From Sphagnum compactum (taxonomy: Eukaryota): a DNA stretch of 64,000 bases. The stretch covers positions 33,346,213 to 33,410,212 of the forward strand of contig OZ234493.1 of assembly GCA_965153455.1 (NCBI GenBank), given 5' to 3'. Positions 1 through 64,000 of this stretch are shown here, piece by piece; within the stretch, counting starts at the first letter, position 1, and each line of letters begins with the position of its first letter. Below the pieces are notes generated by a model, which saw only the letters and a list, made by a program, of their open reading frames with translations, did not search any database and had not been told where the DNA came from. The position numbers and the translations under genes are program-made.

Positions 1-239
1 TGGCAATGCCAAAAACCATGAACACTGAATCCCCATGAACCACTCAAATGTTGCTTTTGGTAAAACCTCAATTCTGATCCTGGCACTAGCACCAAAAATT
101 GCTCTGCCAATCTGCACACTAAAACTGTAGTCCATCATCCCAATGAGATCATAAAAAGATTGCTAAACAAAATCCTCTTGAGGTTTGCATCTTGCAAATC
201 TGGGCATTACAGGTTTATTGTGAATGTAGAGAGAGGCAC

Positions 240-1819
240 CTTGATAGCACGGTAGTATCGGCCTCTGAGCCACATGAAAGGGATGCTTGCAATACCATCC
301 ATGAGGTACATGAAATTGGCTTTGATGCACTCAAAGTCAGGGTCGCCAGGTTTCCAGCTCGTCATCATGTACACAATGTTGTCCAATGCATACTGAGCAT
401 CACAAAATTGCAGCCAAATCATTTTAGTCTAATGACAATTGATGCATAATCCTAGCAGATGAAAGATGCTGTCAGACATGTTGTTAGAGTGTAACCCACA
501 TTCCTTCCATGCTTACAACCTGAGTAGAAATTGAGAGATGATCAATAACAATGATAGAGATTTGAGATTCCCACAACCAACAACATATCAGTGAGCAGGG
601 AAAAAGAGGAGACAACAGACCCCAAGAACTAAAAAACTCACAGAAACACAATTCAGGAATGAATTGAGCAAAAGATGGCAAATGGACAGTCACATGCAGT
701 TGCTGGTTCCAGTGACCCACATGTGGGATTGCAATATTCATGAGGTAAATTAGCCACAAAGAGAATCCAGAAAAAACAATGCACAACATGAACAACCAGC
801 AGACCATAGGGGTGACCGGAGAAAGACATTTACATCTGCTGCTTCATCAATGACACACACGGTACGTCCCTCCCATTTGCTCAAATTGTTGATGGCAGTT
901 TCCTGAAACTTGGTGAAATTCCTGCGCAATCCATCCATGGAAAGAGGCTCACCAAACTGCTTCCGCATCTTTCTATGCAGCTCTTCATCAGCAAAGAACA
1001 TGGAATTTTCTCCAAGGATCCTTGCTGTGGACTTGAATTGCTGCACTCACCCCCTCACATCCCATCATGATGAATCACATTCCCACAATCCATGAAAAAT
1101 GGGCGATGAATCCAGAGTGCAAGGCAAAGAGAGCTATCTGATGCAGCCACAAGAACAAGACTGCTTCTTCTTCTGTTTGCTGCACAGAGTGTTGCAATGG
1201 ATCCAGAAGGGGAAGGAGAATTCTAAGCCTGCTGGAGGTTCAAAATACACATCTGGTCCGAGATACTGCAGAAAGAAAAACAAAACTCGGTAGTAGACCC
1301 AAAGGCCCGCGCACGCACGCACACACGCTACCTTGTAGGTGAAGAGTGTATGCTCGCCCAGCATGACTGTCTTGAATGCCTGAGGTCCGTGAAAGAACAC
1401 ACCCGTCATGCCGATGATGTTTGTCCTCCACACAGGTCCGTATCTGCTAAGGCGCAACATGCAACAAAATCGTGAAGAATCCTAAACCCCACCCACAAAG
1501 TTGTTTCCTGCAATCTCTGGAACTCTCGGACCTTCACAGATTTGTGGGTGGGGTACCTGGCATATCGCTTGGCGAGAAAACCGTAAAGTCCTTGCGGATG
1601 GTTCTTCACATCAGACAAGAAAGAAAACGTCTCGCCAATGATCGGCCAACCAAGGCTTCCAGGCGGCAATTTGGTGCTTGTAAGCCTCGTACCATCGACG
1701 ACTCCAGCAGCAGCAGCTCCTCGAGCTTGTTGCCATTTCGTCAACAGAACCCAAAGTGCCAGGAACCCCGCCAACGCAGCCAACAAAGTAATTGGGACAT
1801 CATTCTCCGCAAAACCCAT
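240..1819 (-). CDS. Cytochrome P450, CYP85 clan (CYP707/CYP716-like), 5' part; exons 1819-1557, 1443-1332, 1040-834, 392-240; continues beyond the window start
   Basis: N-terminal hydrophobic anchor, then LPPGSLGWPIIGETFSF and RYGPVWRTNIIG, typical CYP85-clan motifs. GT-AG junctions join the exons in frame. An alternative ATG lies at 1828. Confidence 0.88.
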
Positions 1820-2639
1820 TACCTGCATTTCCTTCAACAATCTCCCCGCAGCTCTATACCTCTTCTGTTTTGTCTCCAAAACTCTCAAGCTTCCAAAACA
1901 TCATGAACCCGGGAACCTGATCATATCTACCCCAGTTCCGCGGATCTGCAGGCAACCTATTGTGGTCAGATCACAGAATCCATGCACAAATCATGGAACT
2001 GCAATTTTTGCTTCTAGTGTGATGATGATGATCCTCCTATGATTCTTCATGCAGAATCTCTCTCTATTGCTGCAGTAGATCCGTGAGATTTCTTCGTGAA
2101 GAATGAACTCTCTGTTTCTGCAGTAAATCCATGGGATTCCTTCATGCAGAATCCCATTGGTTCTGCAGTACACCATGAGAGTGGGTCTAACTAGTACCTG
2201 AGAACAAACAAGGTTGCAGAATTCAGGATGCAAATAAAAATAGCACCAAAATGATGCAGCAATTGGCGGGGGGATGGTGCAGATTGGCATCTCCAGATAT
2301 GGGACAGAAGAAGAAGAAGAAGATGCTTGCCAAAGAAAGACAGCTAACAACTGTTGAAAGATTTCTGTTGTAGATTGAGCGAAAGTGTATTTTTATTTTT
2401 GTGTGTAAGGGGGGGAATTGCAATGAGGAGGATCTTGTTTCTTGCAGCAAAGATCCAGGAAGAGCTTGGGAGCTTGCACGTCCTTCCTGATTTTCTGTTG
2501 CTTCATGCCATGATCGCGCCACCCCTGTGGCAGGCAAGGAAGGGAAGGTATAATAACAGCAGCGTTGATTCTTCAAAGAACCTCCGGTTCCTTGTACTTC
2601 CCCCACCCCCAAACAAAAGTCGGCATCAAAGAACCGTTT

Positions 2640-2872
2640 CTTCCGGGCATTTCCCACCCCAGAATCAAAGCATCGGCCAGTTCCGGGTATTTCAAAAAGG
2701 GGCAGAATAAACAGAACCGGCCAGAATCGAAAGAATCAGCCAGTGCCGGGTATTTGAAAAAAAGGGGGCAGATTAAACAGAACTGGCCAGAATCAGAGGA
2801 ATCGGCCAGTACCGGGTATTTCAAAAAAAGAGGGGCAGAATCAAAAGAACTGGTGGTTCCGGGTATTTCCAA
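2640..2872. repeat. Imperfect ~60-bp GC-rich tandem repeat (about 4 units)
   Basis: Recurring GGCCAG(T)..CCGGGTATTTCAAAAA..GGGGCAGAAT units. Confidence 0.75.
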
Positions 2873-2987
2873 ACTCCTTAACCAACCCAACTTGGTTTTC
2901 GTTATTGACCTCCCAAAATAAGTAGGTTAGGTTTGTAGGCTAAGGACCCAAAATAGGGTCATCCTGGGAATTGGGGACCAGCATGCT

Positions 2988-3052
2988 CTAAACCCTAAAC
3001 CCTAAACCCTAAACCTTAACTAAACCTAACTCTAACCCTAAACCCTAAACCC
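2988..3052. repeat. Interstitial plant telomere-type repeats (CCCTAAA)n, degenerate
   Basis: ctaaaccctaaaccctaaaccctaaacct...aaccctaaaccctaaaccc read directly. Confidence 0.8.
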
Positions 3053-4849
3053 AAAAACCTAACTCTTTTTTTTTTTTTTAAATCAAATAACCACCCAACT
3101 CTTGTCAAGACATGATGTAATTAGTTTGGTTTTTCAGTTTTTTTTTTTTTTTTTTTTTATAAATGTATACATAGAATTGTGCATAGAGTTGGTCTCTTTG
3201 AGTGTTTTTCTAGTATTGGCAAGTTTTTTGAATTCGAAATGAATGTCGAACTTTGGGAGTTTATGTTCAAGTTCTTGTGACCAAATCCAACACCCTATAA
3301 GGTGGAACCAACACAAGGATTGAACCATGGAACTAGCCTATTGCTAGAACTAGAATTTTAAAAATAAACTTTTAAAAACATGTTCAAGTTCTTAAGGTAG
3401 GCACATTGAATTTTTTTTAATTAATTCACGAGTAAAATGACCTATATAGGTAGGTGACTAGTTTTAATTTGTTGAAAAACTTGGTACCTTCCAACCCCTT
3501 TGTTTTAGAAAATTGGTGCAAATTTTCCTCTTTAGCTAACGAGGTCCAACAACATTAATAGGAGTTTACAACTTCATTCCGTCATTAATAGGGTTGGAGG
3601 AAGGCAATCAAACCATGTTCACAACATCCATTCATGTCATTAGGATGATGTGTGTTACAACAAGCAAGGGGATTATGATGTCATGCCATTGTTTTCAAAA
3701 CCCTAATTGTCATCTCTATTGATGGCTTGTCAAGCTCCCTTCTAAAACCATTTTGCATTCAAGTTGAAACCTATGTTGTCAACCTTTGAATCCTATAGTG
3801 CAAAGTTTTTGCCATATTGTACTTGAGATCGTCATATTATGCTTTACCGTTGATTCAATACAGCCAATATATTTGGTGGAGGGGATTTATCATCCTTTTG
3901 CAACTCAAAAATTGGAATGCCCGTTCACTTGAAAGTGAAACATTTAAGGATCTTTTAATTGCATTTGTTTGGCTCCCACAAACCTTTCATTGTGGATTTG
4001 GGCATATTAATGTGAGTTGCCATTTCAACTTTGAAGATATGGATAAAAGGAGATTATTTGGTATGGCATATGCAATTTTCATGACAATGGCACTCACAAA
4101 ACTCACGGCATGTGCATCTTTTTCCATTGATTTTTGGGGGCTCTAAATTTTCTATAATAATCTAGAAGTTTCAATTATGATTTGCAAGCTTCCCAAACTT
4201 GATTCCCATTTTTTCTCAAGTTAGATCAAAGCTTTTGAAAGCCACCATTCTTTTTTACATTTTCCTTGTGGTCTTGTCGATCAAAAGTTGTCTCTTCAAG
4301 TTGGCATTTGAAAAAGTTGTTTTGTCAAGTTTGTGTGTCTTGTCATTGTGTTTCACAAAGTTCATAGCTAGGAGACATTGAGTTTTCCTATTTGTGTTGT
4401 TGACCATGGTGAATAGAAGTTTTTGTTCTTTTTAAATTTATACCATTCGCAAAAACTTATGAAGTTTGCCATTTCATCATTAATCTTTCATCAACTTGTT
4501 TAGGAACTTGAAGCTCACCATGCTTTTGGTCTTTTAACCTGATTCCACCATGTTTCCAAAGTCCTACATTTCTTTTAATATTATCAAGTCAACTCATAGA
4601 GGAGTGCAGCCTCCTCCTCATTTTGTAATTTGTTTTCTTGAAACCAAAAATGCACAACACAATCTATAAACCTTTAATTCCATGTTCAATGTGCCTAAAG
4701 TCTTTCTCGAAACACCTCATCTAAGTTCAAATTGCATGGAGTTTTTTATCTTAAACAAATTGAGTATGTCAAATTCACATTCTAACCCGCTTGTAATGTT
4801 GAGTTATTTTATTTGTTGTTTAAACCACCTTTGAAGAAATAGAAAAAGG

Positions 4850-5314
4850 ATGGGAAGAAGCCCAAAAAGTCTTATGACAACGCATAAAAATTTCAAACTA
4901 AATGGGTAACAAGGTTACCATGGGCTAAGGGTGTAATGTCAAATGGTTGGTTTATTTAGAATGTGAGTTGTAAGGGACTTACACTTTGATCAATTTACAA
5001 GTGAGATATTTTAATTAAACACCAAGGTTGTAAAATTGCAATCCAAGATTTACTAAAGTGTGGGGTGAAGAAGGTTGGAGAGTACATATAAAAGATTGTG
5101 CGCACTTGAAAAACATGAAGTTGTATGCTTAAAAGGTCCTAAGTCAATTTTGGTCCAAATGACACAACTTGTAGGTGAGAGGAATCAAAAAGTTGTTCAA
5201 ATGAAAGCCTTGTTTCATGTTCTTACATAGTTGGCCTATGCTAAAGTATGAGTCTTTATACATGTTGTTTGTTATCTAAGGCCCACCCCAAACAATTTTG
5301 TCATGCATTGGTCA
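4850..5314 (+). mobile_element. hAT (ZNF862-like) transposase relic, N-terminal part
   Basis: Interrupted frame ...LIKHQGCKIA..KDCAHLKNMKLYA..KVVQMKALFHVL..PMLKYESLYMLF..NNFVMHWS resembles ZNF862-type hAT transposases; contains stops and frameshifts. Confidence 0.65.
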
Positions 5315-5900
5315 TGAAGATTATTATCACTTCATAACATTTGGTAATTACTTAATAGTGGCATAAGCAATGGTTGACATTATAAAACATTTTATTGATG
5401 TTTTTGTTTGATTGAACAAAAAAGTGTTAATGACTTTAGAATCTTGAAAAAAATTACACTATATAGCAAATTTCAACATCAAAATTTGTTCATCTTTCAA
5501 AGTGAATCCCAAAATGGTATCACACCATGCCTCTTTGGAGATAAACCTTACCCATTTTGGAGTGGGTGATGACAACCCATAAACAAAGTGTTGGTTGTAG
5601 TGTGGTGGAGTGCTTGTACAATAGATGTCATAGGAAAAGTAGATTGGTTATAAATAATGCCAATGAGGTATTGAGCAACAAATTTTGAACATTCTTACAC
5701 TAAACTAATCTCCATGTGAAATTTGTATTGAATGTTTTCATTTGTTTTTACCTACTCCACAATGTGATACTTAATAGAGGAAATTTAGACATTGTGAAGT
5801 TGATACATGTGCTAGAAATACAAACTTATAAAGAGTTACAAAATCAACAAGCAAGTCAACATGTGGATGTTTTTGTACAAGAACACATTCAACCAATGCA
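5315..5900 (+). mobile_element. PIF/Harbinger DDE transposase relic, C-terminal part
   Basis: EDYYH..YLIVA*AMVD..FIDVFV..SVNDFRIL, LFGDKPYP and CFYLLHNVIL are decayed DDE_Tnp_4 motifs (DYY, GSxND, GDxGY, LHN). Confidence 0.7.
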
Positions 5901-6932
5901 CATTGGCAACAAAGGGAAAAAGTAGTTTGGAATGGTTTAAAAAATAATTTTGAAAACCTTCTTAGGGATTCAGGGATTTTAAAAATTGAAGGTTCAAACT
6001 TCATTTTACACCTCAAATTTCATCACAAATGCATGTCTTTAATATTTGTGTTAAATGCTTCTAAATGATTAAGTTTTACTAAAGGTGCATTAACAATCTT
6101 ACCCCATCATTTCTTCAATTATCTCTTGCAAATGCCATCACTAATACAAAATGTGGGTGTAGTCCCCGCTCACTAGACCAATGAATCCACTGCATCCCCA
6201 TTAAGTCCCATTCGCTAGGACCAATGAATTCATTCAAAATCCAGTGAAATCACTTGGTGTACATGGACACCATTTGTTGTAGTGCATGCCCATGAATAAT
6301 GTCAATGCTACAATAGCCTTGACCATGTTATTATTGGTCTTGTTGATGACACAATATTTTATTTGAAAATATTTTAGTTATTTTTTGACATCTTCTTGAA
6401 ACTTGTCCATGCATTCTTCAATTGTGAAAATGGTCATGTGAATTTGTATCAATTGTTGTTACAAGATATTCAAATTTTAAAAAAGAAATTTCAACCAAAT
6501 TCTTGTGAACAACATTTATGAAACACACTTATGTTATCTAAACCTTTTAAAATTTATGTTGAATCTTTTGATGTTGATTGATGAATACCAATAATGCTTG
6601 TTGGAAATGGTGTACAAGGAACTATTATAATAAATGATCTACCATGAGTTGTAACATGTGGTGTAACATGTGATGTACTAGTAGCTACTACAATAGGTTG
6701 TGCTCCATTTTGAATTAAACAATGGGGGAAGAGCCAATCCAAGTCATCTTCTGCCAATTGAATCTTTTCATGGTATGTTGCATTTTTAAAATACCAAATG
6801 AACCATGATTTTATTTTTTTTCGTTTTATTATGAAGGTCCATTTTTGATCAATTGAAGTTTCAACTTTTTTGTTTTGCATGCATGTCATACATTGTGTGA
6901 CATTCTTCAAGTTTGTGTGTAGAATACATCGC

Positions 6933-7410
6933 ATGTTGCAACCCTAATCTTGGGTTCATGACCAAATCTGAGGCCATGTACAAAAAAAATGAAACAAGAA
7001 GAAATTAAGGTAAGAAATGCACATAAACAAATTGTGGGAGTAAAAAGGAAACTTTGAATTTTTTGGGATGAATTCCCACTTTGGGTGCTGGAAGGTTTCA
7101 AAATGTTTTGAATTTTTGGGACAAAAGTTCATGGGAGTAAACTTTGTCAAAATTCAAAATGGTAATTTAATTAAAAAACATTAAAACTAAAAAATAAGGG
7201 TCAAATAATCTTCAATAGAAGCATGCAACATGGTGTTCAAAAGATTTCATCAAGAAATATGATTGTATAATTAGAAGCTTTTCAATAAAAGTTTTTATGA
7301 AAAAGTTATGAACCTATAAAGTTACAAGATTCATAACTTGAAAATCTCAATTGGGATTGCCACTTGGTAATCCTAGGCATTTGAACCATTTCAATATAGT
7401 AATGATATAT
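6933..7410 (+). repeat. Probable decayed LTR-like dispersed repeat
   Basis: Begins TGTTGCAACCCTAATCTTGGG, an LTR-like TG start. No partner LTR or TSD is seen; the call rests on resemblance only. Confidence 0.35.
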
Positions 7411-8739
7411 AAGCTTCAATCCATGGAACAATGGATTGATCATGCTTGTGCTTGAATGCAAACTAAAATTCAAGAAGACCATGAACATAAAATATAATGT
7501 GCATGTATCAAAATCAATTTAATGTTGTGTATGTTTCAATTCATGGAATAAGGGATTGTTAATGTTTCTACTCAAATGCAAACTACAATTCAAGAACATA
7601 TAAGTACTTGAAGGTGTTTTTTGGGTGTTGTCCATGATTTCTTTTCCACCAAATTCTTGCATTTCTTTGCCATTTTTTCATTTTTTTCATTTTTGCAATG
7701 TACAGTGGAGTTACACACACTAAAAAGTTTATATTGCTTTTGGGATAAAAAAACATAGGTTTTCGATCATTATTAATGGAGATTTCCTCTTTGACGAATA
7801 TTCTATACCAAATGACAAATTAACACATAAAATAATCTTTAGATTTTTTTTTATAGTTCACAAAATTTTCCTATAACATTTATATATGGATGTTTCAACA
7901 AAGCTCCAAATAATGTATTAGCAATTGAGTTCAACATGAAAGAACTAGAAACATAATTGGACAACATTGGGATTGGAATAACTATAATTCTTGATTCACA
8001 TCAAGAATTATAAGAAAAAGAAAAATTTCATGTTCAATAATTCAATTGGCCTCAACAGTTATGAGGTGCACTTGAATGATTGAAAGATCATCACAAACTT
8101 CTAATATCATAAAATTTCAATAGAGTTCATGCAAAAATCGTAAAACAATATGTCTGTGCAAAATTCATCCATTTCAAAGTGTAAAAATGACATGAATGTT
8201 TTAAAATATATATATAAAGGATGTGTCTTTTCTACTTATGATGTCTTGATGTGAAATACGTATGATTTACATTTTAATTAAATTTGTGCAGTTATCATGA
8301 TATAATTTTGCATAAAATTATGTAATTTTTGTGTATTAGACATGAAGATTCATGTATGTCATTTATAAAAAAATTCTCATTTTTTTGAATATTTAAGATA
8401 TTGAATATTCACAAATATCCTTCATATTAACCCAAGATAGCACGAAATTCATGTGATTTGTGCAAATCTATGAAAATCAATTTTTGCATGAAATCTATAT
8501 GAGTTTATGAAGCTTGGTAAGTTTATGATGATTATTATGTGGGTGGTGGGTTTTATTTTGTAAGTTTGACCAAAAATAATGATTTACATCAATAACTTCA
8601 AGTCTTTTTTTAAGGCCATTGATAATCCATAATTGTAAGAGTGGTATGCAACAATGTGTGATGAACATCATTTTCTATTCAAAGACCAAGCCTTGGTTTT
8701 GATTGATTTGCTTACACATTGCAAGATCAAAACAACATT

Positions 8740-9030
8740 TGTAGGAAAACTAACCAAGTACAAAGTTTAGCTTCTTGCCCAGGGTTTCACTCAAACCTAC
8801 AATGTAACTGATTACAACCAAAGTTTTAACTAGTTGTAAAATTTGAATCTATTTAAATAATTCTATTTATTTGTGCATAACAAGACATGAATATTGTGCA
8901 TTTTGACATCCACATTACATTCCTACATGGTGACTTAGATCATGAAATTTACATGTTATAGTTCAAAGGTTTCACATCCTTGGGTGAAAAATCAAAGGTC
9001 TATTGACTTTTGAAGAGTTTGTACATGGGA
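8740..9030 (+). mobile_element. Ty1/copia reverse transcriptase relic
   Basis: KYKV*LLAQGFTQTY..DY..VVKFESI..QDMNIVHFDIHITFLHGDLDHEIYM..LLKSLY matches copia RVT_2 motifs (ARLVAxGFxQ, xDVxTAFLxGxL, LxKSLYG). Confidence 0.8.
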
Positions 9031-9039
9031 AAATTTTGA

Positions 9040-9410
9040 AAACCATTCAACATGAATTTCCATTGCCATTTCACAAACAAAACCATTGAACATTCTGCCA
9101 TTGTTCACATATTTTTACCATTGAATAACGAAATTGTTGAACATTTTGCCATTGAACAAATGAATTAATTAGGCTTCAACCATTGAACAAATGAAAATGA
9201 AAAAAAATCTTAATAAATCAACCAGCTTCTACCATTGAATAAATGAAAAAGAAAAAGAAAAACCTATACAAATGAACTAGCCTCCACCATTGACCAAATG
9301 AAAAAACCCTTTGGAAATGAAACTGAATTTCTATAGATGATTGGACCTTATCCATTGAACAAATGAGAATGGAAATGGGCCTCTTTAAATGAAATTAACT
9401 TCTACCAATG
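9040..9410. repeat. Degenerate tandem repeat built on CCATTGAACAAATGAAA
   Basis: The motif recurs about 8-9 times at 20-60 bp spacing. Confidence 0.6.
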
Positions 9411-9659
9411 GGCTTTTGGCTTTACTTTTCATCATTTCCAAATTGCATCCTCCATATTCAACGTTTTTACTTCTAACATATAATAAACAACTCAAAGAAA
9501 AATTTGAAACTTTCATTCAAGTTTCTGCTTCTACAAACCAAATTAAGCCTATGTAATTCATGTGATGCAATGTTTATACATGAAAATCGAAAAGAGAATG
9601 GGTCAATGGGCCCCACCTTTATAATTTGCACTTAATTAAAATTAGGATTTACATTGCAA

Positions 9660-10312
9660 GCAAAGGATAGTATTTTACCATTATTTTTTCGAAAGGCTCC
9701 AACAAGGACATCCATTTGGTCTTTTGCATTTTTCATAATTTTATTCCCCTTGGTTTCTAATATTTGAACTAGTTTTTAAAACTCCAAATGTGATGGGTGG
9801 CTAAAATAACCATACATGTTCATTATGAACATTTGAATTCATGCAATGAAAGTCAAATTTGCCAACGATTAGATTGCCAAGTTAATTCTATGAACAACAA
9901 AATGAACACCAATAATGAAACATTGGTGCCCAAGAATCCTTCATTTGTTTGGTAACTTTTATTTTCCCACCTTGAAACACATTCACATCATTTACTCTAG
10001 AGCACAAAAGCTTCTTGGACAAATCCTTCCTAGTTAACCCTCCACCCTTCAACAATGCATTCAAAATCATTTCAAATGAGGTTGTTAAAACTTGATCCAT
10101 CAACAACCCTATTATTTAGACATACCAAAATAAATACCCTACTTTGATAATCAACCACATATGCATGCACACAAATCCATGAAGAGCCATTGTAAATGGT
10201 TGTAAATTGTAACCTCATCACAAGAACATATTATATATTGGGCAGAATGTATGTTTTAATAATAGCATTTTGGACTTGAATGTACATGGATTCAATAAGG
10301 ATTGAACTAACT
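9660..10312 (-). mobile_element. hAT (ZNF862-like) transposase relic, central catalytic part
   Basis: ESMYIQVQNA, SCDEVT, WICVHAYVVD, ILNALLKGGGLTRKDLSKKLLC..VNVFQGGK..VTKQMKDSWAP and ETKGNKIMKN. Confidence 0.72.
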
Positions 10313-10760
10313 TGTCTTTGGCTTAACAATATGAATATGTGTGCCATCAATTGCACCATGCACTAAAAACATACCACATTAATTTTTAATTTAGTCATTA
10401 CTAATTCCAAAATTGTACTTTTTCAGCCACTTGATCATTCTTTTGAATACTATGTTGATAGTTGTAACAAACTTTCAAACAATAAATGCAACAATGGATT
10501 TGCCAATGGTAAACAATTCATAACACATTAAAATGTTTGCACCTTGTGCAAGCTTGTATGTTACACAACAAACCTTCACTTCAACTGTATGGCCAAACAA
10601 TATCTAGTATTTTGCTTCAAAAGAAATGGTAAATCTCATTAGCAATATTAAATAATGTCGTTTTTTACATTTAAAATTGTTCTCTCCACTAATTTTCATC
10701 ATATTTTATGAGAAGAAAATGAGAGTATCATGTGGTATTCTTGGGTTTTACCTAGTGATC
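10313..10760 (-). mobile_element. PIF/Harbinger DDE transposase relic, N-terminal part
   Basis: CGMFLVHGAIDGTHIHIVKPK at 10378-10316 is the hallmark GAIDGTH motif. The upstream HTH-like region (YKLAQG..FTIGKSI) is decayed. Confidence 0.8.
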
Positions 10761-13700
10761 AAGGTCTTCTACAAACAATGCAAGATATTTTATAATTGTG
10801 TAATGCAATAAAGGTAAGAATCATCTATAGATTAATGGAAGATGCAATGATATTTAAGCAATTCAACATGAAAAAATTTGAATTAAATGTGCTACATGTT
10901 CAAAAGAGTTTCTATTAGCATGACAAGATTCCCCATAAACAACACAATTTGTGCATCATCCATTTTGCTTTGTCTTATGTAACAATTACTACAACAATTC
11001 AAGTTACAAAAACCAAGGTAGAATTTAATGAAAATTTCAAAACAAGGTCATCACAACAACATTAAACAATAAAAAATGGTAAACAAAAGGAAACAATGAC
11101 TACAATGAAAAAATGACAATTAAGGAATACTAAAAGATAGATTTGAATAGTCAACAATGAAAACGAGTTAGTGAAAAAAACAAAAAAATAGGTCAAAAAA
11201 AACTATGAAAAGATGGTGATAGACATGTGCAATGTGTATGTCAAATTGATTATGCTATTGGTAGCATGTTGTTATGAGATATATGTAGTAATTTGAGTTT
11301 TAACTTTAGATCGACAAATAAAGTGATTTGTATCATTTTTAAAATATAACATCACCATGTGAAGAACCTTGATGATAACAAAGATTTAAAAAATAAGTTA
11401 ACTCCATGTGTGTTCATGCCTTCAAATTCTATTTCTAGAATATGAAGCTCCAAAACAAAAATATAATGAACAAGGTTCAAATAAAACTTCAAGTTGAAAG
11501 TCTATCTTCAAAAGCTACAAGTATCAAATCTAATGAACATAGCTCAAACAAGTTCTGAATTCAAAGTTCATTTCCAAAATATGAAACTACATCAATCTCA
11601 TTACAAAAGTGTTTGGGAAAGTGCCATGTCAAGTTTCAAGTCATCCTAAAAATCTAAATGAAATATCTTTACTATTACAACAACAAGCACAATCTTGAAT
11701 CCAACAATCAAAGTATCTTATTAAAGATTTCTAGAATTAAAATAAAAATATTCTCAAGATCAACAACATAGTTGATTGATTGTAATAAGACAATTGTGCA
11801 AGTTGTTGAAAACATGACCAAACATGGTGTTAACATCCACAACTCCCAATGGCAAACAATTGTGCATCACATCCAAACACTCTTTATACTTGGGAAGCTT
11901 GGTTTCAAATACATCATTCTAAAATCTATCATCAAAATCAGCAATTGATCTCCCTATTATGAAGCATGAAAACAAATTTTCTTTATTGGAAATGGGAACA
12001 TAAACAACATTAATGCATGAGGAAATTTCTTACACATACAAGCAACAACATTCATAATAGGAATAACATCAAAAACCACTTTCTTCACATTTGAATTCAT
12101 GCAAAGCACAAGTATCACACAAAAATCACAATAGAAAAACTACATACTTTGAAAACCAAACATCCATTAAAATAATGTTACCTTCAACTTTTTATATGCA
12201 ATTCTTTCCTCACAAAAACCATAGAGAAGTAGTTGATTACCAACCTTCAACTCATTGTCTATTATGTGTTGTAGAGCATGGTCTCTCAAGTGTTTGTCAA
12301 TATGATTGTACCTACAACACTAGCAAACTACATACAATGCAACGCACAAAAGTTAAAACAAAACAACAAAATAAAAACATAAATGTAATGGAATCCAAAG
12401 CCACATAGCAACAAACACCCTTGGAGCAAAACAAAAAAGAAAAGAAGGCTTGGAATCCTATGACAAAACACTTGCAACATAACATAAAAGAAAAGTAGGA
12501 CCAACTTTGCATTAAAAAAATTGGATCTCTTTGGCCAATCACTTCCACATTATGCTTTTAAAAATTTAGAACAAGCATATCTTTCATGTGGGTGATATTG
12601 ACACCATAGTCAATCTTAATCGACATAACCTTTTTTTTCAACTTAGGAAACACCATCATTAGCTTGTCAACAATCGAACATGATTTATTTCAATTAACTA
12701 ACAAACAAACAAACAAAACATCATCAAATTTTCACCATTTTGATTTAGGTCACAAAAACATGGGGTGCATCCTTAACTTACAAAGAGGCCAATCAATAGG
12801 GCACTTCTTGTTAACTTTAAAAGAATGCCAATATCATTAGCAACTAGATAATTTGTTGATGTATGTTAGCAAAGCATCTTGTGACAAAAGTGCACCAACT
12901 TTTGGAAATGCTTCGATAAAATGTAAGCACTAAACCCAAATAGGAAGCTACATAACAAAAAATTTATCAAAATTCACATTCATGAGCTTTGGACAATCCT
13001 TGATGAAAAGTTTCACATGTAACCAAATTGGAGATTTAGACCAATTATGATGTTGGCTAATAAACCTCCTTTCCCAACATCCTCCTTTCTTTTTTATCAA
13101 CAAAACATTGAACTTTTTGAGGATTTTTCAGAGACAAGCATGTGACATTCAAAAAACTATTTCATCACCGACAATCTTCAAATGGTCAAAAAACCTTCAA
13201 ATGGCCTCTCTATGGCTCTAATTAGTGCTTGTATGCTACATGCACAATCCCAAAACACAAAACAAAAAATTAAACTTCAAACATGAACATAATCACAAAA
13301 TGATATCTAAACAACAACCAAACAAATTGCCAACATACCCACCAATTCCTTGACATAATATTTACCTTATGAAAAATCAGCTATAAACTCACAATAATAA
13401 AAGAGGTTGCAATTGTAAAACAAGAACAAAATTAATAATAATGCACATCAAATTGACCTACCCAAAAGAAAGAGACAAATCAAGATACAAATGATGGAAG
13501 CTACATTTTGTTGCACTCCAAAGAAAAAATTAAAAACAAAGCAAAAAAGTATACAATGATGAAAGCATCAACTCTATCACACACGAGAACACAAAAATGG
13601 AAAACTAATGTATAAGCAATGTAGTCAACAACGGACAAAACAAAAACAAGATGATGAAAGCAAAATGATAGGAAAAGATGCATGGAAACTTGAAAGATAG

Positions 13701-13930
13701 CTTTAATGGGCAAAAAAGGAAAGAAATAATGTTTTTTTGATACTTTTGGTACCTGAAATGTATATAGGTTTAGACCAATTTGGATTTTTCAACCCCTTTC
13801 TCTTGACCTACCAACCTTGTGATGAGAACCTAAAATTTGGAAGGCAATAAGCAAAGTGTTGAGGGGTTCTTGACTTTTACAAAGAACTTTTGGTTTTGGT
13901 TCCAAAAAATTATTTTAAAATGGTTTTGTT

Positions 13931-14542
13931 GGTCTTGCCTACCAAAAGGCAAGAAGGATATTGTGTTTAGATTCATTATTAACCCTTCAATTGTATGGAA
14001 ATACACTGAAAAGTGAACCAAATTGGTCCGCCCTGACATTTAGAGGTTAAATCTTGGGTGAGGAATGAGGAAATCTAATACGAAATGGCCTCTTCCGAGT
14101 GATCATCCCATCCCATCCGAACCCCTACGCGCCCCTTTCCCTTCCAATCGCATTTGCATCAAATTCAAGACAAAAATTATGGCATATTGGAACAACACTA
14201 AATCCGAATTTTAAAAAAAACAAAGGTTGTGTCACACACTTGTGGCCTTTTCATTTTACATGAAAAAAGTATTATGAAATTTCAAATATTTCACCATGCA
14301 AAAATATAATCTTCTAAAAAAAAAATCCTCTGAAAGAAACCCAAAATCCTTCAAGATATCACAACTCTATTATTATTATATAACTAATCTCGAGTGAGTT
14401 TCAACACAAGCCAAAACATCATCTTTCAAAAATCCTCGTATAAGAATAGAGACCTGCTACTACCCAAGGGTCAAAGTCCTTTAAAGCTAATATACTCTAT
14501 AGTGAATCTAAACACAATATCCTTGCCTACCAAGGCAAGTCC
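13931..14542. mobile_element. Non-autonomous element with inverted, hairpin-forming ends
   Basis: Perfect 22-bp inverted repeat 13954-13975 / 14503-14524, each next to a CTTGCCTACC-AAGGCAAG hairpin. The right half recurs inverted at 61194-61490. Confidence 0.6.
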
Positions 14543-14906
14543 TGCCAGCAGCCCGCCACCAGAGGGGAGGGAAATTATGCGAAGCCTTCTTGTGCCAGTC
14601 TGGGGCAGGAAATTATGCTCGGGGATGACCCATGTCCTCGAAATTGCAGAAATTTTGCAAACCAATCTTCGAGGAAGCTGGTCCCCCCAATTTTTTACAA
14701 ACGGATTTTTCGGAAAGTAAGAATTCAAATGATCTTCGAATCGCTTATTATTTTGGTGGGCAGAGACGCGTGTCGAGGTTTGTACTGTAGTAGTGTACAA
14801 GGTTTCATATTAAAATAATTATAAGAAAAATAAAATTCAGGACTTTTGAGAAATTATTAGAGTTGTACTTTGAGAAATAAAAAAGAAACCTTAGTAATTT
14901 CTTAAA

Positions 14907-15118
14907 GGAAATTTTAAATTCACACCTTTTTTGGTTAAATTCACACCCTTTCTTCGCACGTCCGATTATATGCAGATTAAATTTGAGGGTGTCTGCCCTA
15001 CCCCCCTGTAATCAGTACGTGCAACGCAATAGAAGATGGAGTTTAGTCTGCATATAATCGGACGCGCGAAGAAAGGGTGTGAATTTAACCAAAGACAGGT
15101 GTGAATTTAAAATTTTCC
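14907..15118. mobile_element. Mutator-like MITE (212 bp) with ~75-bp TIRs
   Basis: GGAAATTTTAAATTCACACC...TCCGATTATATGC is inverted against GCATATAATCGGA...GGTGTGAATTTAAAATTTTCC. Flanked by a near-perfect 9-bp direct repeat, TTTCTTAAA / TTTCTTAAT. Confidence 0.8.
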
Positions 15119-15516
15119 TTTCTTAATTGTTATGTCAGGATTCTCTTAAGAGAAAAATATATTAAATGTTCGGCCATCAAAGTGCGGAACTTGCTAGGAT
15201 ATCACGGTAATAAAATATGTGCCTTAGAAATAACCCCCCCCCCCTCTCTATTTGCGATGGGTGACCTTTTGTTTTCGACTTTATTGTGACGGGCAGGTTT
15301 TGAAGGAGGATGTAGTTTCTCATTTTGAGAAGGAGGACAACAGTAAATCGGCAAAAGTAGTAGTGTCTGTTTCTTTTTTTTTTCCTTGTCTGCCCTCAGC
15401 CCAATTTTATCTTTTTTGAGAAAAAGATGGATGGATGGATGGATGATGATGATGCACAGACAATTAAAATTTGGATCCTGTTATGCAAACTTTGAGTGTG
15501 CATAACAGGATCCAAA

Positions 15517-15547
<31 letters not shown>

Positions 15548-17253
15548 CACAGGCAATTAAAATTTGTGTCTGGGCAGCTCCAAGATGTGTCTGGTCAATG
15601 GGTCGTCACCAGACACATCTTGGTTGGGCAACTGGGGTAGTTGCGGAAAAAAAAAGAAGCAAACAATACTTTTGTACTTTGTCTGTGTGCAATAAGGACC
15701 CACTTCTGATTTCATACATCCCCACATTTTGGGGGGAATGTTTTCCAGATTTTATTCTGAATTGTGACTTAGTTTTTTTGAATTTTTTCCCCTAAACATT
15801 TCTTGTTTTAACCGTTGCCGGTTTGAACTTGCCATAAAGGGCGGATAAGACATTATGTATGTGCCATTAAATTTTCCCCGAAAACTTTGTATCGTGTTTT
15901 TTTTATTGTAAATTTGACTAATTTCTGGCGTTTTTTAATAGCATAAAATTGGGGAAATTTTATTTTATTTTGTTATGCGCTTGCTTTGAATTGATTAAAA
16001 ACTTTATTTCCTTTCCATTGAGACATGTGTTTCAATGTTTTTTTTTATTTTGACAAATTTTTGAAAAAAAAAAAAAAAGCCCGTGTGATGACACATATAA
16101 CCTATGAGGCTGTGTTTGGCGGGGGGAAAAAAATGGCCCACAGTTGGCACATTATTATGAGGATTATTTTTGAAATTGTCACATTTAGACAACGGGTTCT
16201 CGCATGTCGACAAAATATAGCATGATGATGATTCCCAAAACTTTTTCTACTTTCTTTTCTGACTTGTAACCAAATTTGGCTAACTACTCTTGTGGATGAT
16301 CACCAAACCACCTACCTAACAAAATTTGAAAACAGATACAAGAAAAGGCTTTTGGGGGTGGGGGGGGGAAAGGCCCCCAAAATCGCCACATTATGAAGAA
16401 TTGTTTTTGAAGTCGGCCATTGTATTTAGACAATAGGTTGTGGCATGTCGCCAAAAATATAACATAATTCCTAAACATTTTTACTTTCCTCCATAAGAAC
16501 AATAGAGAAATTTGTGAGTCCTCTTGTGAATAATTGCCAACCCAGGTTCCCCAAACCTCAAGAGAAGAGAATTTTTTTTTTGAATAAATAAATAAATATA
16601 AATATAAATAAATAAAAATTATTTGAGTGTTTTTTGAGTTGGGGAGCGAACTGAAAATACAAAGGAAAAAAAGTGGCAGTGCTTTTTATGGAGGGGGTGG
16701 GAGAGAGATATAACTCTTTCTTTGATGACATTGGACACTAATTGTAAATAGTTAATAGTAAAAATAGGAGAATATTAAATTTCGTCATGTGGACAGCTCA
16801 CTAGGGGCAAAAACAAACAAAAATGAAAAGAGTGGGAACACGCAGACACCCTGCAATTCACCGGGTGCCCAGTAAGAAGAAGAAGCCGGCCAGCAAGAGC
16901 GCGTGAGAGAGAGTACGAGAACGAGAAAGAGAGCTCGCGCCGCAACGAGACGACGTGTTTGCTACTTTGCACGTTGCGCTGCCTGGAGCGATAGCCTGAA
17001 TCTCGTTCGGAAATCCTCGGCGTTTTGTCGGCCTTGTTAGATATCTACCTAGTCTTTTTCCAGATCGCACTGGAAATTCAAGAAACGGAAGAGATTGCAC
17101 CTTTTTTTTTTGGGCGCTTCAGGAGGTGATGCAGCGGGAGCCAAAGGCTTAGGAGCTTTTGTGAGGGGTTTCCCGGCGTTGTTATTCTTCTTGCTCTGTC
17201 AAGAAAGTTTCATTTTCTCTTCTGCATTTATTTTTCCAGTTCTGTGCCTCGCC

Positions 17254-18924
17254 ATGAATGACTTATTGTCGACGTTTTCGGGCAGGAAGACCGGGGAAGG
17301 CTATGATGATGATCTGGAGACGGGACCTAGTGTGCAGATGACAGGCATGGCGGCGGGGGATAAAGACTTGTCGCGGTTCTTTGCGGAGATTGAGAAGATC
17401 AAGAAGCAGATGGACAGGATCAGGGAACTGCTGGTGAAGCTCCAAGAAGCGAATGAGGAGAGCAAGGGTGTGCATAAGGCACAAGCGATGAAAGCACTGC
17501 GAGACCGCATGGATGCCGATATTGCACAAGTGACAAAGATTGCACGCTCAATTAAAGCCGAGCTTGAGGAGCTTGACAGGGGGAATGCCGCTAACCGACG
17601 CGTCAAGGGATGTGAGGAGGGAACGCCGACTGACCGCACTCGCACAACCATCACTAACAACCAGCGGAAGAAGCTGAAGGATCTGATGGGGGAATTCCAA
17701 GCACTGCGAGAAAGGATGATGGGAGAGTACAAGGAAACCATTGAGCGCAGGTTTTTCCATCACCAGAACTCACTCCCTTTTCTGTAACATTTATGGAATG
17801 ATGGAACATAATCAGCTCTGTTTCTAGGCTAATGTTCTTCTCTCAAGTGTGTTCTCCCGCCACTGCAAACCGTCTCCGTAAGGTTTTCTTACGCTTTTCA
17901 ACTCATCTCCAGGCATACATTAGCTGCTCAAAGAGCAGAAAACGGTGTCTTCATATTTGCCACTTGCTGCTGAAATCAATTCCACCATGTCCAAAATTTC
18001 TGGACATGGATTCTTTTTCTTTTTCTCTTGCATTCATTCATGACCTAATGGTTATCTTCATGTCCTAATGGTTATCCTCATGACCTAATGGTTATCTCCA
18101 TTTTACTGGAAGTCTCCAGCTGTGAGATTAGCTGAATCTTTATCCTGTCTCCAATCCCTATTTTGTCAACCTTCAAGCTCCGAAACTTGAGCTGTTGATC
18201 AGAACAAGAAAGAATATTACTTCAAGGTTTAACACAGATGGGGCCTAGTTTGGTCTGTCACAATGTGTCTGCAAGGGTTTGGAAGAAAAAAACCCTAGCT
18301 GGATGTCGTGTGCCTATTGTGCCCCAGAAATTCTCATGCAAAAGTTTCCATGGATTTTGAATCTTGGTTACATTGCCACAATCTTCCTTGGGCCTGTTTG
18401 CAATTTGTATATATACTTGATAGCAAAAAAAGTCACAGCAATGCATGCCGCAACTGCCATGCAGGAATTCATTAGTACCTGTTGTTTCATGTCACAGGTA
18501 CTATACTGTCACTGGGAAACAAGCAGATGAGGAGACAATAGACCACATCATTGAGACTGGAGAAAGTGAGACATTCTTGCAAAAGGCCATCCAGGAACAA
18601 GGGCGAGGGCAGATCATTGAAACAATCAGAGAGATACAGGAAAGGCATGACTCTGTAAAAGAAATCGAGAAGAGTCTGCTAGAGCTTCACCAGATCTTCA
18701 TGGACATGGCAGTGCTGGTTGAGGCCCAGGGTGAGCAGTTGAACAATATCGAAGCACAGGTCAACAGATCTGCCTCATATGTTGAAAGAGGAACCACTCA
18801 ACTGAGGATTGCCAAAACACATCAAAGAAGTGCTCGCAAATGGACCTGCATAGGCATCATTTTGCTCATAATCCTGGTTCTCATTATTGTCATCCCTATC
18901 CTGAAATCTGACAAAGTAATCTAA
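17254..18924 (+). CDS. SYP12: Qa-SNARE syntaxin of plants, SYP12 type (SYP121/124/125-like), 307 aa; exons 17254-17750 and 18498-18924
   Basis: MNDLLS start, Habc domain, ERR|YYTVTG across a GT-AG intron, [21 protein letters not shown] motif [34 protein letters not shown] and a C-terminal TM helix. Confidence 0.95.
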
Positions 18925-21549
18925 GAGGAAGCTTGTTCTGTTGAGTATGTATCCAACCCTCGCCCACCTCTTTTGAGATTATCAGTTGTACCAAGAATAT
19001 TAGGATCTTTCTTGTGACAGTAAATCTATCAGTTCTCAGTCATCTTCTTGTGAGGAGATGATTGTGTATCTCAGCATTTGTCCCAGTTCTTACAAGCAAA
19101 TGCTCAATTCTGATTGCAAACATAGATGCTTTCAAGCATCTTCAATAAGACAAAGTCTAAGATATGAACTTTCAAGGTTCCTATGCTTTGCCTCCTGTTT
19201 ACTGATCCCTATTTGTGCAACTGAGGGGGCTGCCCCAATGTATAAATTCAAGAAGATATAAAGATTTTGGTCAAATGCCAACTTTCTATGTACTCTTTTT
19301 GTTCAAGTCAGTTTTCTTTTCATATGTGAGCTAATATAGTGATGCTCTAATAATGTGCTCATGCATTTGAAGATGCACGTCTTTGCAGACAATAGGGGCT
19401 TATAAGTAGGAGTCAGAAGCTTTTCGATGCATGCTGCCAAATTAGTTGACTGGTTTGTTTGAGGCACATAGATTCAAAGCTCAGTTGCCTCTGTTGCCTC
19501 AGCAAAGAACTGTGCTGAGCTAGCTAGAACTGTGCTATGGTGAAGAAGTGACCTCATGACTAGCTAGCATACTGAATACAATTTTCCACTCATGTCTGAT
19601 TGGAACTGTGATTTGATGGCTCACAATGTTTGAGCTTCGATTTGGGCTTGATGTCAGCAGGCCACCTGAGAGTTCCAGTTTTGTGTCCAAAGTAACTCTG
19701 CTTTGAGGTATACCCAACAAACTCCTGCTCACTTTTCTGCTGAGCATTGCTGTAATAGAGAAACATGATGAATTTGGGTAGACTGTCTCTAGAAGCAGAT
19801 CTCAAGGTGAAATGGCAGACACCATTATGTCCCACTTACTCATTCTAGAAGGTTGTCTAGGTGTTGGAACCTCTGTGGCAGATTGATATCAACAGAACAA
19901 TGATGTCTAACACATGATGCAGATTATGTGAGGTCAATGGATCTTCCCTGGCAGTAGACAACAGCCCATGATCCTTTTCTGTTTCAGTTAAGTGAAAGTT
20001 CAAAAATGTGGGCTCCATGCAACTCATGGAAGGTTAAAGGTCTTAATAGTATGTAGGCACTGAGGAAAAAATTGGAGCTGAGATCCTGGGGGGCCAAGAA
20101 TTGTTAAGTAACTGATCCCTTCTGGTAAACTTAAGACCTTGGGACTGGTTGCTCTGTTAAAATGAGAGAAGATGAGGATTCCAACCTTCTTCCCTACAAC
20201 AATCCATACACCATATCCTCAGGTGCTTTCGATACACATCTGACCCTGTATGTAGTCCCTGCACAATGTCTGTTAAGATTATTGTGGTCTCCTGTTTAGT
20301 GATCTATCTGAGGCTGCCTGCTTAACTTCCATGACAGCCTGCTCATGTCCTTGTTGCTACTGCTGTTAAGTTTTCCAGTAACTGTGGATGTGGGTGTGGT
20401 GTTTTTTGCAAGGGCATTGCAGGAAGCAGCAGGGCGCATGCAGTGCATGCAACCTGGCTCAACACATGGATGAGTGAATGGCTGGATCTGACAGGTGGTA
20501 GGACCTGGATTGCCATCTGGAGAACATAGCACTCCCAAAAGTCTATACTTCAACCCACAAGTTTTTTCTGGCTTCTCTGTGTTGAACAATTGGAATGAAA
20601 GAACTTCACCAGTTGGTGTACGCAATGAATGCATCAAGGAGATGGGTACAGAAAGATGGTAAGTGAAGATAAATTTGTTCAGGGGTTAAAGTTCCTTGAA
20701 TTGCTTGGATGATCCGGGAAGTACTGTTGATTGTATCACCACCTCCCTATTCAGGTGCTGCGTTCATGTACCTATAAGCGATCTCTTTGTATGTATATGC
20801 AATTGCCTCTGCCTGTCTCTATTGCTTCTTGATGTTCTCTCATGACACATGAAGATTGTTTGTTCTCTAAGGTGATTGTTTTTGAGATTGGGGATTGTGT
20901 CTCACTTCCGTAGGAGTAATTTCCTTTGGCTATATGGCATGGTGTGTAAGAAGTTAGGGTCCCCAAAGGTACTTCACAGGAGCTATCTCCACTGACACCC
21001 CCCTATTTGGGCCTCCACCGGTGTTCACAACATCCAAAAAGAGAGTGTGAAGTGATACACCAAACACATACATGCATGGCATAATATGATGTTGTGGTTG
21101 AGCTAAAAAAGGCAAAAAAGGAATTAAATTTAAAAATTGAAATTTAATGTTTGTGTAGTTGTTAATGGTCTTTGATCCTTCAAACCTTCATAAAAGGATT
21201 GCTTATGAAAAGTCCCATCTTAAAAACTCAAATTCATGTTATCTGTACGTTAAACTTAGAGTAGCTCCTCCTCTGGAACCCCGTTATTTGGGTCTCTCTA
21301 GTGTTTCTCAGATTCAAGATGACTTACTAATTATTCCTCAATTCTCACCCATAAACATGAAAATTGAAACAACAAAAGATAGGAGATTATTATTCAGATA
21401 AAATCACTTGGACCAATTGTTCTATTTGACAAGCAAGAAAAATCTATTATACTATGTATTCATTGGATTCTGTAGACATACATTGGCCATAATTGATTGT
21501 CATGAGAAACCAAAAATTTAAATATTGCATCTGCAAAATTATTGTCACT

Positions 21550-21623
21550 GGCCTATTAGCTCAGTTGGTTAGAGCGTCGTGCTAATAACGCGAAGGTCAC
21601 AGGTTCGAAACCTGTATAGGCCA
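21550..21623 (+). tRNA. tRNA-Ile: tRNA-Ile(AAT)
   Basis: GGCCTAT/ATAGGCC acceptor stem, A-box TAGCTCAGTTGG, anticodon loop CT-AAT-AA, T-loop GGTTCGAAA, followed by a TTTTT Pol III terminator at 21625-21629. Confidence 0.97.
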
Positions 21624-22897
21624 ATTTTTGGTGCATAATTTCTAGCTTTTTTGGTGCATATTTCACACTCATTTCACCTTCTGTGTACAGCTTAAGAAGT
21701 TTTGTTTATTCTCTCTCTGCAGCAGACCCACCCTGGAAGGTTTCTGTCTGTACAACCAACCCCCTCCAACACCAGTGCGAACAATGAGGAAGCTTCTTCA
21801 CTCACAATTGGAAGAAATGCAGGGATAGTGACAAAGTCTTGAGCCCATTTTCCAGGTCAAGGGACCTTTCAAATTGTTCACTTATGCAGTTCACAAATTG
21901 ATACCCAAGAAGGGTGGGTCAGTTTGCAGCAACGGTTTTCCCATTGTGCAGGAATTGAGTGGCACAGACAGCACTTGCCCATGCCCAAAACAACCCCAAT
22001 AAACACAAGAAATAGGAACTAGAGAGGTGGTCTGCACCATTGAACTTAGAAGCAAGTTCTTTTAATTGATTTCTGTTTATAAAGAACTGCCATCATTTTC
22101 CCTTCCTTTGTATTATTCCATGTTTCATTACATGGGTGAAGGGTCTAAATGTAGACCCTTCTCCTATACTAAAAATCTCCTTGCCCTTTGGTGCTTTTCC
22201 ATGTTTTGTAGGGTTAGGTGCAACATGGTCAATGACTGTATTTCTCCTTATGGAGACACAGTGTACCTACTAACTTAACAGCTACATTGTGTCCCCATAA
22301 GTACCAATAGTCTTAAAATTGTTGGCACTGACTCTTTCACTATGTGACAGCAAGCTTATACAGGTGCAATGCTTTCTTCTGGCAATCTGAAAACCCCCTT
22401 CCCAGTGGCAGCATCCTTGAAACAAGAGAGATCGATGAAGTTGCAGACAAATCTCCACAACAACAATTAAAGGTAACACGACAATGAGTGCAGTCATAAC
22501 CTCATGAGAGTCGCTCACAAAGTGACAGACCATCACCTTGAAACAAGATGTTAACTTCAAAGTAAACCTCACAAACCAAACTCTAGAAACATGACCAGGA
22601 GTTCTTCTGAAACCTAATCTACTCGTGACACATCTCAATTCATCAAAGCTTTTGGACAGTGGATAATCACTGAATTCCAAGTCAGAAATGCTTGCCTTTT
22701 CCCAATTTATGTCCATCATGTGCAGTTAGTTGAGCTACCTTTAGTCCATCATGAAGCTTGCAACTAAGCAGAAAACCTTTGGTTTCTCAAATCACTCAGA
22801 ACAGGTTACTGGGATGTCTTCTTGTTGCTGGTGCTCTGATTTGGAATTCGGACAGGTGTGACTGGATGTTGGGGGCTTGTTGCAAGCTTGTCTGCAA

Positions 22898-23720
22898 CTA
22901 CTGTGCTGGTTCAAACAAACCCAACATATGGCCATCCAGACATCGCACTGCTGCCACCTGCATGAACCCAGTAGTCTCCTGTTTCTCAAATTTAAAGTGA
23001 GATAAGGAACCCTAGAATTATGAAAGGGAAAAAAAACCCATCAGGGCAAAATGGGTTTGTTATATAACTAACTGGCAGGTGAGTTGTTTTTTGCTATCAA
23101 GTCTTTGGATTTCTTCAACATTTTACCTTGCCCTGAGGCTGATGTTTGATTGCACCATCAAGCTCCCCACCCATGGATAGCAACCTCATCACAGTGCTGT
23201 CCATATCTGTCACATTGAAAGACAAGAATGGCGAATACCCTTTGGTCACCTGCAGATCACTGCCCTAAATCACACACAAGAATATAGTTAATCTTGGCTC
23301 CCATGCAACAACAGCCTCTCTTGCAATGATTGAGGCCACACTGCATGTTATCAAGAATTGTCAGAGGATTCTTCTAAGATGTACAATTAGGGTTTGACAC
23401 TCTTTTTATCTTTTCGAAGCTACACAATCTTCTACCTGTGGCCGGCCAAATGAGAAAAAGATTTCCAATCACTGAAAGAAGAATATCTTCAGAGCCAAGT
23501 ACAAGACAGGTTTTGCCCAGCTGAAAAACTGGGAAATCAAGCGAGAGGGCGGTGTGTACTACCTTGGAGCTTGCATGAGGGCAATTTTGCAGGGGCCAGA
23601 TTGAAGCTCAGCCCACCTAAGAGTGCATACATTGACGGCCAGCCCCAACCCATGTGCATAAAACTGAGCTGCTTTCGGAACATCAGTGTGCAAGAGTACC
23701 AGATACTTGAACACTGCCAT
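22898..23720 (-). CDS. VOC / glyoxalase-bleomycin resistance fold protein (lactoylglutathione lyase family), 116 aa; exons 23720-23563, 23259-23127, 22957-22898
   Basis: Spliced product MAVFKYLVLLHTDVPKAAQFYAHGLGL..RWAELQSGP..GYSPFLSFNVTDMDSTVMRLLSMGGELDG..GKVAAVRCLDGHMLGLFEPAQ*. The pattern is typical of VOC proteins and the splice sites are canonical. Confidence 0.9.
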
Positions 23721-25379
23721 CTCCAATTTTTTCACAAACAAAAAGAAAACCCTTGCAACACACCTCAGACACACACAAATTTCTTCAACCCTAAGTTTTG
23801 TCGCTCATAAGTGTAAACCCTAAAATTGTTTGACATTTACAGGAAAGGAACTGTACATGCGCAGGGATGGGAATCCATCCACAAGAAGCACAAGCCTGCT
23901 ATTGCCCACAACCTTGGGATTACATGGCGTAAAAATTGATGATTTGTTTTATTTTATTTTATAACATTTTTCATGATACTTGTTGATTACCCACCAGGTA
24001 CCATTGGAAAAAAAAATTAAAAAAATAGTGTGAAACGTTTTGTTTTAAAAAATGTTTCTCAAATTCTTATGCTTAATAAGCGTTCCTCCAATACACTATG
24101 AATCTTGTCATAGGTTTCTATCAATGTTGGGTGCATATGTAATTTTAAGGATACCCTCCAAACAAAGTCCAAAAGAAAATTATAATCCGTAAAACCTAGT
24201 GTTCTTTTTACATATGGGCATGCTTAACATTTGTTTAAATATAAGATGCCTTACAAACAACGATCCAAACATGTGCATAACAAGCATAATCAAATTTGAC
24301 ATCATTTTTCATGCAAAAATACATTCAAAAACAATGTGTGGGTGAAACTTTCATAACAAGCATTGTGTCAAAGTCTAATAAGAAAGGTCATAAAATTGTT
24401 TCACCTAACATAAAAAATTAATCTAAATTCTAATCACCTCAATTATTACAAAATGGTTACAATCTACAATGCATAATGATTAAATAGTTACAATTATAAT
24501 TGTTGCAACCCACCTTGAATGAAAAAGACACATTTTGAAAATCAAAAGTTGGAGTTGTTCATGTTGAATGTAACCATTGTTATTCACTACATCAAAATGT
24601 GTCCTGCTTCACTCTGAGTTTCATCATATTTTGAATGAATTTGAACATTTTTATCATGGTGAAACTAATCAACCCCCTAGTGATCAAGGACCTTACTACA
24701 TATAGTGAATTGGTTCACTAGTACCTAGTGAAACAAGGTTACTTTCAAATGAAATACAAATTTATCAAATCATTCACTTGCTAATTATTTAACTAGGTAA
24801 CATGGAAATCAATTAAATTTAAATTATTTAATACATAATATTATTGATAATTTCATGATTATCAACCTATGAGTTATTGACACGTGTCATTACCTAGGCT
24901 ATGTTAAAAACCTAACCTAAGTACATAGGCCACATACTCAACCTAAGCACATACTCTAGGAAACTAAATAAGAAAATATTCGATCAACTTACCATTATTG
25001 ATCACGCACACACCACTTGTAAAGTTTGATCCTTTGATTTTTAGAATGATGACAAATACCCGGACCATCAAGCCATCCCACTTATTGTGATAATATATTC
25101 CATTGCATTCTATTTATCAAATATTTTACTTTAAACATTATAAAAACATAAACTTTAAAAATTCATATTTTATTGAAATTTTGTCCAAATGAAATGATTC
25201 AAGTTTACTTTTTTTTTAATTCAATAATGTACATAATTACATTTATTTCCTTTTGAAAGTGTAAAATCATTGAACAAAAAAATTTGAATATCATTATTTA
25301 TTAACACTTCAATGACCATTCTTCTGGAAATTTTTTTTTTAATAAATGGATAAAATTTTTGCTAATATAATAATATTAC

Positions 25380-25780
25380 CTATGTTAGGCTACTTTCAAC
25401 TATTATAGGACTAATTTTCACTAATCTAAATTATTTCACACTACATTATTTACAGATATTTATGGCTATTTTCAAAAAAATTGGCTATTTTTGGATATTT
25501 CACCTTAAGCTATTTTTGGTTATTATAAGTTTTTTTTATTATTTTATGTTAATTTTGGCTATTATAAATTATTTTATTTTAGTTTATTTTTGATTATGTG
25601 AGGTTACTGTTGGTTATTTTTGGCTATTGAAAGTTATTTCACTTTATGTTATTATTGGCAATTTTAGGCTATTGTAAGTTATTTCACCTTACATTACTTT
25701 TATTTATTGTATATTATTTCACCCTATATTATTTTTGGCAATTCTAAGCAATTCTAAGATATGGCTATCGCTGGTTATTG
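25380..25780. repeat. AT-rich low-complexity array of GGCTATT / TTATTTCAC motifs
   Basis: Many degenerate copies visible. Confidence 0.55.
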
Positions 25781-25959
25781 GTTGAACTTGTAAAAATCAT
25801 CTCCAATTTCTAGTATTGTATGCATATAGCATCACATGTGTATGAATGAGGACATGCCCACCCATGTAGTTTTATTTCTTTTTTTCCCTCAACAACTACC
25901 CATTAATCAAAGCTTCACATACCTTGGTATATGTCTTTACAAATATCCACCCAACACTA

Positions 25960-26270
25960 GTTTTTATGTGGAGGCAAAAATGGTGACAAACACAATTAGT
26001 AATAGGAATTTTATGCAACCAATGAGGTTAAACAACATGCACCCAAGAAGACCTTGAGGCTTTCCCTTTTGGGGCATGGGAAGGAATGTGGTTTGAATTT
26101 TTTTTAAATCATGGTGTTTTCAATATGTTTCCCTTCCTCCCTTTCTCCCAATACTTAGTTCCTTGTCTATGTTTTCAACTTGATCCTCCAATTGTTCTTC
26201 AAGTTGCTTTCCACATGATTATGGTTCCATCAGACTCTAAGCCATTCATTGTAAACTACCAAAAAACCTA
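25960..26270 (+). repeat. Dispersed repeat; second direct copy at ~28130-28400
   Basis: GGCAAAA(A)TGGTGACAAAC...ATGCAA(C/T)CAA...CATGCA is shared between the two sites. Confidence 0.55.
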
Positions 26271-26719
26271 AAATATATACCATATTACCTTTACCATTTT
26301 GGCATCTTTGTGATGATTTTTTAAGTTTAATTTTTTTTTTTTTCACTTTGATAGGTAATAAGAAAAATCTGATAAATTCCAACAATTGAGGTGGGGGAAA
26401 AAATGCCAACCACTTTTTCATTACTTAGACACATTGCACCACCAAGCTTGAGGGCATGCATTCAATAATAATGTTCAACAAAATTTAAATTTTTTTGACA
26501 TTGTGAACAATTGATTTGGAAAAAAATTGATATTTATCGAGCAAAATTTAATTCACGCTGAAGCGATAATGGTATTACAATAATTGAAAAATGGTCTAAT
26601 GTGAATCCAATGGTTTTTTTTTTCAATTTTGTGATGTAATCTAAATGCCAATCATTCATAACAAGATAAAGCCAAAATCATCTAATCAACTATAATAATG
26701 CATGCATCTTTATTTATTT

Positions 26720-27800
26720 AACTAAGACGAGGCCGTTTGGCAACAATGGTTTGCCTAGAGATGGAAGCGAGTTGAATTTTTTGCAAAACCATCAACACCC
26801 CTTTGCCTATAAAATGTGCGTAATATCAGCAATGCAGGGTTTCCAATGCTTTTGGTTGACCACACCATGTTAACACAACGATGAAAAAAATCATCAATTT
26901 GTTAGTCTAAGTGTCCACATAACTTTATGGCAAGAGGGATAAACATATCCATCAAGTGCCAATCATAGTAAAATTTATCCTTTGTTTAAACCATTATCAT
27001 CATGACCACTTCATGAGAAGTGGTAATTTGTGAAACTAAATAAACTTGAGTGAGATCAACAATGACAACATCAATTATGTGGACCCCCATTTGAAGAGAC
27101 CACAATGTTGACCCATCAACATGAAAATTAGAAGAAAGATGATGTGAGGACATGTGTTTGTTCACATGAAATTTAACATCTTTGACAATGGAAACAAAAA
27201 CATCCAAATAACATCATGGGATGTGGTGCATTCCCTTCTATGAGAACATTAAAAAGGTGTATCCTCAATGAGTCTATAGGTTGCCTATAGATGCAATGGG
27301 GCTAAACCAAAAGCCACCAAATGGGGGAAACCGACTCAGTTCACAACATTGTGGAAAAGATGTCTAAGGCCATATGAAATGATATGATGATTAGATAAAT
27401 AAAAAACCAAACATTTGAACTTGGACTTGCACAAGATCTTAAGAAAACACAATGAAGATTAGAAATCATGTCAATGATAATGTTAGACAGGATGTTCATG
27501 CAACCTTTATAATGTTTTCCTAAAGATAATTTGTTCCCCTATTTGAAAATTGTTTGAAAGGGGATTGCAAGCTTGTGTTATAAGGGGAGGAGGTCATGTA
27601 ATAACCTCGTCTAGGCTTGGAATGGAATCAAACATGTATTGCTAGCTTCCTATGGTCACCAATAAGAATGGTGGGTGATCTTCCAAGAATTTGAAAGTAA
27701 TAATTAAAGTCACAAAGACCTAGCTCCCCAAATTGGTTAATAGGGCAATGACTTTACCGAAAATGAAACCTATCTAGCTTTATAGATGGGGAAAAATTAC
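26720..27800 (-). mobile_element. Relic 3' end of an RLE-type (CRE/NeSL/R2-like) non-LTR retrotransposon
   Basis: Decayed CCHC knuckle (QPIDSLRIHLF*CSH), TSHDVIWDVFVSIVKD, DVVIVDLT and K..Y..MFIPLA...GHL. This is the order expected for a restriction-like endonuclease domain. Confidence 0.6.
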
Positions 27801-28600
27801 ATGCCAACAAACTAAAAAACCTTTGAACATTCTAAAGGAACTTGTACACAAAAGCCTTTTAAAAACTTGGATGAAGGCCAAGTTAAAAGAGACTAATTAA
27901 TCTTGGAAAGCTTGAGAAAGAAGGAATAACACCCAAAAAAAAGACTTTTGGGCAAAACAACAAGAAAAAATCTTAAAAACCACCTAAACATTGCCCCATG
28001 TGGGCACACATCCAAGATGCTAGGTTCAATGTTCTTCAATTACACAAAAAAAAAATCAAAGCAAATATTAACATTCAATAGATGTTACTGAATCACATTA
28101 TGTCGTACAATTTATGCCCTTACCATTAACCTAGGGCAAAATGGTGACAAACGTTTTTGAAAATAAAAGTTTCATGCAATCAAAGAAGGTTTAGCATGCA
28201 TTCACGATGGGGTCTAGTTTTTTTTTTTGTGGAGAAGGGGTGGGGAGGGGTTTTTTTGTTTATTTGTTCTCAATGTGTTCTCATCATGTTCCCATAGGCT
28301 TTCCCCAAGCTCCCAAGTTGTTCCCCAAGACGTTCCCAATAACACCTCAATTTAATCCCATATGGTTTGCCCAAAGTTCAACTCTCATGTATATAAACTC
28401 AAAAAGGGGGCCAAAAGGGAGCAGATTTGTTTCTAGTTTGCGATCAGGATCCAAAGAGTCAATTTTATTGGGAAGGGAAATATTCCAAAAACAATTGGTG
28501 ATGTGCCTCAAAAAAAGATTTACTATTTATTTATTTTATTTTATTAATAAAATTCTTTTGGAAGAGTTTGTTGAAGCTTCGAAACATGTTGTACAGTGAT

Positions 28601-28622
28601 AAACCCTAAACCCTAAACCTAA
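28601..28622 (+). promoter_or_regulatory. Telo-box repeats (AAACCCTA) at the MIF promoter; more copies in intron 1
   Basis: aaaccctaaaccctaaacct about 290 bp upstream of the ATG. Confidence 0.5.
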
Positions 28623-28902
28623 CTCCATTGCAGCAAATCTACGAGGACCTAGGGTTTCCGACGGAGCTTCGTCGTTGTTGTTTTTTGCTGGAGCTGAAGC
28701 GGGGTGCAGGGTTTTGTGTGAAGGCATTTTTTCCTTTACGAAATTGCGGAGTCATGGCATTCTTCCGTGCTTGACAGACATTCTTGTGTTCCAGGCAGAT
28801 AGACTTCCGTACGTCAAGGGAAGAAGGGAAGAAGCAATTGTGAGGTGCAAGGAGGAGGAGGAGCACCACCACCACCACCACCACCACTACCAACAGGATT
28901 CA

Positions 28903-30246
28903 ATGCCGACTTTCAATGTGCAGACCAACGTGCCCCTTGACGACTGTGTTTTAGTATCTGATATTCTCAAACAGACCAGCAAAGCAGTTGCCAACATCAT
29001 CGGCAAGCCTGAATCTGTACGTAACTGTTCTTATGCGGTTTTTGAGAAAAGTTTTGAATGTCATTTCTACACCAAAACCCTAAAAAATTCTTCGCTGCAG
29101 ACAGATAATGTGTGTACTACCATGTGTTTACCCTAAACCCTAAACCATGTGTGTTCAAGTTCTGTTAGTCCAGGAAGTTTTGTTTGTCCTGACAGTGTGA
29201 AATTTTAGGGTCTAGGGTTTAGGTTACACACATTGTTTTCTCACCTTATTTGCTCAACCAATTGCAATGCTCATAATGTCAAGGCAATGTTTGTGGAATG
29301 TAGTATGTAATGATATCACTCAGAGGAGGAGTGCCAATGTTGTTTGGGGGGAGCGAAGACCCAACAGCATATGGGGAGCTCATCTCCATTGGTGGACTAG
29401 GGCCAGAGATAAATGAGCAATTGAGTGCAGCCCTTGCAGAGATTCTGCAGACGAATCTGTCGGTGCCTCCAGCAAGATTTTACATCAAGTTTTATGACGT
29501 CAAGGTAAGGTCTTATGTTTACGACTGGGCTAATTTTTTTGGAGTGGAATTTGTGCTAGGAATTTTGCATTCAGAATGGTGATTTATGCTTGTGCATCTT
29601 GTATGGATTGTTGTTGTGGGCAGGGTCATTCATGTACTCAGGATAAATTGTGCATGCATGTACTTCACCACTAAGGCTTTTCAGGCCCTCTGAAATACTG
29701 CTGTTCTTGAGAGAAGTCATCCATCAAACTGTACTCATGGCAAGTAAGTCATAGTTTAGAATCAGGTTGGCAAGTTGTCCAGTTTTCTGTCCTATTTGCA
29801 CACTCTCGACAGTCACAGTGTGCTTCAATTGTGTAGAATTTGGAGGAGGCAGTCTCTCGCAAATCAATAGCTTGTTTTGTCACACATCATGATCACTGGT
29901 GGAGTGCTGAATGTAAATAGCATAGTACTTATGTAGCTCACTCACCTATATGTGCTGTTTTGTACAGAATCCAGTAACTTCTGAATATTTTAGGTCTAAA
30001 GACAGCAAATGCAACAATAGTCTCAATAAGGACTGCTATAGTGCCTCAGAGCCTGTTGGGCTTCATATGCAATTCATGATCTATTCATAGCAGCTTATGA
30101 TGAACATCATGATAATGAAGGCTAGCACCTAGGAAACTCATAATACAAGCACTAGTTTTCTTGCCATATCACTGCAAAGAACCTGATTGGTTTTTGTGTG
30201 GGACGCGCAGATGACTGACTTTGGCTGGAATGGTGCAACATTCTAG
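28903..30246 (+). CDS. MIF: Macrophage migration inhibitory factor / tautomerase-like (MDL) protein, 116 aa; exons 28903-29016, 29304-29504, 30211-30246
   Basis: M-P start (catalytic Pro1), IGKPES|YVMI, FGGSEDPTAYGELISIGG, RFYIKFYDVK|MTDFGWNGATF*, with canonical phase-0 introns. Confidence 0.95.
29624..29674 (+). other. Candidate alternative terminal exon of MIF encoding GHSCTQDKLCMHVLHH*
   Basis: TTGTTGTGGGCAG acceptor followed by an in-phase 16-codon ORF ending in TAA. Confidence 0.55.
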
Positions 30247-31689
30247 TCTGGTAATTGCTCTTTGATCAGCATTGTAAACAGTTGAAGTAACTCATACATG
30301 ATTATTCACGCTTCAAAGGGAGTGCCAGCTGCTACTCTAAGGTGAAGCCAATCCATGTGACTTTGCCAATATTGTGATCCATACTGCAATTGGCAATGGT
30401 TAGGCTGTAAAGCCCACAAATGTTGTTCTCCCTAAACCGTGGATGTGATCAACCCTGTTGATAACTTGTTGATGGTAACTCTGTTGGGAGCTGACGAAGT
30501 CAAATGGGTAGTAGTCATGGCAGCTTGCAATTGCTATTCATGATGAAGGTGATGGTCTGACACTTTGGTAGTAACTCTCACAAGGTTATGACTGCATTCA
30601 TTGTCGTGTTATCATCAAAGTGTAGTGGATTTCCCTTCGGAATCTTGAAGAGATTGTAGCATGAAGTTTCAAAAGCTTGTTTCTCCAGAGTTCCTCTTGG
30701 CCTATGGACTGGATTTGTTTGGTGTTTGATTCAAGACGAATATGGAATGCTTGCAATGAAGGTCACAATTGAAGTTGGAATGAAAATGTGATGATAGCCT
30801 TGAATGCTCTCCCAGTTCAAAAAAATATCGAATGGAGAAAATCCCGTGCTACAAAAGCACAAACAGAACCATGTGCATAAGTGCTCTATTTCACTTTTGG
30901 CCATGCATAGTGGTCCTGATTAGTGGAACCAGTAGACCACCACTGATCTCACCGAAGAAAAACTCACAAATCATTTATGTGTGGGCTGAGGTTGTGAAGT
31001 GTAATGTAAAGTGAAAATAGACTTTTTTGAGCTATCGATATATCATAATGGAGCCAAAAAGGGTAACTAATTGTTTTATGTAAATTTTGATTTTTGACTT
31101 GATGTTCTATGTAACTTCTTTTACTACTATTTTAGGGTTTTCCCTTTCTTTTTCTTCATCACTTTGCTTAGATTTATTCTTTCTCCACTTTCTTCATTTT
31201 CTTCATTTTAGCAAGTAGGATCACAATGGATCATAAAAGAGAAAAAGTATGAAAAAACCAAACATGGCTTTTTTGGCTAATTGGCAAATGAAATTTGTGC
31301 CCTTGTTTTATGTTGAAAATATTTTCTAAAAATGAGAAAAAAAATTATGTACAAAAATTTGACAAATCTTGACTTTTTTGGACCATGGGTTAACAAATTT
31401 TGTTCCCACCTTCAGAAGAAAATCATCAAAAAATTGAGAAAATTTTTATGTAAGAAAATCCAACCAATCATGGCCCATGTGCTAATGAACTTCATGTTCA
31501 CCTTCAAAAAAACATGATTTAAAAAATTTAAGAAAATATTGTGACAATTTTTTTGTAGACATGGGCTTTTTGATTTCATGCTTTAACAAATGTTAAGCCC
31601 ACCTTTTTTTTTAAAATTATAAAAAGATTGAAACTCAACTATTTAAAATTTGACCAATCCTGATTTTTGGAGCTCATGGTCTAACATTC

Positions 31690-32105
31690 TTGTTGCCAAG
31701 CTTAGCATACTCTTGGTACCATTGGAAAGTCCCATAGCACCTTTCACCATGCTCTTGAAACCGTTGGAAAGCCCTCAATGAGCATGGATGCACCAAGGTG
31801 ACTTTGTAATGTTTGGATTTATAGTGCATGAATTATTGAATATTGAAACAATTTTGTGAAAGAAAAATTTTAAAAGTCAAAAGTAATATTTTAAAGAAAA
31901 TTCACGTGAGCTTTTCATATTGTTCAAAAGTCATCAATGAGTGAGTGAGATTTCTTGGAGGTGATTTTGGGGCAAGATTTTGAATATTAAATATCTTTTT
32001 GTCATTGGAAATTTATTTTATATTATTATTATTATCATTTTCACAATTGAGCTCTATTCTCAAATTCCTTGTTTACACTTGAGCCAATGGCACAAGCTGC
32101 ACTAA
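31690..32105 (+). repeat. Probable non-autonomous Helitron-like repeat remnant
   Basis: Duplicated CC(A/G)TTGGAAAG motif and a decayed GC-rich end followed by ACTAAT (CTRR-like). Resemblance only. Confidence 0.3.
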
Positions 32106-32961
32106 TATTATTAACCTACCCTTTCCTCTCACAAACTTACTCCATCCTTCCCAAACTCCGTCACAAAAAAATGGAGTGAGTAAAGGGGTCGTGCACCAAA
32201 CTAGCTTAAGGTTAATCTAATGCCATGAAAATTAAGTTTTACATGGTTGGAGGTCCTAATATCAAACATGGTGACCAAAGTGAAATCTAATTCATTTAGA
32301 TTATAGAAGGCAAAGGATTGAAAATATAACAATTTTTGTGGTTTGGATGTCTATTAACTGATGGTAATTATTGTCACATCGCAAAATAATAATAAAAATA
32401 AGTCTAGAATGAAAATGTTATTTAGCATAATAAATACCCATTCCTAGCTTGTAATACTAAAATGTAGATGTGTAAAATGCAAATGCATATATCCTCCCCA
32501 AACTTTGCTTCAGCAATGACTTGATAAAACAATGTGGTGCTTCAATTTTAAGTTTTGAACACAACTTTTCACATTGGAATGTTAGTTTAACATACTATAT
32601 TAGAGTATGATTCACATGCAAATATTCAATATTATCAGAATTGTAGTTTGGTTGATACATTGATACTAAAAACAAAACCAAACAAAAAGAAAAAAAAAAA
32701 ATTGAAACAATCTATGATGAACCTTGGGTACTGCCCCCAGGATGGACTATGATGATCCCAGGATTCAATATACCCACCCAACAGCAGAAAAATTAGTTGC
32801 CAACAATATTCAGCAAACTTGAATAATGTACAAGGATTCGACAAAGGTTATTGCTTGGAGAGTTTTCCAAGGGGAAAAACTATTGAACAAGCTTCTGGGT
32901 TGTCCTTTAATAGTCTCATTATTAACTGGCACAACAAAATAGAACCAGTAACCAAAAAATT

Positions 32962-34881
32962 TTACCTAACGAGATTCATCTCAAAAGAGCTCGTAAAGGA
33001 TTGAAATCCACCATCACTAAAAAGCTGCCCTGTTGACCCCATAGCACTCTCAATTTCGTCTCTCTCAGATGTTAAGGGCAACGGACGATCTGGAATAGGT
33101 GGCAATGGTTGGTTATCCTCCAAGAATTTCAGTGCATCACTCATAGTTGGGCGATAGGCAACATGGGGATGAGCACACAATAGTGCAATTGAGATAAGCC
33201 GTTCGATATCTTCTCCAGAACCTCTATTCTCCATCCGTTCATCAAGGACTTGGGTCCAGTTTCCTGATTTCACTAATGCCCATGCCCAATCTGTGATAAG
33301 TGTCATACCTACTAATGTTGAATTCACTGCCGTCCGTGCACTAATAAGCTCCAATAGAACTACACCAAAGCTGTAGACATCACTTTTTTCTGTAAGCTGG
33401 CCATAGAGGGCATACTCAGGAGACACATACCCAAAAGTTCCAGCAACCCTGGTCGTAACATGAGTCTGGCCTTCTGGCGTGAATTTTGCTAGCCCAAAGT
33501 CAGCAACATGAGCCTCAAACTTTTCATCAAGAAGAATATTGCTTGCTTTGATGTCACGGTGGATGATTGCAGGTTGAGCTCCATAATGGAGGTAGGCAAT
33601 TCCTCGTGCCATGCCAAGTGCAATTTGCTTCCGGGTTGGCCAATCTAGGCTTGGCTTATTGGGGTTGAAAAGGTAGTCTTTGAGACTCCCATTGCGCATG
33701 AAGTCCAGGACGATGATTCTCTGATGGCCTTCTACCAATCCCCCCTTTCCAACACAACAACCCTTCAGTGCCACAAGGTTACGATGACGGACTGATGAAA
33801 TCATCTCGACCTCATGAACAAACTCTGCATCACCTGCTGGAGAACAATTCTTGAAGCACTTCACAGCAATTTCTGACCCAGATTTCAGCACCCCTTTGTA
33901 CACATTCCCAAATCCACCAGAGCCAATAATTGCCCCCCGTGAGAAATTATGTGTGGCAGCTTTGATGTCATCCATTGTAAACCAGACTAAACCCCCATCA
34001 GAATTCATCGAGCCTTCTAGAAGCTCAGTAGTATGCTGGATGAATGCCTTCTGCTCCTTGCGTCTCCGCTTCTGCAACCGGAAATGGAAGTACAATGAGA
34101 TGCTTATCGTCAGAACTGCCACAGCTACCACTCCAACCACAATGTAGAGAACAGTTAAGTTCCGATGACTGTTCTGGGTGCTGTTCAGTAGATAGAAAAG
34201 ACACCTTGCAGTGTATGGATCGAGAGGACCTGCTGAATTCACCAACCCTGCAGCATACATGCTAGAGTAGTTCTGGCATCCCACTTGTGACCGATTTGCA
34301 GCTGATTGTAAGTCTAATGCCAATGTTGACACTGCCCGGATGCAACCGGCACAAAGCACAGTGTCTCCATTTGCATTTGCAAGAACACCCTGACACGACT
34401 GGGTAACACCAGTGAGATTTCCAGGATGGACAAGGTGCTCAAGATCTGAAACCTGTTGGATTCCCTGGCAATTACCTTGCCCACGTGTGATTTGTGAGAA
34501 ATTGAAAAGACATGAAGTCTCAAAGTTGCTATTAGCAGCTGCACCCAATGACACAAGCTCAGAATGGAAAGCCAGTGAGCAATCTGCTGTAGTGTTTGCA
34601 GGGATCAGAAAGAAATTGGTTTGTTTCAAGTATTCCGACAGCACCATTTCCAGTGCATTGAGTAGAATTAGGCATTGCACCTGCGTGATTGGAAGTCTCG
34701 CCTGCTGAGCTACATAGGGGAAGTTGGATAAGGCTGAGAAATCAAGAGGACAATTACCTTGGGCACCAGTAGTCACAGCTTGTGCTGCTGCTGCCATGAC
34801 TACACATGCCCACAATACTAAAACCTTGGTAATTTCAACCAACAAGAATGAGCCGCTGCCCTTCTTCCTAATCATCATCAT
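32962..34881 (-). CDS. RKF3: Receptor-like Ser/Thr kinase, RKF3/SPARK family; intronless, 639 aa from the first ATG
   Basis: Signal peptide, Cys-rich ectodomain starting CPLDF (SPARK-type), TM helix and a kinase with GSGGFG, HRDIKASN and DFG. Carries the RKF3-typical segments FKNCSPAGDAEFVHEV and EGHQRIIV. Confidence 0.92.
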   Translation of the reverse strand: MMMIRKKGSGSFLLVEITKVLVLWACVVMAAAAQAVTTGAQGNCPLDFSALSNFPYVAQQARLPITQVQCLILLNALEMVLSEYLKQTNFFLIPANTTADCSLAFHSELVSLGAAANSNFETSCLFNFSQITRGQGNCQGIQQVSDLEHLVHPGNLTGVTQSCQGVLANANGDTVLCAGCIRAVSTLALDLQSAANRSQVGCQNYSSMYAAGLVNSAGPLDPYTARCLFYLLNSTQNSHRNLTVLYIVVGVVAVAVLTISISLYFHFRLQKRRRKEQKAFIQHTTELLEGSMNSDGGLVWFTMDDIKAATHNFSRGAIIGSGGFGNVYKGVLKSGSEIAVKCFKNCSPAGDAEFVHEVEMISSVRHRNLVALKGCCVGKGGLVEGHQRIIVLDFMRNGSLKDYLFNPNKPSLDWPTRKQIALGMARGIAYLHYGAQPAIIHRDIKASNILLDEKFEAHVADFGLAKFTPEGQTHVTTRVAGTFGYVSPEYALYGQLTEKSDVYSFGVVLLELISARTAVNSTLVGMTLITDWAWALVKSGNWTQVLDERMENRGSGEDIERLISIALLCAHPHVAYRPTMSDALKFLEDNQPLPPIPDRPLPLTSERDEIESAMGSTGQLFSDGGFQSFTSSFEMNLVR

Positions 34882-35147
34882 GCTTAGAAAAAGAATGGTC
34901 TCCACATGTAACTAGATGATCTCTGATGATCCTCTCTCTCAAGGACTACACATTCTAAACCATCTCAGAATACTACTAGCCCTAATAAAATCTAAAGAAA
35001 ACAAGAATTCTGCAAAAAGGACTCCCAAATGCTCAGCTGCCAAAAGCTCATCATCCAGATTTGATTTCTGCTTCAGTCTGCTTAATCCTCCTCATTCATC
35101 ACAAACACAAGCTCCATTGATCAGAGAGCTCTGATTCTGTTCAGATC

Positions 35148-35149
<2 letters not shown>

Positions 35150-35192
<43 letters not shown>
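35150..35192. repeat. (CT)n microsatellite in the kinase 5' region; second tract at 35541-35581
   Basis: About 20 CT units each, read directly. Confidence 0.9.
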
Positions 35193-35198
<6 letters not shown>

Positions 35199-35538
35199 CC
35201 TCTAGAATTAAATCTTAGCATTTTGCTTCAACCCCAAATCTGAGCAGGGGTTTGGAATGATCCTGAAATCTCACCTAATAATCTTTGAACAATTTTGTAA
35301 AAAAGCAAAGTGAAACTCGGAACCAAAGCAAGCTGTGGCTATAGCAAAAATAAATCAGAGCAGTCGGTGGGGGAGGAGAAGCTACAGAAAATTGGACGAC
35401 AAGCATCTTGAGGAACCCCTCTAAACGCACTGAATGAAGAAAAAAAGTGAATAGAAGAAGAAGAAGAAGAAAACAGGGGAAAAAAACTGGACGCTCTCTC
35501 TTCTCTTCAACTCGTCGTCGCGGCCTCCGACAGATAAC

Positions 35539-35584
<46 letters not shown>

Positions 35585-38439
35585 GTTCCTAAACTCCAAA
35601 TATTTCAAAAGAAAAAACCTAAAGCAAGCTATTCTCTATTTTTTGTTTCCAGGCAAGGCAAAAGAAACACAGAAATAAAAACTTGTGAAAGCTTGCTGGC
35701 TATGGAGTCTGTCTCTTCTTCTTCTTCTTGTGCTCCTCCTCCTTCTCCCCCGTACTCAAGCTCAGAACAGGTTCTCCCTGGACCTGTTCAGGCGTCCACG
35801 CCGCTGCTTCGTCAAGTGGTCAAGTGGTCCTACCGGTGCCAGTTCCGGGCTGCACGCGCTGGTTCCGTCAACTGGTCCTGGGTCCTACCAGGTCCGGTTA
35901 CGGGCTGCTCGCCGTTCCTTCAAGTGGTAATGGGCAACCCTTTTTTTCCCCCTGGCTATATATAGCCCAAAATATATATATATTACAAAAATTAAAATTG
36001 CTACTAAAATCATTTTTTGAAAAAAATAAATAATTAGCCATAATTCGAAAACAATTCAAGAAATTATTTGCTAAAATCATACATGGATGGATGTCTATTA
36101 TCTGAGCGTCAATAATAAATTTTTTAAACATAAAAAGCAACAACAATACAAAAATAAAATAAAATTATAAATTAATTTCATTACAATTTTTGTTATTAAA
36201 TCTTCATAAAAGTTTTTATTGGAGTTTCAAAAATAACATCAAATGAAATAAATATGTTTATATCTCAAAAACGAATTTTATATTAAATTTTTAATTTATT
36301 TTAAAATTGACGATCTTTTATTTTAATCAATTCTTGCATAATAATCTTTTCAAATCAATTTTTTTAAGAATCTCATTTAATAGTAAGGTTTTAAAGGAAT
36401 TGAAGCTAATTATTTGTCTTGTTTATCAAACAAACTTCAAAAATAGGGGTGTGGATGGATCTCCTCTTTAATGGTTAATATTTGACCCCCCAAAATGTTA
36501 AATTTGTACTCTTCCTCAAACACGGTATAAATATTGGCAACAACCTATATATATATATATATATAGGCCTCATCCTACCAAAGAAAAGTTTGAGATTTTT
36601 AAACATATAATTTCAAAAATAAAGGTAGATATTTCCAAAATTTTAATGATTTTTTGTTACTTGAATTTCAATATATGCATAAGAATCTTAGATTTTAAGG
36701 AAATAAAATCTTCCCCAAAAGAATCTTCAGCTGAAAGTAGATTTTTTTGGCCTTATGAATTTTCGGTAGATGGAACCCAAGAATAATTAACAATGGGTTC
36801 CCGAGCGTAACTAACTAGTGTTCCCCACCGTTGATTCACATCACAGCAAGAGTGTTTCACAACGGAGATGATGTGAATCAATGGTGGCAAACACTACAAT
36901 TATGGGAATCAACGGTGTGGAATCCATGTGGATTCCTAGGTGGAATGGGCCTTGTAGGGCCCATTCCATATAATCCAAGAAGCTCATCTAAAGAGCAACC
37001 CTAAACCCTAAACCCTAAACCAAATACATAGGTGCACATGTCTATTAGGGTCATTTTTAAAGATTATGTATGTTGTTGACAATGGAATTTTGGGGGGGGG
37101 GAGTGAGTTCCATGTGAGGCACTAGTAGATGGATGGATGGGATACCTAGTATATGAACCCTATTACAAATGGGTATTCCGAGAAATGGATGGGCCCATCC
37201 ACAAATCTGGAAAGAGCTTGAAAGGTATTCCTTGCCCTACATAAAGAATTTTTCTTCAAATTTGAGGGACCTTGCACAAGTGGGAATATACAACCCTTTT
37301 ATTTCCTTTTCTCTTTGTTGGATCTTCTTCCACTTTTGTAAGGTTTGATAGAATTTGAGATGACATGCTTTCAAGTACAAAGACCAAATTTGAAAAAGTT
37401 CTTGACATGTTGGTGACATGCATTTGAAAGAGCAGTCTTGACCTTGACAAGCTCGTGGTTGAAGGAGAATCTCTCTTGAGTGATACCTGCAAATCTATCT
37501 TCGAAGCAAGGTAGTTTGTTTGTTTTGTTTTGTTTTGTTTTGTAGTTATGAGATCCACCCAACCCACGATGCTTCAGATTGAGTTCTTCATGTCTTTGGA
37601 GAGCTCTCAACAAGGAGGGGTGCATGGGCTTGGTTCCATGACTTTTGGACTTGCCATGCAAAAGTTCTTGAATATTGAATGATTTCGTTTCAACTCTTCT
37701 TCTTTTTCAAATAATAGGGCATTGTGCATGGTAAAGCCCTAGGGTGGGGGCATTCTCAAAATAAACGTGGATTCACACCTAGTGTTAGCAAAAGTGAAAG
37801 GAAAGTACCCTAACACTTTTATAGTCTTTTTCACTTTGGTCACATCCTTGAACTAAATCATTATCAACCATGATGGTAGCTAGCATCAAAGGGGCCATTC
37901 ACACATAATACAACACATTAGTAATCAAGGCTAAAACATATTAATAACCTATCATAGAAGTAATTCATGTTCATGTATGCTGGTTGGTGAAGATGAGAAG
38001 ACTCATAGGGTATGCTTTCGGATTGGCATTGCATCTTTTTTATCTTTTTCTTGCAATTTGTTCGTATTGGTTTCAACTTTTGTTTTCTCATCTTGCAATA
38101 ATTTGACATTGTGATTCAAACTTTAATTGTCTTTTAAACCTATTGGTTACATCTTTGGTTTTGGTTTTGTTTTGCCTTCTTTGCATGTGTTTTCTTTTTA
38201 CTATTTTGTTTGTTTTGCATTGTAGGTTTGCTATTTTTTAAAGTTTTAATTTGACTCAAATGAAGAGATTCATTGTGAAAAGAAGGCAAGAAAAAACCCC
38301 AACACATGGGGAGCACAACCAAGTGCTCAAGGAAAGACTCTATTAATGAAACATCTACAAAGCCCATCATGTCACCACTTAACAAACCTTCCAAACCTAA
38401 CTTTGATAATCCAATTCCTTCCCCAACATCTATCAAATT

Positions 38440-38810
38440 GTGCCATGTATTTCTGCTATTAAACCAGAGATAGCCCACTCAAGTTTATGTACCTATCCCA
38501 AGCAACTTCGCCATATTTAATCAAAGATTTCCAAATGATAGTTTGTAGTTTCTTTTCATGCCATTTCTCATTGTTGACAATGAAATGGTTCCACTCGATC
38601 CATAAGGACCACAAAGTGATGCCTCTTAGTAGGGACCAAATACTTTCAATTTTTTGAAATATTCTAGGAGTTTTAGCCACAAAAATGCAATGGAAACATT
38701 GCATTGTAACCACAACTCAAGATTATTCAAATCCTTGTACCATATTTGTTAGAATTTTTTGCACATAATCCCAAGCCCATTATGAGAAACAATAATGCCA
38801 AAATTTATGC
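38440..38810 (-). mobile_element. L1-type LINE ORF2 C-terminal relic
   Basis: IWSLLRGITLWSLWIEWNHFIVNNEKW..IIWKSLIKYGEVAW corresponds to the WxxWxxRNxxxF motif downstream of zf-RVT. Confidence 0.65.
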
Positions 38811-40159
38811 ACAATTATCTCTTCCCCAATCCCACACTTTTGGAAAAAAATTTCAATTGTTTCATTTACTTCAACTTCCAAGTGCTAATGACAATGGCTT
38901 CATTCCAAATTTGCCCAAATGAACCCTACTTCCTTTTTTCTTTGTGGTTTACTCCAAATGTTTGCCCATCCGATCTTAAAATTCTACGAAAGTATTTTGG
39001 CCCATTTTTGGCCACCACATTTGGTTTTGGCTTGGTAGCCCTCAACATCCTCCTACCTTGCAAGTTTGCTAATTTTGTAATAACAACTAACTCCAATGCT
39101 CATTTCCATCTCCATAAGAGCCTATAGTGAACTTTTGCTTATTGTTTGTATTGTATTACATGTTTTCTACTTTTGCAATGACATTAGACTCCAATGCCTA
39201 CCTCCATTCTGGCAAGAGGCTACAATGAACTTTTATTTATTGTTTGTATTGTATTGCAAGGCTTTTGCTTTTGCAACAACAATTGACTTTAATGCCAATC
39301 TCCATCTCCATAGAATTATAGCAAACTATAGGACCAATGCCTTCTTCAAGCTTCTTCAACAACAATCATTTGCTTTTCTTTTCTTTTCATGTTTTGTATG
39401 TTGTTTGTGTTTTATTGCAAGTTCATTACTTATACATCATTATTAGATTCCACCTCCACAAAATACTACAACACCAATGTCTATTTCAGTATTTTTCAAG
39501 CTTCAATTGTCACCTCGTTTGGAACAATTCTTAAGCTATAATCTTTAAGGGTTTTTTTGCTTCCATCATCATTGTTATTGGTGTTTCGGTTAATGTGAAC
39601 TTTACTATTACCTCTTTGAAACCCCATTTGTGAACAAAATCACTCACATTTCCTTGTTTTTTTTGTTTGATTTTTTACAATCCCATATATGAAATACACA
39701 ACAAAGTTGTTTTTATAATGGGTTGTGTGGTTTTATTTAAGGTTGTATATCACTTTTAAAACTTTTCTATTCATCTCTTTTTCTTGGATTTTAATTTTTG
39801 CATGTTGAGTCCCACTATTGTTCAAGAAAATATGTAGTTTCTTCTTATGATAGTTGTTATGCATGATATTCAAGTTTCAAATGTGTTGCATGTTATGTCA
39901 CAAGATTTAGGTGACTTAATGTGAATATTGTAGTTTGCCCCCACATACAATGTGCATCTTTAAATTGTCATGTAAGTATTACATTTAGTGCTCCCACATA
40001 TAGTGTGGATTAAGGTTTTAATGTGAGTATTGCATTTTGCGCCCACATGGGATTGCTAAGTCCACCATTGGTGTTTTTACCTTCATTCAAAGAGTGAATA
40101 TTTTGGGATATGCACAACATGGTGCAACAACAATAATGGATTGAAAGTCAATTCACGTA

Positions 40160-41774
40160 CTAACTTGGAAATAATAGGTTCAAAAATATTGAGTCCATGA
40201 ATCACCAGATAAATGTTGGGTGAAGCTTTCAATGATCTTGTTTCTCCCACGAGTCATGAAGGCTTCAATGCTTTCACTTGGTTCAATGGGCATGTACATG
40301 ACAGTGTGAAGGTCATCCAATATTGCACATCGCACTTCATTGTCTTTGATTTTTTCCATCAAACGTAAGCGCCAAGCCTTTGACGTGCCATGCGCAAAAG
40401 TAAATGGGCACTTGATCGTCGCCCCACACCATCCCAACCATGCATAAAATACCAATTTATTATCATTTCAACTAATAACATTATTTACAATGAAGAATGT
40501 GGGATGAAAATTTGAAATGGTTCCATGTACATAAAAGTTCAAAAAAAGGTAGAATGAAAATAAAATTCACCGCAATGCTCATAATTCTTGTGGAGCATCA
40601 TCAATGATGAAACATGAAGGTTTCCATTTAGGGTTCTTCCTTAGAAGCTTTGTTTTCAAAGGAGTTAGCCATTCCACCAAATCATCGCATGTTTGGCAAC
40701 TTGTAATGATCCATGCAACCGGCACTCCAGTGCGATGTGCATCAAACACCATCAATGTGAACAACTAAAATTTCACATCATTGGTGCCAAAGGTGGCATC
40801 CATTGAGATTGCCCCATTATCACCTAATGAAACCATGGCTTGCAATTGAGATGGGGTTTGTATCCCTATCGTGAATGGGACATGAATCCCATTATCCTCA
40901 CTTGCATCTTGAAAATAAAACACATCATCTAGATGACTAAAAGCCCATGTGCAAAGGGAAATGGCCGGATTTTTGTGTAAATGCCAACTTTTTTTTGTGT
41001 GTTTGCAATCCAAAGAAGCAATGTCTTGTTGTCTAATGAAAACATCGCTTGTCATCGCTTCTCCTGCATTGATTCTAGCCCACCATATTGCCTTGCTTAT
41101 CATATATTTGCTTGACGGTGTAGCCTAAACCCAATTGGGTCCAAATGTGGTCCTTGAGGGCTTGTGACATTCGTGGGGCAAAAAAAAAAAGGTCGCGCAA
41201 GGGAATCAAGGTCATGTTTGCCATGTGCAGGCTCACCATTGGTTGTGTATGAAGTTGATGGTAGAAGATTATCTCTGCCACCTCGGGTCGTGTGTACGAT
41301 CGCTTGATTGCAAATTGAACTCAACAACCCCGTTTAATGGATCGATGGTGATTTGGGTCTCCATGATTATCTTCCAGCCCATACCCACATGCATACCTAT
41401 AAAATGTGAAATCAATTTAGGACCTAAAGTTTGGTACAATATGAGGTTAAAAAACAAGTTCCATATAACAAAAGTGAATAATAGAACATCATACCAAATA
41501 TGGCCGAAGTGGTTTTGGATTCTTGGCATTTTTACATTTTCTTGTGAAGGTACCTGCTTATAAATGTTCCATTCCACCAGGGAGTCTTCATGGCTTTGTT
41601 CACCATTTAGAAATTCTGAGATTTGTGCATGTGGGATGTATGCACACTCAACCTCGATTATATGTGCAACCCTCCATGTCAAACATTTTTTTTCCACACC
41701 AAGTCCATGTTGTTAAAGGGTGACTTCTTTGGGTTTTGAATCTCTATATATTGAAATTTTGAAGCACGACCCAT
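40160..41774 (-). pseudogene. Decayed intron-containing MULE (Mutator) transposase, 3'-truncated
   Basis: EIQNPKKSPFNNMDLVW, FTIGIQTPSQLQAM, ISMDATFGTN, LFTLMVFD, VPVAWIIT, FIIDDAPQE and IYFCAWHV, with in-frame stops and frameshifts. GT-AG intron at ~41490-41398. Confidence 0.85.
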
Positions 41775-42094
41775 GTTTGAAACTATGCCTTGAGTTGATT
41801 GTACAAGAATAAATAATAAATTAATATTGATGTCCAAAACTTTATATTTGCAATATGTTGAATTACATGTTAATTATCATATTCAATACTAATGCAAATG
41901 TACATGTTTTAAGTACTTAATTTGTATCCCTCATCTAAACCCTATGCAATCATGCACATAATACCCTAAATGTTAAGTATGGAGAACATATGATATGGTT
42001 TATGGCCATAATTGTAAAATTAATCCATATTATCTATGGATAATCTAAATGTAATACCCACATGATAGTTAACAAATTGTATTATTTATGGAAA

Positions 42095-42865
42095 AAATAA
42101 ATGTAATACTTACATGACAATTTTAGGATGCACACCGTATATGGGGGAAAATTGCAATACCCACATTATGACCCTAATCCACATTATATGTGGGAGCCTT
42201 AAATGCAATACCTGCATGACAATTTAAAAATGCACACTGTATATGGAGGAAAATTGCAATACCCACATTATGACCCTAATCCACATTATATGTGGGAGCC
42301 TTAAATGCAATACCTACATGACAATTTAAATATGCACACTGTATATGAGGGAAAAATTTAATACCCACATTATGACCCTAATCCACACTATATGTGGGAG
42401 CCTTAAATGTAATATTTGCATAACAATTTAAAGATGCACATTGTATATGGGGGAAAAATTGCAATACCCACATTATGACCCTAATCCACACTATATGTGG
42501 GAGCCTTAAATGTAATACTTGCATGATAATTTAAAGATGCACATTGTATATGGGGGAAAAATTGCAATACCCACATTATGACCCTAATCCACACTATATG
42601 TGGGAGCCTTAAATGTAATACTTGCATGACAATTTAAAGATGCACAATGTATATGGGGGAAAAATGCAATACTTACATGATAATCTAAAGATGCACATTG
42701 TATGTGGGGGCAAAGTGCAATACCCACATTATGACCATAATCCACACTATATATGGGAGAAGGAAATGCAATACCTGTATAACAATTTAAAGATGCACAC
42801 TATATGTGGGTGGCAAAATGTAATATTGGCATTATGACCCTAAATCCGCACTATCTATGGGAGGC
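42095..42865. repeat. 102-103 bp tandem satellite (~7 copies) made of two diverged ~51-bp monomers
   Basis: GACCCTAATCCAC recurs at ~42170, 42272, 42375, 42477, 42580, 42733 and 42836. Confidence 0.92.
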
Positions 42866-43914
42866 CAAAATGTTAAATCCATATATCAAACATGGAACAT
42901 TCTTAGTGGAATTTGATGACCGTATTAAAACCATCCAGGGAAATTGATTTCCTTAAATTAGAAAAAAGAAGAAGAAAATGATTAAGAAAAATATCACAAT
43001 GTTGATGTTAAAGGATGATATCACATTCAAAGGAGTTGTATCTTGATTTGGAAACACAACCTAAATAAATCAACACACATTTCATTAAACCTTAAACTTA
43101 AACATTAAATAATCCTAATGATAAATGCTCTCAACCTAATGATTATATAAACAAAACTACAAATGGAATACCAAAAAACATTTATGACAATTATGTTTTG
43201 AATTTTAAAGTTAATCAATTAAAAATTATAATGAATGGAAACATTAATCTTAGAGTTTAAAACTAATTACCCCAATTATTTATATATAAACCTAAATAAT
43301 TTTAATCGTCAATGTCATAAAAATATAAACATATACAAATGCCACACAAAATTATCTTTTAGGAACGAGTGATGAATTAAAATTGAAACACAATGAAAAG
43401 AAAAAATTACATGAATGAAATAAGAGTTTATTCTCTTACCTTTAGTGTGGTCATTTCAACTTGAAATTTTTTTCATTCACCTTCAAGAGAAATAAAATGC
43501 ATCTTGTTGCAAGTATTTGTATGTGAAAATTTGGCCAAATTTCCCCCCTTAAATCCAACCTAGGATTGATTTTGATTAGTATTAAAAATTCTGCAAATAT
43601 TCATAAATGTTTGATGTCTTTTTAACTCTAAATTTATCAAGCCTATTCCTTAATTAAATTAAGTACATCTTGCATTAAATGGTCCAAAGTGGAGGTAGAG
43701 GATTACTGCCAAAAAAAATCTTGCAATTGTAATACCCACATTTTACATTATAATTTTTGCAATTGGAATCCATAATTTGCAAGTGCTTAGGTAGATATGA
43801 CGACGTGTGGGTAGGTAGGTTTTGCCAATAAGTAGATGTTTTGCAAATAATTAAAATGACATTATTGGAAAAATGTATCTACTTTTTTGGTTAATTTATG
43901 GAATAAGAATTAGG

Positions 43915-44695
43915 TAAAAGTTTAACCAATAAAATATATAGAGTTTGCCAAGAAATAGAAGTTAAGCTAAAAAGAAATATAGGTTTAGCCAAAATATACA
44001 AATTTAACCAAGAAGAAATATAGGTTTAACTAAAAGAAATAAATTTAACTAAGAAGATACATAGATTTTGCCAAGGGATATAAGTGTAGCTAAGAAATAT
44101 AAGTTTAACAAAAAAGAATATAGGTTTAGCCAAAAGATATAGGTTTTGCCAAGAGAGAAAAATTTAGCCAATAAGATATATAAGTTTAGCCAAGAAAAAG
44201 TAATTTAGCCAAGAAATATAAGTTTAGCCAAGAGATAGAATTTTAGCCAATAAGAAATATAGGTTTAAGCTAAAAAAAAAAGTTAGCTAGTAAGATATAT
44301 AGGGTTAGCCAAGAGATAGAAGTTTAGTTAAGAAATATAAGTTTAGCCAAGAAGAAATATAGGTTTAGCCAAGAGATAGAAGTTTAGTCAAGAAATATAA
44401 GTTTAGCCAAGAGATAGAAGTTTAGTCAAGAAATATAAGTTTAGCCAAGAAGAAATATAGGTTTAGCCAAGAGATAGAAGTTTAGTCAAGAAATATAAGT
44501 TTAGCCAAGAAAAAATATAGGTTTAGCCAAGAGATAGAAGTTTAGTCAAAAACAAAAAAAGTTTAATGAAAAAATAAAAGTTAGTTAATAAAACATATAG
44601 GTTTAGCCAAGAGAAAGAAATTTAGCCAATAAAATATATAAATTTTGTCAAGAGATAAAAGTTTAGCCAAGAAGAAATAACAGTTTTGCCAAGGT
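43915..44695. repeat. ~19-21 bp minisatellite array (A[A/G]GTTTAGCCAAGA...)
   Basis: Dozens of GTTTAGCCAAG / GTTTAGTCAAG units; most homogeneous at 44300-44550. Confidence 0.9.
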
Positions 44696-47381
44696 AAGTA
44701 AAGGATTAATTGTTAGTTAATAGGCAGGGCTAAGATTTAGGTCAGTATAATAGCAAAGGTGGGTGAGTAGTATGGAAGTCAGGGTTGGGAAAAAATTGGC
44801 AATGAAAAAAAAAATGGTCAAAGAGGTCAGCAGCCAAAAAAGATTGACTGTGGTAGAATGTTGGTTAAACGTAAGGTAAAGAGGTGAATGAAAAAGAGGC
44901 GAATCATCCAGCCTATCCTATGGACAGAATGGCCAACTGGTGCAGTCATGGGGGACTGGTTCACTCTGGCCGGTGCTTGGGTCACTGTGTGACAACAAGT
45001 ACCTAGTACGTACCCTCTGTCTGGTGCCTTCCCTAACACCAAACTACCACTGTCAAGACTCTCAGACCACCAAAGAAACACATGTACCACACGACCATAA
45101 GCTTGTGATGGCCTATTATGCTGAAACCAGTACGCGTAACTAGTGGAAACCATGGTTTCCATCCACTAGTGCTGTTTCCAGGTTTTGCGAGTTTAGGCAT
45201 GTTCAAGTCCAAGTTATAGGTAGGTTTTAGGGTCTCTAGACCTGAGGTGTCAATAGCTAGGTAGGTAACTAGCCTCGAATAGGTGTGCTCCCCCCTTTTA
45301 AACAGGTTCAAGTTCTTTAAGTGCATAAATATAATTTCATAAATTAAAATGAGTTTAGCCTTACATTTTAGGCACGCTATTATTGCATTTGATTAATTGT
45401 ACATAACCAAAACTACACAATATTGTGTGTACTAGTTGAACAAACTTATATTACATGATTTTATGTTGTTTTAATTGTGTGTAATGAAACTGAAATTGGA
45501 CCTAGTCTTAAATCGGTTTGACTCTAAATTCTTTGTGAAAACAATTGAAACCAAAGGTTTTAGAAATTCCAAAAATGAGTCTCAAGACTAGACTTGAGGT
45601 TCGATTTTTAAAAAAAAAACATCTACATATCTTTTTTGTTCCAAACCATCATTCTACAAAGCCCACATAAAATGATTCATGAAGAAGAGAAAAACCACTC
45701 AACTTCCCCATCACCCTAGAGGCTCACCCTTCCTCCTTACAAAAAGTGGCATCAACCCTTTAAATCTTACCCAAGGTCTTATTTCAGTTGTAACTATGTT
45801 CCCACTATTCCTCCTTCTAGAACCTCAACTAAATAAATAATTTCACCTCCTAATTAAGGGGAAATAATAAAATTTCCTTTCTATCACTAATTCTAACATT
45901 ATTAAAAGACTCTTTAAAATAACTAAATTAGGATCTATCCTCTAGCATCACATTTTGAGAATGTTCCCCACTCACATGAAGTCTACCCATTATAAAAGGC
46001 AAGGTGAAAATTATCATGAGTTTTTAACATAAGGAATATCATGAGATGTGGGAGAGGGAGGGTTTGTTGGAGTTCTCATAATTGTTGGTCTAATATATAG
46101 AGTCATCAATTGATGTTAACATTCGTATCAACAATGGTATCAAATACTAGACCAATTAGTATATCTAATGTCCAAATATTTGGCTTGATACCAAAACAAC
46201 TTGATATTAAGGTTAGAAAATAATAAAGAATATTAAAGCCTAATGTTAGGGTTTTGATACCAATTCCAATACTCATATCAAGGAGTTCACCTTTTGGCTC
46301 TTCTAGTATCCTTGCAATTTGTTGTGGGTCGTGAGCTATGGCAAGAGCTTCTAGGTTTTGTGTTGACCAACAACCCTTCATCCTCTTCAATGTGGTGCCA
46401 TTGCTTATCTTGATTTTCCTCGTGTATCAAAGCTTTAAGATTTTTTATTTTGCTCTTCGGAGTTTGACGTTTCTTTATAGAAGGAAAGGAATTGAGAAAA
46501 CCCTCCCTTTGGTTCCTTTTGCTCCTTTCTTTTTAAAAGAGGAAAATAAGTTGTGAAATAATTATTATTTTTGAGCATATTTTCAAGTCTATCCAAGTCC
46601 CAACCACATTTCTTCCCCACGGCCATGCACACAAACAATATATCTTAGCTCGACTCTAACGGCAAGCACTTGGGACAAAAAAGTATTTGGCATGTGCAAT
46701 CAAACCCTAAAGCTCGGGCCACAATCACATGGGTCCTCCAAGTCATATACACAAATTTCATTTCAGATTGGATTTGATCGAAGGATGCCGTACCTTGGGG
46801 GCAATGGGGTTGATACGAATGAGATTGAGATTTATGGATCTCATTCGTATCATAAATTTCGCCCATTTGGCCACATCATTTCCTTGCTATGTATGCATTT
46901 CATCCATTTGTTGAGTTCCATTTCATCACATGGATTGATTTCATACATGTCATCAAATTCCATACAGATGAAATATATCGATCTGAGATTAACTTCATCC
47001 ATTTGGAGAGTTGATATGTCATATAAATTGTATCCAGTTTGTCGTTTCATCTATGTGGTGAGGTCCATTCATTCTTTTCAATTTGAGTTTTATCATGTAA
47101 CAATTGCACTCACAATGGCTCATTTCATCAATGTAATATAATATTTGTCCATATTATGATCAAGTTTTGTACCATGTTGTCAATTTCATCGTTATTGGAA
47201 ATATTGTTAATGTCATTCATTTATCATTTCATCCATGTGACAAACCAGGATGATTCAGCATGCAGAATCGGCTCTTGCCTTTGGGTGACTGATTCTGTGC
47301 AGCAATCCATCCCAGAATATGGTGCACATTTTAGACCACCTTGCATTTCAACAGGTATCTCTCGTGATTTATAGATGATTA

Positions 47382-47718
47382 CGGTAGGACCTTTACCATT
47401 TCAGCCAACAAACTGTTGAATAATTATTTAAATTTAAAAATCTTAACTTTGGCACCTGGTTTTTTAATTCTGAAATTTTCGAGTGGTAATGATTATAGAA
47501 AATAATAAACAGAATTATGTCAATGTTATGGAGTAGTCTAGTGTGTCTAAATTGCTTCAATTTTAAGTCACTATCATGGAAGGTTTGTCATTCAAATCTC
47601 GATAGTTGAGCTTTTGAATTTATTAAAAAAAATTCAGCACAAATAATGAATAATTTTTCAAAAGTTCAGCAAAAATGAAAAAAATCTAATTTATGACAAA
47701 ATGGTAAAGGTCCTACAA
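47382..47718. mobile_element. Tc1/mariner (Stowaway-like) MITE
   Basis: Perfect 18-bp inverted repeat GTAGGACCTTTACCATTT (47384-47401) / AAATGGTAAAGGTCCTAC (47699-47716), with TA at equal distance outside each end. Confidence 0.7.
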
Positions 47719-49154
47719 TATTTGAAGACAATGGTATGAATATGACAATTGAGAGGGTAAAGGGAAAATTAAAACCATGTGGATGAAGTAACTCCACATG
47801 ATCACATGGTGATTTGGTGAATACGAAGAAATTTCGATATGCTATTTTTTGCAAACAAGAGAACCAGAAATTATTCATTGCGGGTTTTGTGTGTAAGGTC
47901 AATTGGAGAGTGCAACTTGTTTTCCTAAAGGCCTACATATGCCCCAGAATCAAGGTTACTTTCCAATGCTTTTTTTAATTTTTATTTTGCATCTTAGTCA
48001 ACTCTAGTGTTTTGATCTATTAGCATACCCTCTGGGCAACTTCAAAATGTGATTCCCTTTTGTTAAGATCACATGTAAAAGTACTTCAACAAGTTGATGT
48101 TTATGAGTTTGCAATTAAATGAGGTGATTCGAGATACAAACATTTTGATTAGATTCTCATAATTAGCTCACATTTTTGAGGATTGAAATTGTGATTTTGT
48201 TCAAATCTACATCAAAGTTTGCACATGTAGTAAAAAATTGCCCTTTTGAAGGTTCACTATTGGTGGAAGGATGGGTTTTCTTATTACTTGCATTGGAAAG
48301 TGAAGTCACATTTCCCACTTATTTTGAAGTTTTGCACACCTCCTTCTTTGATTTTAAAAAACTCTAAATATTTTTACATCTCGAGGTTTCATGAAACCTC
48401 AATTGCTTGGGCTCTTCTTTTATCTTCCTTCCATTTTTTTCCCTTCCCTTTCCTTCCATCAAATTATTATGTAAAGTTGATGATATTTTGATAGATGACT
48501 TTGGACATTAAGAAGAACGATTTGAAACTTTGAAATAGATAACAAACTTCAAAGTTGTTATTATGAACTTCTGGAATTCTATTAAGCACAACAATAAGGA
48601 AGCAGTGGAAAGGGAGAGGAATGACAAAAGTCATATGCTAATAGCTAGGTTCCAAATCCTAGCTATTGAAGGCCGAGATTAGATATCATATTCAATCACC
48701 AACACATAACAAGTTAGAGGTGGGAATGGGAGGTTAGTTTGGACGGGTGGAGATGACAACATAGCTAGCCCCGTCAATACTTTAAATGAAAGAAGCTTGC
48801 ATCTTTTGAAGTATAATCAAGACTCGTTGCATAATGAAAACGACAAAAATTGAAAGGGGATCAACTTTCAATTCGTTCATATCCCATGCAAAAACTTGCA
48901 ATATATCATCAAATTCATTTGCGCAAGCAACTAACAATATATCTCCAAGGAGGAATCATTTCCTAGGTTTTGATCACAACAGAAACTTATTTCCTTTATC
49001 TACTCCACCTTTGACGCCATGGGACTCATCATGGAAGGGACCTATTGGTTAGGATAAGCAATGTTGACATACATGTATAGATTGATCATGGCAAAAGATC
49101 TATTGGTTGGGATGAATAATAATGGCATGCAAGGAAAAGGAAAGGACAGCAAGG

Positions 49155-49565
49155 GATTGATGTCCCATTTGTACTACCAAGAGTCAAGTTGAAATCAAAG
49201 CCAAACAATACCTACCCCCTACCTAACAATCTAGCAGTGAGAATGGGAGATTGGTCTGCAAATGGTGGAAGTCCACAGATGGCAATGTCCCATTTGTATT
49301 GTCAAGAGTTGAGCTGAAATCAACTCTGAACTACCAACACGCCACTGAAATCAAAGCTGAACACCAAGCACCCTCTTACTTGTTAACAAGTTAGTAGTGA
49401 GATTGGGAGAGGGTCTGCAAAGCATGGAAGTTCAGGGATGCTAATATCGAATTTGTACTGTCAAGAGTCTTAAGAGCTGAAATCAAATCTCAACAACTAA
49501 GACCTCATAGCAAGTTAGTAGGGAGAATGGGAGGTGGGTCTGCAAGGGGTGGAAGTCCAGAGGTA
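49155..49565. repeat. Three imperfect ~125-160 bp tandem copies
   Basis: ATTTGTA..CAAGAGT..TGAAATCAA...GAGA(A/T)TGGGAG..GGTCTGCAA...TGGAAGT repeated three times. Confidence 0.75.
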
Positions 49566-50108
49566 GCCAGGCCCACAGCTGTCAATCCACCAACAAACAT
49601 CACCTGGATCCCTTTTTTTTAGGGTGCTTTCAATCAGGGCTTTGGTCTTGGTCTAATATAAAATCTTAATAGACCTATCAAACCAAGTCTCCAAAGCTAA
49701 GGGCTAACACTGAAATTGAAGCTCATTCTTGCAATGATGCACAATAACACAGATACCACAAATATCAACTCAGATAATACTGTACATGCTTGGGATACTA
49801 GTGTGGATCTAGATGTACAACAGCACCTGTGGCAGGGTGATGACCAGTAGTGGATCCTCAGTCTTAGAAAAAGTGCAGTATTTCTCCACAGGTTTAAGGG
49901 CTCAGTCTATTGTTATGTCACAAATTGCAGAGAAATGAGCTCACATCTTGTGCAACCAAAGCATGCACACAAGATTCATTCATGTGTAGCCAAAAAGAGA
50001 AAGAGGCAAGCCGACAAACCAGTTTAAGTGGCAAAAGTGCAAATGGGCTTAGTTATGACAACACATATAGATTACAAGAAGATGCGAGAAAAGGTGAGAT
50101 GCCATCCA

Positions 50109-53100
50109 TCAGTGAGCTAATGATGAGAATCTACTTGCAATCTTAGCTGACTTATAATCCTCCCGCAGTTCAATAAACCTGCATTTCCAAACAACTTCCC
50201 AAAATCAGCATGATGACAGGTAGTACATATGGTTTTGGTACTGTTAAAAATGCACTGCAGGGGGAATTGTGCTTTAAATCTCACAATGCTCAGCTTAGTA
50301 AGAGAGATCTCTTAGAAAATCAATGAGTTCCAGTTCACTCCTTGTGGAAAATGGTGACATAGCCACTGCCCAGGTGGAAAACTTCAAGACTTGATGCATA
50401 TAGTGGGTGCTTCCAGATCAAGAGTTTGAGGGTATTACCGAACTGCTTCTGCTCGAGCTTGCTTCAGACTGCCATCTACCAAGGTTGGCAAGCTTTCAGG
50501 AGCCACGATAAACACATTGACCAACCTGCAAGCAAACATTTCCACTACATCAGCCCACAATCCGCCCTCACTAGTAGGAACCACCCCATTACCAATCAGT
50601 AACCCAAATTCATGACTACAAGTAGGGTGAATAACAATAACTGCATAAAATGATCTATAGTGCAGAATGTTACACGATACATTGCCCAGATCTACATGCT
50701 TTAGTCACATGGTTGAATTCAACTCTAGTCTGTTTGCACCTGACAAAAACTTAACCAGACACAAGCTATGACTCATCATAGGGTCCCAACCAGCATTCAT
50801 CCTTGAACAATAGAATGAATTTGATACATCATGGACAGATATGATAAGAGGATTCAAGGTTCATATTTCAGTGTGACACTTACGTGCCAAGTAACTCAAA
50901 CTTTTCATCAACTGCTGGAGCCTTAAAACTTCGTACAAATTCTGCATACTCTGAGACGTCCCGCTTCAACCGCAGTCCCCCACTGCAGATATATCAGACA
51001 AAATCAAGAAAGGTGATGGGCATATACACCATCCAAGTGAAAACCTGAAGATGTTCTCTGAAGCACTGAAAACCACTTGTGAACCTGGATAATAGCAATG
51101 GGTCCTAGGAAAGCAAATGGTTGGTTACCTGCAGGTGAAATGCCATAAATTGTGGAGCCCATCCTATTCCAAGTTTCTACTATTGATTGTTAGCCCATCC
51201 TATTCCAAGTTTCTACTATTGATTGTTAGCACTAGATTGACATGGGATCTTTCTGACAACACACAGGCATAGGGGGGAAGTGAAAAGAATAAATAGAAAA
51301 TGTTGGAAGCAAGTAACCTTGCACTGAAGGTGAAGCGTTGCCAGTGTACAAGAAGAGCCTTGTACAGCCTGTTTCCCTGCCACAACCACTCTGAAGAATT
51401 CAGCAACCCTCACACATTCTCTCTTCTGGCCCAATGGAATTTCCAACACAACATTTACATGTCTGCAACTGTCATGTAGTCAGTTAATGTCCTAATCCTT
51501 CTGTTTTCCTCTAGCATCCAGTTGATTGTTACTCAAAAGTGGCAACCAAATTCAAGTCACAAATCATGAATGGGACAGTCATTTGAGTGTGAGAGAGAAG
51601 TACTAGTTCTGTCATGAAAGCTTGCTTGTTCAGTCCTTCCAGAGCCCCATAAACCGCTTCTAACATATGCTCCAAATAAGCTGTCACCCTGAGTGATATC
51701 ACAAACATTACTAGTACAATAAGTGCAGAGATTACACAGTTGGTCATGAAGAAACATCAGAATTCAACTATCTGGCGAGACCATTATAGTAGTCTTGAGG
51801 TGAACATTTCCAAATTTTATCCAATCAGGTTCCAGGACTAGTACAGATTGTTGTTCAACTGTTGAAAAATAGTGGTGCCAGTAGCAGTGCAGGGTGGCCA
51901 TGATCCAGTCACAGTAAGTGTTTATCATTCTTATTTGGTTGGATTCCTACAATATTTAAGCAGGGATCAAGAAGATTGATCAGTCTGGCCACATGTTGAT
52001 AAGCAATTAATGTAGAAGAACTTGCACTTGCACACATGGTTGCATATGGGGGGTGGTCAAAGAATTACTTGGTGCATGCATTTGTGGGGCGATGGTCTGG
52101 TGGGTTCCCATCGTCCGATGGTTTGAAGTCAGTTGCCTTCTGCTCTGCAGCTAGAAGCCGCTCAACCTGCCACATAGAGACACACAATGAGCCCTAGTCA
52201 AAGCTAACTGAAAACTAAGATCTGAGAAATCTTTAGTTCCAAGTTCAAACCCAAGATATTATGTGAATCATAGCATGACCTTTCAGCACAGTATATCATC
52301 TTCAGAAATGATCTCAGAAGCCATAAACCCGCAAAGTCTCAATACTTCTCATATTACAATGTCATTGTTTTCTGTTTTCTCATATGCTGCTTAATTCCTC
52401 TCATCTTCATATGCTGTTGAAGTTGATAGCATTCACCACAATAGTGATACAAGGGAGGGAGGAAAAAAGACTTGCGCTTCTGGGTTACCTCAGCCATAAT
52501 TGTGTCTATGCACATTTGGAGACCTTTCAAGGCAGCTCCCTCAGCATTAGCCATAGCAGTAGCCATTTCTTCACAACAGGCTGCATGGGCCCCATCCACA
52601 GGAAGCAGCAACCGAGCAACTGTGTTGACAAAGTGCTGCCATGGCACACAACAGATTGTTAAGCTCACCAGTAACACATACTGATTGGAGTATGTCTCCC
52701 ATTCTTCAAGAAATCCATTGAAACCTCAACACAGGACAGCATGTAGAAACTAAAATGAACAACATTAGCACCATATCTTGATTGTTATGGGGTTGCCATC
52801 ATGAAGCTAGGATATAGGATTGGGGTCTGATAGAATATTACTTGCTGAACTAGTGCCACATTGGATGTTGCTCTTTGAACTGCCACCATGAACCCACGAA
52901 CACTTCTCTCCCCTGCTGCTGCTGCTGCCTCAGCCTGCTTCATCAGAAATGAGAATGGACTCAAAACACATCCTACCTTCCAGAACATTCAAAAGGTAGA
53001 AATTTTCAAACTGGGGTTGTGGCACAAACATCAAAGGCTATCAAGCAGCCTTAAGGTAAGCCATCAGGCAGCATGCAACATAAAGTGCTAGCAACAACAA

Positions 53101-56100
53101 GGCTTGAGTGCCACATTCATCTGTCAATATGACTAGAAAAAGGTTCCTGTATAAATTAGATTTACACAAGATCAAGGTAAAGGAGGTTCATCCCTGGACA
53201 AAATCCTGCCATGCTGAAATTTATAGCAATTCAGCCATTTTGTTAGTACCAAATCTAGCAGATGCATGACTCACACAAGATGTAAGGGAGAATGGTACAA
53301 GGGAAAAAAAAACTCAAGCAAAAGCAGTAAAAAAGGAACAGTTGGCTTTTTTCAGCGATAACGAGCTTGGAACACACCGCAGTGGCAGCTGCTGCAGCCA
53401 CACGACGACTGACTGTTGAGCCAATTGAATAAAGGTTCCGCTGTTGTGCGGCCTCATTCAGTGCATCTGTTGCTCTCTCCAATCCTTCAGTAGTGTAAAG
53501 GCTCACCTGCATATGAGAAACTTAGCCTGCATAACTGAGTGCATAACTTTTGTTGATAATGCAAAAAAGATAAATCTGTCACCATACCAACATACAAATA
53601 AAGAATTGACAAATCTGTTGCAGTCTGTCATGCTCAGGATTTGTGGCGTTTCTCTTTTTATCTGCACAAATGGGTCCTTTTGGCTTCTTTGATAGGATAT
53701 GTCTTTGCTTTCTCTCCTTTTGGTGCACAATAGTAGATCTGAGGATTGCAAAGTTGTATTCATTCTCAAGGACTCCCATGTCTTTAAGGGGTTTACCTGG
53801 TCAAGAAGACAAAGGAAGACTGCCCTCACATTTGTTGCCAAAGGTGCAGCCTGCACCAGACATTGCAAACTGTAGTCAAGAAATACCTCTGGTAACTTAC
53901 AACAAAACACCTCAAACTCCCAATTCTAAACAAATAGCTAAGCAAATGAACCAGGCACTGCACTTCAAAGGCAATAACAATTGAAACAGTCACAAAAACA
54001 CAGAAAATATCTTTCATAAGAATAGAGAAATCTCCATTCTCACGATGAAGAAGAAACAGCAAGGCTAACACTTCCTCAGGAAGCCACAGAAAGAACCAAA
54101 CAAGGGGAGACAAAAAACAAACAAAAAACGAAAAACACACACTGGTATGAACAAAAGTGCCAGTCTCACACCTGTTCAGGGACCATCAACACAGAAACAC
54201 AGAAACACAGAAAATTGTGGATTTAAATAATATTTTCTGTACACAAACTAAATGTATATATGTATATATCTATCTATCTATCATGACTCCACCTAGAACA
54301 AAAATGTCTGCAAGGGATGCTGTCACTTAAACATGCTTCTAAGATATGTCTCATGACTCCATTAACTTTGAAAAGGGGCTAAAAAGGTGTCTACTGGGAG
54401 GTTTGGAGACATATAGTACCCAGTTCCCATTAGTACCTGAGACGTGAGGAGATTGCAGCGAGCCACAGCTTCTTCATTCCAATGTACGAACTCTCCAACC
54501 ACAGTCACAGAAATGGTTGCATAAGCAAACATGGATCCATTTCTAGAGTTTGCTCTGGCTGTGGGAGGTAAGAAAGCTGCATCAGCTGGCTGTGCAACTC
54601 CAGATTTCAATTCAGCTATCTGTAATAGGTCACACACTGTAATTTGTTGGTAGCTCCAATTGAGAGGTTATGAAGATTTTGATAGGAACCTTTTCAGTGT
54701 ACTCCTTGTTATGGACTACTTATATTTGGCTGTGTAAATTGGTATTTTAGAAGCCATTATATAGATTGAATTACATATTGCATACTGCAATTTAAATCCA
54801 TGCACCTTCCCCCTCAGAAATGGAAACCCAACTTTCTGGGTTCACTTCTGTCCCTCTAAAACACGTAGTTGCTGCTGATTGCTCATAAGTGCACACCTAA
54901 CCAACATGGAGCTGACAGCAGGTGAAACAAATTGGTTAAAAGAATGTGGGCACCCCTCGTATAATGCCATGACTAGTAAGATGGAAATGACCCTACTTAA
55001 GAGACCCATGGTTGTCATGCACCTTGTGTTGGAAAAGCTGACTCAAGGAAGCCTGCTCAATCTCTGGATAATCCTCCCTGTGTGATGAGAAGAGAGATTC
55101 TGCAAGCCCTGTATTACCATCCATATCAAACAAAGATATCATGTCATGCCAGTCCATATCTGTGGGATTGCAGAGGAAACTCCACAATAACATTTTGAAG
55201 CTAGCATTGTGCCTGTTCCAGCAAAACTGAAATGAATAGAACAAGAATGAGAGCAATTGTAACCTTCTGAGTATCACTCACAAAGTATCCGACCAATACT
55301 CCCCACTGACTTCATCAGCTCTCAATAATGTGAGTATGTAAGAATATAACAATCTGCTCAAAATGTTGGGAAAACAATCATCAAAAAATTTAAGTCTGGA
55401 GTTTCTGATTTGCATTTCCGGAATCAATGGGAAGACTCAGTTGTGATGTCAGCTAGCAATCAAGACAATAAACAAAAAATTAATGTTTTCCCCATCCCCA
55501 TACAAGCTTGTTGAGTGTAATCTTCATTTCCTTTTAGTTCCCACTGAATAAGCAAGCATCTAACCCTAAGGGATAGTCATGTCATGCCAATCCAGCCAAA
55601 ATCAGGCAAAGAACACAAGTTCAACAGCAACTTAAACCTGTGAGGCAAACATGAGGTACAAAACAGATGACAAGCAGTCAATAATGAAACATAAAAAATC
55701 CTTCTCCACTCAAATGATTTGTGGGGAGCTTACCTTCAACGTCAAGGTCTCCGCATCCAAGCCCGTGAAGCTCCTTTGCCAGTTCCTGTGTTTTTTCATA
55801 AGCTCCAGCAAGTGTGCGCAAATACTGCACAAATTGTTTGATCAGAGTTTTGCAGCACTTTTGACTCATGCATTATCCCTCACAAGGGCAATTTGTGTTT
55901 GGCAGCATAACTGGAGACAGATTTTTCAGAATCCCTTAGACAGCTGCAAAAAGTAGGTTGTCAATTTGCTCCACAGAAAGCACTTTCCAAGCGGTTTCAA
56001 AAGTTGGCCTGGACAAGACTTGAATCCCCTCCTTGAGTGAGATATACCTCCAAAGATGAAACAACAGAGGTTGCATGTAGGTTGTGACTCAAGAGGTGCA

Positions 56101-59100
56101 TAAGTAAAGAGTACCTGCTGATAGCCACCTTCTTCCATTGGAGGAGGACTTGTGAGGGATGGCTTTGGAAGCAGCTTATCCAACACTGCAACTACTCGCT
56201 GCTCCAACACTCTCTGCAACAACAGAACACAGGTAACTGTACACTCAACTGAAATCCAAGAGGGGCAGTTACTTGCAAGCCAAGACAATGCTCTTCAGGT
56301 TGAAACTGTATCCCGATACAGTTGTTCCTTCTTTGAGTCTATGTATAGATCGATAAAGTGACAAAACCCATAGATGCTTGAAGCAAGACTCTTGGGTAAT
56401 TTGACTAGACCGAAGAATATCCTCTTACATCATGAAGAAAGTATGGGTGACAAATCCTGAAGCATGAATATTAACTCTAACCTATGTGTTCAAAACATCT
56501 CTTCAAACTCTGCCCAGAAGGCCAGCCCCCTTCTCATCAATCCTTGGCTTGCCAAAGGATAAAAACCAAAGAGTGTTCTGTGATGACACTCACCTGTACA
56601 AGGATAGCCATGACTGCATCTGGTGAAGGAAAAACAGCAGCAACTGTGGCTGCCTCTTTCCTTACAGTTTCTGGCAAAACACATAATTGCACATTAACAC
56701 ACACATGTTTCCAGTGCTTGTGGAGCTTTGACACCTCCAAACTCATTTTGAGAAAACTGCATATGTGAGGCAACTACATCACCATTTTCTGTTCCAAAGT
56801 CCAATCTGAAGGTCTGCATCACTGATATAACCTAACTGCAAAATCAGCCTTGCAGTATCTGAGATGAGAACTCAGTAATCTTTTCCAAAGTTCATCATTA
56901 TGGCTAAGTAGTGTCAGTGGGCACAAAATGCCTATCAAACATTTGTCAGATAAATTGAAGATTGTGATCAAAGAGTGTTCTCCTATGCACTCTGAGGAGA
57001 GACATGGTAGCTTGTGGGTGGCTTCATGGTTGTGGTTAGGGCATACTAACAGCATCACGCACCTATGATCTCTTTGTAAAGAGTAGAGAGACCCTTCATT
57101 AGGTTGGGTGGAGCCCCTTGAACTGTGTCAACTCCACGGACAGTACGAGCATCCATATTCATTATCTCCAGATCCATGAACATGGGTCGTGATGCCACAT
57201 AACGGTGCATTGCACTCATCCCTCTGTTGAACTGTGAAAAAGAAAGCTTCTATTGTAAGAAACACACCAGAAATGGCTTGAAACTTTCAATTCATAAGCA
57301 CAAACAATGCTCAATCTGATCTATGATGCTAAAATACCTCCAGACCTTGTACTTTGTTGCCTTTCCAGCTTCAATCGGTCAAGCCATTGAGATCGTAAAA
57401 TATTCCAATAATGTACTGCTCAGGTTGCCACAATTCAAAAGGAAAGCTTGACAAACAATTTGAAAGCATCAGACAGAATCAGAAAGCATGACAAGAACAT
57501 GATATCCACCCACCTGACTCAAGATTTTAGCACACTCCGCCATAGTTGAAAGCTCTCGCTTTTGTGATGCCGCATCAAATCGTGACAACAGACGGTTCTC
57601 CAGCTCTAATATCAAAGAGACCAAAACATTAAGAAATGTTCCAAAAAGATACATCAGGACTATGAGAACACAACATAAGGCTACTGGAAGCCCTAAGTGC
57701 CTATAGTAAAAAATGACAGCAAATACCGAGGAAGACACAACACCAACCATTACAATAATCTTGAAGGTTGGACACTGCAACTTCAAGGCCAGGGCTGGCA
57801 TTTGAAGAACTTTTAATTTGCCCCATTCCAGCTCCAAGTGAACCAATGCCCTCCTCAGCAATCAATCCTATATGCACACATATCTGACACCATTAGACAA
57901 ATAGTACAGAAGTAACTCTTCCACAGAAACGAAAATGCATTCAACATAACAGCAAGGATAAATGTTCTGTGATTTCTCTAATCAAGCTTCAATAAATTTG
58001 TCTAAATGAATCCAACCTTCTACGATCTGACCACAATCCTACTCAAACTCACATATACATTCTTCCAGTTTCTTACTCAGTTTGCACTATTGCTGCCCTC
58101 CTATAATGTTGCATAACACAATGGCAACAAGGGAACCCTGAGCTTACGGAGCTTTTGTGCTACAGCTGCTGCTTCTGCAACCCGAGCATCATCAGAGAAC
58201 AAAGATGAGAGCTCCATAAGATCCCCCGGACTTCCATTGAACTCCATCAGATACTGAACGACAGACACATACCCAAACATCACTGTTAACTCAGCACTTC
58301 CATTCCTGCCATGGCTTGTCCTCTCGCCCAATATCAGCACACAAATCCTCTTGCAAGTTGTATGAAAAGCTCAAAAGAATTAGTTTTCAGCGTATATCTT
58401 CCAGTAGAACAACAATGGTCCTCCTGTGGCATGGAAACCTTGTGTAGAAACAGTTCTGAACGTAGACCAGAGAGGATCCAGTATTCGAGTTGGAGAAAAA
58501 CCATAATTCATGGCCATTTGAGGTGTGTTTACCTTGATTAGGTCGATTGTTTGACTTGCAACTTGCCGTTGAGCATCTGCATTCTGCAATCCACCAGGTT
58601 CAAGGATCACTTTCCATTTCATCATCCAAGGAAAAAAGGAATCAGGCTGCCTGTATGCAACACATTATGCCATTATACAATGCTGCACAGTCTAATGATT
58701 AGATGTAGCTCAAATGAATTACAGGTTTCAAAACTTGTAAGTTGGAAATTGACTTCACTATCCGGTTAGAATGTGCCCTCAACAGCATACTTGATACTCG
58801 ACACTAGCAGTTTCAACATAACCATGGAATGCAAGTAACAGAGAGACATAGTTTGAGATTAACCAAATAGCAGTCCTGTTACTTAATAACTGTACAGTAC
58901 ATGCACAAGTCACAGTCACTGCTTATTTGGCTACCATTTTACAATCATTACCCCTGAAATAAAAACAGATAAGGGTCTAGCAAAGAATGCAACAAACATT
59001 GATGGTCCCCAATTCATAGCATTCTTTGTTTCAACTCAGAATAAACAAAGAGTGCTATAACATGAATCCAGAGGTGAAAAAGGGACCTGTAAATGGTCAC

Positions 59101-60291
59101 CAATCCTGGCAGCTGTCTGGCCAACACCTGAGATGCGAGAATCAAGGCGGCTGAAGCTTTCAAACAAGCGCTCCACTCCCTTCTCCAGCTGTACAGTCCA
59201 AACTCTGGAATTCAGCAGGCTCATTCAGGGCCATAAGTCCACAACAAGTTCAAGGCTTGGAGCTACAACACACCCGCAAAACCATGTAGCAGCAGGATCC
59301 TTATGAGTCGGATATCTACTGAGCTGCCACTGACTCTGTTCTAGAATACTAAAACCTTTGACCATGGAAAGAGAGTATGAACAATCACACACATTTCACC
59401 TCAACAAAATATCACTCAATGAACTTCATACTAGAATACTAAATCACTTAACCAACCCCAGTGAATACAACTTATCACACACATCTCACCTCAATAAATT
59501 TTGTTTCATGCTTCACATCATAATCTTCGACATGCTCCTTGAGCGTTTCCAACCTTGCATCCACCTGTATTGTCAAAGACCAATAAAAAGAATTCAGGCA
59601 CACCTCCTCATCAAACCAATCATTCCAGAGGTCATCAAGAGACATGCATTCCTTAAAACCCTACAACAGTCATCACATACAAACAAATAGATCAAAGAAA
59701 ATTGATAAAAAACATGTCTGACTGGGTACCTGATAACAAAGGTCAACAAGCTCTTTGCGTGTATCTCTGCATACAGGAAGAAGTGCTTCTGCCTCCACAA
59801 ATGGCACACCCACCAATTTGCCACCTCCCTTCACACCATTCTCCTGGAGATCACCATTTGGGAAAGTTCCCTGGCCATTATCTGATGACTTGGGATTGTC
59901 ATCCTGAAACAAAGGCAGGACGTCTGTTGCCAGGTCCTTAAAGAAGTCATCAAATGAAAACTCACCCTGTTGAGACACAAAAACCAACCAATCTTCAGAA
60001 AGAAACGTTCCATCTAGGTAGAAAGAGTTTGTAATGCTTCTGTATGATCCTTGCAGGTTCCACTAGGGTTCAAGACCATTGTTGGCTACACACATGTGAA
60101 AGGCTTAAGCCCTGAAACCAGTTTGATTCAACAGCATGTTGGTGCTATCTAGAAGTTGACTGTTCAAAACAGCATAGCAATATGCTCACCTTAAAGTTTT
60201 CAAGGTCCAAAAGAGGAAGATCGCCAACAACTGACGAATTTTTCGAGGCACCGGACTTCGAAACCCTAATTCCTATCTCCCCTTCCGGCAT
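50109..60291 (-). CDS. SEC10: Exocyst complex component SEC10 (EXOC5), ~24 coding exons
   Basis: Exons include GEFSFDDFF, LEKGVERLFESFSRLDSRISGVGQTAARIGDHLQ, YLMEFNGSPGDLMELSSLFSDDARVAEAA, ELENRLLSRFDAASQKRELSTMAECAKILSQ, PDHRPTNACT, GGLRLKRDVSEY and FIELREDYKSAKI. ATG at 60291 directly follows a CAG acceptor; stop at 50109. 5'UTR intron donor at ~60764. Confidence 0.95.
51157..51230. repeat. Exact 36-bp tandem duplication in a SEC10 intron
   Basis: GCCCATCCTATTCCAAGTTTCTACTATTGATTGTTA present twice. Confidence 0.85.
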
Positions 60292-61193
60292 CTGTAAAAA
60301 CCACAAACACATGAAGATCCCTCAACAGCTGCAAAAAGGAAGTGAGAGAAACGATAACGTACGGATCCCAACTTCTTTCGATTAGTATTCAAAGGAGGGC
60401 GAAAAACATTCTCAAACCCTAATTCCCAAACTTGGAGTGTCACAAGTCTACAGAAATTGCTCAAGCACTGAACCAAGTAGAATAAGATTATGACGATGTT
60501 GTTGATGATGCAAGAGTGTCTCTTCACCCTCAAGGGTAGCAACCCAGCTGAAACGCTTCCGAGACTACGGGCGACAAGCTGACACATGCATGGGGGAGTT
60601 CGAAGTGCAAGCCATCAACAGTTTGCGAAATGCGTCCAAGCACGGCTAACGAACTAGACCATCAGCAAAGAGAATGTCATTTCTAAGCTGCAAAATGCAA
60701 GAAAAAGACGCAGCCCAGCCCTTACTGGGCTAAAAGAAGATGCAGATCGGAATGCCATACATACCTCGACCATCATTCCCAGGATCGATCGGATACTCCA
60801 GCTACAGACGGAGTACTCGAACCCGTTTTTGTAGCACAGACAGAAGAGAGATCCGCTGCGCTCAGCAGCAGCAGCAGCAGCAGCAGCTGCGTTTGTTCCC
60901 CTCTCTGCGTTTTTCTTCTTCTTCTAATTCTTCTTCCCTTCTTCGCTGCAAACAGAAGAGTGTGAAAGACGTGTCTTGTGCGTTTCCTTCTGCACGGGGA
61001 CAGCTACTGACTTGCATCAGACTAATTTTTCATCCATGTTAGCTTATTTCCATCCCATAACTCTACCTCCACTATTCCGTCTACACAGCCCACTCTCTAG
61101 TTAAAAAATTTACTAAAAGAAAACAGTACTGAGATGAGATGGGGATGGATATATGCTTGGATGAAATCAGCGTTTTTTTTTTTTTTCATTTTT

Positions 61194-61490
61194 GGTCTTG
61201 CCTACCAAGGCCCTTAGGCTACTGTGTTTAGATTCATTATAGAGTAGCTTAAGGGATTTTGGCCCCTAGCTAATAGGTCTTATTTTTTTTTATATGAGGA
61301 TTTTTGAAAGATGTTATTTTAGCTTGTGTTGAAACTTGAGATTAGTTATAATAGAGTTATAATATCTTGAAGGATTTTAGAAGATTTTTTGAAGATTATA
61401 TTTTTGCATGGTGAAATATTTGAGTTTCCATAATTGTTCTGTTGCCTTAAGATGTGTTTTAATGTAAATGGCAAGGCCACAATGTGACAC
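61194..61490. repeat. Inverted, diverged copy of the 14230-14542 repeat, upstream of SEC10
   Basis: Shared blocks TGTGTTTAGATTCA, GAGGATTTTTGAAAGATG, CTTGTGTTGAAAC, GAAGATTATATTTTTGCATGGTGAAATATTTGA and GGCCACAA..TGTGACAC. Confidence 0.8.
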
Positions 61491-63048
61491 GCCCCTTGCT
61501 TTCGATGTTGAAATTTTGGCAAAATTAATCTAGCTATAAACCAAATATGAAATACAAATATTTAATCATCCTTCTATATTTTTAGATAAACACTAAAGAA
61601 CTAAATATAGAAATCTGGCCATTTTCACGCTTTTTTCTCACTTTTGGCGATTGAAAACCTTCAAAATGACTTCCATTTCAGAATTTTATTCATTTCCAAT
61701 TTCGCCATTTTAAAAACAAGATACATCTCAGACTTTTCCGAACATCATTTGGATTGTGAGTTTGCTTTACATTGAGGGACAAAAAATCCAATAAAAACTG
61801 ATGGAACCAAAGAAGAGAGAGAGCTAGTCCCCCTCCTGGTAAGAAGCTATCTCACTCACAGCTCCTCTAATGTCACCGGCATGTAAATCATGAGATCTAA
61901 TAATAATAGGAGGTCTAGAACAAGCATCTCCCACCAACACAATCTTCCTCTCTATAGCGTGGCCTTTACATCTCATATTCTGATTTATCCTGATTTCATT
62001 CTAATTTCATTCTCACTCTCATTCTCTGTCCATATCCAATTCATTTTTGCAGCCAAATTTAGCCCAATGCACATCCATTGTGAGTCCATCTATTGCATGC
62101 AACTGCAATGCTGGAAAAATAGTCAACTATAGTTGAAACAAAAAGAAAACAAGCAAAGCAGCTCATCAAGTAATCACTAACAACTCTTCCCTTCAATGGA
62201 ATATTCAAAACACAGTCATCAGGAAAGATAGAACTGCATCACATGATTGTGTAATTTGAATGCAAACTTAATTCTCAACAAACACAGCATATAATGTGCA
62301 GCCCAATCTCCAGCTGCCATCTGCAAATTGATTACCACCAGTTCAAGCCATCATTGTAACCCAGATGCAATCTCTCTTCCCTCTGACCAGAGACTCCAGA
62401 GTACCTTCTGCAACAGTAGCTGCAATGGTCAATAAAATAGGGCAAAATACTTTTCACGTGAGTTTTTGAGACATAATGGAGAGACCTAAACGGCACATTT
62501 GGAGCCCTGTTTGTTTGTAGTAAGTTTTCTTATACACTTCTCTATAAACCAAGACGGGCTATTCAATACAACAGAGTCCAAAACTACAGCAACTTACGAT
62601 CTCAACAAAATATTGTTTCATAGGACAGGGCAACTCATGTACTATTCTAACAAATGATTTATATCAACTTTGCACAAATCCATTTGTGCAGCAGAATCAG
62701 GTGCCATTCTTGTACTGAAACTGAAAGAAAGCCTTTGGTTTCTCCTCCATGAAAGGTCACCACCACACAATGTGCAGTCATTTCACACTATTATCATGGC
62801 ACCACTCAAGGATGAGAAGAATTTCTCAACTTATCAGATATTCCAGAATTACCAGCTAGGTTCAATGTACACACATATAAGCCTCTGTCTTAGACAGAAG
62901 TTCTGCATAGGGGCTGCTGATGCTCATTGTTGATGAAACAAGGAGCGTTACTTAAACGTGTCCATTGACACTAGCAGAGAGCCCTACCATATGTGCTAGA
63001 AAAAGTTATCTCAACATATTTCATGTTGAGATACACACATAGTCCGTC

Positions 63049-63868
63049 TTAGCAAGGCAAGGCACCACCTGCATCCCGGTACTGCTTCCGCATCACCTTC
63101 TTGTACTCTGCAATCCAGGATTTACAGATGAGCATTTCCCTCCTCACCTTGGTACAGAAAGGACAGGAAAAGATGTGAACTTCATTAGTTTAAGGTTTTC
63201 AAAAGCACCTTCTTGGTCATTCCAAAGGGCAGCTGCATAGCTGTTCAGGGGGCTGTCATTGTTTGGTTCTGCAGTCATCACCAGTTCTCATCAACATCAG
63301 TCCATTGGCACCAGGAACCAAAGCATACAATTTCTCCTTTGCAACCAGGGTAATGACTGGTCTTTTTGCACCTGGATAGGACCCCAAGTTAGCTACAGAT
63401 AAACGAATAAGAAAAGTAATTTGATCCAGAACAATAAAGGGTTATGCAAGTTAATTGTGATACTCACCAGCTAATAGACTTTGGATTGAGAGCAAGATTG
63501 TCCTTACATCATATGCAGAAGACCATTTATCCTGACAAAGAAATTCCTGTTAGTTGCATTGCTTCCATGCTACATAAAGTAAAGTTGGCAGATCGTTCAG
63601 TACAAATTTGCCACCTTAAAAATAGGATGCAGAAGATTACCTGCAAAATATCAAGGCATATGTTGCCATATTGGTCAACATTGGGATGGAAGCAAAGCGT
63701 GTCAAATTTGACAGTGGGAGGTTTGAAGGGGTAGTCAGGAGGGAACTTCAGAGTCAACTTGTAGGCAAGCCCCTCATATACAGTAGCAGTGCTGCCCTTG
63801 ATGGTACCAATCCATGAAAATATATTGTCACCCTCTGGAAAACCAGAAATGCCTGGATCTCCACATGT
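63049..63868 (-). CDS. UBC20: Ubiquitin-conjugating enzyme E2, UBC19/UBC20 (UBE2C-type), 3' part; exons 63868-63641, 63531-63468, 63268-63209, 63107-63049; first exon lies beyond the window end
   Basis: [76 protein letters not shown]. Confidence 0.93.
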
Positions 63869-64000
63869 CTGAAAAATGACCCAAAAAGCCTTGACAGTGA
63901 GCGAAGATGGCAATTATCACAAATAATATACAGTATCAAATAGCAACCTAATGCAAAAAGTGCATGCCCTAGGAAAAGCCCACCCCCGAGTGAAAAAAAA

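Follow-up and report, generated by a model that had tools for sequence, protein, structure and literature searches.

The MDL (MIF/D-DT-like) gene of Sphagnum compactum within the 64,000 nt stretch of DNA analysed here (the window) probably carries an ancient cassette exon, and the choice to splice it in or out would determine which of two proteins is made: a tautomerase-type MDL, or a MIF core that ends in a Cys/His tail. Both mRNAs, one including and one skipping the cassette, exist in Sphagnum. The features of the gene are collected in Table 1.

Table 1. Features of the MDL gene in window coordinates
Feature	Coordinates	Strand	Description	Evidence
MDL exon 1 CDS	28903..29016	+	MPTFN...KPES, 38 codons, GT donor next	translation
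Exon 2	29304..29504	+	YVMIS...FYDVK, 67 codons	junction reads, contig L003
Intron 2a	29505..29623	+	119 nt, GT..AG; spliced out in the inclusion isoform only	junction 29504>29624
Intronic block 5' of the acceptor	29574..29592	+	19 nt	alignment with Sphagnum loci
Cassette exon	29624..29743	+	120 nt	junctions 29504>29624 and 29743>30211, contig L003
Cassette coding part	29624..29674	+	GHSCTQDKLCMHVLHH plus TAA stop at 29672-29674	translation, alignment
Cassette non-coding 3' block	29711..29743	+		paralog comparison
Intron 2b	29744..30210	+	467 nt, GT..AG	junction 29743>30211
Canonical last exon, coding part	30211..30246	+	MTDFGWNGATF and stop	translation, contig L003

Every junction of the gene model is in phase 0, and all introns are GT..AG. 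The exon 2 donor (GTAAGG at 29505) is common to both isoforms, while the cassette has its own acceptor (GGGCAG directly 5' of 29624) and its own donor (GTAAGT, 29744-29749). Skipping yields the canonical 116-aa protein ending in MTDFGWNGATF. Inclusion yields a protein of 121 aa in which these final 11 residues are exchanged for GHSCTQDKLCMHVLHH after ...FYDVK, the replacement that an earlier reading from sequence only had proposed. The canonical terminal coding stretch then becomes 3' UTR, and the inclusion-isoform stop lies 69 nt upstream of the next exon junction.

RNA support was drawn from X24, a raw poly(A) run of which about 12% was read, and from Logan contigs of X1. Five X24 reads and one X1 contig span the junction between exons 1 and 2 (29016>29304). 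The acceptor that the sequence-only reading had picked out, with an exon in phase behind it, is used in RNA: the junction 29504>29624 was looked for and found in 3 X24 reads with 3 starts and in one X1 contig. The downstream junction 29743>30211 is supported by 2 reads and one contig from the same two sources, and the skipping junction 29504>30211 by a contig in X1 only, with 0 reads in X24. Depth in X24 outlines the exon as a discrete block, at 1.1-5.4 over bins 29588-29809 and 0 in bins 29514-29587 and 29810-30179. A metatranscriptome contig (L003), independent of X24 and X1, is fully spliced and joins exon 1, exon 2, the cassette and the last exon, which by this alignment reaches at least window position 31161. 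Its exon 1 CDS matches the window at 114/114 bases and its cassette (contig positions 570-689) at 119 of 120, and it encodes the 121-aa ORF.

Inclusion was at least as frequent as skipping in both X24 and X1, with 3 and 2 reads against 0 in a tiny X24 junction total of 5 reads, and with 6.95 against 5.81 in contig depth, itself a poor measure of abundance; in these small counts the tail form does not have the minor-isoform status that it has in Arabidopsis. Among the matches listed, the tail is present in all 10 transcript-derived proteins of the window gene, counting the 8/8 JGI members listed for the protein cluster and the window-type fragments P0386 and P0390, and the canonical 116-aa forms of this gene among the members listed all stem from genome annotation. 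The tail form appears to be a major mRNA of the window gene and seems to be the main product of this paralog.

The tail ...QCLHALHQ that the sequence-only reading ascribed to flowering plants does occur in their isoforms. A total of 48 protein clusters end in ...AQCLHALHQx and a stop, and every named one is an angiosperm; all reach 71 bits or more and stand clearly apart from the canonical forms, none of which exceeds 67 bits. The lycophyte Diphasiastrum has a protein ending in ...VCLHALHQ, from a gene annotated with the tail form only, and the zygnematophyte alga Spirogloea has one ending in ...ICLHAIHQ. The suggested conservation across land plants is borne out in Sphagnum, the lycophyte and the 48 angiosperm-type clusters, and extends to the alga. 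The Spirogloea and Diphasiastrum tails are known only from protein models; at the level of genomic DNA the exon was located in Sphagnum and at 28 angiosperm loci. At those angiosperm loci it sits 82-124 nt past exon 2, compared with 119 nt in the window and 97-120 nt in Sphagnum loci.

Across the 43 aligned tail isoforms C115, H117 and H120 (tail Cys10, His12 and His15) are invariant in all 43, giving the core Cys-x-His-x-x-His. M1 and P2 are likewise invariant (the window protein starts MPTFN), and the Pro after the initiator Met in MDL proteins is presumably the catalytic Pro1 of tautomerases. When 727,238 six-frame codon positions in the window and 78 loci were searched with the core pattern C-[LM]-H-[AVS]-x-H-[QH]-x(0-2)-stop, there were 38 matches, all of them just downstream of MDL exon 2 and on the sense strand; with 38/38 at one place, chance is excluded. 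Within 11 distinct angiosperm exon sequences, codons 8-16 (AQCLHALHQ) hold 6 synonymous versus 2 amino-acid variants and the stop is always kept, and the core codons of moss and angiosperms differ partly at synonymous sites.

In Physcomitrium, where three RefSeq accessions are one canonical protein, no tail isoform came up, and among the matches listed none came from ferns, gymnosperms or liverworts. The tail of Hevea isoform X1 (ELSEKILCHKHSMLHN...) was entered in profile A1 as a possible relative, although its homology is doubtful. Three gene models (P0163, P0164 and P0184), in which ...HQ is followed by VPSLAGMD, look like an out-of-frame canonical last exon and were excluded as evidence. 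Our literature search found no paper on the deep conservation of the MDL tail. Because the tail recurs in lineages as distant as a green alga and the flowering plants, the switch looks very old, and it looks to have been largely overlooked.

Searched against the Pfam MIF profile (PF01187, gathering score 22 bits), P0242, the canonical protein, reaches 96.3 bits over profile positions 1-113 of 114 and P0239, the tail isoform, 84.8 bits over positions 1-104 of 114, positions 105-114 being absent. Pfam gives MIF only for the tail isoforms, and none of the curated metal-binding families matched in them. Each chain of the tail isoform offers three invariant candidate ligands, one Cys and two His, and these three residues are only suggestive of metal or redox binding by the tail. 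AlphaFold2 monomer models placed the tail of this isoform at pLDDT below 50. Since the tail of the canonical-isoform control also fell below 50, the low confidence of the alternative tail is uninformative, and the models were rejected as evidence on either tail. A table from a bean zinc-allocation GWAS lists AT5G01650/MDL2 among clustered genes; this was set aside as far too indirect a link to metal binding.

Sphagnum paralogs were taken from metagenome loci. Between the window gene and a paralog the exon is nearly unchanged while the flanking intron is about 28% diverged, intron 2a showing 28/100 substitutions plus 19 indel columns. The coding part of the tail has a single substitution in 48 nt (Leu>Val) and keeps its stop (TAA versus TGA); its substitution count differs significantly from that of intron 2a (Fisher p = 9e-5) but not from that of exon 2 (18/201, p = 0.14). 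There are zero synonymous changes in the tail codons. The non-coding 3' block of the cassette has 0/33 changes, whereas the segment between the stop and this block (29675-29710) varies freely, with 10/29 substitutions and 7 indel columns. As the tail shows no synonymous change and a non-coding block of 33 nt is frozen, part of the constraint acts on RNA and not on protein. The 3' block is likely to be a splicing enhancer or donor-context element. The 19-nt intronic block, which in the alignment shows no difference among the window, 2 orthologous and 3 paralogous loci, may be a branch-point or splicing-regulatory element. A paper on structured plant RNAs (RNA Biology 2025, PMC12218528) contains no mention of MIF, tautomerase or either gene id. 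Two further and more distant Sphagnum paralogs (L013, L015, L017 and L018) have no recognisable copy of the exon. An H-rich frame there (...SDSHHHD and a stop) was rejected as a relic; it is without a phase-0 acceptor, and its local alignment scores of 19-22 lie inside the shuffle range (maxima 26-30), so that homology is not shown.

Constraint on RNA is also what would be expected of a poison exon, whose inclusion would introduce a premature stop, send the transcript to NMD and so tune MDL output, leaving the tail peptide functionless. This explanation draws on the conserved non-coding and intronic blocks, on the tail codons being free of synonymous change between the Sphagnum paralogs, and on the status of the Arabidopsis tail variant as a minor form. 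By the usual rule, NMD acts when more than 50-55 nt separate a premature stop from the last exon junction downstream of it. Under that rule NMD is predicted in Sphagnum, where the distance from stop to junction is 69 nt for the window gene and 62 nt for its paralog. In the angiosperm loci, however, the sole conserved GT donors, inferred from the alignment, lie 0-5 nt past the stop, which would be too near for junction-dependent decay. The inclusion mRNA is moreover abundant in Sphagnum runs and metatranscriptome assemblies, so that its steady state is not low, and the lycophyte gene has the tail form as its only annotated product. The tail peptide itself is kept from alga to angiosperms, its core codons varying synonymously and its stop position fixed. 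We regard it as unlikely that the cassette is mainly a poison exon.

Much less probable still is the arrangement proposed in the sequence-only reading, an alternative last exon whose transcript ends at a poly(A) site soon after 29674. The in-frame stop would permit such an exon, but reads and contigs carry it on to 29743 and splice it onto 30211, L003 runs through the canonical last exon, and no read-end cluster was reported across the stretch. The exon and its splicing have thus stood, and the idea of a terminal exon followed by a separate poly(A) site has given way to a cassette. It is scarcely credible that the tail lacks any selected role and goes back to an open frame arising by chance, to splicing noise or to an artefact of annotation, for although the junction reads are few and the AlphaFold monomer tail is of low pLDDT, the core motif recurs at one place in every match and the exon or tail is kept in two Sphagnum paralogs, 28 angiosperm loci, the lycophyte and the alga.

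The isoform is less new than the sequence-only reading implied: it is annotated in the genomes of Sphagnum fallax and S. magellanicum, and its Arabidopsis counterpart has already been cloned and its localisation determined. Gruner et al. (2021, PMC8122116) confirmed the transcript of Arabidopsis MDL2.2/2.3 (At5g01650) by RT-PCR, found mCherry-MDL2.2 in both nucleus and cytoplasm, observed its co-precipitation with MDL2 in Arabidopsis, and reported that the canonical MDL2.1 transcript predominates. We infer that protein P0175 is MDL2.2, because its 12110.8 Da and pI of 6.17 match Table 1 of PMC4407349 and because it has two accessions for a single protein. The Sphagnum tail isoform most likely corresponds to MDL2.2. 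The Arabidopsis exon (locus L034) likewise occupies the intron that follows ...KFYDTK, and its tail, DHQSQEYAQCLHALHQHY, shares the Cys-x-His-x-x-His core. The Sphagnum gene shares with MDL2.2 an intron of phase 0 after the ...F-[YH]-D-x-K codon, an exon about 80-125 nt from exon 2, and the ending Cys-[LM]-His-x-x-His-[QH] with 0-2 more residues and a stop, and its inclusion transcript is attested by junction reads, contigs and L003. The two systems differ in that MDL2.2 is a minor form in Arabidopsis whereas the Sphagnum tail form looks major, and the N-terminal half of the tail is not alike in the two. Angiosperms have a short exon whose predicted donor lies 0-5 nt past the stop, and their exon 2 donor is mostly GC, while the Sphagnum exon is 120 nt long, 69 nt of it non-coding, and uses GT donors.

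A guide to what the exchange might do comes from human MIF, in which removal of residues 105-114 abolished tautomerase activity and left the trimer and CD74 binding intact (PMC3448610). Deletions of 105-114 or 110-114 take out the beta6-beta7 hairpin after beta5, which the plant tail isoform also lacks. The human mutants are engineered truncations with nothing added, whereas the plant isoform substitutes a conserved Cys/His tail of 14-18 residues. By analogy, the loss of tautomerase activity and the retention of the trimer may carry over to the plant isoform. The skipping product would then be an MDL of tautomerase type that retains the usual hairpin at its C terminus. The inclusion product would keep the MIF core and the ability to oligomerise, lose the hairpin that gives the active-site pocket its shape and the trimer its stability, and gain a Cys/His module as a candidate for metal binding or redox sensing.

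A bolder extension of the cassette reading, which we offer tentatively and consider rather doubtful, is that streptophyte MDL genes gained the splice switch before land plants. It would replace the catalytic C-terminal hairpin with an invariant Cys-x-His-x-x-His tail that forms a site for sensing metal or redox state, to which different subunits of a homotrimer, or of a heterotrimer with the canonical form, might contribute. A nearly cysteine-free tautomerase-type protein would in this way become a regulated sensor or dominant modifier. After duplication, one copy in some lineages would have come to make mainly the tail form, candidates being the window Sphagnum gene on chromosome 8 and a Diphasiastrum gene on chromosome 16.

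Deeply conserved splice events in SR genes mostly yield unproductive transcripts of splicing regulators. To our knowledge, protein-changing splice events common to mosses and angiosperms are few. The MDL cassette resembles events described in SR-protein genes (PMC1636356) in that mosses and angiosperms alike retain an alternative exon or intron whose surroundings are conserved at the nucleotide level. It is unlike them in that the conserved feature includes a peptide motif, one that ends a small enzyme- or cytokine-like protein.

Where non-canonical MDL variants are taken up in PMC8122116 and PMC4407349, they are set aside as rare or as possible mis-annotations. Plant MDL work so far has dealt almost wholly with canonical variants. 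The three invariant Cys/His residues in alga, moss, lycophyte and angiosperms, together with the variant's apparent standing as a major mRNA of one Sphagnum gene, argue that the tail variant encodes a working protein. The reading of mdl2 phenotypes (flowering time and bacterial immunity) and of cross-kingdom MIF-receptor experiments would be affected, because those experiments used single isoforms.

Two further runs, X18 and X19, cover the introns and resemble DNA from relatives at about 3% divergence; they were put to side use only. Among the differences listed for X19, 0 fall within 29624-29740, 4 within exon 2, and 4 plus one indel within intron 2a.

A small MDL (MIF/D-dopachrome-tautomerase-like) protein is encoded in three coding exons at 28903-30246, with GT..AG introns and phase 0 at every junction. 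The canonical MDL protein of S. compactum shares the window's exact ...LQTNLSVPP... variant, and near-identical proteins bear Sphagnum species names, which places the window in a peat moss. The second intron contains an acceptor, GGGCAG at 29623/29624, after which the frame GHSCTQDKLCMHVLHH runs to a TAA stop; acceptor and frame are exactly as the sequence-only reading gave them. The 5' UTR holds a (CAC)n repeat (9.7 copies) that is in frame with the start codon, without an upstream ATG. Its length varies among relatives, and gene callers have read it on metatranscriptome contigs as a poly-His/poly-Glu N-terminal extension (e.g. protein P0003).

Features in and around the MDL gene, with RNA support for junctions (X24, raw poly(A) RNA reads; X1, Logan contigs) and divergence of the window from paralog locus L005
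Feature	Position	Strand	Translation, sequence or RNA support	Substitutions vs L005	Indel columns vs L005
Exon 1 CDS	28903-29016	+	MPTFN...GKPES		
Exon 2	29304-29504	+	YVMIS...FYDVK	18/201	0
Intron 2a, upstream of cassette	29505-29623			28/100	19
Intronic block, 19 nt	29574-29592			unchanged	
Cassette exon, 120 nt	29624-29743				
Tail coding part, 48 nt				1 (Leu>Val)	0
Stop codon	29672-29674		TAA	TGA in L005, stop kept	0
Cassette after stop	29675-29710			10/29	7
Last 33 nt of cassette	29711-29743			0/33	0
Cassette donor	29744		GTAAGT	unchanged	0
Intron 2b, downstream of cassette	29744-30210			152/445	21
Last-exon CDS	30211-30246	+	MTDFGWNGATF, stop		
Junction	29016>29304		X24, 5 reads; X1, contig		
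Junction	29504>29624		X24, 3 reads with 3 different starts; X1, contig of depth 6.95		
Junction	29743>30211		X24, 2 reads; X1, contig of depth 6.95		
Skipping junction	29504>30211		X24, 0 reads; X1, contig of depth 5.81		
(CAC)n repeat	28864-28892				
(CCCTAAA)n repeats	2986-3056, 28604-28617, 29131-29144, 29204-29217 (- strand), 36999-37019				
3' UTR element	30476-30623				

Four public runs were aligned to 28700-30900, among them X24, of which about 12% was read, and X1. The predicted junction from exon 2 to the new acceptor was found in both. Depth in X24 is zero in bins 29514-29587 and 29810-30179 and 1.1-5.4 over bins 29588-29809, which shows a discrete exon rather than retained intron, and the junctions on its two sides make it a cassette. 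The exon had been read as an alternative last exon giving a Cys/His tail; it is used and encodes the tail, but a terminal exon is ruled out by the splice to 30211 and by an independent metatranscriptome contig (L003) reaching 31161 in its last exon. That contig is a fully spliced mRNA carrying the cassette, matches the window at 114/114 bases of exon 1, 196/201 of exon 2 and 119/120 of the cassette, and has as its ORF the 121-aa tail isoform. The exon is thus used in Sphagnum RNA, and splicing from one common donor (29504/29505) decides whether the protein ends in the canonical C-terminus or in the Cys/His tail.

A metagenome scan gave 78 loci. The cassette is present alike in orthologs (L001-L004, exon 2 97-99% identical to the window) and in a paralog group (L005-L009, 93% identical, canonical tail RTDLGWNGATF), while no recognisable copy was found in two Sphagnum paralogs at a greater distance, whose proteins end GS[ND]FGWNGKTF (L010-L018). 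The substitution pattern between window and L005 reveals two frozen blocks, the tail codons and the non-coding last 33 nt of the cassette. Tail codons have fewer substitutions than intron 2a (Fisher p = 9e-5); their difference from exon 2 is not significant (p = 0.14). The non-coding block and the 19-nt block before the acceptor are unchanged between the paralogs although the intron around them is ~30% diverged, and both may act as a splicing enhancer, in RNA structure or in protein binding.

Beyond Sphagnum, a profile of four C-terminal pieces searched against 5.8 billion proteins gave 345 matches at E <= 0.1; among the best 120, tail-bearing proteins score at least 71 bits and canonical ones at most 67. 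A loose Cys/His pattern occurred in 52 of the 234 proteins fetched at that stage, 48 of which end ...AQC[LM]H[AS]xHQ plus 0-2 residues and a stop. The species-named proteins among these 48 are all angiosperms (monocots, magnoliids, Sarcandra, Nelumbo, Papaver and many core eudicots), often labelled 'isoform X1', so the flowering-plant ...QCLHALHQ tail named in the sequence-only reading does exist. The zygnematophyte alga Spirogloea muscicola has a protein model ending GLEASAAESICLHAIHQ. In a full HMMER scan of 1.84 billion representatives (best 150 of 2110 matches), both annotated models of a gene in the lycophyte Diphasiastrum complanatum end ...FDHQK-VQSQAAVCLHALHQ, and a 118-aa Logan contig protein (P0349) ends ...SVSCLHAMHQ. 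The latter is very divergent, MDL-like, and begins MLYLH... without proline after Met; if real, it means that the tail can persist where the tautomerase N-terminus is lost. Conservation across land plants, as had been proposed, therefore extends from Sphagnum through a lycophyte to angiosperms, with the alga in addition. A tail isoform was not found for Physcomitrium, of which three RefSeq accessions have the canonical protein in common, nor, among the protein matches listed, for ferns, gymnosperms or liverworts, whose genomes may still carry the exon.

Plant-associated metagenomes hold the exon in 28 angiosperm loci, 82-124 nt 3' of exon 2 and behind a TAG or AAG acceptor. Among 11 distinct 17-codon angiosperm versions, codons 8-16 (AQCLHALHQ) carry 6 variants that are synonymous and 2 that change the amino acid, codons 1-7 and 17 are free to vary, and the stop position is fixed. 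Every one of 43 aligned tail isoforms has Cys115, His117 and His120. All 38 occurrences of the core motif in 727,238 six-frame codon positions (window and all loci) fall at one place; the tail exon is real and far beyond chance. Of the 28 angiosperm loci with the exon (L020-L070, MDL2-type genes), 22 have the rare GC-type donor (GCAAG) at exon 2 and six grass-like ones a GT donor, as do the Sphagnum genes.

The main rival explanation is that inclusion is purely regulatory, its premature stop leading to nonsense-mediated decay. The stop lies 69 nt before the last junction in the window gene and 62 nt in the paralog, and so should trigger decay under the usual distance rule; part of the exon's conservation clearly concerns the RNA as well. 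However, conservation reaches the peptide and the stop position, the inclusion mRNA is abundant, and the angiosperm donor candidates (TAG/GTCATG and CAT/GTAAAT) appear conserved only 0-5 nt after the stop. A protein role and a regulatory role could coexist.

As to the protein, the tail isoform lacks positions 105-114 of the Pfam MIF profile, which we infer to be the beta6-beta7 hairpin. In human MIF, PMC3448610 describes this hairpin as a stabiliser of the trimer on which tautomerase activity depends, whereas neither the formation of trimers nor the binding of CD74 requires it. The plant tail form should therefore still assemble, presumably with a tautomerase pocket that is changed or inactive and with a new Cys-x-His-x-x-His element in place of the hairpin. 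Co-precipitation of Arabidopsis MDL2.2 with MDL2, as described in Gruner et al. 2021 (PMC8122116), fits such assembly. Since plant MDLs are described in PMC4407349 as having 'either one or no cysteine', the invariant Cys and two His are a plausible candidate metal or redox site. AlphaFold2 monomers give the Cys/His tail a pLDDT < 50, as they do the canonical tail used as control, and are uninformative on both.

Panstruga et al. 2015 (PMC4407349) note second gene models for AtMDL1 and AtMDL2 and 'differing C-termini' in other species, and set both aside. Gruner et al. 2021 report RT-PCR evidence for MDL splice variants, MDL1.1 and MDL2.1 as predominant forms, one protein from both MDL2.2 and MDL2.3, and nucleo-cytoplasmic mCherry-MDL2.2. 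The Arabidopsis tail protein (P0175) is most likely MDL2.2, because it has two accessions and the canonical product of its locus type (L034; computed 12110.8 Da, pI 6.17) matches the AtMDL2 values in Table 1 of PMC4407349. Annotated models of the tail isoform from S. fallax and S. magellanicum are already in GenBank. The Sphagnum event belongs to a splice variant already known, though neglected; what is new is how old the variant is, the invariance of its Cys/His core and the fact that it appears to dominate in one Sphagnum paralog. No mention of the motif or its conservation was found in the openly accessible literature searched.

In X24 and X1 alike, inclusion is at least as frequent as skipping, on thin data. 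The window protein's 90%-identity cluster has 18 members; among the 15 listed, each of the 8 JGI members has the tail, and every 116-aa canonical member derives from a genome annotation. With two further window-type fragments filed in the paralog's cluster, the tail is found in 10/10 listed transcript-derived proteins of the window gene. The chromosome-1 paralog is reversed: its 3/3 members without an NCBI record, drawn from JGI/IMG and/or Logan, have the canonical form, and its 120-aa tail form occurs only as an annotated S. magellanicum model. The two exon-bearing paralogs thus seem to use the cassette differently (proteins P0382-P0391). The annotation of the Diphasiastrum gene has the tail form only, and together these genes hint at a repeated division of labour after duplication. 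The window gene's canonical tail differs among Sphagnum species at usually steady positions (MTDFGWNGATF, TTDFGWNGATF and TTHFGWNGATI; window vs L001, L002 and P0243), which may fit relaxed constraint on this paralog's canonical form.

Telomere-type (CCCTAAA)n repeats give 10 matches in the window vs 0 expected, with one repeat ~300 nt 5' of the start codon of MDL and two forming an inverted pair inside intron 1; the repeats resemble the 'telo-box' elements found in promoters of plant housekeeping genes. In the MDL 3' UTR, a short element has a summed contig depth of 4,000-9,000 in DNA-like runs, with many loose ends at 30530-30567, which points to a repeat of very high copy number and probably to a miniature transposon. 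Intron 2 of a more distant Sphagnum MDL paralog (L013, L015) contains an insertion of similar sequence.
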